From assembly GCA_900546635.1 (NCBI GenBank), contig URDS01000001.1:13306-77305 (forward strand): a stretch of 64,000 nucleotides of DNA, read 5' to 3'. Each line of letters starts with the position of its first letter. The stretch's first letter is position 1. Of this stretch, positions 1-64,000 are shown piece after piece. Made by a program: the position numbers and the translations under genes. The DNA is from an uncultured Eubacteriales bacterium. Its GTDB lineage: Bacteria; Bacillota; Clostridia; Oscillospirales; CAG-272. The notes beneath the pieces are model-generated. The model was not told the DNA's origin, did not search any database, and was given only the letters and a program-made list of their open reading frames with translations.

Positions 1-561
1 GCGAACGCGACACGGGTTCGGACTTGGAAAGCCGGAAATAAACTGTATACCGAGACTTCGCATTATCGCTTGTTTCGCCGCGGAGGCATCCATTTTGAGG
101 ATATTGCGACCAGCGCGTACAGCGGAGACGATAAAAAAATGCTGGAAGGAATTTTGCCGTTTCCGCCGGAAGCGCTTAAAGCGTTTACCATGACCTATTT
201 GTCGGGTTTTTTGGCCAAAAAACGCAATATAGAACGCGACCGTGTGGAAAACGAGGTGCGCGGGCGAATCAATCAATATTCAACGACGCTGCTGTCCGGT
301 ACGATGTCCGGGTATACAACGGTGACCGGCGTAAACTGCAATACGCGCCTTGAAAAATATATCTGGGATTATGCTCTGATGCCGCTTTGGATTCTTACCT
401 ATCAGAAAAACGGAAAAACGTATACGTATGCGATGAACGGCCATACCGGAAAAATATACGGTGAGCTTCCGGTCAGCGGCGGCAAACTGTTTGCTTTGTT
501 CGGTTCGCTGCTTGTCGGCGTGAGCGTGCTCTGCACACTGATCGGAGGGCTGCTGCTTTGA
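1..561 (+). CDS. hypothetical membrane-anchored protein, C-terminal part (5' end upstream of window)
   Basis: Frame 1 is open from nt 1 to the TGA at 559-561. The listed ORF 70..561 only begins at the first in-frame TTG. There is a C-terminal hydrophobic helix (KLFALFGSLLVGVSVLCTLIGGLLL). The stop overlaps the TTG start of the next gene (TTGA). Confidence 0.5.
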   Translation, partial: ANATRVRTWKAGNKLYTETSHYRLFRRGGIHFEDIATSAYSGDDKKMLEGILPFPPEALKAFTMTYLSGFLAKKRNIERDRVENEVRGRINQYSTTLLSGTMSGYTTVTGVNCNTRLEKYIWDYALMPLWILTYQKNGKTYTYAMNGHTGKIYGELPVSGGKLFALFGSLLVGVSVLCTLIGGLLL

Positions 562-1442
562 AAAAGATCAGGTTTATAGCCTTGCTGTTTTTTTGCGCCG
601 TGCTGACATTCGGCGCTTTGGCCGCCGAATATACGTTTGTATATGACGGCGCGCAACTGCTGACCGATATAGAGCGGGAGACGCTCGAAACGGATTTTGA
701 CGCGATTTTGCAGGAAAGCGGACTTTTGTGCGTTGTTGTAACACAGTATGGATCGGAAAACATGCTGTCAGCGTTGCCCGATTACGCAAAAGACGCGGCG
801 GATATGATTTTGCTGGATATTGATATGCAGGCGCGTACGTTCAACCTGTATCAGTATAACCGCGATGAAGGCGAGGCGGCTTTTCAGCTTTCCAATCGTG
901 AAAGCGACGATATTTTAGACACGGTTTTGATTGATATGGCCGATGGTGAATATGCCAAGGCTGCGCAGGTGTTCGGTTCGCTTTCTGCCGAGTATTTTTC
1001 CAATGCGGATCCGTTTGTCCCCGGCAGCGACGGATACGGGGAGTATGGTTATACGGATTATACGGACGGCAATGATGCAGGAAAACCGGATTACGGCGAC
1101 TATGGCCATATGTATGATGAGGATGAACAAAGCGTCGGTCGCCGGTTGCTCGACGCATTGCCGATGTCTGCCTTTATCGGGCTTGTCGTTTCTGTCATTT
1201 CGGTTATCTGCGTGTATGGTCGTTATAAAACCAAGCAGCATGGCGCTGTGTATCCGCTTGAAAAGTATACCGCGCTTGACCTCACGCAGCAGGATGATCG
1301 ATTTGTCAATAAAACCGTTACCGTCGCTGTGATTCAAAACAGCACCAACAGCACATCGCACAGGGGAGGCGGTTTTGGCGGCGGACATTCCGGTGGAGGG
1401 CGTTCCGGCGGCGGAGGCCACGCGGGCGGACGGTCATTTTAG
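558..1442 (+). CDS. TPM domain-containing protein (YgcG-like), signal peptide, TM helix, Gly-rich tail
   Basis: TTG start is preceded by GGAGGG 7 nt upstream. N-terminal signal (FIALLFFCAVLTFGALAA). TPM-like VYDGAQLLTDIERETLE segment, a later TM helix, and a C-terminal GGGFGGGHSGGGRSGGGGHAGG tail typical of the YgcG family. Confidence 0.7.
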   Translation: MKKIRFIALLFFCAVLTFGALAAEYTFVYDGAQLLTDIERETLETDFDAILQESGLLCVVVTQYGSENMLSALPDYAKDAADMILLDIDMQARTFNLYQYNRDEGEAAFQLSNRESDDILDTVLIDMADGEYAKAAQVFGSLSAEYFSNADPFVPGSDGYGEYGYTDYTDGNDAGKPDYGDYGHMYDEDEQSVGRRLLDALPMSAFIGLVVSVISVICVYGRYKTKQHGAVYPLEKYTALDLTQQDDRFVNKTVTVAVIQNSTNSTSHRGGGFGGGHSGGGRSGGGGHAGGRSF

Positions 1443-1456
1443 CACGGAGTATAAAT

Positions 1457-1481
1457 AAAAAGGCGCCAATTGGCGCCTTTT
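1457..1481. terminator. bidirectional intrinsic terminator
   Basis: AAAAA-GGCGCC-AATT-GGCGCC-TTTT palindrome between the convergent TPM gene and mntP. Confidence 0.7.
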
Positions 1482-1498
1482 ATACTGCTTTTATGGTT

Positions 1499-2062
1499 TC
1501 AGCCGAATATGCCCAAATGCTCGAACAGAATTTTCAGTCCCATTCCGATTAGTACAATTCCTCCGATCAGTTCGGCGCGGGATTTGTATTTGGCACCGAA
1601 TACATTGCCGACTTTGACGCCGAGCGCGGAGAGGGCAAAGGTAATCACACCGATAGAACCGATTGCGGGCAGGATTTTTATATCGTCGAGCAGCGCGAAC
1701 GTGATTCCGACCGCCAGTGCATCGATACTGGTCGCAATCGCCAGCGGCAGCATGGATTTTGCGCTGAATGAGCAGTCGGTCTCCTCGGCCGGACTGCGCG
1801 ATTCGCGAATCATATTCAATCCGATCACACCGAGCAGAATAAAGGCAATCCAGTGGTCAAAGCTTGTAACAAATGTTTCAAACTGCTTGCCGAGATAATA
1901 ACCGATCAGCGGCATCAACGCCTGAAATCCGCCAAAGTACAGGCCGGTCAGCAGCAAATGCTTGGGACGCATTACCTTTACGGAAAGTCCTTTACAGACT
2001 GCCGCTGCAAACGCGTCCATGGAAAGCGCAAGCGCAGTTAAAAACAGTTCAAACCAACTCAT
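1499..2062 (-). CDS. mntP: manganese efflux pump MntP
   Basis: 187 aa multi-TM protein with [10 protein letters not shown] and [12 protein letters not shown] motifs characteristic of MntP. ATG with AAGGAG RBS. Confidence 0.9.
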
Positions 2063-2085
2063 ACGGTCTCCTTCGATTTTAAAAT

Positions 2086-2565
2086 TTACATAGGATACTT
2101 TCGGCGTTCTTCAGAAAAGTCGTTTAAGACCTCTTCGCGGTATTTTCGGATGTAATATTTTGCCGTGGAGAGATTCATATCCAGATAATTTCCGCAATCA
2201 CGTGCCGTGGCGCCGGGAATGTCGCCGGTATAGTTTAAAATAAAGTCGCTCATCCGCAGCATACAGTCGTGAATGTCGGAGGGGAGAAGTTTGCCGGCCA
2301 GCAGAATATAAAATCCGGTACGGCAGCCCATGGGACCGAAATACAGCGTGCGGTCTTTCCATAAGGGATCATTGCGCAAAAAGGTGGCGCCGAGATGTTC
2401 GATGGCATGAATGGCCGCGGTGTCCATGACCGGTTCGGCATTCGGCCGGGTTATGCGCATGTCAAATGTCGTGACGGTTTCCGCGCCGATTTTATCACAG
2501 CGCGATACATAAAGTCCCGGTAAAAGAGACAGATGATTGACCGTAAAGCTTGCAATTTTTTCCAT
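2086..2565 (-). CDS. luxS: S-ribosylhomocysteine lyase LuxS
   Basis: 159 aa with the HAIEH metal motif and [10 protein letters not shown] catalytic Cys region. RBS AGAGG. Confidence 0.95.
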
Positions 2566-2591
2566 AACGACCTCTTGTTCTCAATTCATAT

Positions 2592-3473
2592 TTATTCGGC
2601 AGACCAGAAGATTTTGCAGTCTTCGGCGAAAAAACGCAGGTATCCCAGATCATGCATATAGGAAATGTAGGAGCGGATGGTAGCGCCGACAAGAATGTAC
2701 TGATTCAAATCCATGCGCAGTTTGTATTTTTGAAAAATCAACTGCAAAATATCTTCAAAGCAACGCGGATGCGCGCAGATTTCGCGGATCGTTTCGATGA
2801 TTTCATATACTTTTGCAAGATTTGCGTCGGCCAGTGGAACAATGTCTTCTACCGGTTCCGCATGTGCGGGAATATACAGCCGTCCGGATAGCGCGCGCAC
2901 CTTTTTCAGACTTTCAATATAATTTTCTACATTGTAGATGTAGGAAACATGGTATTTTTCGATAATGTTCAGGCCGGTTAGGCAGTCTCCCAAAAACCAG
3001 ACATCGTCCGGCGTTTTGAACGCGGTCATGGAGGCGGAATGCCCGTCCAGCGGTAACGCCTCAAGGCCGACCGGCATATTTTCGGCGTTCAGCCTCTTTG
3101 CCTTGCTGCTTTGCGCAATAAAAAACTTGTTTTCGCGAATCTCATGCGGCGGGTAGCCGCCCCATAATATGGTGGGATTCAGAATCGTGTGTTCGATAAA
3201 TGCGCCGTCAAACCCGGCGTAGAGCAGGCGGCAACCGGTACGGTCGTGCAGAAGTTTGTTGCTTCCGATATGATCGGCGTGTATGTGCGTATTGATTACA
3301 GAAGACAGAATCCAGCCTTTTTCTTCCAGAATCTTCAAAACTTTTTTGCCCGCATCCTTATCGTTTCCGCTGTCAATCAAGCAGACTTCATTCCCGGAAA
3401 AATTATAAATTCCCATCCGTGAGGGGCAGTCGATATAGTAGGTGTTGCCCCCGACTTTTTTCAGTTCATACAT
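2592..3473 (-). CDS. MBL-fold metallo-hydrolase
   Basis: 293 aa with the HIHADH (HxHxDH) motif. First gene of an apparent MBL-luxS-mntP operon (26- and 23-nt spacers, each with an RBS). Confidence 0.85.
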   Translation of the reverse strand: MYELKKVGGNTYYIDCPSRMGIYNFSGNEVCLIDSGNDKDAGKKVLKILEEKGWILSSVINTHIHADHIGSNKLLHDRTGCRLLYAGFDGAFIEHTILNPTILWGGYPPHEIRENKFFIAQSSKAKRLNAENMPVGLEALPLDGHSASMTAFKTPDDVWFLGDCLTGLNIIEKYHVSYIYNVENYIESLKKVRALSGRLYIPAHAEPVEDIVPLADANLAKVYEIIETIREICAHPRCFEDILQLIFQKYKLRMDLNQYILVGATIRSYISYMHDLGYLRFFAEDCKIFWSAE

Positions 3474-3607
3474 TTGCTTTCCTCATGGTGTTCAATGTCA
3501 GAATATGGTTTTGCCATTTTGTCCGGCTCCGGGCATTTTGCATTGCGACGTGAAACAACGTTCGGGCATTTTGCAAAAAGATTGCCGGGCGACAGGCAAC
3601 TCTATTT

Positions 3608-3636
3608 ATTATATCAGAACAGCCGTAGGGATTCAA
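3608..3636 (-). promoter_or_regulatory. sigma-A type promoter for MBL-luxS-mntP operon
   Basis: Minus strand reads TTGAAT-N17-TATAAT (-35 at 3631-3636, -10 at 3608-3613). Confidence 0.55.
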
Positions 3637-3663
3637 TATATTCGCCGTATGTTTGTGCGTTTC

Positions 3664-3692
3664 TTGCAATTTTTTTATCGGTATGGTATACT
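3664..3692 (+). promoter_or_regulatory. promoter for NUDIX gene
   Basis: TTGCAA-N17-TATACT with a TG extension (tggTATACT), 20 nt upstream of the start. Confidence 0.55.
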
Positions 3693-3711
3693 GAAAAGGG
3701 AGGAAAACGAT

Positions 3712-4218
3712 ATGGAATATCTTGATTTATATGATATTACCGGGCGCCGGATCGGAAAACGATGCGCACGCGGAACCGGTCATATGCCGCCCGATTCTTA
3801 TATTTTGGTCGCTGATATTTGCACAATGAACGCTTTGGGGCAGCTTTTGATCACACAGCGGCACCCGAAAAAAAGTCACCCGCTCGAATGGGAATTTACC
3901 GGGGGCGCGGTGCAATCCGGTGAAGACAGCCGCACCGCCGCTGTACGTGAATTGTTTGAGGAAACAGGACTTTCGGCGCTTCCCGAAACGCTTCGATTGC
4001 TCGGCCGTTCCTGCACCGGCCGATTTTTACATGATTTTTATTTGTTTTGTACCGACGCTGAGGTATCGTCGCTGTGCTTGCAGGCAGACGAGGTCGTAGA
4101 TGCGAAATTTGTTTTCCCGGATGAAATCGAAAAGCTGTATAAGCAGGGCAAATTTGTCGGACATGTTTACAGACGGTATCTTGAGTGCGCGGAGCAGATT
4201 CGTGCGTTTTTGTGTTAG
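3712..4218 (+). CDS. NUDIX hydrolase
   Basis: ATG at 3712 preceded by AAGGGAGG. Nudix box GGAVQSGEDSRTAAVRELFEETGL. The longer listed ORF (3442) would run through the promoter. Confidence 0.85.
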   Translation: MEYLDLYDITGRRIGKRCARGTGHMPPDSYILVADICTMNALGQLLITQRHPKKSHPLEWEFTGGAVQSGEDSRTAAVRELFEETGLSALPETLRLLGRSCTGRFLHDFYLFCTDAEVSSLCLQADEVVDAKFVFPDEIEKLYKQGKFVGHVYRRYLECAEQIRAFLC

Positions 4219-4230
4219 CGGAGATCTGCG

Positions 4231-4920
4231 TCAAGACGAATGCCGGGATTGATTTTTTTGCGACGGCGCGCTTGATTTGTTTTGCCTTGACTGTAATGCT
4301 TTTTTGCGCGGCTTATCTTCTTTTTGGAACAACCCGATCAAAAAAGAGGAGAGCGTGACGGTAACCAGAGAATATAGAATGTTTTGAAGCGGAATGTAGC
4401 TTAAAGAGAGCAGAAGCACCGTTAAATCGGTTGCTAAGTAGGCAAGGCTGATTTTGCAGTGCAGCAGTTTGGAAAGCACAAGCGCTAAAGCGTCATCACC
4501 GCCGGCGGCGCCGCCCTCACGAACGATAATGCCTACGCCGACACCGACAAAGACGCTGCCGAGCACTGCTGCTGCAAGCGGATACATACAAAGATCGGGC
4601 AAAATATAACCTATATGTTCAAACAGATTGTAAAATACCGAAAAACACAGACTTGCGGCAAGCGCGTTTTTTAAAAATGCGCGTCCGAGCAGCCGGAACC
4701 CGAAAAAATAACACAGTGCGTCCAGACAAAAGCCGGAAATACCCGGCGTAATATGAAACCAGTGCTTGAGCAGAAGCGTCATGCCGAGCACGCCGCCCTC
4801 TGTGATCAGGCCCCGGCTGTGGATGTTGAACATGCCGAAAGCGAGTATGGCCGCGCCTGTTGCGAGCAACAGCCAGTGTTTGAATGTTTGAAATCGGATA
4901 GATTGGTTCGAGGATGTCAA
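4231..4920 (-). CDS. YitT/YczE-family integral membrane protein
   Basis: 229 aa, 5-6 TM helices, with N-terminal region similar to YitT_membrane proteins (LLLATGAAILAFGMFNIH...GGVLG). TTG start with AAAGGGG RBS. Confidence 0.65.
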   Translation of the reverse strand: MTSSNQSIRFQTFKHWLLLATGAAILAFGMFNIHSRGLITEGGVLGMTLLLKHWFHITPGISGFCLDALCYFFGFRLLGRAFLKNALAASLCFSVFYNLFEHIGYILPDLCMYPLAAAVLGSVFVGVGVGIIVREGGAAGGDDALALVLSKLLHCKISLAYLATDLTVLLLSLSYIPLQNILYSLVTVTLSSFLIGLFQKEDKPRKKALQSRQNKSSAPSQKNQSRHSS

Positions 4921-4959
4921 TTTGCGAACCCCTTTCTTTTACGGTTGACGGTATTTTTA

Positions 4960-4990
4960 AGTATAAACAATATAGCAGCTATATTGTCAA
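4960..4990 (-). promoter_or_regulatory. MerR-type promoter (19-bp spacer) with operator palindrome, drives YitT-family gene
   Basis: Minus strand reads TTGACA-N19-TATACT. The spacer contains the perfect palindrome ACAATATAGC-a-GCTATATTGT (4967-4987). It sits divergent from, and overlaps, the merR-like gene promoter (TTGACG at 4945-4950). Confidence 0.55.
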
Positions 4991-5010
4991 GCGTTTTGGA
5001 GGAATTTTTT

Positions 5011-5844
5011 GTGGATGTACGATTTACTGTGGGAGAAATGGCCAAACTGAACGGCATTTCCAAGCAGATGCTGATCTTTTATGACCGGGAAAATGTATTT
5101 AAGCCGAGTATGGTAGATCCGCAAAACGGATACCGGTATTATACGGCGGAACAGATGGAACAGCTTGACAGTATTTTATTGCTGCGGGATATGGGATTTT
5201 CTCTGTCTGAAATCCGAGCGCATATGCAGAGCCGCACCGGCGAAAATACATTGACGGCGATTCGGGAGCAGAGAGACGTTTTGCAAGAGCGTCTCCGGCA
5301 TTGGCAGCGGGTTGAGCGGCGCCTGTCGCATAAAATTGAGATGATGGAGCGTTTCCTCGAAACCGGTCCGTCGGCGGACGGATTTATCCGATGCGAGCAG
5401 GCTTATTTTGCAATTGAAAAAACCGCGCCTCCGCATGGATTGCTGGAGGTGGATATGGCGGTCAAACGTTTGCTTGTCCGCGCGACCGCAAACGGATATG
5501 CGCATTTTTATCAGATCGGTGATGTAATTTTGAAAGAAAATTTGCTGCGCGGGGATTTTATCCGTTTTGATTTTGCTTTTTTGCCGTTGGATGCTCCGGA
5601 CGGCGTCGAGAATCTCTTTGTGAAGCCTGCAGGGCAGTATTATCGCGGGTATCATGTTGGGGCGTATGCGCAGATTGGACGCACGTACCGCCGGTTGCTG
5701 GAGAACCTGAATCAAGCGGGTTATGCGCCGTCGGGCGCCGCTTATGAATATTGTGTGTTGGATTCGCTCACGACAAAAGATCCGAAAGATTATATGACGG
5801 AAATTCAGATTCCGGTGGAGCTTGTAAAGAATACCGTTGATTGA
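5011..5844 (+). CDS. MerR-family transcriptional regulator with GyrI-like effector-binding domain (BmrR/Mta-like)
   Basis: GTG at 5011 follows GGAGG at 8 nt. N-terminal HTH FTVGEMAKLNGISKQMLIFYDRENVFKP...GYRYY. C-terminal region resembles GyrI-like domains. Confidence 0.85.
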   Translation: MDVRFTVGEMAKLNGISKQMLIFYDRENVFKPSMVDPQNGYRYYTAEQMEQLDSILLLRDMGFSLSEIRAHMQSRTGENTLTAIREQRDVLQERLRHWQRVERRLSHKIEMMERFLETGPSADGFIRCEQAYFAIEKTAPPHGLLEVDMAVKRLLVRATANGYAHFYQIGDVILKENLLRGDFIRFDFAFLPLDAPDGVENLFVKPAGQYYRGYHVGAYAQIGRTYRRLLENLNQAGYAPSGAAYEYCVLDSLTTKDPKDYMTEIQIPVELVKNTVD

Positions 5845-5854
5845 ATATGAAAAG

Positions 5855-5886
5855 AAACATCCGGGCGCTGATGCGCCCGGATGTTT
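5855..5886. terminator. bidirectional terminator hairpin (14-bp stem)
   Basis: AAACATCCGGGCGC-TGAT-GCGCCCGGATGTTT between the convergent merR-like gene and GH43 gene A. T-rich tract follows on the minus strand. Confidence 0.75.
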
Positions 5887-5908
5887 CAGGATCTATGCAG
5901 AGGAAAAC

Positions 5909-8900
5909 TCAGTTGCTTTGGATAATTGAATCGAAGCTGCTGATTTTATTCGTCAAAGGACGCGGATTGAGGTTTACTGTATAAACGGTGTGAATGCTGG
6001 CGGGCTTTTTGGTTTTGTTTCCGATTACAACGCCGTTTGTATTGGCTGTGTATGGTTCTACAAAAGCAAAGCGTCCGCTCGAAGTATCGGTACCGGTGTA
6101 GGCGTGATAGCAGATCCATGTATTGCCGTCGGTATCCGTGATATAAGAGGCGTGTCCGCAGCCGTTGATGCTGTCGGATTTTGAGAATATCGGCGTCGAG
6201 CGCTTCTGCCAACTGCTCTGATCTGTCGGATCTCCACCGAGATATTTGAGTTGGCCGAGCTTGTATTCCGTGGTCCAGTAGCCGCTGCCTGAGTATACGA
6301 CATAGACAGAGCCGTCACTGCCGTATACTGCGGTGCCGCCTTCAACGACTTTCGGATAGGCTGCGCCGGTGTTTGGATTATACGCCGCGCCGCCCATTTC
6401 CCAGGAATATTCGGGTGTGCAGATAACGCCGTGCGCGCCTGAAATCGTCCATGGATTGGAAAGTCTTGCTATGTTGATTGTTTGATAGAAATTGGATGTG
6501 GCGCGTCCGACTTCGCCAACCCACATGGTGTACAGTTGTCCGTTTATGCGAATAATGGTTTGTCCGGCAGCCCAGGCATCGTTTGTCAATGCGGGATTAC
6601 TTGGGCTTGTAACCTTGATCGGAACATTGACCTCGCCGGTCACGGGATGTCCCCAGGGCCCCTGTAAATCGTCGGTCAGGCATTTGATTACGTACATGCG
6701 GTGATTGATATTTTCGCCGTCGTCGCAGGCGATAAAGCAATACCAACCGGCGTATTCCGCACCGAAGTCTTCGGGGCTGAAGTAATGAATTTCAGGCGAC
6801 CACAGATCTTGTGACCACATTTGCCCTTCAGCGGGTTCGTAAATGATTTTTTGAGCCGCATATTTGAGGTCCCCGATATTCGCTGCTTTATATAATGCCA
6901 GCCGCGTGTTTCCGGTTGCGATATAATAGTAATTGCCCTCGTAGAAAAACAGCCAGGGGTCGGCGCCGTTTGAGCGGATGGGGTTGGTGAAAGACATGGT
7001 TCCGGTTTCCTGTGCCGTAAGATCAATTTTATCGGCAACATGTAAACTGCTTGTCATACTGCCGGAAAGCGCTTGGGTTCCGATGAGGTCTGTGCTGTGT
7101 GCAAAATTACCGCCGTTTACATAAACCGTGTAGCTGCCTGTATACGTTCCGAGTTTTGTGCTGGATGCGGCAAGCGTACCGTAGAACGTGCCGCCGTTCA
7201 GCGTCAGTGTGACGGCGGAGTTGAGCGAAAGCTGCGCATTTTCGGGCGTGAAAGCATAGAGCCCCGCATAAAATGTACCGCCGTTAATGGTAGCGTGAAT
7301 TGCGCCGTTATGTGCGGTTCCGCTTCCGAGCGTCACACGTTCACTGAATTCGCCGCCGTTTACGGTTAGCTTCACATCGAGCACTTTGGTGCTGCCGGTC
7401 GAATTTCCGCCTCGCACCCTTTGCCATTTTCCGCTGTTAATGGTCAGATCGGTGGCAGGTCTGTTTATATTGGAAGCGCTCCCGCCCATAACCGACATGT
7501 AAGTGTTAATATCGGCGGCTTTTTCGCTGGTAATATTGTTGCCGAGGGTAAATCGATAGCCGCATCCGAAAAAGCTGCCGTAGTTTTTGGCGCATACCAA
7601 TGTAATATCACGGATTTCGGTTTCGCCGCCGCAGTAAAAATTGGCTTTTAAAATCAACTTTGCGTTGTTTGTTTTTGCATAATCTGTGCTGCCGTATACG
7701 GAGGTAATGGTGATTTTTTCCGTATTTTGTACGTTGATAAACGCCTGACTCAGCGTGTAGTCGCCGCAGATGACGATGGTTCCCCCATTTGGCAGTGCAG
7801 TATAGGCCGCGCTGAGATTGCCGAGCGGAGAAGCGGGGGTGCTGCCGTTGCCGGTTCCGCTGTCTTTCAGATACACGACGCTTTCGTCATAAATTGAAAA
7901 AACAGAAGCAACCGCGCTGAGATCAGCGGGCGTGTAGACGGCTTCGTTCAGAACCGCCGTTCCCTGAACGTTGTTGCCGGTTGCCGTATAGGCATCTATT
8001 GCGCCGCCGAGCAATTCGATGCGCAGCGTATTTGTAACGCCGCAAAATTCCAGACGCTCTATACTGCCGGCTGTGATTTTCAGAGAAAAGTCTTCTATTG
8101 TGCTTTCCGATGTTTTCAGTGTGCCAACACTGCCGCTGCGCAGTTCAATTGCCGTGGATTTTGTGCCCCCGATCAGCGTATCCACAGCGGCGCCGTCTAT
8201 CAGTATTTCGGCTCTTGCAGTGCCGCCGTTTACCGTAGCGTAATTTCCGTCATACAGCGCTCCGGACCCGGTTACATTTGCTTTTCCGGACATACCGGAA
8301 AGACCGCGCACTGTAAGGAAATGGCCGGCTGTCTGAAACATACTGCCGTTTGCAATGAGGTTTAAATTTTCTATGGTTGTTGTGCCGCCGAGCGTATACG
8401 TGCCGCTTACCGATAATGCGGCGCCCGGATAGCCCTGAATGAAAATTTCTTCGCTGTGCGCGGGTTCTGTAAAGTTGTTCACGGAAATTGTTTCCATAAC
8501 GACAATTGTTCCGCCGGCTTTGGCGGCCTTTTCAAAAGCGGACGCAAAAGAAGTTGGAGAAGCAAGAGAAGCGCCGCTGCCGGTTGCATTCTCTTTGGCA
8601 AAAATTTGGATGTTATTTTTTACACTGTCGAAATCCGCACCGAGAAGTTTGATTGCGGTTGGATCATAGAAAGTGGTAAAAGAAAGCTTTTTCGTTTTAC
8701 CGGCCTCTTTTGCCAATTCTTTGATTTCGTCGCTGTAATAGGAGACGGAAGCGGCGCGGACATTTGCGCCGGAAAGGAAAATATTGGCTTGACCGACGAC
8801 ATTGTTCACTGACAATTCATGAATTGTGCCCCCGTTTAGTCGAACGGTTGCATTGCCGTTCAGCCGCCGAGTGACATCTCCGCCGGTAAACAACTGATAG

Positions 8901-9670
8901 ATCGTGCCGCCGTTTACCGTAATAACCGCATTTTTGGAAAATTGCTTTTCAACCGATGCGCCGTATAGTTTGGAAATTGTACCGCCGGAGACGGTGATGG
9001 TATGTGTACCGGTAAATGTCATATTGGAAGCGCCGGTGGCCAGTTGCCTTGTGCCGCCGACAACCATGTAAAACGTGCCGCTTTTTATGGTAATATGGGA
9101 GTCTTTCGTCACGTCTACACCGTTTTCGGGATTTTGATAGCCTCCGACGACATAAATACCGTTTCCTGTATCGGTATTTTTTGTTATCACGCCGGTGCCG
9201 AATGTAATGTCGTTGTAGTTGGCTACAAAATTCAGTGTCTTGGCGTATTCTATTTTGATTTTTTCAAAAGTGGTATCGCCTTTCAGTTGATAGCGAAGCG
9301 CGCTTCCGAAACTCAGTTTTGCACCGCTTTGGCCGTAGTTGGTAGTGCCGTCGCTCGTAGAAACGATGATCGGCGCTGTGTGCTCCGGCTCTGTGACACT
9401 GGCGGGAAAAGAATACGCATTCATAATTACGATTCTGCCGCCGGTATCTTTCAGTACATTGACAGCGCGCGTGAATGTTTTAAAAGGGGCGCTTGGACTG
9501 GTGCCTGCCGCCTGGTCGTTTCCGGTAGACGAGTGGACATAAACGATTTCGTTTCCGGCATCGGCCGCAGACATATCGATCTGCAGCATAATACAGGCCA
9601 ATAAAGTGCAGAGTGTGGCAAGGACAAAAAGGGTGAAACATTTTGCTGCGCGAAATGAAACGTTTTTCAT
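5909..9670 (-). CDS. giant secreted protein A: signal/lipobox-like N-terminus, 3 beta-helix-like modules, C-terminal GH43 domain
   Basis: 1253 aa. N-terminal hydrophobic signal containing LLAC. C-terminal 362 aa carry GH43-type motifs NPIRSNGADPW, WSPEIHYF and KVVEGGTAVYGSDG. RBS GTGAGG. Confidence 0.85.
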   Translation of the reverse strand: MKNVSFRAAKCFTLFVLATLCTLLACIMLQIDMSAADAGNEIVYVHSSTGNDQAAGTSPSAPFKTFTRAVNVLKDTGGRIVIMNAYSFPASVTEPEHTAPIIVSTSDGTTNYGQSGAKLSFGSALRYQLKGDTTFEKIKIEYAKTLNFVANYNDITFGTGVITKNTDTGNGIYVVGGYQNPENGVDVTKDSHITIKSGTFYMVVGGTRQLATGASNMTFTGTHTITVSGGTISKLYGASVEKQFSKNAVITVNGGTIYQLFTGGDVTRRLNGNATVRLNGGTIHELSVNNVVGQANIFLSGANVRAASVSYYSDEIKELAKEAGKTKKLSFTTFYDPTAIKLLGADFDSVKNNIQIFAKENATGSGASLASPTSFASAFEKAAKAGGTIVVMETISVNNFTEPAHSEEIFIQGYPGAALSVSGTYTLGGTTTIENLNLIANGSMFQTAGHFLTVRGLSGMSGKANVTGSGALYDGNYATVNGGTARAEILIDGAAVDTLIGGTKSTAIELRSGSVGTLKTSESTIEDFSLKITAGSIERLEFCGVTNTLRIELLGGAIDAYTATGNNVQGTAVLNEAVYTPADLSAVASVFSIYDESVVYLKDSGTGNGSTPASPLGNLSAAYTALPNGGTIVICGDYTLSQAFINVQNTEKITITSVYGSTDYAKTNNAKLILKANFYCGGETEIRDITLVCAKNYGSFFGCGYRFTLGNNITSEKAADINTYMSVMGGSASNINRPATDLTINSGKWQRVRGGNSTGSTKVLDVKLTVNGGEFSERVTLGSGTAHNGAIHATINGGTFYAGLYAFTPENAQLSLNSAVTLTLNGGTFYGTLAASSTKLGTYTGSYTVYVNGGNFAHSTDLIGTQALSGSMTSSLHVADKIDLTAQETGTMSFTNPIRSNGADPWLFFYEGNYYYIATGNTRLALYKAANIGDLKYAAQKIIYEPAEGQMWSQDLWSPEIHYFSPEDFGAEYAGWYCFIACDDGENINHRMYVIKCLTDDLQGPWGHPVTGEVNVPIKVTSPSNPALTNDAWAAGQTIIRINGQLYTMWVGEVGRATSNFYQTINIARLSNPWTISGAHGVICTPEYSWEMGGAAYNPNTGAAYPKVVEGGTAVYGSDGSVYVVYSGSGYWTTEYKLGQLKYLGGDPTDQSSWQKRSTPIFSKSDSINGCGHASYITDTDGNTWICYHAYTGTDTSSGRFAFVEPYTANTNGVVIGNKTKKPASIHTVYTVNLNPRPLTNKISSFDSIIQSN

Positions 9671-9825
9671 AGGCTACCTCACTAAAATTATTTTGCTTTC
9701 GCAATAAAATCTTAACACGTTTACCAAAAAATGGAAACACAAAATTTTTACCATTTTATGGAAATGTTTGGGCGTCATATTCGATGATTCAACAAAATTC
9801 TTTAAAAAGCTGCCTGAAAGACTCC

Positions 9826-9854
9826 TTGAAAAAAGAGAATACATATGCTATACT
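9826..9854 (+). promoter_or_regulatory. consensus-like promoter inside the spacer between GH43 genes A and B
   Basis: TTGAAA-N17-TATACT on the plus strand, facing the 21-bp-stem terminator at 10053-10098. Confidence 0.35.
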
Positions 9855-10098
9855 ACATAGATGGGATCAAATAATCGGATTTCACCGTCATACAGTTGGC
9901 TTTGTTGACAAAAAGCGACCATATGGCTTTTTGTGGGCTTTTCAGTACGCAAATTTGGTTGCCGGCAGTAAATTGAACGGGAATACGAATCGCGTATATA
10001 GGGAGTATTGGAACCAGTACATGCGTTATGTCATTATTGAAGAGAAAATATGAAAAAGAGAGGGCGTGTTTTTCCATAAAAACACGCCCTCTCTTTTT
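9855..10098 (+). ncRNA. candidate small transcript (promoter-to-terminator unit), unclassified
   Basis: About 240 nt bounded by the promoter above and a perfect hairpin terminator. No RBS-led ORF. Local hairpins are present, e.g. AAAAAGC-N9-GCTTTTT at 9911-9933. Confidence 0.2.
10053..10098. terminator. bidirectional terminator, perfect 21-bp stem
   Basis: AAAAAGAGAGGGCGTGTTTTT-CCAT-AAAAACACGCCCTCTCTTTTT immediately downstream of GH43 gene B. Confidence 0.85.
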
Positions 10099-10113
10099 CA
10101 GTAGGAACGATGT

Positions 10114-13100
10114 TCAGTTGACGGCGCGAGTGTCGGGCAGGGCAATGCGGGTGAATAGGACACAGGCTTCGCTGCGCCGGATTTCGTCATTTGGCCGATA
10201 GTTCCCAGTGTCGGTATCTCCGCCGACAATGCCCGCGTTATAGAGCTTTTGTACGGCGCCGTAACAGGCCATATCGCTTGAAACATCCGGATTTGTGCCG
10301 CTGCGAAGGGCGGTATATTCCGTTTCCGGCAGAATACCGGCAAATACGATCGCCATATCGCCGCGGGAAATATTTGCATCGTAATTTGAAAATTGACCTG
10401 CTGTGATGATATTGTTTTCAAGGCAGTACTCGACATACGGCGCGTACCAATTGGCGGCGCCCACGGCGTTGATTTCTTTTTGATAGTAGATGCTGTGAAT
10501 GTTGGCTGCTGCGGTCAGCGCCTGCGCGACGGTAAAGTTGGAATCCGGGCTGAATGCGCGCTCTCCGGTACCGTTGGCGAGACCGATTTCATAAGCGCTT
10601 TTTATGAACGTGTAAAACCAATGAGATACGGAAATATCGGTAAATTGATTTTGATACGTGCGAATCGGCGGAAACTTTTCGGAGGTTTGGAGGGTGGAAT
10701 GAAAACCGTCAATTTTCTCTGCAAGCGGCCGCGGGTTGAGATTGACTGTATAAACCGTATCAATATCCGCAGGCTTTTTGGATCCGCTGCCGATCACCAC
10801 ACCGTTTTTGTCCGCCGTGTAGGGCTCGACGAATGCATATCTTCCGCTCGATGTGTCGGTTCCGATATAGGCGTGATAGCAGATCCATCCCTGACCGTCC
10901 GTATCGGTTACGTAGGACGCATGACCGCAGCCGTTGATGCTTTCGGATTTTGACAAAATCGGTGTGGGCAATTTTTCCCAGTTCTTGATGTCGAGCGGAT
11001 CGCCGCCGAGGTATTTGAGTTGTCCGAGCTTGTATTCGGTTGTCCAGTATCCGCTGCCTGAGTAAACGATATAAATTGAACCGTCGCTGCCGTATACGGC
11101 CGTTCCGCCCTCGACGACTTTCGGATAACCCGTACCGGTAGAGGCGTCATACGAATAACCGCCCATTTCCCAGGAATACTCCGGGACGCAGATTACGCCG
11201 TATGAGTCGGTGATCGTCCACGGATTGGAGAGCTTTGCAATGTTGATCGTCTGGTGGAAATCCGGGGTGTTGCGGCCGGTTTCACCGACCCACATGGTGT
11301 AAAATTGACCGTTTATCCGAATACCCGTTTGACCGGCAGCCCATGTTTCATTGGTCAGTTTGGGGTTATCCGGGCTTTCCACTTTGATCGGCACATTTGC
11401 CTCTTTGGTAAGCGGATGTCCCCACGGTCCCATTAAATCGTCTGTCAGACATTTGATCACATACATGCGGTGATTGACATTATCGCCGTCGTCACAGGCG
11501 ATAAAGCAATACCAGCCTGCGTATTCCTCGCTGAAATCTTCCGGGCCAAAGTAATGAATTTCGGGTGACCAAAGGCTTTTCGACCACATTGTTCCCTCGG
11601 CCGGTTTGTAGATTAACTTTCCGGGATCATATTTTAAGTCACCGATGTTTGCCGCTTTATACAGCTTTAACTGCGATCCGGTGGTGGCAATATAGTAGTA
11701 ATTGCCCTCGTGAAAGAACAGCCAGGGATCTGCGCCGTTTTGACGGATCGGATTGGTAAAGGACATGGTGCCGGTTTCGTTTTGGCGGATGTCGATATAA
11801 GGAGCATGGTACAGTGTACTCGTCATACCGCCGTTTAGCGCTTCTGTGCCGAGAAAGTCGGTAACATGAGCGAACTCGCCGCCGTTGATGCGGACAGTAT
11901 AGCTGCCTGCATACGTTCCGAGTTTTGTGCTGGCCGCGGCGATGGTACCGTAAACGGTTCCGCCGTTGATTGTAAGCGTAATATTGGAATTCAGCGAAAG
12001 GTTGTTTGAATCCAGCGTGGAGGCAAAAATCCCCTGGTAGAAAGTGCCGCCGTTGATTTCGGCATGAATGTCGCCGTTGTGCGAAAGCGCTCCGCCGAGC
12101 GTGAGTCGTTCAAAAAATTCTCCGCCGTTGACGGTCAAACGGACATCAAGCGTTTTGCTGCCGTTTGTCGCGTTGCCGCCGCGTACTCTTTGCCATTTGC
12201 CGCTGCTGATGGTCAGGTCGGTTTCGGGACGGCTGATTGAGGAGGCCCCGCCGCCCATGACAGAAAGGTATGTGTTGATATTGACGGCTTTTTCACAGGT
12301 AATACGATCGCCGAGCGTCAGCTTGTAACCGTTTCCGTAAAGCGCGCTGTAGTTTTTTTCACAGACAAGCGTGATGTCGTGAAATTCGGTTTCACCCCCG
12401 CAATAGAAGTTGGCCTGAAAATGCAGTTTGGCTTTATTTGACTTTGCATAGTCTATGCCGTCGTATACGGAGGTAATGGTGATTTTGGAAGGATTTGTCA
12501 CGTTGATAAAAGCTTCGCTTACGGTGTAATCGCCGCAGACCACGATAACGCCTCCGTTTGGCAGGGCAGTATAAGCGTCTTTGAGACTGCCGAGCGGCTG
12601 CGAGGGCGTTATACCGTTGCCGGTGCCGCCGTTTGCAAGATAAACCGCATTTTCTTCACGGATGGAAAATAGGGAAGCGGCGTCGCCGAGGTCGGAGAGA
12701 CGATAGAGCGATTGGTTTAGCTTGAGCGTACCCGGTACGCATTTGCCGCCCAGTATATAGGTATCGATTTTGCCGCCGTACAGGATGAGATCAAGCTGCT
12801 CTGTCACGTTGTTTAATTCCAGCTTCTGTATATTGCCGCCGCTGATGTTGAGGAAGAAACGCTTGATTTTACTGTCGGCGGTTTTGACGGTGTTGATGAT
12901 GCCGCTGATAATTTCAATTTCGGCCGATTTTGTACCGCCGACAATCGTGTTTGCAATCGCACCGTCCAGCGTGATGGATGCGTTTGCATTGCCGCCGCTG
13001 ATCGTTCCGAAAATGCCGGTGTACAGCGCGGCGGAACCGGTCACATCGGCTTTACCGGACATTTTGACGGTATCCTGAATGATGAGATTCCCGTTTTGGG

Positions 13101-14445
13101 CATCAAAAACGCATGAATTTGCCGTAAGCGCGATATTATCAAATGTCGTTTTGCCGTTCAGCGTGTAAACACCGCCGACGATGAGCGCGCCGTTTTGGTC
13201 TGTACCGGTGATCTGCACGTCGGCGCTGTGTTCGGGTTCCGAAAAATTATGGAGTTGAACGGTGCCGACGACGGCAATTTCACCGCCCATTTTCGCAGCT
13301 TTTGTAAATGCGTCGGCAAAAGATGCGGGATCGGAGAGGGAAGCGCCGGTTCCGGCGGCACCGTCCTTCGCGTAAACCTTCGTAATATTGACGGTCGCAT
13401 CAAAATCCGGGGTAACAAGCCCGATTTGCGACGGTTCGTAAAAGAGCGCGTTGTAATAAAGCGTTTTTGGCTTGTTGGACTTTCTTGCAAGCTCGGTAAC
13501 TTCCGCATTGTTGTAGGACACCGTGGCTTTTTTGACGGTTGCGCCGGTCAGATATACGTCGGCTTTCCCAATGACGTTGTTGATGTGCAGTTGGTTGATG
13601 GTTCCGCCTGAAAGCGTTAAAAGCGCATTTCCGTTCAGCCGGCGGGAAACATCGCCGCCTGTGAACAGTTGGTTAATTCTTCCGCCGCTGACCGTGATTT
13701 TTGCATGATTGGAGTATTGGCGCTGCATGGAAGCGCCGTACACCTTAGAAATTAGGCCGCCGGAAATATCAATGTAATGCGTGCCGGTAAAGGCCATGTT
13801 CTCCGCGCCGGGAGCAATGTGCCTCGAACCGCCGATTACGGTGAAAAACGTACCGCTTTGGATTGTAATATGCGAGTCTTTTGTTATGTCCGCATCATTT
13901 GACGGGTTTTGGTAACCGCCGACGATATACACGCCGTCGCCGGCCCCCGTGTTTTGGGTTGTGACGCCCGTTCCGAAGGTAATGCGGTTGTAATTGGCCA
14001 CAAAGTTGAGCGTGTTTCCAAATTCGATCCGGATATTTTCAAATCCGGTATTGCCGTTTAGTATGTAGCGGAGCGTATTGCCGAAAAGGAGTTTCGCGCC
14101 GTTTTTTCCGTAGTCGGTCACACCGTCGCTTGATGTGATCGTGATCGAGCCGGTATGCCTTGGTTCGGTCATACCCGAGGAGAATGTATAGGCGTTCATG
14201 ACAACGATTCGCCCGCCGCTGTCCTTTAACCGATCGATTGCGACGGGGAGTGTTTTGAGCGGCGTTTCCGGTGTGGTGCCGGCCGCTTCGTCATTGCCGG
14301 CTTTAGAATCAACGTACACAACGATCTCCTCCGCGCTTGCCGCGGATGCATTCATTTGAAAGGCAAAAAATGTAAGTAGAGCGCATAGTGTGAGCATACA
14401 CAGACAGAGTATCCGTTTCGCGAAGCGTTCAAAAGCAGGATTCAT
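10114..14445 (-). CDS. giant secreted protein B: signal peptide, 3 beta-helix-like modules, GH43 domain, 3 C-terminal SLH repeats
   Basis: 1443 aa, colinear with A and C. GH43 motifs NPIRQNGADPW, WSPEIHYF, VVEGGTAVYGSDG. An extra ~180-aa tail has SLH-like repeats (FTDISVSHWFYTFIKSAYEIGLANGTGERAFSPDSNFT...). Confidence 0.85.
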   Translation of the reverse strand: MNPAFERFAKRILCLCMLTLCALLTFFAFQMNASAASAEEIVVYVDSKAGNDEAAGTTPETPLKTLPVAIDRLKDSGGRIVVMNAYTFSSGMTEPRHTGSITITSSDGVTDYGKNGAKLLFGNTLRYILNGNTGFENIRIEFGNTLNFVANYNRITFGTGVTTQNTGAGDGVYIVGGYQNPSNDADITKDSHITIQSGTFFTVIGGSRHIAPGAENMAFTGTHYIDISGGLISKVYGASMQRQYSNHAKITVSGGRINQLFTGGDVSRRLNGNALLTLSGGTINQLHINNVIGKADVYLTGATVKKATVSYNNAEVTELARKSNKPKTLYYNALFYEPSQIGLVTPDFDATVNITKVYAKDGAAGTGASLSDPASFADAFTKAAKMGGEIAVVGTVQLHNFSEPEHSADVQITGTDQNGALIVGGVYTLNGKTTFDNIALTANSCVFDAQNGNLIIQDTVKMSGKADVTGSAALYTGIFGTISGGNANASITLDGAIANTIVGGTKSAEIEIISGIINTVKTADSKIKRFFLNISGGNIQKLELNNVTEQLDLILYGGKIDTYILGGKCVPGTLKLNQSLYRLSDLGDAASLFSIREENAVYLANGGTGNGITPSQPLGSLKDAYTALPNGGVIVVCGDYTVSEAFINVTNPSKITITSVYDGIDYAKSNKAKLHFQANFYCGGETEFHDITLVCEKNYSALYGNGYKLTLGDRITCEKAVNINTYLSVMGGGASSISRPETDLTISSGKWQRVRGGNATNGSKTLDVRLTVNGGEFFERLTLGGALSHNGDIHAEINGGTFYQGIFASTLDSNNLSLNSNITLTINGGTVYGTIAAASTKLGTYAGSYTVRINGGEFAHVTDFLGTEALNGGMTSTLYHAPYIDIRQNETGTMSFTNPIRQNGADPWLFFHEGNYYYIATTGSQLKLYKAANIGDLKYDPGKLIYKPAEGTMWSKSLWSPEIHYFGPEDFSEEYAGWYCFIACDDGDNVNHRMYVIKCLTDDLMGPWGHPLTKEANVPIKVESPDNPKLTNETWAAGQTGIRINGQFYTMWVGETGRNTPDFHQTINIAKLSNPWTITDSYGVICVPEYSWEMGGYSYDASTGTGYPKVVEGGTAVYGSDGSIYIVYSGSGYWTTEYKLGQLKYLGGDPLDIKNWEKLPTPILSKSESINGCGHASYVTDTDGQGWICYHAYIGTDTSSGRYAFVEPYTADKNGVVIGSGSKKPADIDTVYTVNLNPRPLAEKIDGFHSTLQTSEKFPPIRTYQNQFTDISVSHWFYTFIKSAYEIGLANGTGERAFSPDSNFTVAQALTAAANIHSIYYQKEINAVGAANWYAPYVEYCLENNIITAGQFSNYDANISRGDMAIVFAGILPETEYTALRSGTNPDVSSDMACYGAVQKLYNAGIVGGDTDTGNYRPNDEIRRSEACVLFTRIALPDTRAVN

Positions 14446-14508
14446 AGGCTTACCTCATGAAAGTAAAATTTGCAGAGCGCGGGACAAGTGCAGCCGATCG
14501 TTTAAAAA

Positions 14509-14568
14509 GGAAAACATCCGGGGAGCGCAGCCGTTTTTCCAAATGTGCAGCGTTTCCGGATGTCTTCC
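14509..14568 (-). terminator. weak/long-loop terminator after GH43 gene C
   Basis: 13-bp arms GGAAGACATCCGG / CCGGATGTTTTCC (1 mismatch), a 34-nt loop, then TTTTT on the minus strand. The arms are homologous to the terminator after gene A. Confidence 0.45.
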
Positions 14569-14600
14569 GCATTTTTGTATTTTACGATCGTGTATCGTTT

Positions 14601-17600
14601 TTACTTTTCAATAGAACCAAAGTTGCTGATTTTTTCCGCCAGAGGTCTTGGATTGACGTTGACGGTATAGACTTTTGAGGGACTTTCGGGGCGCTTTGTG
14701 CCGTTTCCGATCACGACGCCGTTTTCATCGGCGGTGTAGGGTTCGACAAACGCATAGCGGCCGCTTGAGGTGTCCGTACCGAGGTATGCGTGATAGCAGA
14801 TCCACCCCTGACCGTCCGTATCGGTTACGTAGGATGCGTGACCGCAGCCGTTTAGCTCGTTTGATTTTGACAAAATCGGGGTGGGCAATTTTTCCCAGTT
14901 TTTGATGTCGAGCGGGTCGCCGCCGAGATATTTGAGTTGTCCGAGCTTATATTCGGTTGTCCAATATCCGCTGCCTGAGTAAACGATGTATACCGAGCCA
15001 TCGCTGCCATATACGGCCGTTCCGCCCTCTACAACCTGCGGGTGAACGCCGTCTTGTGAGCCGCCTTTTTCCCAAGTATATTCCGGTACGCAGATGACGC
15101 CGTATGATTTAGTGATCGTCCACGGGTTGGACAACTTTGCAATATTGATGGTCTGATGGAAATCCGATGTGCCGCGGCCGGTTTCGCCGACCCACATGGT
15201 GTAAAGCTGACCGTCAATGCGAATCGCCGTTTGACCTGCCGCCCATGTCTCGCTGGTCAGTTCGGGAACGTCCGGGCTTTCTACTTTAATCGGTACGTTT
15301 TCTTCTCCTGTAAGCGGATGCCCCCACGCACCCATAAGGTCATCTGTGAGGCATTTGATCACGTACATGCGGTGATTTGTATTGTCACCGTCATCGCAGG
15401 CAATAAAGCAATACCAACCGGCGTATTCCTCGCCGAAATCTTCAGGTCCGAAATAATGGATCTCAGGGGACCAGAGGTTTTTAGACCATGGTTTCCCGGC
15501 TTCGGGTTTATAAATCATTTGTCCGGCTGCGTAGGGAAGATCGCCGATATTGGCCGCTTTGTACAGCGTCAGCTGCGAGCCGGCCGTTGCAATGTAATAG
15601 TAGTTGCCGTCATGGTAAAAGAGCCACGGATCGGCGCCGTTTGAACGGATCGGATTGGTAAAGGACATGGTGCCGGTTTCTTTTGCATTGATGTCGATGC
15701 CGACTCCGACATGCAGAGAACTTGTCATAGTTCCGCTCATGCCTTCTGTTCCCGTAAGGTCGGTAAGATGGGAAAATTCGCCGCCGTTAATAGAAACGGT
15801 ATAGCTGCCGGTATAGGTTCCGAGTTTTTTGCGGGCCGGAGCAATGGTGCCGTAAACAGTACCGCCGTTTATGGTAAGCGTAACATTTGAATTTACCGAA
15901 AGATTGGTTGCTTCCAGCGTGGATGCGAAAATACCTTGGTAGAAGATACCGCCGTTTATTTCCGCGTGAATATCGCCGCTGTGCGCGGCGCCGCTGCCAA
16001 GCGTTACCGGTTCGACAAATTCGCCGCCGTTTACGGTGAGGTTAACGGTCATATTCGCCGCGTCGCTGGCGTTGCCGCCGCGTACTCTTTGCCATTTGCC
16101 GCTGTTAATGGTCAGATCCGTAGAGGAAAGTCCCGGCGTGCCTCCGCCCATTACGGAAAGATAGGTAGTTACGCTGCTGTGCTGTTCACTTATGATGTTG
16201 TCGCCGAGCGTCAGTTTATTTCCGTTTGCGTACAGCGAACAGTAGCGTTTCGCGCAGATCAGCGTGATGTCGCGGAACTCGGTTTCGCCGCCGCAGTAGA
16301 AATCCGCGCTGAATTGGAAATTCGCGTTGTTTGTCTTGGCATAGTCCGTATCGCCATATACGGATGTAATGGTGATCTTGGATGTATTCTGTAAATTGTT
16401 CAGTACGTTGCCGAGGGTATACGGACCGCAGATGACGATTACGCCGCCGCTTGGAAGCGCGGCATACGCGTCTTTCAGATTGCCAAACGGCATGGTGGGC
16501 GCCGTTCCGTTGCCTGTACCGCCGTTCATGAGGTAGACGACCTGTTCGTTGTTTACCGTGAACAGGGAAGCCGCCGCGCCGAGATCGGCCAGTTTGTAAA
16601 ATGCTTCATTCAGCTTGGCTGTCCCCTGTACGTTGCTGCCATTTACCGCATAGGAAGCGATTTTACCGCCGTACAGGATGATTTCCAGATGCTCGCTGAC
16701 ATTGTTGAATTCGAGTTTCTGCACGCTGCCGCCGCTGATATTCAGACGGAAGCGCCGAATGGCGTCCTCCGTGGTTTTCAGCGTACCGACCGTGCCATCG
16801 GTGATTTCAATATCGGCCGATGCCGTTCCGCCGATTACCGTATCTGCATTTGCGCCGTTTATGACGATAACCGCATCAGAATTGCCGCCGTTTACGATGC
16901 CGAAAGTACCGCTTTGCAGCACGGCGGAACCGATTACATCGGCTTTCCCGGACATGGTAACGCTCTCTTTGATCGTTAAGCTGCCGCCCTCGGCGTTCAA
17001 TGTAGATTTATCCGCGTTCAGTGTGATTTTTTCAAAAGCGGTTTCACCGCCTAAGGTATAGACGCCGTCGATCAGAAGCGAACTTTCTTTGGCAGCGCCT
17101 TTAATCAGGATTTTATCGCTGTGCGCGGGTTCTGTAAAGTTTTTGATTTCAAGTGTATCGATGATTGCGATTTCACCGCCCATTTTGGCCGCTTTGGCAA
17201 ACGCATCGGCAAAAGAAGCAGGATCGGTTTCAGTGGCGCCGGTGCCGGCAGCGCCCTCTTTCGCGTAAATTTTCGTACTGTTCGTTGTAGCGTCAAACTT
17301 TGAACCGATCGATTCGATAAAGGTCGGCTCATAGAAGAGCGCATTGTAATAAAGTGTTTTAATAGCGCCCGATTTTTTTGCAAGCTCGGTAATTTCCGCG
17401 TTGGCGTAGGAGATCGAAACGTTTTTGACAGTTGTTCCGGTCAGATGCACATTTGCTGCGCCGACGACATTGTTGATGTTTAGCTGATCGACCGCACCGC
17501 CGGAAAGCGTAACGGTCGCATTGCCGTTGAGTCGGCGGGTGGCGTCACCGCCTGTGAACAACTGTTTGACCGTACCGCCGCTGACGGTAATGTTGGCGTT

Positions 17601-18371
17601 ATTGGAATACTGTCTTTCCAGCGATCCGCCGTATACTTTCGAGACGGTGCCGCCGGAAATATCAATATAGTGTGTTCCGGTAAAGGTCATGTTCTTCGCG
17701 CCGGAGGCGACCTGTCTTGAACCGCCGGCGACGGCATAAAATGTTCCGCTCTGAATTGTAATGTGGGAATTTCTGGACACATCTACATCGTTGGCCGGAC
17801 TCTGATAGCCGCCGATAACATAAATTCCGTTTCCGGCGCTTGTATTTTCGGTTATGACGTTTTGGCCGAAAGTAATGTAGTTATAATTTGCCACAAAGTT
17901 GAGCGTGCCTGAAAAATTGATCTGAATATTCTCAAATGTCGTGTCGCCGCCGAGCTGGTAGCGAAGCGCATTGCCGAATGCCAGCATAGCTCCGTCTTTT
18001 CCATAGTCGGTGTCGCCGTCGTTTGTGGTGATTGTGATCGGCGCGGTATGTATCGGTTCGGTAAGTTCGGAGGAAATCGCATAGGCGTCCATAATCACGA
18101 TTTGTCCGCCGATTTCTTTTAATTTCTGAATCGCGCACGGGAGGGTTTTCAGGGGCGTGTCCGGACTGTTCCCCTCGGCTTCATCACTGCCGATGCCGGA
18201 ATGCACATAGATAACTTCCGTGTGAACAGGCGGTTCGGTTTGTTCCGTTTGCGTCGGTTCGGTCCCCTGGGTAGAATCTGTATCGGAGGAGGGAACGGGC
18301 GTTTTTTCACCGCAGGCGGTGAAAAAACATACCAATATTAACGCAAACAGTACTGTTAAAAATTTTTTCAT
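14601..18371 (-). CDS. giant lipoprotein C: lipobox, Thr/Pro/Glu linker, 3 beta-helix-like modules, C-terminal GH43 domain
   Basis: 1256 aa. MKKFLTVLFALILVCFFTAC-GEKTPVPSSDTDSTQGTEPTQTEQTEPP is a lipoprotein signal plus linker. GH43 motifs as in A and B. Confidence 0.85.
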   Translation of the reverse strand: MKKFLTVLFALILVCFFTACGEKTPVPSSDTDSTQGTEPTQTEQTEPPVHTEVIYVHSGIGSDEAEGNSPDTPLKTLPCAIQKLKEIGGQIVIMDAYAISSELTEPIHTAPITITTNDGDTDYGKDGAMLAFGNALRYQLGGDTTFENIQINFSGTLNFVANYNYITFGQNVITENTSAGNGIYVIGGYQSPANDVDVSRNSHITIQSGTFYAVAGGSRQVASGAKNMTFTGTHYIDISGGTVSKVYGGSLERQYSNNANITVSGGTVKQLFTGGDATRRLNGNATVTLSGGAVDQLNINNVVGAANVHLTGTTVKNVSISYANAEITELAKKSGAIKTLYYNALFYEPTFIESIGSKFDATTNSTKIYAKEGAAGTGATETDPASFADAFAKAAKMGGEIAIIDTLEIKNFTEPAHSDKILIKGAAKESSLLIDGVYTLGGETAFEKITLNADKSTLNAEGGSLTIKESVTMSGKADVIGSAVLQSGTFGIVNGGNSDAVIVINGANADTVIGGTASADIEITDGTVGTLKTTEDAIRRFRLNISGGSVQKLEFNNVSEHLEIILYGGKIASYAVNGSNVQGTAKLNEAFYKLADLGAAASLFTVNNEQVVYLMNGGTGNGTAPTMPFGNLKDAYAALPSGGVIVICGPYTLGNVLNNLQNTSKITITSVYGDTDYAKTNNANFQFSADFYCGGETEFRDITLICAKRYCSLYANGNKLTLGDNIISEQHSSVTTYLSVMGGGTPGLSSTDLTINSGKWQRVRGGNASDAANMTVNLTVNGGEFVEPVTLGSGAAHSGDIHAEINGGIFYQGIFASTLEATNLSVNSNVTLTINGGTVYGTIAPARKKLGTYTGSYTVSINGGEFSHLTDLTGTEGMSGTMTSSLHVGVGIDINAKETGTMSFTNPIRSNGADPWLFYHDGNYYYIATAGSQLTLYKAANIGDLPYAAGQMIYKPEAGKPWSKNLWSPEIHYFGPEDFGEEYAGWYCFIACDDGDNTNHRMYVIKCLTDDLMGAWGHPLTGEENVPIKVESPDVPELTSETWAAGQTAIRIDGQLYTMWVGETGRGTSDFHQTINIAKLSNPWTITKSYGVICVPEYTWEKGGSQDGVHPQVVEGGTAVYGSDGSVYIVYSGSGYWTTEYKLGQLKYLGGDPLDIKNWEKLPTPILSKSNELNGCGHASYVTDTDGQGWICYHAYLGTDTSSGRYAFVEPYTADENGVVIGNGTKRPESPSKVYTVNVNPRPLAEKISNFGSIEK

Positions 18372-18411
18372 TGTTTACCTCGCTTTGTTTGAATCCTTTT
18401 TTCTTACTTAA

Positions 18412-18440
18412 ATTATACCATATTGCTGAAAATAGGACAA
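18412..18440 (-). promoter_or_regulatory. promoter for GH43 gene C
   Basis: Minus strand reads TTGTCC-N17-TATAAT with a TG extension (tggTATAAT), about 40 nt upstream of the start codon. Confidence 0.55.
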
Positions 18441-18530
18441 TGCAAAATTTTAACTCTTTCAAAAAAAAAGTTGTTGTTTACTGTCATAAATAAAAAAGAA
18501 ATATTTCCCGAAGATTCGCCCGGAAAAACC

Positions 18531-18559
18531 TTGTAATTGTGCGGTAAATATGGTAGAAT
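18531..18559 (+). promoter_or_regulatory. promoter for preQ1 riboswitch-queT
   Basis: TTGTAA-N17-TAGAAT with a TG extension. Confidence 0.55.
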
Positions 18560-18565
18560 GCTTTT

Positions 18566-18607
18566 CGTGAGTTCGAAATCCTCCTCACATAAAACAAAAC
18601 TAGGAGA
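18566..18607 (+). promoter_or_regulatory. preQ1-I riboswitch
   Basis: GUGAG-UUCGAAAUCCUC-CUCAC-AUAAAACAAAACUAGGAG. This is a 5-bp P1, a 12-nt loop starting UUC, an A-rich tail and a 3' CUAGGAG. Same layout as the B. subtilis queC element. The loop UCCU can pair with the SD AGGA. The downstream gene is queT. Confidence 0.8.
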
Positions 18608-18614
18608 TAGGAAA

Positions 18615-19097
18615 ATGAAACAAAAAAGCAAATTTCTCTGTCAGGGGGCGGTGATCGCCGCGCTCTATGTCGTACTTACCTGGCTTGCCGCGCTGCTGGG
18701 GCTTTCAAGCGGCGCGATACAGGTGCGCTTTTCAGAGGCGCTGTGCATATTGCCCTATTTTACCCCTGCCGCAATTCCGGGCTTGTTTATCGGCTGTATT
18801 CTGGCCAATCTTTTGACCGGCGCGGTGATTTGGGATGTCATTTTCGGCAGCTTGGCCACGCTGATCGGCGCATTTTTTGCATACGGTTTGCGGCGGTGCA
18901 AATGGCTGGTTCCGCTGCCGACTGTGCTTGCAAATATGCTGATTGTCCCTTTTGTGCTTCAGCTTGCCTACGGCGTGCCCGACGCATGGTGGTATCTTGT
19001 GGCCACGGTCGGCGCGGGCGAGGTGATTTTCGTATACGGCCTTGGTATGCTTCTGCTGTTTGCGCTCGATAAGCGCGGCAAACGGATGTTTGGGTAA
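18615..19097 (+). CDS. queT: queuosine precursor transporter QueT (ECF S-component-like)
   Basis: 160 aa multi-TM protein directly downstream of the preQ1 riboswitch. ATG at 18615 after the AGGAG RBS. Confidence 0.8.
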   Translation: MKQKSKFLCQGAVIAALYVVLTWLAALLGLSSGAIQVRFSEALCILPYFTPAAIPGLFIGCILANLLTGAVIWDVIFGSLATLIGAFFAYGLRRCKWLVPLPTVLANMLIVPFVLQLAYGVPDAWWYLVATVGAGEVIFVYGLGMLLLFALDKRGKRMFG

Positions 19098-19170
19098 AAT
19101 AAAACTGAAATTATATAGCAAGCGGCTGAAATGCGAAAAAGACGCATGCAGCCGCTTGTTTATGTTTTAT

Positions 19171-19211
19171 AAAAATCAAAACCACTGGTTTACCAGTGGT
19201 TTTGATTTTTT
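19171..19211. terminator. bidirectional terminator
   Basis: AAAAATCAAAACCACTGG-TTTA-CCAGTGGTTTTGATTTTTT between convergent queT and fhs. Confidence 0.85.
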
Positions 19212-19243
19212 GCAATTCCTATCTTTAATCGACAGATTTTTCG

Positions 19244-20917
19244 TCAAAACAGACCGCAGATCTTTCCGTTTTCATCTACATCGATCTTCTCCGCGGCGGG
19301 TACGCGCGGAAGTCCGGGCATGGTCATAATGTCGCCGGTCAGAACAACGATAAAGCCCGCGCCCGCGGAAATTTTTACATTTTTCACGCTGACCGTGAAG
19401 TTTTCCGGCGCGCCGAGCAGTTTGGGATCATCCGAGAAACTGTACTGCGTTTTGGCGATACAAACGGGCAGATTGCCATATCCGAGTTCCGTGAGCATAT
19501 CGATTTGCTTTTTTGCGGCGGGCGCGACAGAGATCCCCGCACCGCCGTATACGCGTTTGACAACCGCTTCAATCTTTTCCTCGATGGAGCAATCCAGCGG
19601 ATACGAGAAAGAAAAGTCGTTTGGCGTTTCGCAAAGGCGAACCACTTCGCTTGCAAGGTCGGCGCCGCCTTCGCCGCCTTTTGCCCACACGTCGGAGAGA
19701 ATCGCATTGACACCGAGGGCACGGCACTGTTCCAAAACCAGCGCGGTTTCCGCATCGGTATCGGTGGGGAAGCGGTTGAGCGCGACCACAAGCGGCAGCT
19801 TATAGACGTTTTGAATATTGGAAACATGGCGGAGCAGATTGGGCATACCGCGCCTGAGCGCTTCGAGATCTTCGCTGCCGAGTTCGCTTTTCGGCATTCC
19901 GCCGTGCATTTTAAGCGCGCGAATGGTCGCAACAATGACGACTGCGGACGGGACAAGGCCCGCGAGACGGCATTTGATGTCCAAAAATTTCTCCGCGCCG
20001 AGATCCGCGCCGAATCCCGCCTCGGTGACGGTGTAATCGCCGAGCTTCATCGCCATGCGCGTTGCTATGATAGAGTTGCAGCCGTGCGCAATGTTGGCAA
20101 AGGGACCGCCGTGTACGAATGCGGGCGTCCCCTCAAGCGTCTGCACAAGGTTCGGTTTGAGCGCGTCCCGAAGGAGCGCGGTCATGGCGCCCTCTGCGTG
20201 CAGGTCGCCGCAGCGTATCGGTTTGTCATCGGCCGTGTAGCCGATGATGATTTGCGCAAGCTTTTGCTTTAGATCGGAAATGGAGGCGGAAAGGCAGAGC
20301 ACCGCCATAATTTCAGAAGCGACGGTAATGTCAAATCCGTCTTCGCGCGGCACGCCGTTGACGCGGCCGCCGAGACCGTCCACAATGCTCCGAAGCTGCC
20401 GGTCGTTCATATCCACGCAGCGTTTCCATGTGATTTTGCGCGTGTCAATGCCGAGCGCGTTTCCCTGATGGATATGGTTGTCCACCATGGCGGCAAGCAG
20501 ATTGTTTGCCGCGCCGATTGCGTGAAAGTCGCCGGTGAAGTGCAGGTTGATGTCTTCCATCGGCACAACCTGCGCATATCCGCCGCCCGCCGCGCCGCCT
20601 TTGATACCGAATACAGGGCCGAGCGAGGGTTCGCGGAGCGCGACGGTCACGCGCTTGCCGATTTTTTTCAGTCCGTCCGCAAGACCGATGGTCGTCGTCG
20701 TTTTGCCCTCGCCCGCAGGCGTAGGCGTAATCGCGGTGACGAGAATCAGCTTTCCGTCTTCGCGGTCGGTTTCACTTAGCAGGGAAAGATCGATTTTCGC
20801 TTTATACCGACCGTACTGTTCTACATATTTTTCCGCAATACCCGCTTCGGCGGTGATTTCGGAAATCGGTTTCATCCGGCAGTTCTGCGCGATTTCAATA
20901 TCCGAAAGATACTTCAT
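19244..20917 (-). CDS. fhs: formate--tetrahydrofolate ligase
   Basis: [15 protein letters not shown] motif with full-length similarity. Start taken at [11 protein letters not shown] (ATG 20917) behind AAAGGAG. The listed ORF starts 6 codons earlier. Confidence 0.95.
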
Positions 20918-20941
20918 GGTACGCTCCTTTTTCAAAGACGA

Positions 20942-23900
20942 TTATGAGTTAAAGTACTTTACAGCCGATTTGAACATTTTGATATCGTAGTCGCCGTATA
21001 CATTTTTATAAAGATCTTTTCCGATGCGTTCCGCATGTCCCATTTTCCCGAAAACGCGGCCGTCCGGCGAGGTAATGCCCTCAATGGCCGCTATGGAGCC
21101 GTTGGGATTATAGCGGATGTCCATGGTCGCGTGCCCGTCCAAATCGGCATACTGCGTTGCGATCTGTCCGTTCTTTGCGAGGTTTGCAATGACATCGTCA
21201 CTTGCGAAGAAACGTCCCTCGCCGTGAGAGATCGGAACAAGATATACATCGCCGACCTGCGTTTCGCTGAGCCAGGGCGACAGGTTGGAGGCAATCCGCG
21301 TCCGCACGATGCGCGACTGGTGACGCCCGATGGTATTGTAAGTCAGCGTCGGGCAGTTCTCATCGGTATCTACGATTTTTCCGAACGGAACGAGCCCCAG
21401 CTTAATCAGCGCCTGGAACCCGTTGCAGATACCGCAGACGAGACCGTCGCGCCGTTCAAGCAAATCTTCGACGGAAGCCTTCACCGCGCTGCTGCGGAAG
21501 AACGCCGTGATGAATTTGCCCGAACCGTCGGGCTCATCGCCGCCGGAGAATCCGCCGGGAATGAAAATAATTTGCGAATCCGCGACCTTTTGTGCAAAGG
21601 CTTCGACGCTGCGGGAAATGCCGTCTGCCGTGAGGTTGTTGACGACAAAGATTTCCGCGTCGGCGCCCGCTTCCCGAACGGCGCGCGCCGAGTCAAATTC
21701 GCAGTTCGTTCCGGGAAATACCGGAATGATGACACGCGGCTTTGCAATTTTCAGCGCGGGCGCACGGTGAATCTTGGCCGCTTCAAATGTGAAGTTCGGG
21801 GCCGGTTCCGGTTTTGCCGAAAGCCCGCAGGGGAATACGCTTTCCAGCTTGCTTTCATAGGTGCCGAGCAGCTTTTCAAGCGAAAGCTCGGTGCCGCCGT
21901 ATACGATTGCTTTGCTTTGCGTCGTGGTGCCGAGCAGCGTTCCGATCTCATCACGATCGGTAAGCTCCAGTACAAATGCGCCGTAGCGGTAGCCGAAGAG
22001 CAGTTCAAGCGAAAGCGTATCTTCAAACTTGAAGCCCAACATATTGCCAAGGCACATTTTCAAAATCGCTTCGGCAACGCCGCCGTATTCGGGTGTCCAC
22101 GCCGCGGCGACCTTGCCGGCGCGCATCAGCGCCGTGACCTTGTCAAAGAGTTCTGTCAGGGATTTTGCTTTGGGCAGACCGTCGCTGCCGTATTCGGGTG
22201 TAAGCAGGACAACGCGGTGTCCCTCCGCTTTAAATTCGGGCGAAAGAATATGTCCTGTTTTGGAGGTGGTTACCGCAAACGAAACCAGGGTAGGGGGAAC
22301 ATCGAGGCTTTCAAAGGAACCGCTCATGGAATCCTTGCCGCCGATAGCGCCGATGCCGAGTTCCATCTGTGCGCGGAACGCGCCGAGCAGGGCGGCTGCG
22401 GGACGTCCCCAGCGTTTCGGATCGCGGCCGAGCCGTTCAAAATATTCCTGGAAGGTGAGATATACGTCCCGGAACACAGCGCCGGAGGCAATCAGTTTTG
22501 CAACCGATTCCGCAACGGCGAGATAAGCGCCGTGATAGGGACTTTTTTCGGTAATAAACGGGTTGTAACCGTAGGCCATCAGCGAGCAGTCGTCGGTATT
22601 TCCGCGCTCCAGCGAGATTTTTTGCACCATGGCCTGAATCGGCGTTTGCTGATACTTGCCGCCGAACGGCATCAGCACCGTACCGGCGCCGATGGTAGAG
22701 TCAAAGCGCTCGGAAAGTCCGCGCTTCGAGCAGATATTGAGGTCCTCTGCCATTTCGCAAAGTCCGGTGCGGAAATCTTCGGGAATGGCTTTATCAAAGG
22801 CTTCGGGCGCGGTGACAACCGCATCCATATGTTTTTCCGCACCGTTGGAATTTAGAAAATCGCGCGAAATATCCACGATTGTTTTCCCGTTCCAGTGCAT
22901 GGTCAGACGAGGCTCCGCCTTGACGGCGGCGATGACGGTCGCCTCCAGGTTTTCGAAAACCGCGATTTCAAAAAAGCGCTCGCGGCTTTCGGGGGCGATC
23001 ACGACGGCCATTCGCTCCTGCGATTCGCTGATCGCAAGCTCGGTGCCGTCCAGTCCCTCATATTTTTTCGTGACTTTGTTCAGATCGATTTCCAGGCCGT
23101 CGGCCAGTTCTCCGACGGCAACCGAAACGCCGCCCGCGCCGAAATCGTTGCAACGCTTGATCATCCGGCAGGCTTCGCCGTTTCGGAACAGACGCTGCAG
23201 TTTGCGCTCTTCGGGCGCGTTGCCTTTTTGTACTTCGGCGCCGCAGCTTTCAAGCGAGTGCAGATCGTGCGATTTGGACGAGCCGGTTGCGCCGCCGCAG
23301 CCGTCGCGGCCGGTTCTGCCGCCGAGCAGAACGACAAGATCGCCCGGAGCGGGGCATTCCCGGCGGACGTTTTTGGCCGGCGCCGCGGCAACGACCGCAC
23401 CGATTTCCATGCGCTTTGCGGCGTAGCCGTCGTGATAGATTTCATCGACGATGCCGGTCGCAAGTCCGATCTGGTTTCCGTAGGAGGAATAGCCGGCCGC
23501 CGCCGTCGTGACGATTTTACGCTGCGGCAGCTTGCCGGGGAGCGTTTCCTCTACCGGACGAAGCGGATTGGCCGCGCCGGTGACGCGCATTGCGCCGTAC
23601 ACGTAGGCGCGCCCGGACAGCGGGTCGCGGATTGCGCCGCCGATGCAGGTCGCAGCGCCGCCGAACGGTTCAATCTCGGTCGGATGATTGTGCGTTTCAT
23701 TCTTAAAAAGGAGAAGCCACGGTTCTTCTTTCCCGTCTACCGTGACGGTCATTTTTACCGTGCAGGCGTTGATCTCCTCAGATTCGTCGAGCTTGTTCAG
23801 CATACCGGTTGCGCGCAGATGGCGAACCGCAAGGGTCGCGATGTCCATCAGGCAGACCGGTTTTTTGCGTCCGAGTTCTTCGCGCACGTGAAGATACTGT

Positions 23901-24637
23901 TTATAGGTATCCTCCAGAAGCTTGTCCTCAAAGGTTACATGATCGAGCGTCGTCAAAAAGGTTGTATGACGGCAGTGATCCGACCAATAGGTGTCGATCA
24001 TGCGAAGTTCCGTGATGGTGGGATCGCGGCGCTCGTTTTTGAAATAATCTCGGCAGAATGCGAGGTCGTTTTCGTCCATCGCCAGCCCGTATTTTCGGAT
24101 GAAGGGCGAAAGCGCTTTTTCGTCCATATCGCAAAAGCCGTCGAGCGTTTCGACGCCGGTCGGAATTTCCCAATCGGCGCGGAGCGTTTCAAAGGGGGCA
24201 AAAGAGGCTTCGCGCGCTTCCACCGGGTTAATGACGTATTTTTTGATGCGCGCGATTTCCGCTTCGGACAGAGCGCCGTATAGGAGATAGAGCTTTGCCG
24301 TGCGCACAAGCGGACGCTCGCCGCATGAGATGATCTGAATGCACTGCGCCGCGCTGTCCGCGCGTTGATCAAACTGTCCGGGCAGATATTCTACCGCGAA
24401 AGCGGTCGCGCCCAAGAGATCGGGGGCGTCGCTGACAAGATCAAGCTGCGGCTCCGAAAAAACGGTGCGTTTTGCATATTCAAACAGCGCTTCGTCTATA
24501 TTTTCCACGTCGTAGCGGTTCAAGATGCGTACATCTTCGAGCGCTGAGATGCCGAGCAAGGTGCGCGCATCAGCGCACAGCGCGGCGGCCTCGTTGGCGA
24601 GTTCTTTCTTTTTTTCTACAAATACTCTGTAAACCAT
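20942..24637 (-). CDS. purL: phosphoribosylformylglycinamidine synthase, single-chain large type
   Basis: 1231 aa with a C-terminal glutamine amidotransferase (GICNGFQ). ATG overlaps the purD stop (ATGA). Confidence 0.95.
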   Translation of the reverse strand: MVYRVFVEKKKELANEAAALCADARTLLGISALEDVRILNRYDVENIDEALFEYAKRTVFSEPQLDLVSDAPDLLGATAFAVEYLPGQFDQRADSAAQCIQIISCGERPLVRTAKLYLLYGALSEAEIARIKKYVINPVEAREASFAPFETLRADWEIPTGVETLDGFCDMDEKALSPFIRKYGLAMDENDLAFCRDYFKNERRDPTITELRMIDTYWSDHCRHTTFLTTLDHVTFEDKLLEDTYKQYLHVREELGRKKPVCLMDIATLAVRHLRATGMLNKLDESEEINACTVKMTVTVDGKEEPWLLLFKNETHNHPTEIEPFGGAATCIGGAIRDPLSGRAYVYGAMRVTGAANPLRPVEETLPGKLPQRKIVTTAAAGYSSYGNQIGLATGIVDEIYHDGYAAKRMEIGAVVAAAPAKNVRRECPAPGDLVVLLGGRTGRDGCGGATGSSKSHDLHSLESCGAEVQKGNAPEERKLQRLFRNGEACRMIKRCNDFGAGGVSVAVGELADGLEIDLNKVTKKYEGLDGTELAISESQERMAVVIAPESRERFFEIAVFENLEATVIAAVKAEPRLTMHWNGKTIVDISRDFLNSNGAEKHMDAVVTAPEAFDKAIPEDFRTGLCEMAEDLNICSKRGLSERFDSTIGAGTVLMPFGGKYQQTPIQAMVQKISLERGNTDDCSLMAYGYNPFITEKSPYHGAYLAVAESVAKLIASGAVFRDVYLTFQEYFERLGRDPKRWGRPAAALLGAFRAQMELGIGAIGGKDSMSGSFESLDVPPTLVSFAVTTSKTGHILSPEFKAEGHRVVLLTPEYGSDGLPKAKSLTELFDKVTALMRAGKVAAAWTPEYGGVAEAILKMCLGNMLGFKFEDTLSLELLFGYRYGAFVLELTDRDEIGTLLGTTTQSKAIVYGGTELSLEKLLGTYESKLESVFPCGLSAKPEPAPNFTFEAAKIHRAPALKIAKPRVIIPVFPGTNCEFDSARAVREAGADAEIFVVNNLTADGISRSVEAFAQKVADSQIIFIPGGFSGGDEPDGSGKFITAFFRSSAVKASVEDLLERRDGLVCGICNGFQALIKLGLVPFGKIVDTDENCPTLTYNTIGRHQSRIVRTRIASNLSPWLSETQVGDVYLVPISHGEGRFFASDDVIANLAKNGQIATQYADLDGHATMDIRYNPNGSIAAIEGITSPDGRVFGKMGHAERIGKDLYKNVYGDYDIKMFKSAVKYFNS

Positions 24638-25908
24638 CAGTTCTCCTTCGACGCTGCAAGCGCTTTTGCGCCGATGTCTCGGCGATAGTGCGCGTCTTTG
24701 AAATGAATCCGCTCTACTTTTTGATAGGCCGCTTTCAGTGCGTCTTTCAGCGTTTCGCCGGTCGCACAGACGCCGAGTACGCGCCCGCCGGCTGTTTTCA
24801 GCCTACCGTCCTCAAGTTTCGCTCCCGCGACATACACCGAATCCAAGAGTTCTGCCGGGATGTCGATCGGGTAGCCGCTCGGATAGCTTTTCGGGTATCC
24901 TCCGGAGGCCATAACGACGCAGGCGGCGCATCCGTCGGAAAACTTGACCATTTCGGATGAGAGCGTGCCGTTTGTCGTTGCCTGCATGATTTCAAGCAGA
25001 TCGCTTTTCAAAAGCGGGAGTACGACCTGCGTTTCCGGATCGCCGAAGCGACAGTTGTATTCGATCACTTTCGGACCGTCGGCGGTCAGCATGAGGCCGA
25101 AATAAAGGCATCCGCGAAAAGTGCGCCCCTCCGCACGCATGGCGTTGATTGTCGGCTTGAAGATGGTTTCCATGCAGTGCGCGGCAATTTCTTTTGTGTA
25201 AAAAGGATTGGGCGCGATTGTGCCCATACCGCCGGTGTTCAGGCCAAGGTCTCCGTCAAGCGCGCGCTTGTGATCCATGGAGGAGACCATCGGAACGACG
25301 GTTTTTCCGTCGGTGAAAGCGAGTACGGATACCTCGGGGCCGCTTAGAAATTCCTCAATAACGACGCGGCTGCCGCTCTCTCCGAAAACTTTGTCCTCCA
25401 TCATGGAGCGGACTGCCGCCACGGCTTCTTCTTTTGTTTCGGCAATGACAACGCCTTTTCCGAGCGCAAGCCCGTCGGCCTTGATTACCGTCGGCAGGGG
25501 CGCGGTTTCCAGGTAGGCGAGCGCCGTCTCCATTTTGTCAAAGACCGCATAAGCCGCAGTCGGGATACGGTACTTTTTCATCAGGTCTTTTGCAAAAATT
25601 TTGCTTCCCTCAATGGCCGCCGCCGTGCGCGTCGGACCAAAGCAGGGAATGCCCGCCTGTTCCAGCATATCGACAGCGCCGAGCACCAGCGGATCGTCCG
25701 GTGCGACAACCGCATAATCAATGGCGTGTTCGGTTGCAAAACGTACGATCCCGTCAAGGTCCTTTGCCCCGATTGAAACGCATTCGGCATCGGCTGCGAT
25801 ACCGCCGTTTCCGGGCAGCGCGTATAGTTTGGTTATGGTTTGGTTTTCCCTTAGCTTTTTGATAATGGCGTGCTCACGTCCACCCCCGCCTACGACCAGT
25901 ATGTTCAT
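24637..25908 (-). CDS. purD: phosphoribosylamine--glycine ligase
   Basis: 423 aa starting MNILVVGGGGREHAI, with an ATP-grasp fold pattern. Confidence 0.95.
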   Translation of the reverse strand: MNILVVGGGGREHAIIKKLRENQTITKLYALPGNGGIAADAECVSIGAKDLDGIVRFATEHAIDYAVVAPDDPLVLGAVDMLEQAGIPCFGPTRTAAAIEGSKIFAKDLMKKYRIPTAAYAVFDKMETALAYLETAPLPTVIKADGLALGKGVVIAETKEEAVAAVRSMMEDKVFGESGSRVVIEEFLSGPEVSVLAFTDGKTVVPMVSSMDHKRALDGDLGLNTGGMGTIAPNPFYTKEIAAHCMETIFKPTINAMRAEGRTFRGCLYFGLMLTADGPKVIEYNCRFGDPETQVVLPLLKSDLLEIMQATTNGTLSSEMVKFSDGCAACVVMASGGYPKSYPSGYPIDIPAELLDSVYVAGAKLEDGRLKTAGGRVLGVCATGETLKDALKAAYQKVERIHFKDAHYRRDIGAKALAASKEN

Positions 25909-25927
25909 AAGCTCCCTCCGCTGTTTG

Positions 25928-26539
25928 TCAAATTTTCTCTTTCAGAATATCCGCGCAGACCCGCTCGGCCGCACGGGGCAGAATGACCCATTCCGCCTGA
26001 CGCATGACGCGCTGCTGCAGAATTTCGGGCGTATCGCATTTGCGGATGGATACCGCTTTTTGCATAATGATTTTGCCGCCGTCCGGTACTTCGTTTACAA
26101 AATGCACGGTTGCCCCCGTGATTTTTACGCCGTAGGCGAGCGCGGCCTCATGCACTTTGAGGCCGTAATATCCTTTTCCGCAGAAAGACGGGATCAAAGA
26201 CGGATGCACGTTGATGATCCGATCCCGAAATGCGCCGATGAATTTCTCGGACAGAATGCACATAAAACCGGCCAGTATAACAAGGTCGATATTCTGTTCA
26301 TGCAAAAGTCCGATCAGCTTTTCTTCAAAATTCTCTGCGCTGCCGCAGTCTTTTTTGGTGATGACCGCGATTTTGATGCCCGCCGCGCTGGCGCGGGTGA
26401 GCGCGTAAGCGTCCGCCTTATTGGATATGACCAGTTCAATGGCGCCGCTTTTCAGAATGCCGTTTTTTTGAGCGTCGATCAACGCTTGCAGATTGGTACC
26501 GCCGCCCGAGACTAAGACCGCGATTTTTGCTTTCAGCAT
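25928..26539 (-). CDS. purN: phosphoribosylglycinamide formyltransferase
   Basis: 203 aa with [15 protein letters not shown] and the INVHPSLIP motif. Confidence 0.95.
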
Positions 26540-27573
26540 ATCGTGATTTTGTCCTCGCTTCCGATAATTTCGCCGATGATATAGGCATCCTCGCCCTGTG
26601 CGTGCAAAATGGAAAGGGCGAGGTCTGCATCCGCAGCCGGAACGATGACGCTCATGCCGACGCCCATGTTGAAGGTATTGAACATATCGCGTTCCGGGAT
26701 ACCGCCGACATTTGCAATAAGGTCGAAAATAGGCAGTACGCGGACGGCGCTTCTTTGGATTTTTGCGCCGAGTCCGTCCGGAATGCTGCGCGGAATGTTT
26801 TCATAAAAACCGCCGCCCGTGATATGAGAGACGCCGTGTACCTCGACCGCGCGCATCAGTTCCAGAATCGGTTTGACATAGATTTTTGTAGGGGCGAGCA
26901 ATGTTTCGCCGATGGATTTTCCGCCGAGCGCAGCGCTGGGGGTGCGAATATCGCTGTTTTCCACGTCGAAGACCTTTCTGACCAGAGAAAAGCCGTTGGA
27001 ATGTACGCCGCTCGATGGGAGCGCGATGATCGCATCGCCGATCTGCATACGTTTGTTGTCGATGATTTTGGATTTGTCAACCGCGCCGACCGCGAAACCG
27101 GCGAGGTCATATTCGCTTTCAGGATAAAATCCCGGCATTTCAGCCGTTTCGCCGCCGATCAGCGCGGCGCCTGACTGTACGCAGCCCTCCGCAACGCCTT
27201 TGACGATGTCCGCAATGCGTTCGGGCACATTTTTGCCGCAGGCGATGTAGTCCAAAAAGAAGAGAGGCTTTGCGCCGCAGCAGATAACGTCGTTGACGCA
27301 CATGGCCACGCAGTCAATGCCGACAGTGTCATGCTTGTCCATCAAAAAAGCAAGCTTCAGCTTGGTGCCGACGCCGTCCGTGCCGCTGACAAGGACGGGA
27401 CGTTCCATTCCGCGCGTATCGAACTCAAACAGGCCGCCGAATCCGCCGACGTCCGAACAGACGCCGCTTGTCATTGTGCGCGCAACATGCTGTTTCATCA
27501 ATTCTACGGCGCGGTAGCCGGCAGTGATGTCCACGCCTGCGGCGGCGTAGCTTTCGGATTTTGAATTTTTCAT
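26533..27573 (-). CDS. purM: phosphoribosylformylglycinamidine cyclo-ligase
   Basis: YAAAGVDI start region. ATG at 27573 behind AAGGAGG. The listed ORF begins 21 codons upstream without an RBS. Confidence 0.93.
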
Positions 27574-27598
27574 GTTGTCCTCCTTGTCCTCTGTAAGA

Positions 27599-29038
27599 TC
27601 ATTCGTCTTTTCCGTTTTCGGAAATTTTATTTTCAAACCGGTTTTTATGGGTCTCAGACGGGATACTGGTCGGATATGCGCCGGTAAAGCAGGCGGCGCA
27701 GTAGCCCTTGCCGTTTACGCCGTAGGCCAGTTTGTCCACGCTCTCCACGCTGAGGTATCCGAGCGAATCGACGCCGATTATGTTTGCCGTTTCCTCCACG
27801 GTGTGATGACATGCGATCAGATTTTCACGCGAATCAATGTCGGTGCCGTAATAGCAGGGGTTCAAAAACGGCGGCGCGGATACCCGCATGTGAATTTCCT
27901 TTGCGCCGGCTTCGCGCAAAAGACGCACGATGCGCGCGCTGGTCGTACCGCGCACAATCGAGTCGTCGATCAGGACGATGCGCTTGTCGCGCACAACTTC
28001 CGGAATCGGATTGAGCTTGATCCGCACTTTGTCCTCGCGGCTCTTTTGGCCGGGGGCGATAAAGGTGCGCCCGATATATTTGTTTTTGATAAAGCCGATC
28101 TCATACGGAATGCCCGACTGCTTGGAGTATCCGATGGCGGCGTCAATGCCGGAGTCGGGGACGCCGATGACCACGTCAGCCTGAACGGGGTGCTCCAGGG
28201 CAAGAAAAGCGCCTGCGCGCAGGCGCGCAGAGTGCACCGAACAGCCGTCGATTACGGAATCCGGACGGGCGAAATAAATGTATTCAAACACACAGAGCGC
28301 AGCGGGCTTTTTTTCACAGTGGTCGCGGATGCTGCGAATGCCGTTTGCGTCAAATACCAAAATTTCTCCCGGCTCAAGATCACGCACAAGCGCCGCGCCG
28401 ACCGCGTCGAGCGCACAGCTTTCCGAGGCGATGACATAGGCGCCGTCCGGCGTTTTTCCGTAGCAAAGCGGACGCATTCCGTTTTCATCCCGGACGGCGA
28501 TCAGTTTGGAGGGAGACATGATGACGAGCGAATAAGCGCCCTCCAGTTTTGTCATGGCGCGGTTGACGGCTTCCTCGATAGAGGGGGCGTTTATCCGTTC
28601 TTTGGTAATCATATAGGAAATGACTTCGGTATCGCTCGTTGTGTGGAAAATGGACCCCTCCATTTCCAGCGCGGCGCGCAATTCATAGGAATTGGTCAGA
28701 TTTCCGTTGTGCGCCAGCGCCATATGCCCCTTGATATGGTTGACGACGATCGGCTGCGCGTTTGCGCGGGCCTTGGAGCCGGTCGTGCCGTAGCGAACGT
28801 GTCCGACGGCGATTTTTCCTTCTCCGAGCGTTTCGATCACTTCGGGGGTAAAAATGTCGTTTACAAGTCCGTTGTCCTTGTGTGTGCGGAAAATGCCGTC
28901 GTCATTGACGACAATGCCGCAGCTTTCCTGCCCGCGGTGCTGAAGTGCGAACAGTCCGTAATACGCAGTGCGCGCCAGATCGGCGGTACTTGGGGAATAG
29001 ACGCCGAATACGCCGCATTCTTCTCTTAATTTACTCAT
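27599..29038 (-). CDS. purF: amidophosphoribosyltransferase
   Basis: 479 aa with N-terminal ...CGVFGVY nucleophile Cys and a PRTase motif [12 protein letters not shown]. Confidence 0.95.
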
Positions 29039-29064
29039 CGTTTTTCCTTTAAATTATAGATTAC

Positions 29065-29559
29065 TCAGTGATTGTATTTTTCTTCAACCGCGGCATTTTT
29101 GGAGAGGACTTTCTGCTTGTCCGCGGCGCGTTTTTCGGCCAGTTTTTCGGCAAGCGTTTCGTCTGTTACCGCAAGAATTTGAATCGAAAGCAAAGCGGCG
29201 TTCACAGCCCCGTCAATCGCAACCGCAGCTACAGGAATGCCGCTTGGCATCTGCACGGTGGAAAACAGAGCGTCAACGCCGTCAAGCGTATTGGATTTGA
29301 TCGGAATACCGATTACGGGCAGCGTCGTATTTGCCGCGATTGCGCCCGCAAGATGCGCGGCCATGCCGGCGGCGGCAATCATCACGCCAAAACCGTGCTC
29401 GCGCGCGGTTTCCGTGAAACTTTTCGCTTCTCCCGGCGTTCTGTGCGCGGAATAGACGTGTACTTCATAGGGCACTTCAAAATCCCGCAGCGTGGAAATG
29501 GCTTTTTCAACGATCGGCAGATCGCTGTCGCTGCCCATAATAACTGCAACTTTTTTCAT
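29065..29559 (-). CDS. purE: 5-(carboxyamino)imidazole ribonucleotide mutase
   Basis: 164 aa, VAVIMGSDSDLP motif, RBS GGAGGAAAGG. Confidence 0.95.
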   Translation of the reverse strand: MKKVAVIMGSDSDLPIVEKAISTLRDFEVPYEVHVYSAHRTPGEAKSFTETAREHGFGVMIAAAGMAAHLAGAIAANTTLPVIGIPIKSNTLDGVDALFSTVQMPSGIPVAAVAIDGAVNAALLSIQILAVTDETLAEKLAEKRAADKQKVLSKNAAVEEKYNH

Positions 29560-29592
29560 ACCTTTCCTCCATAATTAAATAAGCATATAAAT

Positions 29593-29633
29593 AAAAAACG
29601 GCACAACTTACCTGTAGAAATGTAAGCGTGCCC
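29593..29633 (-). terminator. ZTP-riboswitch expression-platform terminator
   Basis: Minus strand reads GGGCACGCTTAC-ATTTCTACAG-GTAAGTTGTGCC-GTTTTTT. The 5' arm overlaps the CUGGGCA 3' end of the aptamer. Confidence 0.75.
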
Positions 29634-29697
29634 AGACGGTCGGCATATCATTTTCTGTTCCCCTGTGGTGCTCCACAAATCCGTCGGTTGCAGAAAA
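29628..29697 (-). promoter_or_regulatory. ZTP (pfl motif) riboswitch aptamer
   Basis: UUUUCUG-CAACCGACGGAUUUGUGGAGCACCACAGGGGAA-CAGAAAA, then a linker, then CCGACCGUCUGGGCA. P1 is UUUUCUG/CAGAAAA, P2 is GUGG..CCAC, and a conserved GGGG and 3' CCGnCnGUCUGGGCA-like module are present. It lies upstream of purine/folate genes, as is typical. Confidence 0.8.
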
Positions 29698-29844
29698 CCT
29701 TGTAAATCGTGCATGCCATGCGGCGCGGGCTGCGCTGCGCTCAAATCTGAGAGCCATGGACATGTTGCCGGGAAAATGAGAAACAATTGCTTGGCACCGA
29801 AATAACCGAGCCGTTCGACGCCAAAAGAGGGTTTCATTGAGATT

Positions 29845-29873
29845 ATTATACCATGTCTGCATTTGGGTGTCAA
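29845..29873 (-). promoter_or_regulatory. consensus promoter of pur operon
   Basis: Minus strand reads TTGACA-N17-TATAAT with a TG extension (tggTATAAT). Confidence 0.7.
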
Positions 29874-30001
29874 GGATTCCGTACCGCATGGAAAAGTAAA
29901 AAAAAAGTCGTTAAAAAAGCCCTTTCTCGTGCATTTTGTCGGTCTTTGAAAGCTGTTTGGCCGTAAATTGATGCGCGAATCAAAAGACAAGCGGAAATCG
30001 T

Positions 30002-31213
30002 TCAATGCGCGCGCTTGTCTTCGTTTTCTTTTTTCCCGCAAAGATACAGGCGGCGCTCTCCGGTCAGCCGGCCGCAAAGCGTTTCAAAATCTGCTTTCGC
30101 CGCTTCGGCGTCAGGCGAGTCGGGCTTGAAGAGAGGCTTCTTGACTGCGCGGAGCAGGATATTTTTCGGCGTGTCCTCTGGGTCGGTAAACTCGATTGCC
30201 TCGGCTGTATAACCTCCGGCTTCAAGCCGCATCAGGCGGAGCGCGTCGGTGAGCGCGTCGCAGAGCTTCTTTTTCAGAATCGGATAGCGGGTGATGAACG
30301 AAAATTCATCGGTCGTCAGATTGGCGAGAAGCTCATGCTGGCAGCAGGGGGTGGAAAGAATGACGGCGGCTCCAAGTTCCATCGCTTTTGAAAGGACAAT
30401 GTCGGTTGCAATGTCGCAGGCATGCAGGGACAGCACGAGATCGACGGGCGTTTCATACGGAAAGCTGTCAATGTCCGCGGCAAAAAAATGCAGATCGTTA
30501 AATTCAAGCTTTTTTGCTGTTTCCGAACAGAAAGCAATGACATCTTCTTTGCGGTCGATCCCGATCATTTTTACCGTGCGTCCCATAACGGTATGCAGAT
30601 AGTGATAGGCCGCGAAGCTGAGATAGCTTTTTCCGCAGCAGAGGTCAAGCACGTGCAGATCCCCTTTTTGCGGCAGCGCATGGTATATGTCTGCGATCTG
30701 CTCCGCAAAGCGGTGGATTTGACGGAACTTTGCGTGCTTTTTATCATAAATTCGTCCGGAAGCATCGGAGATGCCGAGCGCGCGCAAAAACGGTTCGTCG
30801 CCGCGCAGAAGATACTGCTTTTCACGGTCGTGCGCCGAAAGCTGCGTACCGCCGTTATACGCTTTGGCCGCGGATAAAAACTTTTTTTCTCCGAGAATCG
30901 TTTCACGGCCGTTTTTCGATTTTTTGTATTCGGCGTCCGCATTTTCTCCGATCAGATTGATCTGTGAAAAGGGGGCGGCAGCCCCGGCGATTTCCTCCGC
31001 CGCGCTTACAGGAAAATTCTTGTGCGTGGCTTTGCCGTCCCGCATCTGATATTCAAGCTGCAAAAAGATCTGATTTTCTTTTTGAAAGAGTCGTCCGGTT
31101 GCGCGCAGAACATCCGTTTTTTCGCATTTGGAAAACACGGCCTTTTTTAAAAAGCCGTGTTCTGCCGCGAGCGAAAGCAGCGCGCATAAATTGAAAAGCG
31201 TATCGGTAGGCAT
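30002..31213 (-). CDS. class I SAM-dependent methyltransferase (Methyltransf_32-like)
   Basis: 403 aa with VLDLCCGKSYLSF (SAM motif I) and the LHACDIATD motif. Start overlaps the plsY stop. Confidence 0.7.
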   Translation of the reverse strand: MPTDTLFNLCALLSLAAEHGFLKKAVFSKCEKTDVLRATGRLFQKENQIFLQLEYQMRDGKATHKNFPVSAAEEIAGAAAPFSQINLIGENADAEYKKSKNGRETILGEKKFLSAAKAYNGGTQLSAHDREKQYLLRGDEPFLRALGISDASGRIYDKKHAKFRQIHRFAEQIADIYHALPQKGDLHVLDLCCGKSYLSFAAYHYLHTVMGRTVKMIGIDRKEDVIAFCSETAKKLEFNDLHFFAADIDSFPYETPVDLVLSLHACDIATDIVLSKAMELGAAVILSTPCCQHELLANLTTDEFSFITRYPILKKKLCDALTDALRLMRLEAGGYTAEAIEFTDPEDTPKNILLRAVKKPLFKPDSPDAEAAKADFETLCGRLTGERRLYLCGKKENEDKRAH

Positions 31214-31917
31214 TATTTTTTGTCTCCGTTTGTGGGATTGTTCTTCTTTTTGGAAAAGGAAATCTTATTTTCGGTATGGTTTAATAGACGTTTTATGTTG
31301 TCGCGATGCATAAAAATAACGAGCGCCGCTACCATAAAGCTGATCAAAACAGGGAACCCGTGATAGCCCCAGGAAGCAAGTTTATAGGTCAGAATCGGAT
31401 ACAGCATCATGCAAATAATAGAGCCGAGCGAAACGTACTTTGTGCCGGCGACCAAAATGACAAACATAATGAGCAAAATGAGGAAACAAAGCGGATCCAG
31501 CGTCAGGATCATCGCGGCGGTGGTGGCCACGCCCTTGCCGCCTTTGAATTTGAAAAATACAGGGAAAATATGACCCATAATACAGAACAGCCCGGCGATA
31601 TATCCGCCGTTTATTCCGTAAATGAACGCGCCGAAGAATACCGAGGCGGTTGCTTTCAGCATGTCGCAGAGCAGCGTTGCCGCCGCAGCGGTTTTTCCGT
31701 ATGTGCGCAGCATGTTCGTCATGCCGGCATTGCCGCTTCCATGCTTGCGAACATCATCACGGTAAAAACATCTGGAAATGACCAGCGCAAAATTAACGCT
31801 CCCAAGCAGGTAGGGGAGTGCGATGCAAAGCAGTACGCAGATTGCCGTCAGGGCGGTCTGCGCGCCGGCGCTTTCCGCTTTGTCGATTAAAATTTGATAG
31901 AGAGTTGGATTAAACAT
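31213..31917 (-). CDS. plsY: glycerol-3-phosphate acyltransferase PlsY
   Basis: 234 aa multi-TM with the GSGNAGMTN motif. Confidence 0.9.
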   Translation of the reverse strand: MFNPTLYQILIDKAESAGAQTALTAICVLLCIALPYLLGSVNFALVISRCFYRDDVRKHGSGNAGMTNMLRTYGKTAAAATLLCDMLKATASVFFGAFIYGINGGYIAGLFCIMGHIFPVFFKFKGGKGVATTAAMILTLDPLCFLILLIMFVILVAGTKYVSLGSIICMMLYPILTYKLASWGYHGFPVLISFMVAALVIFMHRDNIKRLLNHTENKISFSKKKNNPTNGDKK

Positions 31918-31924
31918 GTCTGCC

Positions 31925-32152
31925 TCATTTTTTGAAAAGTTTATGCAGGCGACTTTGCAGTTCCGCTTTCACCTGCGCTGTTTTATCGCCGAGAATTTCC
32001 ACGGCGATGATTTTGCCGTCCTTGCCGATGGTCGCCAAGATGATGTCGCCGTCCCGCAGTTCTTTTGGTTCTTTTGCAAATCGGTATTCCCGCCCTGTGT
32101 CCGAGTAGGCGACGGCAATTTCGTTTTCTATGCGATCAACCCGCAACTCCAT
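31925..32152 (-). CDS. DUF3006 domain-containing protein
   Basis: Small protein starting MELRVDRIENEIAVAY... The listed ORF starts 5 codons earlier. Confidence 0.6.
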   Translation of the reverse strand: MELRVDRIENEIAVAYSDTGREYRFAKEPKELRDGDIILATIGKDGKIIAVEILGDKTAQVKAELQSRLHKLFKK

Positions 32153-32477
32153 GTTTGTTTCACACATACTATGCTCCGGATTTTGCGTCTGCGCCGGAAA
32201 TCCGGTCAGACGGTATCATTCTCCGGTTATTATAGCACAAAGTTTTGCAAAAGGAAAGAGAAGAGAAAAAATTATATCGCAGAGCGCGGCGGATGTTTCT
32301 GCTGATCCTTGATATAAAGAGAAAAATGACATTTGCTCCCTAACGTCAAGAGGGGATTTCGCTTTATAGAGATCATAGAGATCGACAAATCAAAATAATG
32401 ACAATCGCTGTAAAGCGAAAGCGTTTCGCGAAATTCACCAAAAGGCGCTTACCGCTCCCTGCCGGCCAACTTACAAG

Positions 32478-32942
32478 CTATATCTGCCGTATACAGGCGT
32501 TTACATAATCAAGCGGCACATCCATGCGTCTGGCGGTTTGTTCCGCCGTCATTCCGCTATCCAAAAATCGCCTGCAAACCGATTTCATGTTCTCTCCGAC
32601 TTCAATAATATGCCGATCCGGGTCATAAAAGCGAATTACACGTTGTCCCCAACTGTGTTCTTTGACGGGATGAACAGATTTAACGGCACAATCATGCAGC
32701 TTTTTTGCAAAGGCGTCAAAGTCGTCCTCTTCAAAATATATCTCGAAGTTGTTGCCGCCGAAAGAAATATCTTCTGTTCCGATAAACGCCTTGTACGTTT
32801 CTAAAGTCTGTAAAGCAAGTCCGCCCGTCAACGTTTTATTTGCTCCAAAATCCAAAATCACATCAAGGCCAAGAATTTCTTTATAAAACTTGAGTGACTT
32901 TTCCATATCGCGTACAACCAGCATGGAAGATAACAACTTCAT
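32478..32942 (-). CDS. VOC family (glyoxalase/bleomycin-resistance fold) protein
   Basis: 154 aa starting MLVVRDMEKSLKFYKEILGLDV, RBS GAGG. Confidence 0.75.
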   Translation of the reverse strand: MKLLSSMLVVRDMEKSLKFYKEILGLDVILDFGANKTLTGGLALQTLETYKAFIGTEDISFGGNNFEIYFEEDDFDAFAKKLHDCAVKSVHPVKEHSWGQRVIRFYDPDRHIIEVGENMKSVCRRFLDSGMTAEQTARRMDVPLDYVNACIRQI

Positions 32943-32952
32943 ACTTTTTACC

Positions 32953-33285
32953 TCATACCCCTAAATTTTTACGCGCTTCCGGATCGTTCTCCATAACCGC
33001 AGCGACCGCCGCGCATTGAGAAACTTCTGGACAATCGCCACAGGTTGTCACACCCTTTTTCAAAGCGCATCGGCGAATCTCGCAAAGACGATCGCAAAAC
33101 ACGGTTTTCATTCCATCCGCTCGACAACCCTCACAGTTGATATGTTCAGGTAAAATAGGCGCATGGTTGAGCGCAGCCCACAGTTTTGCAGTTTTCACAC
33201 GCAAAGCATGGTCATTATGGATTGTTGCAAGGTAAGCATCACACTGTTCACAGTTCAGACCGCAATACCCGATCCTGTCTTTCAT
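32953..33285 (-). CDS. DUF3795 domain-containing Cys-rich protein
   Basis: 110 aa with YCGLNCEQC...CEGCR...CALKKGVTTCGDC cysteine pattern. RBS GGAGG. Confidence 0.7.
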   Translation of the reverse strand: MKDRIGYCGLNCEQCDAYLATIHNDHALRVKTAKLWAALNHAPILPEHINCEGCRADGMKTVFCDRLCEIRRCALKKGVTTCGDCPEVSQCAAVAAVMENDPEARKNLGV

Positions 33286-33320
33286 TGTTATGTACCTCCA
33301 GAGGCGTATTTGATGTTTTC

Positions 33321-33349
33321 ATTTTACCATACTGCCGCCACCGATTCAA
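33321..33349 (-). promoter_or_regulatory. promoter for DUF3795-VOC genes
   Basis: Minus strand reads TTGAAT-N17-TAAAAT with a TG extension. Confidence 0.5.
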
Positions 33350-33477
33350 TCCGTATCGCGATTTCTCTTTTTCTCGGAACACATATTTTTTATGGTTCAA
33401 CCCTGTTTTCGAATATCAAAGCCTAAGGCTGTCATCTGTGTTCAGAAGTTTCAACGAAAACGCATGGGACTTGAGGG

Positions 33478-33709
33478 AAAAAAGAGGCCTCTCCTCGTGT
33501 TACCGGGGCAGAGGCCTCTGCAACTTGTCGATTAAGATAAAAATTGCATATGAAATTGGTTTACAAGACGGACATGTGCCGTCATGTAAACACCTTACAG
33601 GCGCGCGAGTGCCGCCAATGGCGGCGCGACGGCGCGAGCGAACGCGCCCTATCGTCGAAAAACCTTGGTTTTCCGACGGTCAGAGAGGCCTCTATTCGCT
33701 TTTCCGAAT
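33478..33709 (-). ncRNA. candidate structured RNA, unclassified, with own intrinsic terminator
   Basis: Three copies of the self-complementary AGAGGCCTCT (33684-33693, 33510-33519, 33483-33492). Copies 2 and 3 form a 10-bp hairpin followed by U6. GC-rich hairpins lie at 33653-33678, 33631-33648, 33611-33625 and 33558-33594. A weak TTATTG-N17-TATAAA promoter sits at 33716-33744 (minus strand). Confidence 0.35.
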
Positions 33710-33725
33710 AAAAATTTTATAGGAA

Positions 33726-33754
33726 TTGACTTTTGCCGCAATAATTGGTACAAT
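33726..33754 (+). promoter_or_regulatory. promoter for ligA
   Basis: TTGACT-N17-TACAAT with a TG extension. Confidence 0.55.
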
Positions 33755-33795
33755 AATATGTTAGTAAATACCAGGCTGCGGAGGCGTTAGATTGA

Positions 33796-35784
<1,989 letters not shown>

Positions 35785-36351
35785 TTAGGCTAAATTGAGA
35801 TAATGCAAAATCCCGTTGTAGATTCCCCTTGCAAATAGCTGCGGGTTTTCGTTCATGAGCGCAGCGTCGCCCGGATTTGTGATAAAGCCCATTTCGACTA
35901 AGGTAGCCGGCATTGCGGTGCGCCGCAGGACGTAAAGACTCGGCCGGGCGAACACGCCGCGGTCGCGAAGCCCGGTGGCTTCCGACAGACTGTGCACAAT
36001 GTCGGTCGCCAGTTCGGCAGCTGAGGTATCCAGCGCGTAGACATAGGCTTCTGATCCGGAGGCGCTGGGAATGCTCGAAGCATTCGTGTGCAGGCTGATA
36101 AAATAGTCGGCTCCCCAGGAATTGGCGTCCCGTACACGCGCGGCAAGACTTGTGGCGTTGCTGGTTCCGAGCGTGGTTTCGGGCGTCGGCCGCGAGAGAC
36201 GCGCTTCAAGATTCGGATTTGCGTTAATCAGCGCGGCAAGTTCTACGCCGATCTTGTATGTAAGATCCTGCTCGCGCAGACCGTTTCCCTCGGCGCCGGC
36301 GTTGGGATTTTGAGGATTGTGTCCCTGATCGATGTAAATTTTTATGGCCAT
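35785..36351 (-). CDS. N-acetylmuramoyl-L-alanine amidase (Amidase_3)
   Basis: 188 aa with IYIDQGHN... and FISLHTNAS motifs. The stop abuts the ligA stop. Confidence 0.85.
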   Translation of the reverse strand: MAIKIYIDQGHNPQNPNAGAEGNGLREQDLTYKIGVELAALINANPNLEARLSRPTPETTLGTSNATSLAARVRDANSWGADYFISLHTNASSIPSASGSEAYVYALDTSAAELATDIVHSLSEATGLRDRGVFARPSLYVLRRTAMPATLVEMGFITNPGDAALMNENPQLFARGIYNGILHYLNLA

Positions 36352-36419
36352 AAAAACACCTCTTTAGAAAAATGTAGCTTCGTAAGCAGTATATGCGAAA
36401 GGCCGGTAAACGGAACGGT

Positions 36420-37163
36420 ATGAAAGAAATACAGAGAATACTCAGCTATGTCCGCCGTGCGGCGGAGGACTATGATATGATCCATGCGGGCGATCGAATC
36501 TGTGTCGGGGTATCCGCGGGGAAAGATTCGCTGACGCTGCTTGCCGCGCTCGCTGAACTGCGCCGGTTCTATCCGGTGCCGTATACGCTCTGCGCGGTCA
36601 CGGTGGATCTCGGCTTTGCGGGCGCGGATTATTCAAAAATCGAAGCATTTTGCCGTGATTTGGATGTACCGTATACGGTCGTGCCGACCGAGATCGGAAA
36701 AGTCGTGTTTGATATACGGAAAGAAACCAATCCCTGCTCGCTGTGCGCAAAGATGCGGCGGGGCGCGCTACATAACGCCGCGCGCGAACTCGGCTGCGCG
36801 CGCGTTGCGCTCGGCCATCATTTTGACGATGCGGTCGAAACCTTTATGCTGAATCTGTTTTATGAGGGGCGGATCGGCTGTTTTTCGCCGGTTACGTATT
36901 TGTCGAATACGGCGCTTTATCTGATTCGTCCGATGATTTATGTGCCGGAAAAAGCGGTCCGGTATTTTGCGGGGAAAACGGCGCTCCCGGTTGCCGAGAG
37001 TCTGTGTCCGGCCAACGGCAATACGGAGCGCGAAACGGTAAAACAGCTTTTGTATCAGCTTGAACGGGAAAACAAAGGACTGCGTCATCGTATTTTCGGT
37101 GCAATGCAGCGCGGTCATGTGGACGGCTTTACAGAGACCGGCCGGCTCCCGGCTGAAGACTGA
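36420..37163 (+). CDS. ttcA: PP-loop ATPase, tRNA 2-thiocytidine biosynthesis TtcA family
   Basis: GVSAGKDSLTL PP-loop and NPCSLCAKMRRG motif. ATG at 36420. Confidence 0.75.
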   Translation: MKEIQRILSYVRRAAEDYDMIHAGDRICVGVSAGKDSLTLLAALAELRRFYPVPYTLCAVTVDLGFAGADYSKIEAFCRDLDVPYTVVPTEIGKVVFDIRKETNPCSLCAKMRRGALHNAARELGCARVALGHHFDDAVETFMLNLFYEGRIGCFSPVTYLSNTALYLIRPMIYVPEKAVRYFAGKTALPVAESLCPANGNTERETVKQLLYQLERENKGLRHRIFGAMQRGHVDGFTETGRLPAED

Positions 37164-37185
37164 AAGTGCATTTTAGGAGAAGCGT

Positions 37186-38139
37186 ATGAAGATTGCAATC
37201 ATAGGAAGCGGCAGATGGGGAACCTTTATTGCATGGTATCTGGACAGTATCGGCCATACGGTCATGCTGTACGGAAAGGCGGATTCGCCGCATATGGCGC
37301 GGCTGCTTGCCGAGCGCACAAACGGACTTGTAACGCTCGGAGAACGTGTTCGGCTTGTGACCGAGCTTTCCGAGCTTCAAAAGGCGGATTTGATCGGGAT
37401 TTCGATCGGGTCGCAGGGACTGCGTTCGCTTTGCGGAGAGCTTCGGGATGCGGGGCTTGACAAAAAGCCGCTTGTCCTCTGCATGAAAGGCATAGAAATC
37501 GAAACGGGACTGCGGCTCAGCGAGGTGGCCTCGGCAGAGCTTCCCGGCGTCCCCGTGGCGGTTTGGATCGGCCCCGGACATGTGCAGGAATTTGTGCGCG
37601 GCATTCCGAACTGCATGGTGATTGACTCTTTGGATGCGGAACTGAAATGCAGGCTTATCGAAGCGTTTTCCAGCCGCCTGATCCGTTTTTACTACGGCGG
37701 AGATCTGATCGGCAACGAGATTGGCGCGGCGGCAAAAAATGTGATCGGCATTGCGGCGGGTATGCTCGACGGGCTGGAGCTTTCTTCGCTGAAAGGCGCG
37801 CTGATGTCGCGCGGCGCGCGCGAAGTGGCGCGGCTGATCAGCGCTATGGGCGGCAATGAACTTTCGGCATACGGATTATGCCATCTCGGGGATTATGAAG
37901 CGACGGTATTTTCACCGTACAGCCACAACCGGCAGTTCGGCGAATCATTTGTTCGCGGCGAGGCGTACAGCGACCTTGCCGAGGGGTATTATACGGTGCG
38001 TGCGATGATGAATCTGGGGAAAAAATACGGTGTGGATCTGCCGATCTGCTATGCGGTGTATGCCGTGCTGTATGCGCACGCCAAACCGAAGCAGGCGCTG
38101 GAAGCGCTTTTTCAGCGCAGTCTGAAAGAGGAGTTTTGA
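37186..38139 (+). CDS. gpsA: NAD(P)H-dependent glycerol-3-phosphate dehydrogenase family protein
   Basis: MKIAIIGSGRWGT Rossmann start and the GNEIGAAAKNVIGIAAG motif. Confidence 0.75.
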   Translation: MKIAIIGSGRWGTFIAWYLDSIGHTVMLYGKADSPHMARLLAERTNGLVTLGERVRLVTELSELQKADLIGISIGSQGLRSLCGELRDAGLDKKPLVLCMKGIEIETGLRLSEVASAELPGVPVAVWIGPGHVQEFVRGIPNCMVIDSLDAELKCRLIEAFSSRLIRFYYGGDLIGNEIGAAAKNVIGIAAGMLDGLELSSLKGALMSRGAREVARLISAMGGNELSAYGLCHLGDYEATVFSPYSHNRQFGESFVRGEAYSDLAEGYYTVRAMMNLGKKYGVDLPICYAVYAVLYAHAKPKQALEALFQRSLKEEF

Positions 38140-38141
38140 AT

Positions 38142-38471
38142 ATGGCGCTTTTTTCCCGATTTTCAAAAAAGGACCCTGAGTCGCCCGCATATAAGCGGCG
38201 CATGGCGGAACGGATTGCCGACAAGCGGATCCGGTATGTGGGGGAAAAGATTGACGGAGTTGAAGAGATCATCGGCAAGGGCGGAAGCGTCTCGATTCGG
38301 GAAGACGAACTATTTCTGTTTTCGTCTTCGGACGTTCTTTTGCGTGCAAAAATTGCGAAGACGCAGATTGCCGAACTTTTGTCTAAGGACGGCGCGGTTA
38401 TAACCGCGCCCGATCTTGAGCGGGACGGTCAGGTTCGCACGGTTGTGATTTATTATGTATATTACCGTTAG
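38142..38471 (+). CDS. hypothetical protein (109 aa)
   Basis: ATG 2 nt after the gpsA stop, in an operon with ispD. I recognise no family. Confidence 0.45.
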   Translation: MALFSRFSKKDPESPAYKRRMAERIADKRIRYVGEKIDGVEEIIGKGGSVSIREDELFLFSSSDVLLRAKIAKTQIAELLSKDGAVITAPDLERDGQVRTVVIYYVYYR

Positions 38472-38479
38472 GAGTTTAC

Positions 38480-39250
38480 ATGAGTGAGAAATATGAAAAA
38501 TTAAAGGACGCCGTGTTTGCGGTTCTCGGAAAGAAGAAACCGTTTGTCAGCGCTGTGATTTTAGCCGGCGGCGTCGGCTCGCGGATGGGCGGGGGCGAGC
38601 GCAAACAGATGCGGCTGCTGTGCGGAAAGCCGCTGATTGTGCATACCCTCCTTGCGTTTGAGCGATGCGCGTGTATACATGAAATCGTTCTTGTGGCGCA
38701 TGAGGCCGAAGTCGGCTGTTATGCCGAACTTTGCGCGCAGTACGGAATTACCAAGTTGTCTAGAACAGTCGCGGGCGGAAACACGCGCCAGCAATCGGCA
38801 AAGCTCGGTTTTGACGCTATATGCGCAGAGGCGGACTATGTCGCGCTGCATGACGGCGCGCGCGCGCTTGTCACGCCGGAGGAGATCAAAACGGTCGTGC
38901 TGACGGCGATGGCGCACGGAGCCGCAATCGCAGCGTGCCGCGCTTCCGATACCGTAAAATATGCCGAGGGGGTCTTTGTGGATCAGACGCTTGACCGTGC
39001 AAATATCTGGCTTGCGCAGACGCCGCAGGTCTTTCGGGATGAGATTTACCGCGCGGCGATCTATACGGCGGTTACGGAGGGCTTTGAAGCGACAGACGAC
39101 GCCGCGCTTGTGGAACACATCGGGATTCGAGTGCGCATTGCCGAATGCGCGGGCGGTAATTTCAAAATTACGTATCCGGAGGATTTGAGACGGGCGGAAG
39201 CCGTTCTTTCGGAGAGGGAGGCGGCGTATGCGGGTCGGACAGGGATATGA
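38480..39250 (+). CDS. ispD: 2-C-methyl-D-erythritol 4-phosphate cytidylyltransferase
   Basis: [13 protein letters not shown] motif. Overlaps ispF by 23 nt. Confidence 0.9.
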
Positions 39251-39695
39251 TGTGCACCGGCTTTTGCCGGGACGCCGTCTGATATTGGGCGGCGTAGAGA
39301 TTTCGTATGACCTCGGACTGCTTGGCCATTCGGATGCGGATGTGTTGCTGCACGCGGTCATGGACGCGCTGCTCGGCGCGGCGGCGCTCGGAGACATCGG
39401 GCGGCATTTTCCGGATACCGACGCGCGCTATCTCGGCGCCGACAGCTTGGCTTTGCTCGGACGTGTCGGAAAGCTGCTCTCGGAGCGCGGATATGTCGTT
39501 GTCAATATCGACGCGACCATTATTGCGCAGCGGCCGAAGCTTGCAAAATACATCGGAGAGATGCGAAAAAATATCGCCGACACGCTCGGAATCGGCGAAG
39601 AACAGGTAAATGTCAAGGCGACGACCGAAGAGGGACTCGGCTTTACGGGCGCGGGAGAGGGAATTGCCGCGCAGGCGGTTTGCCTGATTGACTAA
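39228..39695 (+). CDS. ispF: 2-C-methyl-D-erythritol 2,4-cyclodiphosphate synthase
   Basis: GQGYDVHRL and [11 protein letters not shown] motifs. Confidence 0.95.
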
Positions 39696-39861
39696 TCGGG
39701 TTGCCCGCTCGGACAACCCGTATACAGTCGTTTTCCCCCACAGATTTTTGTGCGGCACATCCTTCGTTTTAATAGGCTTTTCTGTGGCGGAGCGCGTTGT
39801 TTTTGCGCTATTATCATAATATGGCGGGCTTTGTTTTGTGCCACGCCAAAAGGAGACTCAA

Positions 39862-40527
39862 ATGATGAAAATTTCACCGTCGGTTTTGTCCGCCGATCTT
39901 GCGAATTTGTATACGGAATGTGCGGAAATTGCGCGCGCCGGCGCGGATCTGATTCATCTGGATGTTATGGACGGCGCGTTTGTGCCTAATTTGACGTTCG
40001 GCGCGCCGGTTATTCGCTGGGCGCGTCCGGCGGCAAAGATTCCGTTTGACGTGCATCTGATGATCGAAGAACCGATTCGCTATCTGGACGATTTCGCCGC
40101 TGCGGGCGCGGATTCTATCACCGTACATATAGAGGCTTGCCGGGATGTCGGCGCGACGCTCGACAAAATATGCGCGCATGGGATACGCGCGGGACTTTCG
40201 GTGAAGCCTGCAACGCCGGTCGAGGCGCTGTATCCTTTTTTGGATCAGATTCAGATGGCTTTGATTATGACCGTTGAACCGGGATTCGGCGGGCAGGGAT
40301 TGATCCCGGAGACGCTGCCGAAGATCGAAGCGCTCCGCCGTGAAATCGATCGTCGCGGACTGAATGTCGAAATCGAAGCGGACGGGGGAATCCATGACAA
40401 AAATATCGGTCGTGTCGCGGCGTGCGGCGCGCAGATTTTTGTCGCAGGTTCGGCCGTGTTCGGCAAAGCCGACCGCGGCGCGGCTATCGAAGCTTTGCGG
40501 CGCGCGGCAGCGGACTTTGAAAAATAA
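39862..40527 (+). CDS. rpe: ribulose-phosphate 3-epimerase
   Basis: SVLSADLANL and HLDVMDGAFVPN motifs. ATG at 39862 after AAGGAG. Confidence 0.93.
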   Translation: MMKISPSVLSADLANLYTECAEIARAGADLIHLDVMDGAFVPNLTFGAPVIRWARPAAKIPFDVHLMIEEPIRYLDDFAAAGADSITVHIEACRDVGATLDKICAHGIRAGLSVKPATPVEALYPFLDQIQMALIMTVEPGFGGQGLIPETLPKIEALRREIDRRGLNVEIEADGGIHDKNIGRVAACGAQIFVAGSAVFGKADRGAAIEALRRAAADFEK

Positions 40528-40600
40528 GCGGTTATCGACAGGAAGAATCCTCCTGCCGACACCGCTTTTGCCCGGCGCCGCCGACAGGGGATATGCAGAA

Positions 40601-40635
40601 AATCAAAACCACCCGTGAAACGGGTGGTTTTGATT
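40601..40635 (+). terminator. terminator hairpin after rpe
   Basis: AATCAAAACCACCCG-TGAAA-CGGGTGGTTTTGATT (15-bp stem). Confidence 0.7.
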
Positions 40636-40667
40636 ACTCTTCGTGCAAAACTGCCTAAAGGCATTAA

Positions 40668-40700
40668 AACAAAAAACAGACCGCGGGTTAACGGTCTGTT
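40668..40700 (-). terminator. rpsT terminator
   Basis: Minus strand reads AAACAGACCG-TTAACCCG-CGGTCTGTTTTTTGT. Confidence 0.8.
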
Positions 40701-40721
40701 TATCTTGTTTTGCTCTAACAC

Positions 40722-40985
40722 TCAGCCAAGCTGGTTTAGCCGGATTGTAAACTGGCTCTTCTTGTGTGCGGCTGCGTTTTTGTGAATAATGTTGCGATTT
40801 GCCGCTTGGTCAATTTTCTTAACGGCCGCTTTATAAGCCTCGGTAGCCGCGGCTTTGTCGCCCGCCTCAAGCGCTGTGTTGTACTTTTTTACAAGTGTGC
40901 GCATCTGCGTTTTGAAAATCTGGTTTTGAAGCGTTTTTGCCTCAATTACCTTTACGCGCTTTTTTGCAGATTTAATGTTCGGCAA
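40722..40985 (-). CDS. rpsT: 30S ribosomal protein S20
   Basis: (M)PNIKSAKKRVKV... with a TTG start 6 nt after GGAGGTG. The listed ORF extends upstream without an RBS. Confidence 0.9.
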   Translation of the reverse strand: MPNIKSAKKRVKVIEAKTLQNQIFKTQMRTLVKKYNTALEAGDKAAATEAYKAAVKKIDQAANRNIIHKNAAAHKKSQFTIRLNQLG

Positions 40986-41078
40986 GAAGTCCACCTCCTT
41001 CAAAAAATCAGAAATATGAACACCAAGCCGGTGCCTGAGAGGGTGCACACAGCCAAGTTGACTCATTTACAGTTCAGT

Positions 41079-41107
41079 ATGATAGCATATCCTTTTTGAA
41101 AAATCAA
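41079..41107 (-). promoter_or_regulatory. rpsT promoter
   Basis: Minus strand reads TTGATT-N17-TATCAT with a TG extension. Confidence 0.5.
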
Positions 41108-41122
41108 GGGCTTTTTTGAAAA

Positions 41123-41151
41123 TGATTGAAAATATGTCTGATTTTCAATCA
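41123..41151. repeat. perfect 11-bp inverted repeat between divergent rpsT and rpoB promoters
   Basis: TGATTGAAAAT-atgtctg-ATTTTCAATCA. Confidence 0.6.
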
Positions 41152-41228
41152 AAATTTCTTATATCATGAAATCATTTTCGATTTTGAAAAATAATTTTCC
41201 GATCTTTGGAAAAAATCTGAAAACTCTA

Positions 41229-41257
41229 TTGACAAGCCGTAAAAGTAATGGTAAAAT
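41229..41257 (+). promoter_or_regulatory. rpoBC promoter
   Basis: TTGACA-N17-TAAAAT with a TG extension. About 215-nt leader to the rpoB ATG. Confidence 0.6.
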
Positions 41258-41475
41258 ATTAAACTGCATTATAATAGCTCAAATTGTGCGGATTTACCTT
41301 TTTCAGGTGGGGAAACCAGGGGAATAACGTATAAAAAATTCTTGTTTTTATGTACTTCGCATGTGCTTTTTGTCTGTTTTCCTATATGGATTTTATAATC
41401 ATAAATGATGTGTAAAATTTTCCGTGCTGTTTGGATAAATGGCGAGATATTAAATGAATGGAGTGATTCTATACT

Positions 41476-44400
41476 ATGCTCACACCCCAGAAGCTTGGCA
41501 AAAATACACGAATGAGCTTTTCTAGGGTCGGGGAGGCTATTGAAATGCCGAACCTGCTCGAGGTGCAGAAAAAATCATTCGACTGGTTCCTGAGCGAGGG
41601 ACTTCGGGATGTGCTCGACGATGTATCTCCGATCGTGGATTATTCGGGCAATTTGGTGATTGAATTTGTGGATTATACCATTGATTCAAAAACACAGTAT
41701 CCGGTTGAGGAATGCAAGGAACGGGATGTCAACTATGCAGCGCCGCTGAAAGTAAAGGTCAGGCTGACGAACAGAGAGACTGGGGAGGTAAAAGAGTCAG
41801 AGATATATATGGGCGATTTTCCGATGATGACCGAAAACGGAACGTTTGTCATCAACGGCGCGGAGCGCGTGATCGTTTCGCAGATTGTTCGCTCTCCCGG
41901 AATTTATTACGGGGACTCCATAGATAAAACCGGTAAGCATATGTTTTCCGCCACCGTGATTCCGTATCGCGGCGCCTGGCTGGAATATGAAACGGATGCC
42001 AATGACGCATTTTTCGTAAAAATCGACAAGACCAGAAAAATTCCGATCACGGTTTTGATCCGCGCGCTCGGCATAGAGTCGGATGCGGAGATTCTCTCGA
42101 TGTTCGGAGACGAGGCCATGATTACCGCAACGTTTGAGAAAGACGAGTGCGGCGCGCTGGCGGTTGAAAACAATACCACGCTCGGAGACGAGGCGCTTAA
42201 AGAGGTATATAAAAAGCTGCGTCCGGGCGAGCCGCCGCTTGTGGAGAGCGCGCAGATTTTGATTAACAATCTGTTCTTTGATCCCAAGCGCTATGACCTT
42301 GCCCCGGTCGGCCGCTATAAATATGATAAAAAATTGGATATTGCAGGCCGCCTTGTCGGGCATACGCTGGCAAAACCCGCAATCAATCCGATTACAGGCG
42401 AATTTATCTGTGAAGCGGGCGTTGCGGTTACGCGCGAAATGGCGCGCGAAATCGAGAAAAACTGCATCAACGAGGTTGATGTGGCGCTCCCGGACGGAAC
42501 GACCGCAAAAGTATTTTCCAACAATACGACCGAGCCTGAAAATCTGCTCGGCTATAGTTTGGAGGACTGCGGCATTCATGAAAAAGTGCGTACCGCCGTG
42601 CTTCTTGAAATCATGGAGCAGTGCGGCGGGGATGCGGAAAGCATCCGCGTGGAGGCGAAACGGCGCATTCATGAGCTTTGCCCCAAGCATATTACAAAAG
42701 ACGATATTTTCGCTTCGATCAACTATCTGATCAATCTGTCGCACGGCATCGGCAGTACGGACGACATTGACCATCTCGGAAACCGCCGTATGCGCTGCGT
42801 GGGCGAGCTTTTGCAGAATCAGCTTCGTATCGGCTTTTCCCGCATGGATAAGATTGTCAAGGAGCGCATGACCGTGCAGGACGGCACGGAACTGCATCCG
42901 CAGAACCTGATCAATATCCGTCCGGTTGTGACGGCGATCCGCGAGTTCTTCGGTTCCTCTCCGCTGTCTCAGTTTATGGATCAAAACAATCCGCTTGCGG
43001 AATTGACGCATAAGCGGCGTCTTTCCGCGCTGGGACCCGGCGGCTTGTCCCGTGACCGTGCGTCTTTTGAAGTGCGCGACGTGCACTATACCCATTACGG
43101 CAGAATGTGCCCGATTGAAACGCCTGAAGGTCCGAACATCGGTCTGATTTCCTACCTTGCAACGTACGCTAAGATTTCGGATTACGGATTTATTGAGGCG
43201 CCCTATCGCAAAGTCGATAAGGAGACCGGAAAAGTTACCGATATCGTGGAGTACATGACCGCGGACATTGAGGACAATTATATCATTGCGCAGGCCAATG
43301 AGCCTCTGGACGCGGAGGGGCGCTTTGTAAAAAGCCGTATTATCGCGCGTGAGCGTTCCGAGATTCTCGAAGTGGACGCGGCGGATGTGGACTACGTGGA
43401 TGTCTCGCCGAAGATGCTTGTTTCTGTAGCTACGGCGATGATTCCGTTCCTTGAAAACGATGACAATACCCGTGCGCTGATGGGCTCCAATATGCAGAAG
43501 CAGGCGGTGCCGCTGATGGTATCCGAAGCGCCTGTTGTCGGCACCGGTATGGAGTATAAAGCTGCAATTGATTCAGGCGTGGTCGTTTTGGCAAAGTCCG
43601 CCGGAGTCGTAGAGCGTGTCACTGCGGATGAAATCGTAATCCGCACGGAGAGCGGCGCGAAAGAAGCCTATCACCTGATTAAATTCAAGCGCTCCAACCA
43701 GGGCACCTGCATCAATCAAAGACCGACGGTCAGCGAGGGCGAACAGGTGGAGAAGGGGCAGGTCATTGCGGACGGCCCGGCGACTTCCGAGGGGGAGATC
43801 GCGCTCGGCAAAAACGCGCTGATCGGCTTTATGACCTGGGAAGGCTATAACTACGAGGACGCCGTTCTTTTGAACGAGCGCCTGGTGCGCGATGACGTAT
43901 ACACTTCTATTCATATAGAAGAATATACGCATGAAGCGCGCGATACAAAGCTCGGAGAGGAAATCATTACGCGGGAAATTCCCAACGTCGGCGACGATGT
44001 TCTGAAAGATCTGAATGCGGACGGTATCGTCAAGATCGGTACCGAGGTGCGCGCCGGCGATATTCTGGTCGGTAAAGTTACGCCGAAAGGCGAGACCGAA
44101 CTCACCGCAGAGGAACGCCTGCTGCGTGCGATTTTCGGCGAAAAGGCGCGCGAGGTGCGCGATACCTCTTTGCGTGTTCCGCATGGTGAAAGCGGTATTG
44201 TTGTGGATGTCAAAGTGTTTTCAAGAGACAACCAGGACGATTTGCCGCCCGGAGTCAATAAAGTGGTTCGCGTATATATAGCCCAGAAGAGAAAAATCTC
44301 CGTCGGCGATAAGATGGCAGGCCGCCATGGCAACAAGGGCGTTGTTTCGCGTATTCTTCCGCCGGAAGATATGCCGTTCCTTGCGGACGGTACGCCGCTC

Positions 44401-45357
44401 GATATCGTTTTGAACCCGCTGGGCGTTCCGTCGCGTATGAATATCGGTCAGGTGCTGGAAGTGCATCTCGGCCGCGCGGCAAAAGAACTCGGCATCAAAG
44501 TGATGACGCCGGCATTTGACGGTGCAAGCGAAAGAGATATTCTCGACTGCATGAAGAAAGCGGGACTTTGCCGCGAGATTCGCCCGAACGAGAATATCGA
44601 GGGTAAGGACGCTGTTGAACTGGTTTACAATCCGGAAACCGGCAAAAACGAGTGCGTCAGTGTGGATAAGCAGAAAGAGCCCGAAAAGTATGAAAAGCTG
44701 CTTTCCGAGGGCAAACTGTATGTCGTTGACGGAAAGACGACGCTGTATGACGGCCGTACCGGAGAGGCGTTTGACAATCCTGTTACGGTGGGCTACATGT
44801 ATTACCTGAAACTGCACCACCTTGTCGATGATAAGATTCATGCCCGTTCGACCGGCCCGTACTCGCTGGTCACGCAGCAGCCGCTCGGCGGTAAGGCGCA
44901 GTTCGGCGGACAACGTTTCGGCGAAATGGAAGTTTGGGCGCTGGAGGCTTACGGCGCAGCGTATACGCTTCAGGAAATCTTAACGGTCAAGAGCGACGAT
45001 GTTACCGGACGTGTAAAGACCTATGAGGCGATTGTACAGGGACAGAATATCCCGACGCCAGGCGTGCCCGAGTCCTTTAAGGTACTGGTCAAGGAACTTC
45101 AGTCTCTGGCGCTTGATGTTCGCGTTTTGGATAAAGAGGGCAATGAGATCGAACTGGCTAAGATCGGCGAGGAAGAGCTTGAAACGCCTAATTATGTCAG
45201 CCCGATTGAAGACGATGATGTAATCAGCGCTTCCGATGTCGGCGAGTCGGTTCAGACAGACGACCTTTTCGATTCCTACACGGAGGAAGAAGATGAGGAA
45301 GACGACATCAGCGGATTCTTTGCCGAGGATGCGGATGACGATTCTTTTGATATCTGA
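41476..45357 (+). CDS. rpoB: DNA-directed RNA polymerase subunit beta
   Basis: 1293 aa with conserved blocks, e.g. [19 protein letters not shown], and [39 protein letters not shown]. Confidence 0.97.
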
Positions 45358-45451
45358 CGCGGGCGTTGCACTGCGAAACGGCACTTGGCTGCAAGTGCGA
45401 AATTCAAAGGAGAGGTGCTTTTGCATTTCGCAAAAGAGGTAATATAAATCG

Positions 45452-48400
45452 ATGGATAATGTATTTGATTCTATAAAAATCGGTCTTGCGTCTCCGGAAA
45501 TGATTCGTTCATGGTCCCACGGCGAGGTAACCAAGCCCGAAACCATCAATTACAGAACGCTCAAAGCTGAAAAGGACGGCCTTTTCTGCGAGCGTATATT
45601 CGGGCCTACCAAGGACTGGGAGTGCCTGTGCGGCAAATATAAGCGGGTTCGCCACAAAGGCAAGATCTGCGAAAAATGCGGCGTTGAGGTCACCACGAAA
45701 AAGGTTCGCCGTGAGCGCATGGGGCATATTGAATTGGCGGCGCCGGTGTCGCACATTTGGTATTTCCGCGCGATCCCGTCCCGGATCGGTCTTTTGCTGG
45801 ATATTACGCCCCGAAATTTGGAGCGCGTGCTCTATTTCGCGCAGTATATCGTGATTGATCCGGGTTCTACGCCGCTTGAAAAGAAACAGCTTCTCAATGA
45901 GCAGGAATATAACAACTGGTATGAGCGCTATGAGGACGATTTCCGCGTCGGCATGGGAGCGGAAGCAATTAAGGAGTTGCTTTCCGAGATTGATCCGGAA
46001 CAGCTTGCGGCACAACTCCGCGAGGAGCTTGCGCATGCAAACGGTCAGAAAAAGCTGAAAATTATCAAGCGGCTGGAGGTTGTCGAGGCGTTCCGCCTTT
46101 CGGGCAACCGTCCGGAATGGATGATTTTGGACGTGATTCCCGTGCTTCCGCCTGAGATTCGCCCGATGGTTCAGCTTGACGGCGGCAGATTTGCGTCTTC
46201 CGACTTGAATGATTTGTATCGCCGCGTGATAAACCGGAATAATCGCTTGAAAAAGCTGATGGAGCTTCGCGCGCCGGAGATCATTATTCGGAATGAGAAG
46301 CGTATGCTGCAGGAAGCGGTGGATGCGCTGATTGACAACGGACGCCGCGGCAAAGCGGTAACCGGTCCGTCCAATCGCGCGCTCAAGTCGCTTTCCGAAA
46401 TGCTGCGCGGTAAGCAGGGACGCTTCCGTCAGAACCTGCTCGGTAAGCGTGTGGACTATTCCGGCCGTTCGGTTATCGTTGTCGGCCCCGATTTGAAGAT
46501 TTTTCAGTGCGGTCTGCCGAAAGAAATGGCGCTGGAGCTTTTCAAGCCTTTTGTTATGAAACGGCTTGTAGAAACGCAAAAAGCGGCCAATATTAAGGAA
46601 GCAAAGAAAAAAGTAGACAAGGTATTCCCAGAGGTATGGGATGCGCTTGAAAATGTAATCAAGGAACACCCGGTGCTTTTGAACCGCGCGCCCACGCTGC
46701 ACAGACTGTCGATTCAGGCGTTTGAACCTGTGCTGGTCGAGGGACGTGCGATTAAGCTGCATCCGCTCGTTTGCTCTGCGTTTAACGCGGACTTCGACGG
46801 CGACCAGATGCCGGTGCATGTGCCGCTGTCTGCCGAGGCGCAGGCGGAGGCGCGTTTCCTGATGCTTTCTGCCAATAACCTTTTGAAGCCTGCCGACGGA
46901 CGCGCCGTGACTGTTCCCTCTCAGGACATGATTCTCGGTTCGTATTATTTGACCATTGTGAATGAAAAAGAGATGGGCGCCGGCAGAGTATTCCGTGATA
47001 TGGACGAGGCGGAGATGGCCTATGCAAACGGTCAACTCGGTCTGCATGCGCCGATTCGCGTTCGCGTTGAAAAAGAAATCGACGGCGTTGTGCATTCCGG
47101 CATTATCGACGCGACGCTCGGCCGTCTGATTTTCAATCAGCAGATTCCGCAGAATCTCGGATATGTTGACCGCAGCGATCCCGATACGATGCTGAATCTT
47201 GAGGTCTCGTTTGTAACCAAGAAAAAACAGCTTGGCAATATCATTGACAACTGCATCAAAAAGAACGGCATTACCGTTACGGCGCAGATGCTGGATAACA
47301 TCAAAGCGACCGGATTTAAGTATTCCACGAAGAGCGGTATTTCAATATCGGTTTACGATATGACGATTCCGCCTGAGAAATACACCAAAGTGGCGGAGGC
47401 CGAAAAGAAGATCGGCATTGTCACGGAGCACTTCCAGAGCGGCGAGCTTTCCGATGAGGAACGCTATAACAATGTTATCAAGATCTGGGAGCAGACAACG
47501 GATGAGGTTACCAACGCGCTTTCCGAAGGATTCGATCAGTTCAACTCTATTAAGATGATGATCGATTCCGGTGCGCGCGGTAATGCCAGCCAGCTTCGTC
47601 AGCTTGCGGGTATGCGCGGTCTTATGTTCGCAACCAACGGTAAAACGATGGAAATTCCGATCAAATCGAATTTCCGTGAGGGCCTGAACAATCTGGAGTA
47701 TTTTATCGGCGCGAGAGGTTCGCGTAAGAGCCTTTCCGATACGGCGCTGCGTACGGCAGACTCGGGTTATCTTACCCGCCGTCTGGTCGATGTATCGCAG
47801 CAGGTTATCATTCGTGAAGCGGACTGCGGCACAACGGAGGGCGTCATTGTCAGCGATATTCGTGACGGCGATGAAATCATTGAGCCGCTGAGAGACAGAC
47901 TGGTTGGCCGGTATTCGCTGGAAGATGTAGTATCGCCGGTCACCGGCAATATCATCATCCGGTGCGGCGATCTGATTTCGGAGGATCAGGCGGCTGAGGC
48001 GGAACGCAGCGGCGTTGAACAGGTTAACGTTCGCTCGATCTTGCGCTGCCGCGCGAAGCGCGGTGTCTGCGCGCATTGCTACGGCGCGGATTTGGCATCC
48101 GGCAAGGAAGTCAATGTCGGCGAAGCGGTCGGTATTATTGCGGCGCAGTCTATCGGAGAACCCGGTACGCAGCTTACCATGCGTACATTCCATACAGGCG
48201 GTATCGCCGGTTCGGATATTACGCAGGGTCTGCCGCGTGTCGAAGAGCTTTTGGAAGCGCGTCGTCCCAAAAAGGCAGCGATCATCGCGGAATGCGCCGG
48301 CGTGGTTCGTATGCAGGAAAGCAAGAACATGCGCAATGTCGTGGTGACTTCGGATGAGACGGGTGAGGAATTCGCTTATCCGGTGCCGTTCGGAATCCGC

Positions 48401-49009
48401 ATTATTGTGGAAGAAGGACAGCGGGTTGCACTTGGTCAGGCGCTGACCGAGGGCAATAAGGCGCCGGCTGATATTCTGAAAGTAAACGGTATTGAGGCTG
48501 TATATGATTACATCATTCGTGAAGTACAGCGCGTATACCGTCTGCAAGCCGTTGAAATCAATGACAAGCATATCGAAATTATTGCACGTCAGATGACCAG
48601 AAAGATTAAGGTGGAGGATGCCGGCGATACGGATCTGCTGCTTGGTTCCAATGTGGACGCACTGGAGTTTACCGAAGCCAACGAGCGTGTTGAAGCGCGC
48701 ATCGCAGCCGGTGATAAAACGCTGAGCCTGGCTGTGGGTACACCGATGCTTCTCGGTATCACGAAAGCGGCACTGATGACCGAGTCGTTCCTCAGCGCGG
48801 CTTCGTTCCAGGAAACAACCAAGGTTCTGACCGAGGCGGCGATTCGCGGTAAGGTCGATCATTTGCAGGGACTTAAGGAGAATGTAATTATCGGCAAATT
48901 GATCCCGGCCGGAACCGGTCTTGCGCAATACAACGATATTGAGGTTGTTTCGGCGGAAACCCCGGCGCTTTTTGAAGAAGAATTTGAAACAGAGGCAATC
49001 GCCGAATAA
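45452..49009 (+). CDS. rpoC: DNA-directed RNA polymerase subunit beta'
   Basis: 1185 aa with the NADFDGDQM catalytic motif and an N-terminal Zn-binding Cys cluster. Confidence 0.97.
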
Positions 49010-49013
49010 ACTG

Positions 49014-49050
49014 TATACGGCCTCGCCGCTTGCTGCGGTGAGGCCGTATA
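49014..49050 (+). other. 16-bp GC-rich stem-loop after rpoC without U-tract
   Basis: TATACGGCCTCGCCGC-TTGCT-GCGGTGAGGCCGTATA. It may be an RNA-stabilising or partial termination structure. Confidence 0.5.
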
Positions 49051-49169
49051 ACCTTGGTAATTCCGATGTTTTTAATGTGAGAATGTGCAGATTGTGCGAT
49101 GGGCGGTATGCCATTTTCGCGGGAATAGAGAAAACTGATTAAAAAGTATGCAAAACGGGGCAAAATCTA

Positions 49170-49198
49170 TTGACAAATTTGCTTTTGAATGCTATAAT
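49170..49198 (+). promoter_or_regulatory. str operon promoter
   Basis: Consensus TTGACA-N17-TATAAT. Confidence 0.7.
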
Positions 49199-49307
49199 GT
49201 AGTGTATTTTGGCGGCGATTACGCTGCTGAATGCATACAGCTTCGCAGGGAATCAAAACCTCGTTGCCGTATATAAACACTTATATTTTTAAAGAAGGAG
49301 GAAAAGT

Positions 49308-49721
49308 ATGCCAACCTTTAATCAACTCGTTAAGAATGGCCGCACCAAATCGGTTTACAAATCGAAAGCGCCGGTTCTTCAACAGGGCTTCAACACATTG
49401 AAGAATCAAGCGACCGATCAAAGTTCTCCGCAAAAGCGCGGTGTGTGCACGAAAGTGACAACAACCACGCCGAAAAAGCCGAACTCTGCGCTTCGTAAGA
49501 TTGCCAGAGTCAGATTGACAAACGGTATGGAAGCTACCACGTACATTCCCGGCATCGGTCACAATCTTCAGGAACACTCTGTTGTACTGATCCGAGGCGG
49601 AAGAGTTCGTGACCTGCCTGGCTGCCGTTATCACATCATTCGCGGTACATTGGATACGCAAGGGGTTGCCAACCGCAATCAGGGGCGTTCCAAATACGGC
49701 GCCAAGCGTCCGAAGAAGTAA
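49308..49721 (+). CDS. rpsL: 30S ribosomal protein S12
   Basis: [12 protein letters not shown]...[10 protein letters not shown]. Confidence 0.97.
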
Positions 49722-49881
49722 AAAATACTTCTTGCAAATTGTGGTACAGTTTGTGCCGTCAAACGAGTGCGTAATATAAATGTTTATGTACAGCTATAAT
49801 ACACACCTTGGACGAGCGCTGACGGATTTATGCAAATTCGAGTACCGATGAGATTCATTTTTTATGAAGGAGGGAAGGAAA

Positions 49882-50352
49882 GTGCCTAGAAGAGGTCAAA
49901 TTTCCAAGAGAGACGTATTGCCGGATCCTGTGTACAACTCCAAGCTTGTCACCAAACTGATCAATAACATCATGTATGACGGCAAGAAAGGCGTGGCGCA
50001 GAAGATCGTATACGAGGCGTTTTCGATTATCGAAGCCAAGGAAAGCAAGAGTCCTCTCGAAGTATTTACGGAAGCTCTTGAAAATGTCATGCCTGTACTG
50101 GAGGTTAAAGCTCGCCGTGTCGGCGGTTCTACCTATCAGGTTCCTATGGAAGTCAGAGCCGAGAGAAGACAGACGCTCGGTCTGCGCTGGCTGACATCTT
50201 TTTCGAGAAACCGCAGTGAAAGAACCATGGCAGAGAAGCTTGCGGCTGAAATCATCGACGCGAAGAACAGCGCTGGTGGAGCGTTCAAGAAAAAAGAAGA
50301 AACGCATAGAATGGCAGAGGCAAACAAGGCTTTTGCGCATTACAGATATTAA
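49882..50352 (+). CDS. rpsG: 30S ribosomal protein S7
   Basis: GTG start giving (M)[19 protein letters not shown], after GGAGGG. The listed ORF starts 6 codons upstream. Confidence 0.95.
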
Positions 50353-50372
50353 GCCGCTAAAGGAGACACAAA

Positions 50373-52454
<2,082 letters not shown>

Positions 52455-52520
52455 TACTTTCCCGGTATCGGCCGGAAAAACTATATTTTTATAATCATTA
52501 TTTTTAGGAGGATATTAAAA

Positions 52521-53726
52521 ATGGCAAAGCAGAAGTTTGAAAGAACGAAACCCCATGTTAATATCGGTACCATTGGTCACGTTGACCATGGTAAGACCAC
52601 GCTTACCGCTGCGATCACGAAGTACCTTTCTCTCAGCAACGGGGTAAACGAATTCATGGCCTATGACCAGATCGACAATGCGCCCGAAGAGAGAGCAAGA
52701 GGTATCACGATCAACACCAGACACGTTGAGTATGAGACGGCAAACCGTCACTATGCACACGTTGACTGTCCCGGCCACGCCGACTATGTCAAGAACATGA
52801 TTACCGGTGCGGCGCAGATGGACGGCGCGATCCTTGTTGTTGCCGGCACGGACGGCCCGCTTCAGCAGACCCGCGAGCACGTTCTGCTCGCTCGTCAGGT
52901 CGGCGTTCCCGCAATTGTTGTATTCATGAACAAGTGCGACATCGTTGACGATGCCGAACTGCTTGACCTCGTTGAGATGGAGATCCGCGATCTTCTTTCT
53001 CAGTACGACTTCCCGGGCGATGATATTCCGATCATCAGAGGTTCTGCGCGTGAAGCGCTTACCTCTACCAGCCAGGACCCGAACGATGCAGTATATGCAC
53101 CGATCAAGGAACTCATGGATGCGGTTGATTCCTATATCCCGACGCCTGACAGAATGAGCGACAAGCCTTTCCTGATGCCTGTTGAGGATGTATTCTCGAT
53201 TTCCGGACGCGGAACAGTTGCTACCGGTCGTGTCGAGAGAGGTACGCTGAAGCTTTCCGAGGAAGTTGAGATCATTGGTCTCACTACCGAAAGAAAGAAG
53301 ACCGTTATTACCGGTATCGAAATGTTCCATAAGATGATGGACGAGGCTCAGGCCGGTGACAATATCGGTGCGCTGCTTCGCGGTGTTCAGAAGAATGAGA
53401 TCGAAAGAGGTCAGGTTCTCTGCAAACCCGGCTCGATCAATCCGCACACCGAGTTCATCGGTCAGGTGTACGTTCTTACCGAAAAAGAGGGTGGACGTCA
53501 AAAGCCGTTCTTCTCTGGTTATCGTCCGCAGTTCTACTTCAGAACCACTGACGTTACCGGTACGATTAAGCTTCCCGAAGGCACCGAGATGTGCCGTCCC
53601 GGCGATAACGTAAACATGGATGTTTCTCTGATTACGCCTATTGCTATTGAGGCTGGACTTCGTTTTGCAATCCGTGAGGGCGGCAGAACAGTTGGTTCCG
53701 GTGTCGTAACCGAAATCAAGGCTTAA
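52521..53726 (+). CDS. tuf: elongation factor Tu
   Basis: 401 aa with [13 protein letters not shown] and DCPGHADY. Confidence 0.97.
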
Positions 53727-53740
53727 ATTTGCTTTGTTTG

Positions 53741-53775
53741 AAATCGGAGGAAGCGTTTGCTTCCTCCGATTTTTC
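53741..53775 (+). terminator. tuf terminator
   Basis: AAATCGGAGGAAGC-GTTT-GCTTCCTCCGATTTTT. Confidence 0.85.
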
Positions 53776-53803
53776 CAAGGCAGTATATCACAAAATAAAA
53801 TTT

Positions 53804-53920
53804 TATATCTTTGGGGAATGGTGAAATTCCATACCGGCGGTTATAGTCCGCGAACACGTATGTGCCGAGCAGGTGAGATTCCTGCACCGACAGTTACAGT
53901 CTGGATGGGAAAAGAAAGAG
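53804..53920 (+). promoter_or_regulatory. FMN riboswitch (RFN element)
   Basis: GGGGAAUGGUGAAAUUCCAUACCGGCGGU...AGUCCGCGA...GGUGAGAUUCCUGCACCGACAGU.ACAGUCUGGAUGGGAAAAG matches the RFN conserved core. Confidence 0.9.
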
Positions 53921-53951
53921 AGCGGAAGTGTTTGTATGCACATCCGCAGAT

Positions 53952-53981
53952 TCCCCTGCCGCTTTGGCAGGGGATTTTTTT
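53952..53981 (+). terminator. FMN riboswitch terminator
   Basis: TCCCCTGCC-GCTTT-GGCAGGGGA-TTTTTTT. Confidence 0.85.
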
Positions 53982-54003
53982 CCAAAGAATTTTGGAGGTA
54001 CAT

Positions 54004-54663
54004 ATGACGAAATCGTTGGAGCGTACAAATCGGCTGGTATTGGCCGCCGCATTTGCCGCTATCGCTTATCTTTGCATGTTCTTGTTACCGATTAAAGTGA
54101 GTTTTCTGACACTCGATATAAAGGATTCGGTTATTGCAATCGGCGCGCTGTATCTCGGCCCGGTAGCGGGAATCCTGATATCGGCGGTTGTGGCATTGGT
54201 GGAAATGGTGACAGTCAGCCAAACCGGAATTTACGGATTTTTCATGAATTTTTTGGGCTCGGCGGTGTTTTCCGCAACGGTGTCGCTTTTTTATACGCGG
54301 CAAAAAAGTTTAAAGCGGGCGCTGCTTGGTTTGATTTGCTCTATTGCGGCGATGACATCGGTTATGCTGGCGTTTAATTTGATCGTAACGCCGGTATATC
54401 TCGGACAGCCTCGGCAGGCGATAATCGATATGATTTTGCCGCTGCTTTTGCCTTTTAATCTCGGAAAAGGTATTTTAAACGCTGCTTTGACCATGCTTTT
54501 ATATAAACCCATATCGATTGCACTGGGGCATACGAGCTTTTCTCTGCATGTTTCTTCTACGGCGCCGAAAAAGAAGAATACATATATTGTGGCCGGGTGT
54601 TCGATTTTGCTGATTGCAGCGGTCTTGCTGTATTTCTTTATAAAAATGGGCGCAACTGTATAA
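54004..54663 (+). CDS. ribU: riboflavin transporter RibU (ECF S component)
   Basis: 219 aa multi-TM protein immediately downstream of the FMN riboswitch. ATG after GGAGG. Confidence 0.8.
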   Translation: MTKSLERTNRLVLAAAFAAIAYLCMFLLPIKVSFLTLDIKDSVIAIGALYLGPVAGILISAVVALVEMVTVSQTGIYGFFMNFLGSAVFSATVSLFYTRQKSLKRALLGLICSIAAMTSVMLAFNLIVTPVYLGQPRQAIIDMILPLLLPFNLGKGILNAALTMLLYKPISIALGHTSFSLHVSSTAPKKKNTYIVAGCSILLIAAVLLYFFIKMGATV

Positions 54664-54731
54664 AATTACTTGATTTGCGCCGCATAATCGTGTAAAATAA
54701 AACTTAGTATCTGAATAACCGGGGAGATTCT

Positions 54732-55205
54732 ATGTTTGAAAATATAAATCATGTTGTGTATACCTTTTTTTGCTCGATGCTTCCGATTGTCGAACTGAGA
54801 GGCGCCATTCCGCTCGGCGCGTCTCTCGGAATCCCGTTTTGGGAGTGCTTTTTGATTTGTGTCATCGGCAATATGCTGCCGGTTCCCATCATTCTGCTGT
54901 TTGTCCGGTTTGTTTTGCAGTGGATGAAGAAAATCAAATATTTGGATAAAATCGCGATTTGGGTGGAAAGTAAAGCGCATAAGCATTCAGCTTCTATTGT
55001 AAAATATGCCGGCTGGGGATTGTTCTTGTTTGTAGCAGTCCCCCTGCCCGGAACCGGCGCATGGACAGGCGCGCTGATTGCCGCGATGTTGGATATGCGG
55101 ATGAAAAAAGCCTTTCCGGCGATTTTCGCCGGCGTTTTGGTTGCGGGATTGATTGTCAGCGGTATTTCCTATGGCTTTTTGAATTTTCTTCAATTTTTGC
55201 TTTAA
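54732..55205 (+). CDS. small multidrug export protein family (COG2426) membrane protein
   Basis: 157 aa with the LPIVELRGAIPLG motif and 4 TM helices. Confidence 0.6.
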   Translation: MFENINHVVYTFFCSMLPIVELRGAIPLGASLGIPFWECFLICVIGNMLPVPIILLFVRFVLQWMKKIKYLDKIAIWVESKAHKHSASIVKYAGWGLFLFVAVPLPGTGAWTGALIAAMLDMRMKKAFPAIFAGVLVAGLIVSGISYGFLNFLQFLL

Positions 55206-55238
55206 TTGATTGCTCCTTTTTGCAATATGGAGGTTACG

Positions 55239-56888
55239 ATGCGCAGGCGGATTCAAATACACAGGGAACAGGCGGATACAAAAGCGGATATTACGGCTTT
55301 TTTGGCTGTGTTTTTGCTGATCGCCATACGTTTTTTATACTTTGGTTTTCAGTATTTTCCGCAGCTTGATGATTACATTCAGCATCATAACTATGCGGCG
55401 CAGGGAGATTTGCTGTATAATTGCCGGGTCCTTGGTCTGCTTGCATCAAGACCGTTGGCCGGTATCCTGGACGTTACGCTTTGGTCATGGCTTTGGCCGT
55501 GCTCGATTGTCGGCGTTTTGCTGCTCAGCGCTTTGTATGCTTTGTCGGCGGTGGTTTTTCAAAAATTGTTTTCAAAGCTTTTCGGTACAGGCGCTTTTTT
55601 CTTGGTTGTGTATACGCTTTTGCCTTTGGGAATCGAGGGGACCTACTGGATGAGCGCCTCCACGCGGATTGTGCCCGGCTTGCTTTTTGTTGCGCTGTCG
55701 GCGAATTGTTTTTATCAATTTTTAGAAGCGGGAAGAAAACGAGACTTGATTTTGGCGGTTCTTTGTCAGTTTATCACGTTTTGCTTCTACGAGCAGACGG
55801 CTGTCCTCAGCTGCGCGCTCAATCTGCTGATTGCGTTTTTGTATGTCCGAAAGAGCGGCGGCCGTTGGCTGTTTGCCTTTTCCTGCTTCTTGTGCGCGGC
55901 GCTGTATTTCGGGCTGTGTGCGCTTACTGTGGACAGCGCGCTTTACAGCGGGCGTATGAGCCTGATTTTGCCCGTATCAAACTATTATTACGACACTTTT
56001 TTGCCGGACTTGCTCTCACAGATGAAATCCGCTTTCTTAGGCGGTGGATTTTATACCCTGGTTTACGGATTTTTGCGCGGAATCATGCGGATTTTTGCCG
56101 ACGGCGCTTGGCTGTATTGCCTTTTGGTGCTCATTTTTTGTGCCGGATTCTTTCTTTATTTCAGAAAGGACAAGTCTAAAGGAGAAGAACGTTTCCTTCT
56201 GCCGCTCCTTTTCGGTATTTTGCTGGCGATCGCACCGCTTGTTCCGTTTTTGATTATTGAAAATCCGTGGTTTTCTCTGCGCGGTACGGTTACAAGCTTT
56301 GTTGGGATTGCGCTCTTTGCGGATCTGGTTCTTCGCAGAATCGCATTTCCCAAAAAAAGTGTTGCCGCTGCCGTCAGTGCGTTTGTTGCACTTATATTTT
56401 GTATTTGTTCAGTTTCGGAATTGGCGGATTACAAAGCGACCTATGCGGCCGACAGTCGCGTGGTCGGCACAGTTGCTCAGATCGCATCCGAATATCCGGA
56501 GGGCGGAAAGGTAGCGATTTTAAATATAGACGATTCGTATGTACATGAACAAAATTACAAATTTCATGAGCATGTGTCCGGTGTGACTTCGTCAGACTGG
56601 GCGTTGACCGGCGCTGTGAGATGTTATAATGAAAATCCGAATGAGTGGATCACGTATGTGCCGATTTCTCTGCGCAAACAAGAGATCTATCAAAAATGGG
56701 AATGGGCCGTGAAAACGATCAGTTCGATGGACGGCGTATATGTATACGAGTATACGTCTAATACAATCGAACCGTTGACCGTACAATATGAGGGAAAAAA
56801 TTCTTTTTTGCTGTATCGCGCGGACGGACGGCTTTTCGGCAGAATTGTTGAAGAAGAGCAGCGCGGATATTTTTATGCGGAATCGTGA
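55239..56888 (+). CDS. polytopic membrane protein, putative GtrII/GT-C-like glycosyltransferase
   Basis: About 549 aa with more than 10 TM helices and a C-terminal soluble domain. N-terminal FPQLDDY segment. ATG at 55239 after GGAGG. Confidence 0.45.
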   Translation: MRRRIQIHREQADTKADITAFLAVFLLIAIRFLYFGFQYFPQLDDYIQHHNYAAQGDLLYNCRVLGLLASRPLAGILDVTLWSWLWPCSIVGVLLLSALYALSAVVFQKLFSKLFGTGAFFLVVYTLLPLGIEGTYWMSASTRIVPGLLFVALSANCFYQFLEAGRKRDLILAVLCQFITFCFYEQTAVLSCALNLLIAFLYVRKSGGRWLFAFSCFLCAALYFGLCALTVDSALYSGRMSLILPVSNYYYDTFLPDLLSQMKSAFLGGGFYTLVYGFLRGIMRIFADGAWLYCLLVLIFCAGFFLYFRKDKSKGEERFLLPLLFGILLAIAPLVPFLIIENPWFSLRGTVTSFVGIALFADLVLRRIAFPKKSVAAAVSAFVALIFCICSVSELADYKATYAADSRVVGTVAQIASEYPEGGKVAILNIDDSYVHEQNYKFHEHVSGVTSSDWALTGAVRCYNENPNEWITYVPISLRKQEIYQKWEWAVKTISSMDGVYVYEYTSNTIEPLTVQYEGKNSFLLYRADGRLFGRIVEEEQRGYFYAES

Positions 56889-56897
56889 AAAAGAGTA

Positions 56898-56926
56898 TTG
56901 CAAAGAAAAAGAGTTTATGATATAAT
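56898..56926 (+). promoter_or_regulatory. metK promoter
   Basis: TTGCAA-N17-TATAAT. Confidence 0.65.
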
Positions 56927-56940
56927 TTTAAAAAAGAATA

Positions 56941-57027
56941 TCTTATCAAGAGCGGCGGAGGGACTGGCCCTGTGAAGCCCGGCAACCTACTGGTGTTCAG
57001 TAAGGTGCCAAATCCTGAGAGATGAGA
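56941..57027 (+). promoter_or_regulatory. SAM-I riboswitch (S-box)
   Basis: UCUUAUCAAGAGCGGCGGAGGGACUGGCCCUGUGAAGCCCGGCAACC...GGUGCCAAAUCCUG...AGAUGAGA. P1 is UCUUAUC/GAUGAGA. Confidence 0.92.
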
Positions 57028-57034
57028 TGGATTG

Positions 57035-57062
57035 CCCTCGGGATGTCCGGGGGCGTTTTTTT
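57035..57062 (+). terminator. SAM riboswitch terminator
   Basis: CCCTCGG-GATGT-CCGGGGG-CG-TTTTTTT. Confidence 0.8.
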
Positions 57063-57076
57063 GCCGGGGAGGTACT

Positions 57077-58258
57077 ATGAGCAAATATTTATTTACATCG
57101 GAATCGGTTACGGAGGGACATCCGGACAAAATATGCGACACGATTTCCGATGCGATTTTGGACGCGATGATAGCGCAGGACTCTGAGTCGAGAGTGGCCT
57201 GCGAGACATTTGTTACGACCGGTCTTGTCATGATTATGGGCGAGGTAACGACCAAAGCCTTGGTTGACGTTTCGGAGATCGCGAGACAAACGATTCGCGA
57301 AATCGGATACGACCGAGCCAAATACGGCTTTGACGCCGACACCTGCGCCGTATTGAGTTCGCTGCATAAACAATCGCCGGATATTGCTCTCGGTGTAGAC
57401 AAGTGCGCCGAAGCAAAGGACGGCAGTCAGGACGACGGGCTGGACATTGGCGCCGGGGATCAGGGCCTCATGTTCGGTTTTGCCTGTGATGAAACGGACG
57501 AGCTTATGCCGCTGCCGATTTCGCTTGCGCATCGTCTGGCCAAGCGGCTGACCGAAGTGCGCAGAACCGGTCTGCTTCCATATCTTCGTCCGGACGGAAA
57601 AACGCAGGTAACGGTGGAGTATGAGGACGGCGTTCCGCTTCGCGTGGATACGGTTGTTGTTTCATCGCAGCACAGCGATGATGTTTCGCTTGAGCAGATC
57701 CGCGCGGATATAATCAAGCATGTAATTCATGAAGTGGTTCCCGCATCGCTCCTTGACAACGGCACCAAGATTTATGTAAATCCGACCGGCCGTTTTGTTA
57801 TCGGCGGTCCTATGGGCGATACCGGTCTCACCGGCAGAAAAATTATTGTGGATACATACGGCGGGTATTCTCGGCACGGCGGCGGCGCTTTTTCCGGTAA
57901 GGACCCGACAAAAGTGGATCGCAGCGCATCGTATGCGGCGAGATATATTGCCAAAAACATTGTAGCGGCGGGGCTTGCAAAGAAGTGTGAGGTTCAGATT
58001 GCCTATGCCATCGGGGTCGCGCGCCCGGTTTCCGTGATGGTCGATACGTTTGGCACCGGATGCGCTGAGGATGAGAAAATCGCGCGGGCTGTGAGCGGCT
58101 TGTTTGATTTTCGTCCGGCGGCAATCATCCGGCAGTTTGATCTTCGCCGTCCGATCTACAAGCAGACGGCTGCTTACGGCCATATGGGGCGTGAAGATCT
58201 TGCATTGCCGTGGGAAAAGCTGGATCTGGCGGACAAGCTCAGAAAAGCTGTAAAATAA
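57077..58258 (+). CDS. metK: S-adenosylmethionine synthase
   Basis: [24 protein letters not shown] at 57077 after GGGGAGG. Confidence 0.97.
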
Positions 58259-58263
58259 AAATT

Positions 58264-58300
58264 CCCCCGTGACAATATCCGGCATATATTGTTACGGGGG
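58264..58300 (+). terminator. metK terminator hairpin (15-bp stem)
   Basis: CCCCCGTGACAATAT-CCGGCAT-ATATTGTTACGGGGG, then TGATTTT. Confidence 0.6.
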
Positions 58301-58308
58301 TGATTTTC

Positions 58309-58626
58309 ATGTTTTCTGATGTCTTGGAAGTGCTGTTCTGCGTTTTTGCGGTGTATGGAATTTATGCGATTTTTCGTGAAATCTTACTGCTCTTCCCGAA
58401 GAATCAGCGTATCTGTATCGCGGCGCGCTTAGATGCGGAGATGGACGAGATGGAAATGCAGGATACGATCGTTCGCGCGGAGCATTTCGCACAGAAAATA
58501 CGCGGCATGGCCGGCGCGCCGGTTTTGTTGCTTTATGATCGAGAATCGGCAGAGACACTGAAAAAATACGGCTATGCGCTGTATGTGGATGTAAAAACGG
58601 TGGAGGAAGAATGGCGGGAGACGTAA
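58309..58626 (+). CDS. hypothetical small membrane protein (105 aa)
   Basis: One N-terminal TM helix (VLEVLFCVFAVYGIYAIF). 3' end overlaps the recD2 start by 16 nt. Confidence 0.45.
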   Translation: MFSDVLEVLFCVFAVYGIYAIFREILLLFPKNQRICIAARLDAEMDEMEMQDTIVRAEHFAQKIRGMAGAPVLLLYDRESAETLKKYGYALYVDVKTVEEEWRET

Positions 58627-60839
58627 AAGAAGAGATACAGGGCACTGTGGAGTCGGTGATCTACCGAAATGAAGCCAACGGATATACAATTCTTGAAATT
58701 TTTTCTGAACAGAAAAAAGAACTGGTGACGGTTGTCGGCTTTTTCCCGTTTGTCGCGGAGGGCGAATCGGTTCTCGCGCGCGGCGTTTGGGTGCATCACA
58801 GCGAATACGGCCGACAGTTTCGCGCCGACAGCTTTGAAAAACGGATTCCGGAAGACGCCGACTCCATTTTAAAATATCTGTCTTCGGGCGTGATTAAGGG
58901 AATCGGTCCGAAGACCGCGGCAAGAATTGTCGATAAATACGGCGCGGATACGTTTGAGGTGCTCAGCGAGCATCCGGATTGGCTTGCGGAATTTAAAGGG
59001 ATTTCGGCGCGCCGCGCACTGGAGATCAGCGATGAAATCCGCCGTCAGATGGGCTTCTATAAGTTGTTTGACTTTTGTAAGGATTATTGCAGCATGACCG
59101 TGGCGCTGCGGATTTATCAGGCGTACGAGGACGCTTCCGTGGAGGTGCTGCGGGAGAATCCGTATCGGCTTTGCGGCCGAATCGACGGATTTACTTTTGA
59201 GATTGCCGACCGTGTTGCTGCGGATTGCGGCTATGCCAAAGACGGTCCGGCGCGTATACTCGGCGCTGCCTCGCAGGTGCTTAAACGCGCCTGCGAGGAG
59301 GCGGGACATTCCTGCTTGCCTGTTCGTCAGGTGATTGAACAGACCGCTGATTGGCTGGAACTTGCGCCGCAGATGATCGCGGAGAAGATTCAATCCTTTG
59401 TTCTTTGCAAGGAATTTGGCTATCTGCATACCGAGAGCGGCGGTTTGCTGTATTTAAATTCCTATCTCGCCGCTGAAAAAATGATTGCCTCGCGGCTGCT
59501 GCGTTTGGAATCTTCTTGTGTGCGGTATGACGGCGCGGATATGGAACCGCTTGTTTACCGCGTGGAAGCGGAGAGCGCGATTACATTTGCACCGATGCAG
59601 CGCAGCGCTATTTTCGAGGCGGCAAGCCGGGGCGTGACCATTATAACCGGAGGTCCCGGAACCGGAAAAACAACGATTATTCGCGCGCTTATCCGGATTT
59701 ATGAGAGTATGGGCTGTCAGATAGCGCTGGCGGCGCCTACCGGACGCGCGGCCAAACGAATGAGCGCCGCCACGGCGCATGAGGCAAAGACCATTCACCG
59801 TTTGCTGGAAGTAGAGTATCGGAATGAGGAGACAAACACGTCGGTCTTTCAGCGAAACGAGCACAATATGCTCGAAGAAGATATTTTGATTATAGACGAA
59901 GTTTCCATGATGGATATGTTTCTGTTTGAGGCGCTGCTGGCGGCGATTCGTCCGGGGGCAAGGCTTGTTTTGCTCGGCGACTGCGACCAGCTTCCGAGTG
60001 TGGGCGCGGGAAATATTCTCAGAGACCTGATCGCCGCCGGCAGTTTATATACCGTGCGCCTTACCGACGTTTTCCGGCAGGGAGCGGAGAGTCTGATTGT
60101 GACCAATGCGCACCGAATCAACCGAGGCGAGATGCCGGTTACCGATGCGAAGGATAAGGATTTCTTCTTTATTTCACGAGAGACGACAGATCAGCTGGTT
60201 GCAACGGTTGTAGATGTGTGTGTCAATCGCTTGCCCAGAACATACGACGTGAGCGCGGTTGAACAGATTCAACTGCTTACGCCTACCCGGAAAGGCGCGC
60301 TCGGCACCGAGACGCTGAACCGGCTTCTTCAGGCGCGCTTAAATCCGCCGTGCGACGGAAAGCGTGAACACAAATTCCGTGAAGTCCTGTTCCGTGAGGG
60401 CGACAAGGTGATGCAGATTCGCAACAATTATGATCTTGTGTGGTATGAAAACGGTGCGGAGCGCCACGGCGTTTACAACGGCGATGTGGGAACCATTCTG
60501 AAGATTGCGGACAGGCAGGAATACATGATGATCGATTTTGACGGTCACGAAGTCAAGTATGCGTTTAAACTTTTGGAGGATCTGGAACATGCCTATGCGA
60601 TCACGGTACATAAAAGTCAGGGCAGCGAATATCCGATTGTCGTTCTGCCTCTGACCGATTTTGCGCCGGTTTTGATGACGCGCAATCTGCTTTATACGGC
60701 GGTCACGCGGGCCAAGGATATGGTCGTTCTGATCGGCCGCAGGGAAGCAATACAGCGCATGGTCGAAAACGATCAGGTGCGTGTGCGCTATACAGGGCTC
60801 AAATATTTTCTGGAGGCAAAACAGCCGTGCGAAAATTGA
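58611..60839 (+). CDS. recD2: ATP-dependent RecD-like DNA helicase (SF1B, RecD2)
   Basis: 742 aa with Walker A GGPGTGKTT and helicase motifs DEVSMMD and TVHKSQGSEY. Confidence 0.9.
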   Translation: MAGDVKEEIQGTVESVIYRNEANGYTILEIFSEQKKELVTVVGFFPFVAEGESVLARGVWVHHSEYGRQFRADSFEKRIPEDADSILKYLSSGVIKGIGPKTAARIVDKYGADTFEVLSEHPDWLAEFKGISARRALEISDEIRRQMGFYKLFDFCKDYCSMTVALRIYQAYEDASVEVLRENPYRLCGRIDGFTFEIADRVAADCGYAKDGPARILGAASQVLKRACEEAGHSCLPVRQVIEQTADWLELAPQMIAEKIQSFVLCKEFGYLHTESGGLLYLNSYLAAEKMIASRLLRLESSCVRYDGADMEPLVYRVEAESAITFAPMQRSAIFEAASRGVTIITGGPGTGKTTIIRALIRIYESMGCQIALAAPTGRAAKRMSAATAHEAKTIHRLLEVEYRNEETNTSVFQRNEHNMLEEDILIIDEVSMMDMFLFEALLAAIRPGARLVLLGDCDQLPSVGAGNILRDLIAAGSLYTVRLTDVFRQGAESLIVTNAHRINRGEMPVTDAKDKDFFFISRETTDQLVATVVDVCVNRLPRTYDVSAVEQIQLLTPTRKGALGTETLNRLLQARLNPPCDGKREHKFREVLFREGDKVMQIRNNYDLVWYENGAERHGVYNGDVGTILKIADRQEYMMIDFDGHEVKYAFKLLEDLEHAYAITVHKSQGSEYPIVVLPLTDFAPVLMTRNLLYTAVTRAKDMVVLIGRREAIQRMVENDQVRVRYTGLKYFLEAKQPCEN

Positions 60840-61570
60840 CCGATATTGTTCTGGACTGCCTGTTTGTGCCGAGATGCGCCGTATGCAGGGAACGTCTGCA
60901 TATATCGGAGGGCGGCCTCTGCGAAGATTGCCGCCGCGCTTATGATAGAGCGAGAGCGGAGTATTGTGATGTATGCGGTATGGAGGCGTCCGTTTGCCGG
61001 TGCGTACCGCAAAATCTGTCTGTGAACGGGTGCGTCGCCTATCGCAAACTGGTATTCTATAAACCCTCCGCTGAGATCAGCGTTGTGTGCGGTATGATGT
61101 ACGCGCTGAAACGGAATCATGCGGCGGGACTTTCCGCTTTTTTGGCGGCAGAGCTTGCGGAGCTTGTCAAGGAGATGGTTTCGGAGGATACGGTTGTGAC
61201 TTTTGCGCCGCGCGCCGCTTCGGCAAAGCAAAAATACGGTTACGATCAGGGCGAACTTTTGGCCAAACATGTTGCGGCGGATTTGGGACTTGATTTTCGG
61301 CGATTGCTTACGCGCCGGCGTTTTCAAAACCGCGAGCAGAAATTTTTGAATGCGGCGGAGCGGCAAAAGAATGTCCGGGATTTGTTTTTTGTATGGAAAC
61401 CGCGGCTTGCAGCCGATAAAAGTATTCTTTTGATTGACGATGTGGTGACCAGCGGCGCAACGCTTGGCGCCTGTGCCGGCGCTTTATATCGCGCCGGCGC
61501 TCGTGAGGTGCGCTGCCTCAGCGTAGCGTATACGGTGCGAAGAAAAAATAATAAATCGAAAAAAGATTGA
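60827..61570 (+). CDS. comFC: ComF family protein (ComFC-type phosphoribosyltransferase)
   Basis: GTG start, N-terminal CxxC...CxxC Zn ribbon, and PRTase motif LLIDDVVTSGATL. Confidence 0.85.
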   Translation: MRKLTDIVLDCLFVPRCAVCRERLHISEGGLCEDCRRAYDRARAEYCDVCGMEASVCRCVPQNLSVNGCVAYRKLVFYKPSAEISVVCGMMYALKRNHAAGLSAFLAAELAELVKEMVSEDTVVTFAPRAASAKQKYGYDQGELLAKHVAADLGLDFRRLLTRRRFQNREQKFLNAAERQKNVRDLFFVWKPRLAADKSILLIDDVVTSGATLGACAGALYRAGAREVRCLSVAYTVRRKNNKSKKD

Positions 61571-61595
61571 TTTCATCGTTTGAATGCTGTATAAT
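61567..61595 (+). promoter_or_regulatory. mreB promoter
   Basis: TTGATT-N17-TATAAT. About 220-nt leader. Confidence 0.5.
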
Positions 61596-61820
61596 TAAAA
61601 TGATGAGTTATGCACACTGTTAATTTGAAATTTTTGCGGAGCTTTTGCTTTTCGGCGCAGGCGCGTGTACACGCGCTCGCGCGTCCTTTTGGGCGTATTC
61701 GAGTCCGTGGGGCGGCGCATGTCTTTGCTATGTAGGCGGGATTTTAATTTTGTACTTGCTTCGTCGTATTTTTGTTTTAACAGTTTGTAAAATTTATAAA
61801 GCGTACCGAAAGGAAAAACA

Positions 61821-62843
61821 ATGAGTCGAGATATTGGTATTGACCTTGGTACGGCTACTGTGCTTGTATATGTAAAAGGAAAAGGGATTGTTCTGGAGGA
61901 ACCGTCCGTTGTTGCGATAGATCGGTATTCGGACAAGGTGATTTGCGTCGGCAGAGAGGCTCAGCAGATGCTTGGGCGTACGCCGCCGGGAATAGAGGTG
62001 GTTCGCCCGCTTTGCGGCGGTGTAATCAGCCGATATGACGTAACGTCCAGGATGCTCCAGCATTTTTTAGCAAAAGCATGCGGCAGTACCATCATAAAGC
62101 CCCGGGTTATGGTTTGCATTCCCAGCAGCATCACCGAAGTGGAAGAGCGCGCGGTTGTGGACGCGGCCAACCAGGCGGGAGCCAGAAAAACATATTTAAT
62201 TGAAGAGCCGGTAGCGGCTGCTCTTGGCGCGGACATTGATATCACGATGCCCAACGGAAATATGATCGTCGATATCGGCGGCGGAACGGCGGACATTGCG
62301 CTGATTTCGCTGAACAATACCGTCGTGAGCGAGTCTATAAAAGTCGGCGGAGACAAATTTGACGAGGCCATTGTACGATATGTTCGGAAAAAATACAGCG
62401 TATTGATCGGGGAACGCACAGCGGAGGAAATTAAACTTCGCATCGGATCCGCCTGTCCGCGCAAAGAGGAAAAATACATAGACGTAAAGGGTAGATGCCT
62501 GACTTACGGTTTGCCGAAAGCGATTCGGCTTTGCGCTTCTGAAATGACGATCGCTTTGGATGAGCCGGTGACTGCGATTATCGAGGCGGTGTGTTCGGTT
62601 GTGGAACGAACGCCTCCGGAACTTGTCGGAGACGTGATCGCAAACGGCATCGTTTTGACCGGCGGCGGCAGCCTTTTATACGGATTGGATTATCGTATTG
62701 CCAAAGCGACGGGGATCAAAACCCGCGTGGCAAAAAATGCCGTGCAGTGCGTTGCGCTCGGAACAGGCAAGGCGCTTGACGGGTTGTCAAGAAACCCCGA
62801 GGGCGTGCTGAATCTTTCAAAATCCAGGCAGGAAAAATTTTAA
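61821..62843 (+). CDS. mreB: rod shape-determining protein MreB
   Basis: 340 aa with the DIGIDLGTATVLVY actin-fold phosphate-1 motif. Confidence 0.95.
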   Translation: MSRDIGIDLGTATVLVYVKGKGIVLEEPSVVAIDRYSDKVICVGREAQQMLGRTPPGIEVVRPLCGGVISRYDVTSRMLQHFLAKACGSTIIKPRVMVCIPSSITEVEERAVVDAANQAGARKTYLIEEPVAAALGADIDITMPNGNMIVDIGGGTADIALISLNNTVVSESIKVGGDKFDEAIVRYVRKKYSVLIGERTAEEIKLRIGSACPRKEEKYIDVKGRCLTYGLPKAIRLCASEMTIALDEPVTAIIEAVCSVVERTPPELVGDVIANGIVLTGGGSLLYGLDYRIAKATGIKTRVAKNAVQCVALGTGKALDGLSRNPEGVLNLSKSRQEKF

Positions 62844-62892
62844 AAGTGGACGCCTGAGCCGTTCACTTTTTATTTATGTGAGGCAATCGCTA

Positions 62893-64000
62893 TGAATGCT
62901 TTAGGACTTCGTGTCCGCCGTCTTTTTTCAACGCAGTATATGGTAAAAGAAAATGAACGGCTTGGAGAATTACCGCCCAGCAGAGAGGCGTATTTGACGT
63001 TTTCATCGCTCGCTTGGCCTGCAATGATCGAATCTATGTTTGTCGTCATGGCGGGATTTATCGATACAATTATGGTCAGCGGCGCCAGTGATACGGCGAT
63101 TGCGGCTGTGGGAATTACAACGCAGCCGAGAATGTTGTTTTATGTTCTGTTTTTTGCTATGAGTTCGGCTACCGTCGCTTTGGTCAGCCGCCGCTTCGGC
63201 GAGAATGATCGTGAGGGGGCAAATCGATGCATTGCGCAGACGTTCAGTATCAGTATTTGGCTTGTTGTGTTTTCACTTGTTACGGCGTTTCTCACAGCCG
63301 AGCCGCTTTTGCGGTTCGCCGGCGCGAAAGCGGATACGATGCCGGAGGCGCTTGTATATTTCAAGATTACGATCGTCGGATTGATGATTCACAGCCTCGG
63401 TATTGTGCTGAACTCCGGTCAGCGCGGAGTGGGCAAGACCCGTATCACCATGCGGTCTTCGATGACCGGAAATCTGATAAATATTGTTTTTAATTATTTT
63501 TTAATCAACGGTATTTGGATTTTTCCCGAGATGGGCGTAAAAGGCGCGGCAATCGCAACGCTGATCGGGCATATTTGCTCTTTTTTGGTTTCACTGAGTT
63601 CGTTTTTTATAAAAGATTCTTATTTGAAACTGCATGTAAAATATTTTCTCCGGTATGAAAAAAGCACTTTGCAGGCGCTTTTTCGTGTCGGCAGCGGCGC
63701 CGGAGTCGAGCAGCTTTTTGTGCGTGTCGGTATGTTTATGTTTGCAAAGGTCGTGGCTGAACTCGGCACAGACGCAATGACCACGCATCAGATTTGTATG
63801 AATATTATCAATCTGTCTTTCGCTTGCGGAGACGGACTCGGCGTCGCCGCAACGGCGATGGTCGGTCAGAATTTGGGACGCGGCCGTCCGGATGTTTCCC
63901 TGATGTACGGCAAGGTTGCCCAGCGTATTGCATGGGGATTTTCGTCCGTGCTGTTTATATTCTTCTGCACCTGCGGCCGGTTCCTGATAGCGCTTTTTAC
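62893..64000 (+). CDS. MATE family efflux transporter (3' end beyond window)
   Basis: The frame is open from the ATG at 62893 to the window end and is not in the ORF track because there is no stop. MATE-like TM pattern (LAWPAMIESMF..., GQRGVGKT, GVKGAAIAT). Confidence 0.85.

Follow-up and report, generated by a model that had tools for sequence, protein, structure and literature searches.

A MITE-like element of about 164 bp in a human-gut Oscillospirales bacterium and its probable targeting of terminator hairpins by shape

Introduction

Prokaryotic MITEs are small, non-coding, multi-copy and intergenic elements that vary between strains, carry terminal inverted repeats, have a predicted stable secondary structure and insert into one another; SPRITE carries a terminator-like hairpin of its own (PMC10969869, a 2024 review). 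Hairpins can also be targets. In staphylococci, IS1272 and TnSha1 of the IS1182 family target DNA hairpins whatever their primary sequence, in most cases Rho-independent terminators that lie behind genes (PMC4923244, PMC5678879). Both remove the stem-loop or take its place, and no duplication results (PMC4923244); in the scheme of Wan et al., element ends that attack the 5′ feet of a cruciform would have the whole stem-loop duplicated (PMC5678879, Fig. 13 pathway b). The IS110-family elements ISPpu9 and ISPpu10 are reported to insert into REP or conserved intergenic sequences. A literature search returned the hairpin-targeting IS1272 and no MITE reported to duplicate whole terminators.

In this work, we analyse a 64-kb stretch of DNA (the window) from an uncultured human-gut member of the Eubacteriales/Oscillospirales, a contig of which an identical version is found in sample ERR1305901. 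An earlier note on this DNA had proposed a riboswitch, an attenuator or an sRNA between a DUF3795 gene and ligA, with a MITE-like repeat as the alternative. We find that positions 33520–33683 are in all likelihood a MITE-like element of about 164 bp, whose family inserts at terminator hairpins by shape and duplicates the hairpin on both sides. Compared with described bacterial MITEs, this family differs in that its target is a shape, its apparent duplication spans a terminator and its core is better conserved than its ends. Described MITEs duplicate 2–10 bp (PMC10969869), whereas the family appears to duplicate the whole terminator, and whereas the hairpin of SPRITE is its own, the hairpins that flank the family are target-derived and different from copy to copy.

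The closest precedent is the hairpin-targeting IS1272 of the IS1182 family. Like IS1272 and TnSha1, the family targets hairpins and terminators irrespective of their sequence; unlike these elements, which are 1.9–3 kb long and encode a transposase, it is 164 bp long, non-coding and leaves the entire hairpin duplicated. It also resembles IS1397/ISKpn1 and ISPpu9/ISPpu10, which are reported to insert into extragenic palindromes or hairpins. Palindrome-targeting insertion sequences, however, depend on one particular repeated sequence, which the IS110 family finds by RNA guidance, and produce a very short duplication or none, whereas the targets of the family share only their shape and the flanking duplicates are 22–29 nt long.

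Locus

In the six closest species-level genomes (L001–L006; ligA 73–96% identical), ligA is the immediate, divergent neighbour of the plsY operon, and the segment that corresponds to window positions ~32356–33693 is missing from all six. A 9–10-bp direct repeat, ATT(T)CGCTTT, flanks this segment in the window (32346–32355 and 33694–33702) and is present as a single copy in L001. As the segment is absent in six related species and the repeat is single in L001, the DUF3795 and VOC genes with their upstream region constitute an acquired cassette, inserted between the promoters of the plsY operon and of ligA, which point away from each other. The insertion measures ~1.34 kb, or ~1.16 kb without the mobile element, and ~400 nt of it are upstream sequence. 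The element itself sits between the divergent ligA promoter on one side and the terminator and promoter of the cassette on the other (Table 1). That the two cassette genes have a promoter of their own, as claimed before, is borne out by a promoter-like site that is identical in the window and in L089, L090 and L075.

Table 1 Features of the locus, with positions in the window.
Feature	Position	Strand	Basis
plsY and DUF3006 gene	31213–32167	minus	
VOC gene	32478–32942	minus	
DUF3795 gene	32953–33285	minus	
DUF3795–VOC promoter-like site, TTGAAT-17-TAAAAT with TG, 9/12 hexamer matches	33349–33321	minus	
Intrinsic-terminator-like hairpin, insertion target	33478–33519	minus	homologous hairpin and T-run in strains without the insert
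Terminator U-run, UUUUU	33482–33478	minus	
Terminator 3′ arm, 10-mer copy 3	33483–33492	minus	
Terminator loop, 17 nt	33493–33509	minus	
Terminator 5′ arm, 10-mer copy 2	33510–33519	minus	
Mobile element body, ~164 nt (boundary ambiguous by 1–2 nt)	33520–33683	minus	absent in L075, L076 and L090
3′ terminus TTAATCGACAAGTTGC, degenerate form of the family 3′ inverted repeat TTTTTTGACAGACTGA	33520–33535	minus	alignment
Hairpin H4, 13 bp with one mismatch; family consensus GTTTACAAGGCGG/CCGCCTTGTAAAC	33559–33591	minus	
GC-rich core	33599–33649	minus	RNAalifold consensus
Core outer helix, enclosing GCCGCC/GGCGGC	33599–33606 with 33642–33649	minus	
GCCGCC/GGCGGC hairpin	33611–33625	minus	
GGCGCG/CGCGCC hairpin, alternative pairing of these core bases	33631–33648	minus	
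Hairpin H1, 11 bp, 5′ end of the element	33653–33678	minus	fold and consensus
5′ terminal inverted repeat TCTGACCGTCGGAAAA, doubling as 5′ arm of H1	33669–33684	minus	
10-mer copy 1, upstream remnant of the target-site duplication, equal in sequence to the target terminator's 5′ arm	33684–33693	minus	
ligA promoter	33726–33754	plus	
ligA	33796–35784	plus	

Three 10-mers and one terminator

The 10-mer AGAGGCCTCT occurs exactly three times in the 64 kb, as the earlier note had it (expected number 0.01; three copies reached in 0 of 100 shuffles). Copies 2 and 3 pair on the minus strand in a perfect 10-bp stem that, with its 17-nt loop and five U, makes up the terminator that had been predicted there; a simple terminator scan missed this hairpin because its loop limit is 8 nt. 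Since the stem is its own reverse complement, its arms double as 10-bp direct repeats, 27 bp apart. The three 10-mers are the two arms of one terminator and a remnant of the target duplication, and not inverted ends of the element.

The surrounding sequence is strongly structured. A 251-nt stretch folds far better than its shuffles (z = −6.5 for the minus and −7.4 for the plus strand), and all four of the strong local hairpins reported earlier are present, with GGCGCG/CGCGCC as an alternative pairing in the consensus. A P1-like helix between copies 1 and 2, which had been proposed to close around these hairpins, is conceivable on paper but unused in the minimum-free-energy fold; in the close strain L089, copy 1 reads AGAGGCCGCT, a T-to-G change that introduces one mismatch and would make the helix weaker.

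In agreement with the earlier statement that the region fits no Rfam class, a search of positions 33000–34000 at permissive E-values gave only noise (best scores 12.7–17.1 bits against gathering thresholds of 35–71, E 2.9–8). Five of the six reading frames of the element are interrupted by stop codons, and its six-frame translation had no match at E ≤ 10 among ~15 billion proteins. The one frame open throughout, on the plus strand, is part of a 178-codon open reading frame (33186–33722) antisense to DUF3795 that is spurious, because no similar protein exists in the collection, and that might mislead gene callers. An integron attC site was also considered and rejected: the R′′/R′ core sites (RYYYAAC ... 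GTTRRRY) are lacking, and no GTTRRRY core was seen by eye on either strand.

Presence and absence between close strains

At this same locus, the insert is present in the window, in L073 and in L089 (GCA_964324025.1), and absent from L075, L076 and L090, which lack exactly positions 33520–33683 between copies 1 and 2; empty sites were observed at the window locus only. There, a single terminator hairpin with its T-run replaces the arrangement of copy 1, insert and copy 2, and its 5′ arm in L075 and L090 is one diverged copy of the 10-mer, ATAGGACTCT. The DUF3795 promoter and all sequence downstream of it are conserved in the window, L089, L090 and L075. The polarity of the difference (insertion, or deletion between 10-bp repeats) is unrooted because the outgroups are without the whole cassette. 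Within the insert, the substitutions between the window and L089 fall in one loop and in the AT-rich tail, and H4 of L089 has a 9-nt tandem duplication.

These comparisons bear on the reading of the region as a cis-regulatory leader of DUF3795–VOC, that is, a riboswitch or attenuator in which copies 1 and 3 compete for copy 2 and copy 1 acts as the antiterminator. Like riboswitch and attenuator leaders, the window region has mutually exclusive helices that include a terminator stem: three identical self-complementary 10-mers permit such pairings, the region is highly structured and the terminator lies upstream of the two genes on their strand. The conserved promoter, however, lies downstream of the terminator, so that the element is outside the 5′ UTR of the operon, and no sigma-70-like promoter was found upstream of the element on the minus strand. 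L075, L076 and L090 retain the operon, its promoter and the terminator without the structured part. DUF3795–VOC pairs at other loci (L077–L088) share no upstream sequence with the window, their similarity setting in only 15 nt upstream of the start codon, or at the start codon, with no conserved leader, whereas the same element follows unrelated genes in other organisms. To this add the mismatch of copy 1 in L089 and the equal folding of both strands. Unlike riboswitch leaders, then, the element is upstream of the promoter, dispensable in sister strains and dispersed beside unrelated genes. We rejected the riboswitch or attenuator class on position (not in a 5′ UTR) and on upstream conservation (absent in L075, L076, L090 and L077–L088), and consider a leader function extremely improbable. 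When a mobile element duplicates a hairpin, apparent terminator and antiterminator alternatives arise automatically; our reading does away with a false riboswitch or sRNA candidate and makes the origin of such candidates apparent. Most likely, the element in the window is a neutral passenger with no regulatory role.

A dispersed family

We scanned metagenomes with a pattern made of the stems of the two central GC hairpins, leaving the loops free. Of the 37 loci found, 21 were chance matches in high-GC DNA and the other 16, all from the set OLGD01, carry copies of the element that are 86–92% identical to window positions 33520–33688. An initial scan for the exact H1 hairpin had found nothing in the metagenomes, in hindsight because H1 varies between copies. 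With diverged copies included by a profile search, the 16 loci hold at least 25 copies, aligned over ~145–170 nt, with up to five or six on one 12-kb contig. Several contigs end inside a copy, as expected of a repeat that breaks assemblies.

The window and the OLGD01 loci share nothing besides the element. Local GC content at these loci is 40–59%, and Pfam searches of ten open reading frames on one contig (L127) identified GerA, RlmL and a GDSL lipase, and no transposase; this contig is an ordinary piece of chromosome from a spore-forming Firmicute. When the OLGD01 loci were compared all-against-all by BLAST, the element was the sole repeat, and no long repeat was present. The family is known from the window species and this one metagenome set: the profile search yielded no second copy in the window or in ~700 kb of related genomes, nor did BLAST with the intergenic sequence against the window, blastn of 33470–33710 against plasmids and phages gave no match, and two pattern scans of viral contigs returned nothing.

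Strain polymorphism and dispersed copies together demonstrate that the family is mobile. The earlier note had itself named many dispersed genomic copies as the sign of a mobile repeat instead of an RNA, and its MITE alternative stands in this respect; the ends it had assigned do not, the true ones being at 33520 and 33683/4, with TCTGACCGTCGGAAAA at the 5′ end.

Insertion sites

In 12 of the 15 complete OLGD01 copies, direct duplicates abut the element on both sides with a gap of 0–3 nt. These duplicates are 22–29 nt long, 78–100% identical to each other and different for every copy, and every one of them forms a stable hairpin (ΔG −10.5 to −21 kcal/mol) that is followed by T-rich sequence in 11 of 12 cases and preceded by A-rich sequence in 9 of 12, as in a bidirectional intrinsic terminator. 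The copies lie 28–90 nt after the ends of co-directional open reading frames, 34–109 nt before the ends of convergent ones, or both, which are the positions of terminators, and show no bias in orientation relative to the flanking frames. The family combines inverted repeats with hairpin-spanning flanking duplications at terminator positions.

On this sequence evidence, each pair of flanking hairpins is a putative target-site duplication spanning the whole hairpin. The duplicate takes in the first 2–4 T of the T-run, and the downstream copy therefore keeps a full terminator. In the window the duplication is 10 nt only, as opposed to the whole hairpin in other family members. Direct repeats of 0–60 bp are recorded for the IS1182 family in ISfinder.

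Small and non-coding, with dispersed copies, terminal inverted repeats, a target duplication and insertion polymorphism, the family has most features of a MITE, even if its 22–29-nt duplication is far beyond the usual 2–10 bp. Neither a transposase nor an autonomous partner insertion sequence with matching ends was found in the OLGD01 loci examined, each a short piece of its contig. In L109, two end-motif matches separated by 2.2 kb were tried as an autonomous partner and rejected, as they lie inside sporulation, polymerase and deaminase genes.

GC-rich hairpins whose structure is conserved on both strands, compensatory changes in the terminal hairpin H1 and extragenic, terminator-proximal positions would also suit a palindromic element that is REP/BIME-like or derived from IS200/IS605, which a tyrosine HUH transposase would move as single-stranded DNA, and not a MITE of the DDE type. 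HUH enzymes place their elements beside a fixed motif of 4–5 nt and do not duplicate the target. The family, in contrast, has duplications of 22–29 nt and varied sequence together with terminal inverted repeats, its unit is one 164-nt element and not a set of 20–40-nt palindromic units, and no such transposase gene was seen nearby in the OLGD01 loci. We rejected an IS200/IS605-type identity on the ends, the long and variable duplications and the 164-nt unit, and regard this origin as very unlikely.

Shape-directed insertion of a MITE-like element, our preferred reading, could proceed as follows. A putative transposase acting in trans would attach the 3′ ends of the element at both feet of a cruciform or hairpin that has been extruded, and repair would then leave the whole stem-loop and the first 2–4 T on both sides. 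Pathway b has this outcome predicted, not observed, for IS1272, and the family appears to fit exactly that outcome. In the window, the element would have landed in the terminator hairpin upstream of the DUF3795 promoter, and copy 1 would be what is left of a full upstream duplicate that collapsed to one arm, or else only 10 bp were duplicated; because the arms are direct repeats, such a collapse could easily have occurred.

Read in this way, the family documents target choice by DNA shape and lends sequence-level support to the model of cruciform-foot attack by hairpin-targeting insertion sequences. Its 22–29-bp duplication would preserve a working downstream terminator, a landing strategy that should minimise harm to the host, and the elements could serve as markers of strain variation in gut Clostridia.

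Elements are also found in pairs. In L095, two of them lie tail-to-tail around one hairpin, of which there are three copies, and in L094 a tandem pair sits within one duplicated hairpin. At one copy (L127b) the hairpins are unmatched, and two other copies have diverged 3′ ends; exchange between copies is a possible source of both. The hairpin duplicates flanking L109 1181–1342 and those of L106 differ mainly in the loop. The L109 loops seem partly reverse-complementary (TTTT versus CAAAAT), as might happen if the hairpin flipped over while the element was inserted or the site repaired.

Family anatomy and conservation

For the family alignment, all copies were oriented as the minus strand of the window. 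The unit is ~164 nt long (161–172 nt among copies) and bounded by the motifs TCWGACCGTCGAAAAA ... TTTTTTGACAGACTGA. It reads 5′-TCTGACCGTCGAAAAAC-CAAG-GTTTTTCGACGA (H1), followed by a GC-rich three-way core, by GTTTACAAGGCGG-CACATGT-CCGCCTTGTAAAC (H4) and by an AT-rich tail that ends in TTTTTTGACAGACTGA-3′. The terminal inverted repeats are 16 nt long and imperfect, with 12 of 16 positions matching between the consensus TCTGACCGTCGAAAAA and the reverse-complemented 3′ end TCAGTCTGTCAAAAAA. In its 3′ tail, the window copy shares 62% identity with the OLGD01 copies.

Contrary to what is typical of MITEs, the core is better conserved than the termini, with mean pairwise identities of 95% in the core, 87% at the 5′ end and 74% in the 3′ tail. 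This pattern would be in keeping with a GC core that is a functional structured RNA (an sRNA, a 3′-UTR stabiliser or a transposition cofactor RNA) riding on a mobile element, and further observations point the same way. Pairing in the consensus structure holds for 98.8% of stem cells. Double-sided changes are seen at three pairs; column shuffles give 1.2 ± 0.8, and three are reached in 21 of 500. H1 pair 7:28 goes from U-A to C-G in two copies, core pair 39:79 from C-G to U-A in two copies, and H4 pair 101:124 is A-U in the window and L089 and G-C in all other copies. In the diverged copy L095x, the H1 changes are compensated at both variable pairs, and the diverged copies L095x, L096x and L093a keep the ends and differ in their internal hairpins. 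Moreover, the upstream hairpin duplicate keeps only 2–4 T, which makes read-through from the upstream gene into the element plausible.

Against this, covariation, proposed earlier as a check, contributes an RNAalifold term of about zero, a value due to most stems never varying. Folding energy shows no strand preference (−59.7 versus −60.7 kcal/mol for the alignment, and on average −68.1 versus −70.2 for single copies), and this, together with the absence of any orientation bias relative to open reading frames, is what is expected of a DNA element and not of a strand-specific RNA; L095 even has copies in opposite orientation at one terminator. No promoter was found inside the element, nor any Rfam match, and hairpin conservation on both strands fits recognition at the DNA level equally well. 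These observations fit hairpins that matter as DNA or in either transcript, and do not fit a strand-specific RNA gene. A functional RNA carried by the element is improbable on this balance.

A stronger version of the preferred reading, that of a MITE-like element inserting at terminator hairpins, would make the family the first natural case in which transposition is guided by structure and a complete intrinsic terminator ends up duplicated, with the conserved and compensated GC core as a functional module. We put this forward tentatively, as a conjecture that we would not expect to hold in full. If it did, the core could be a DNA or RNA structure that recruits a hairpin-targeting transposase or, alternatively, an RNA produced by read-through between the weakened upstream and the intact downstream copies of the terminator.

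Diverged relatives occur in L095 (2364–2559), L096 (7370–7530 and 2513–2623) and L093 (1021–1156); they keep H1 and the 3′ part (CCGCCTTGTAAAC ... ATCGACAAGCTGA) and have other long hairpins in place of the GC core, a pattern suggestive of an older superfamily built of modules. Seven nucleotides from its end, the family's 3′ inverted repeat holds an outward-facing TTGACA, a perfect −35 hexamer, which in the window copy reads TCGACA. A hybrid promoter might in principle form here, although a terminator hairpin comes right after the repeat.

The DUF3795–VOC cassette at other loci

Adjacent DUF3795 and VOC/glyoxalase genes are kept together at several unrelated loci in other Oscillospirales (L077–L088), with 72–77% nucleotide identity to the window and with a phosphofructokinase or an amidohydrolase gene as the upstream neighbour. 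This suggests that the two genes are a functional module that moves between genomes, and the segment in the window suggests a mobile cassette that has no transposase. We found no convincing inverted ends on the cassette; its left end carries a tandem 9-mer, ATAGAGATC x2. The VOC gene has shrunk to a remnant of 52 codons in L075 (950–1108) and L076 and has all of its 154 codons in L089 and L090; one lineage thus shows a decaying cassette. BLAST of the intergenic sequence against the window gave one other hit, 23 nt long (22 of 23 positions), between the ribosome-binding region of DUF3795 (33300–33322) and the 5′ end of an unrelated gene (62984–63006), which is probably due to chance.
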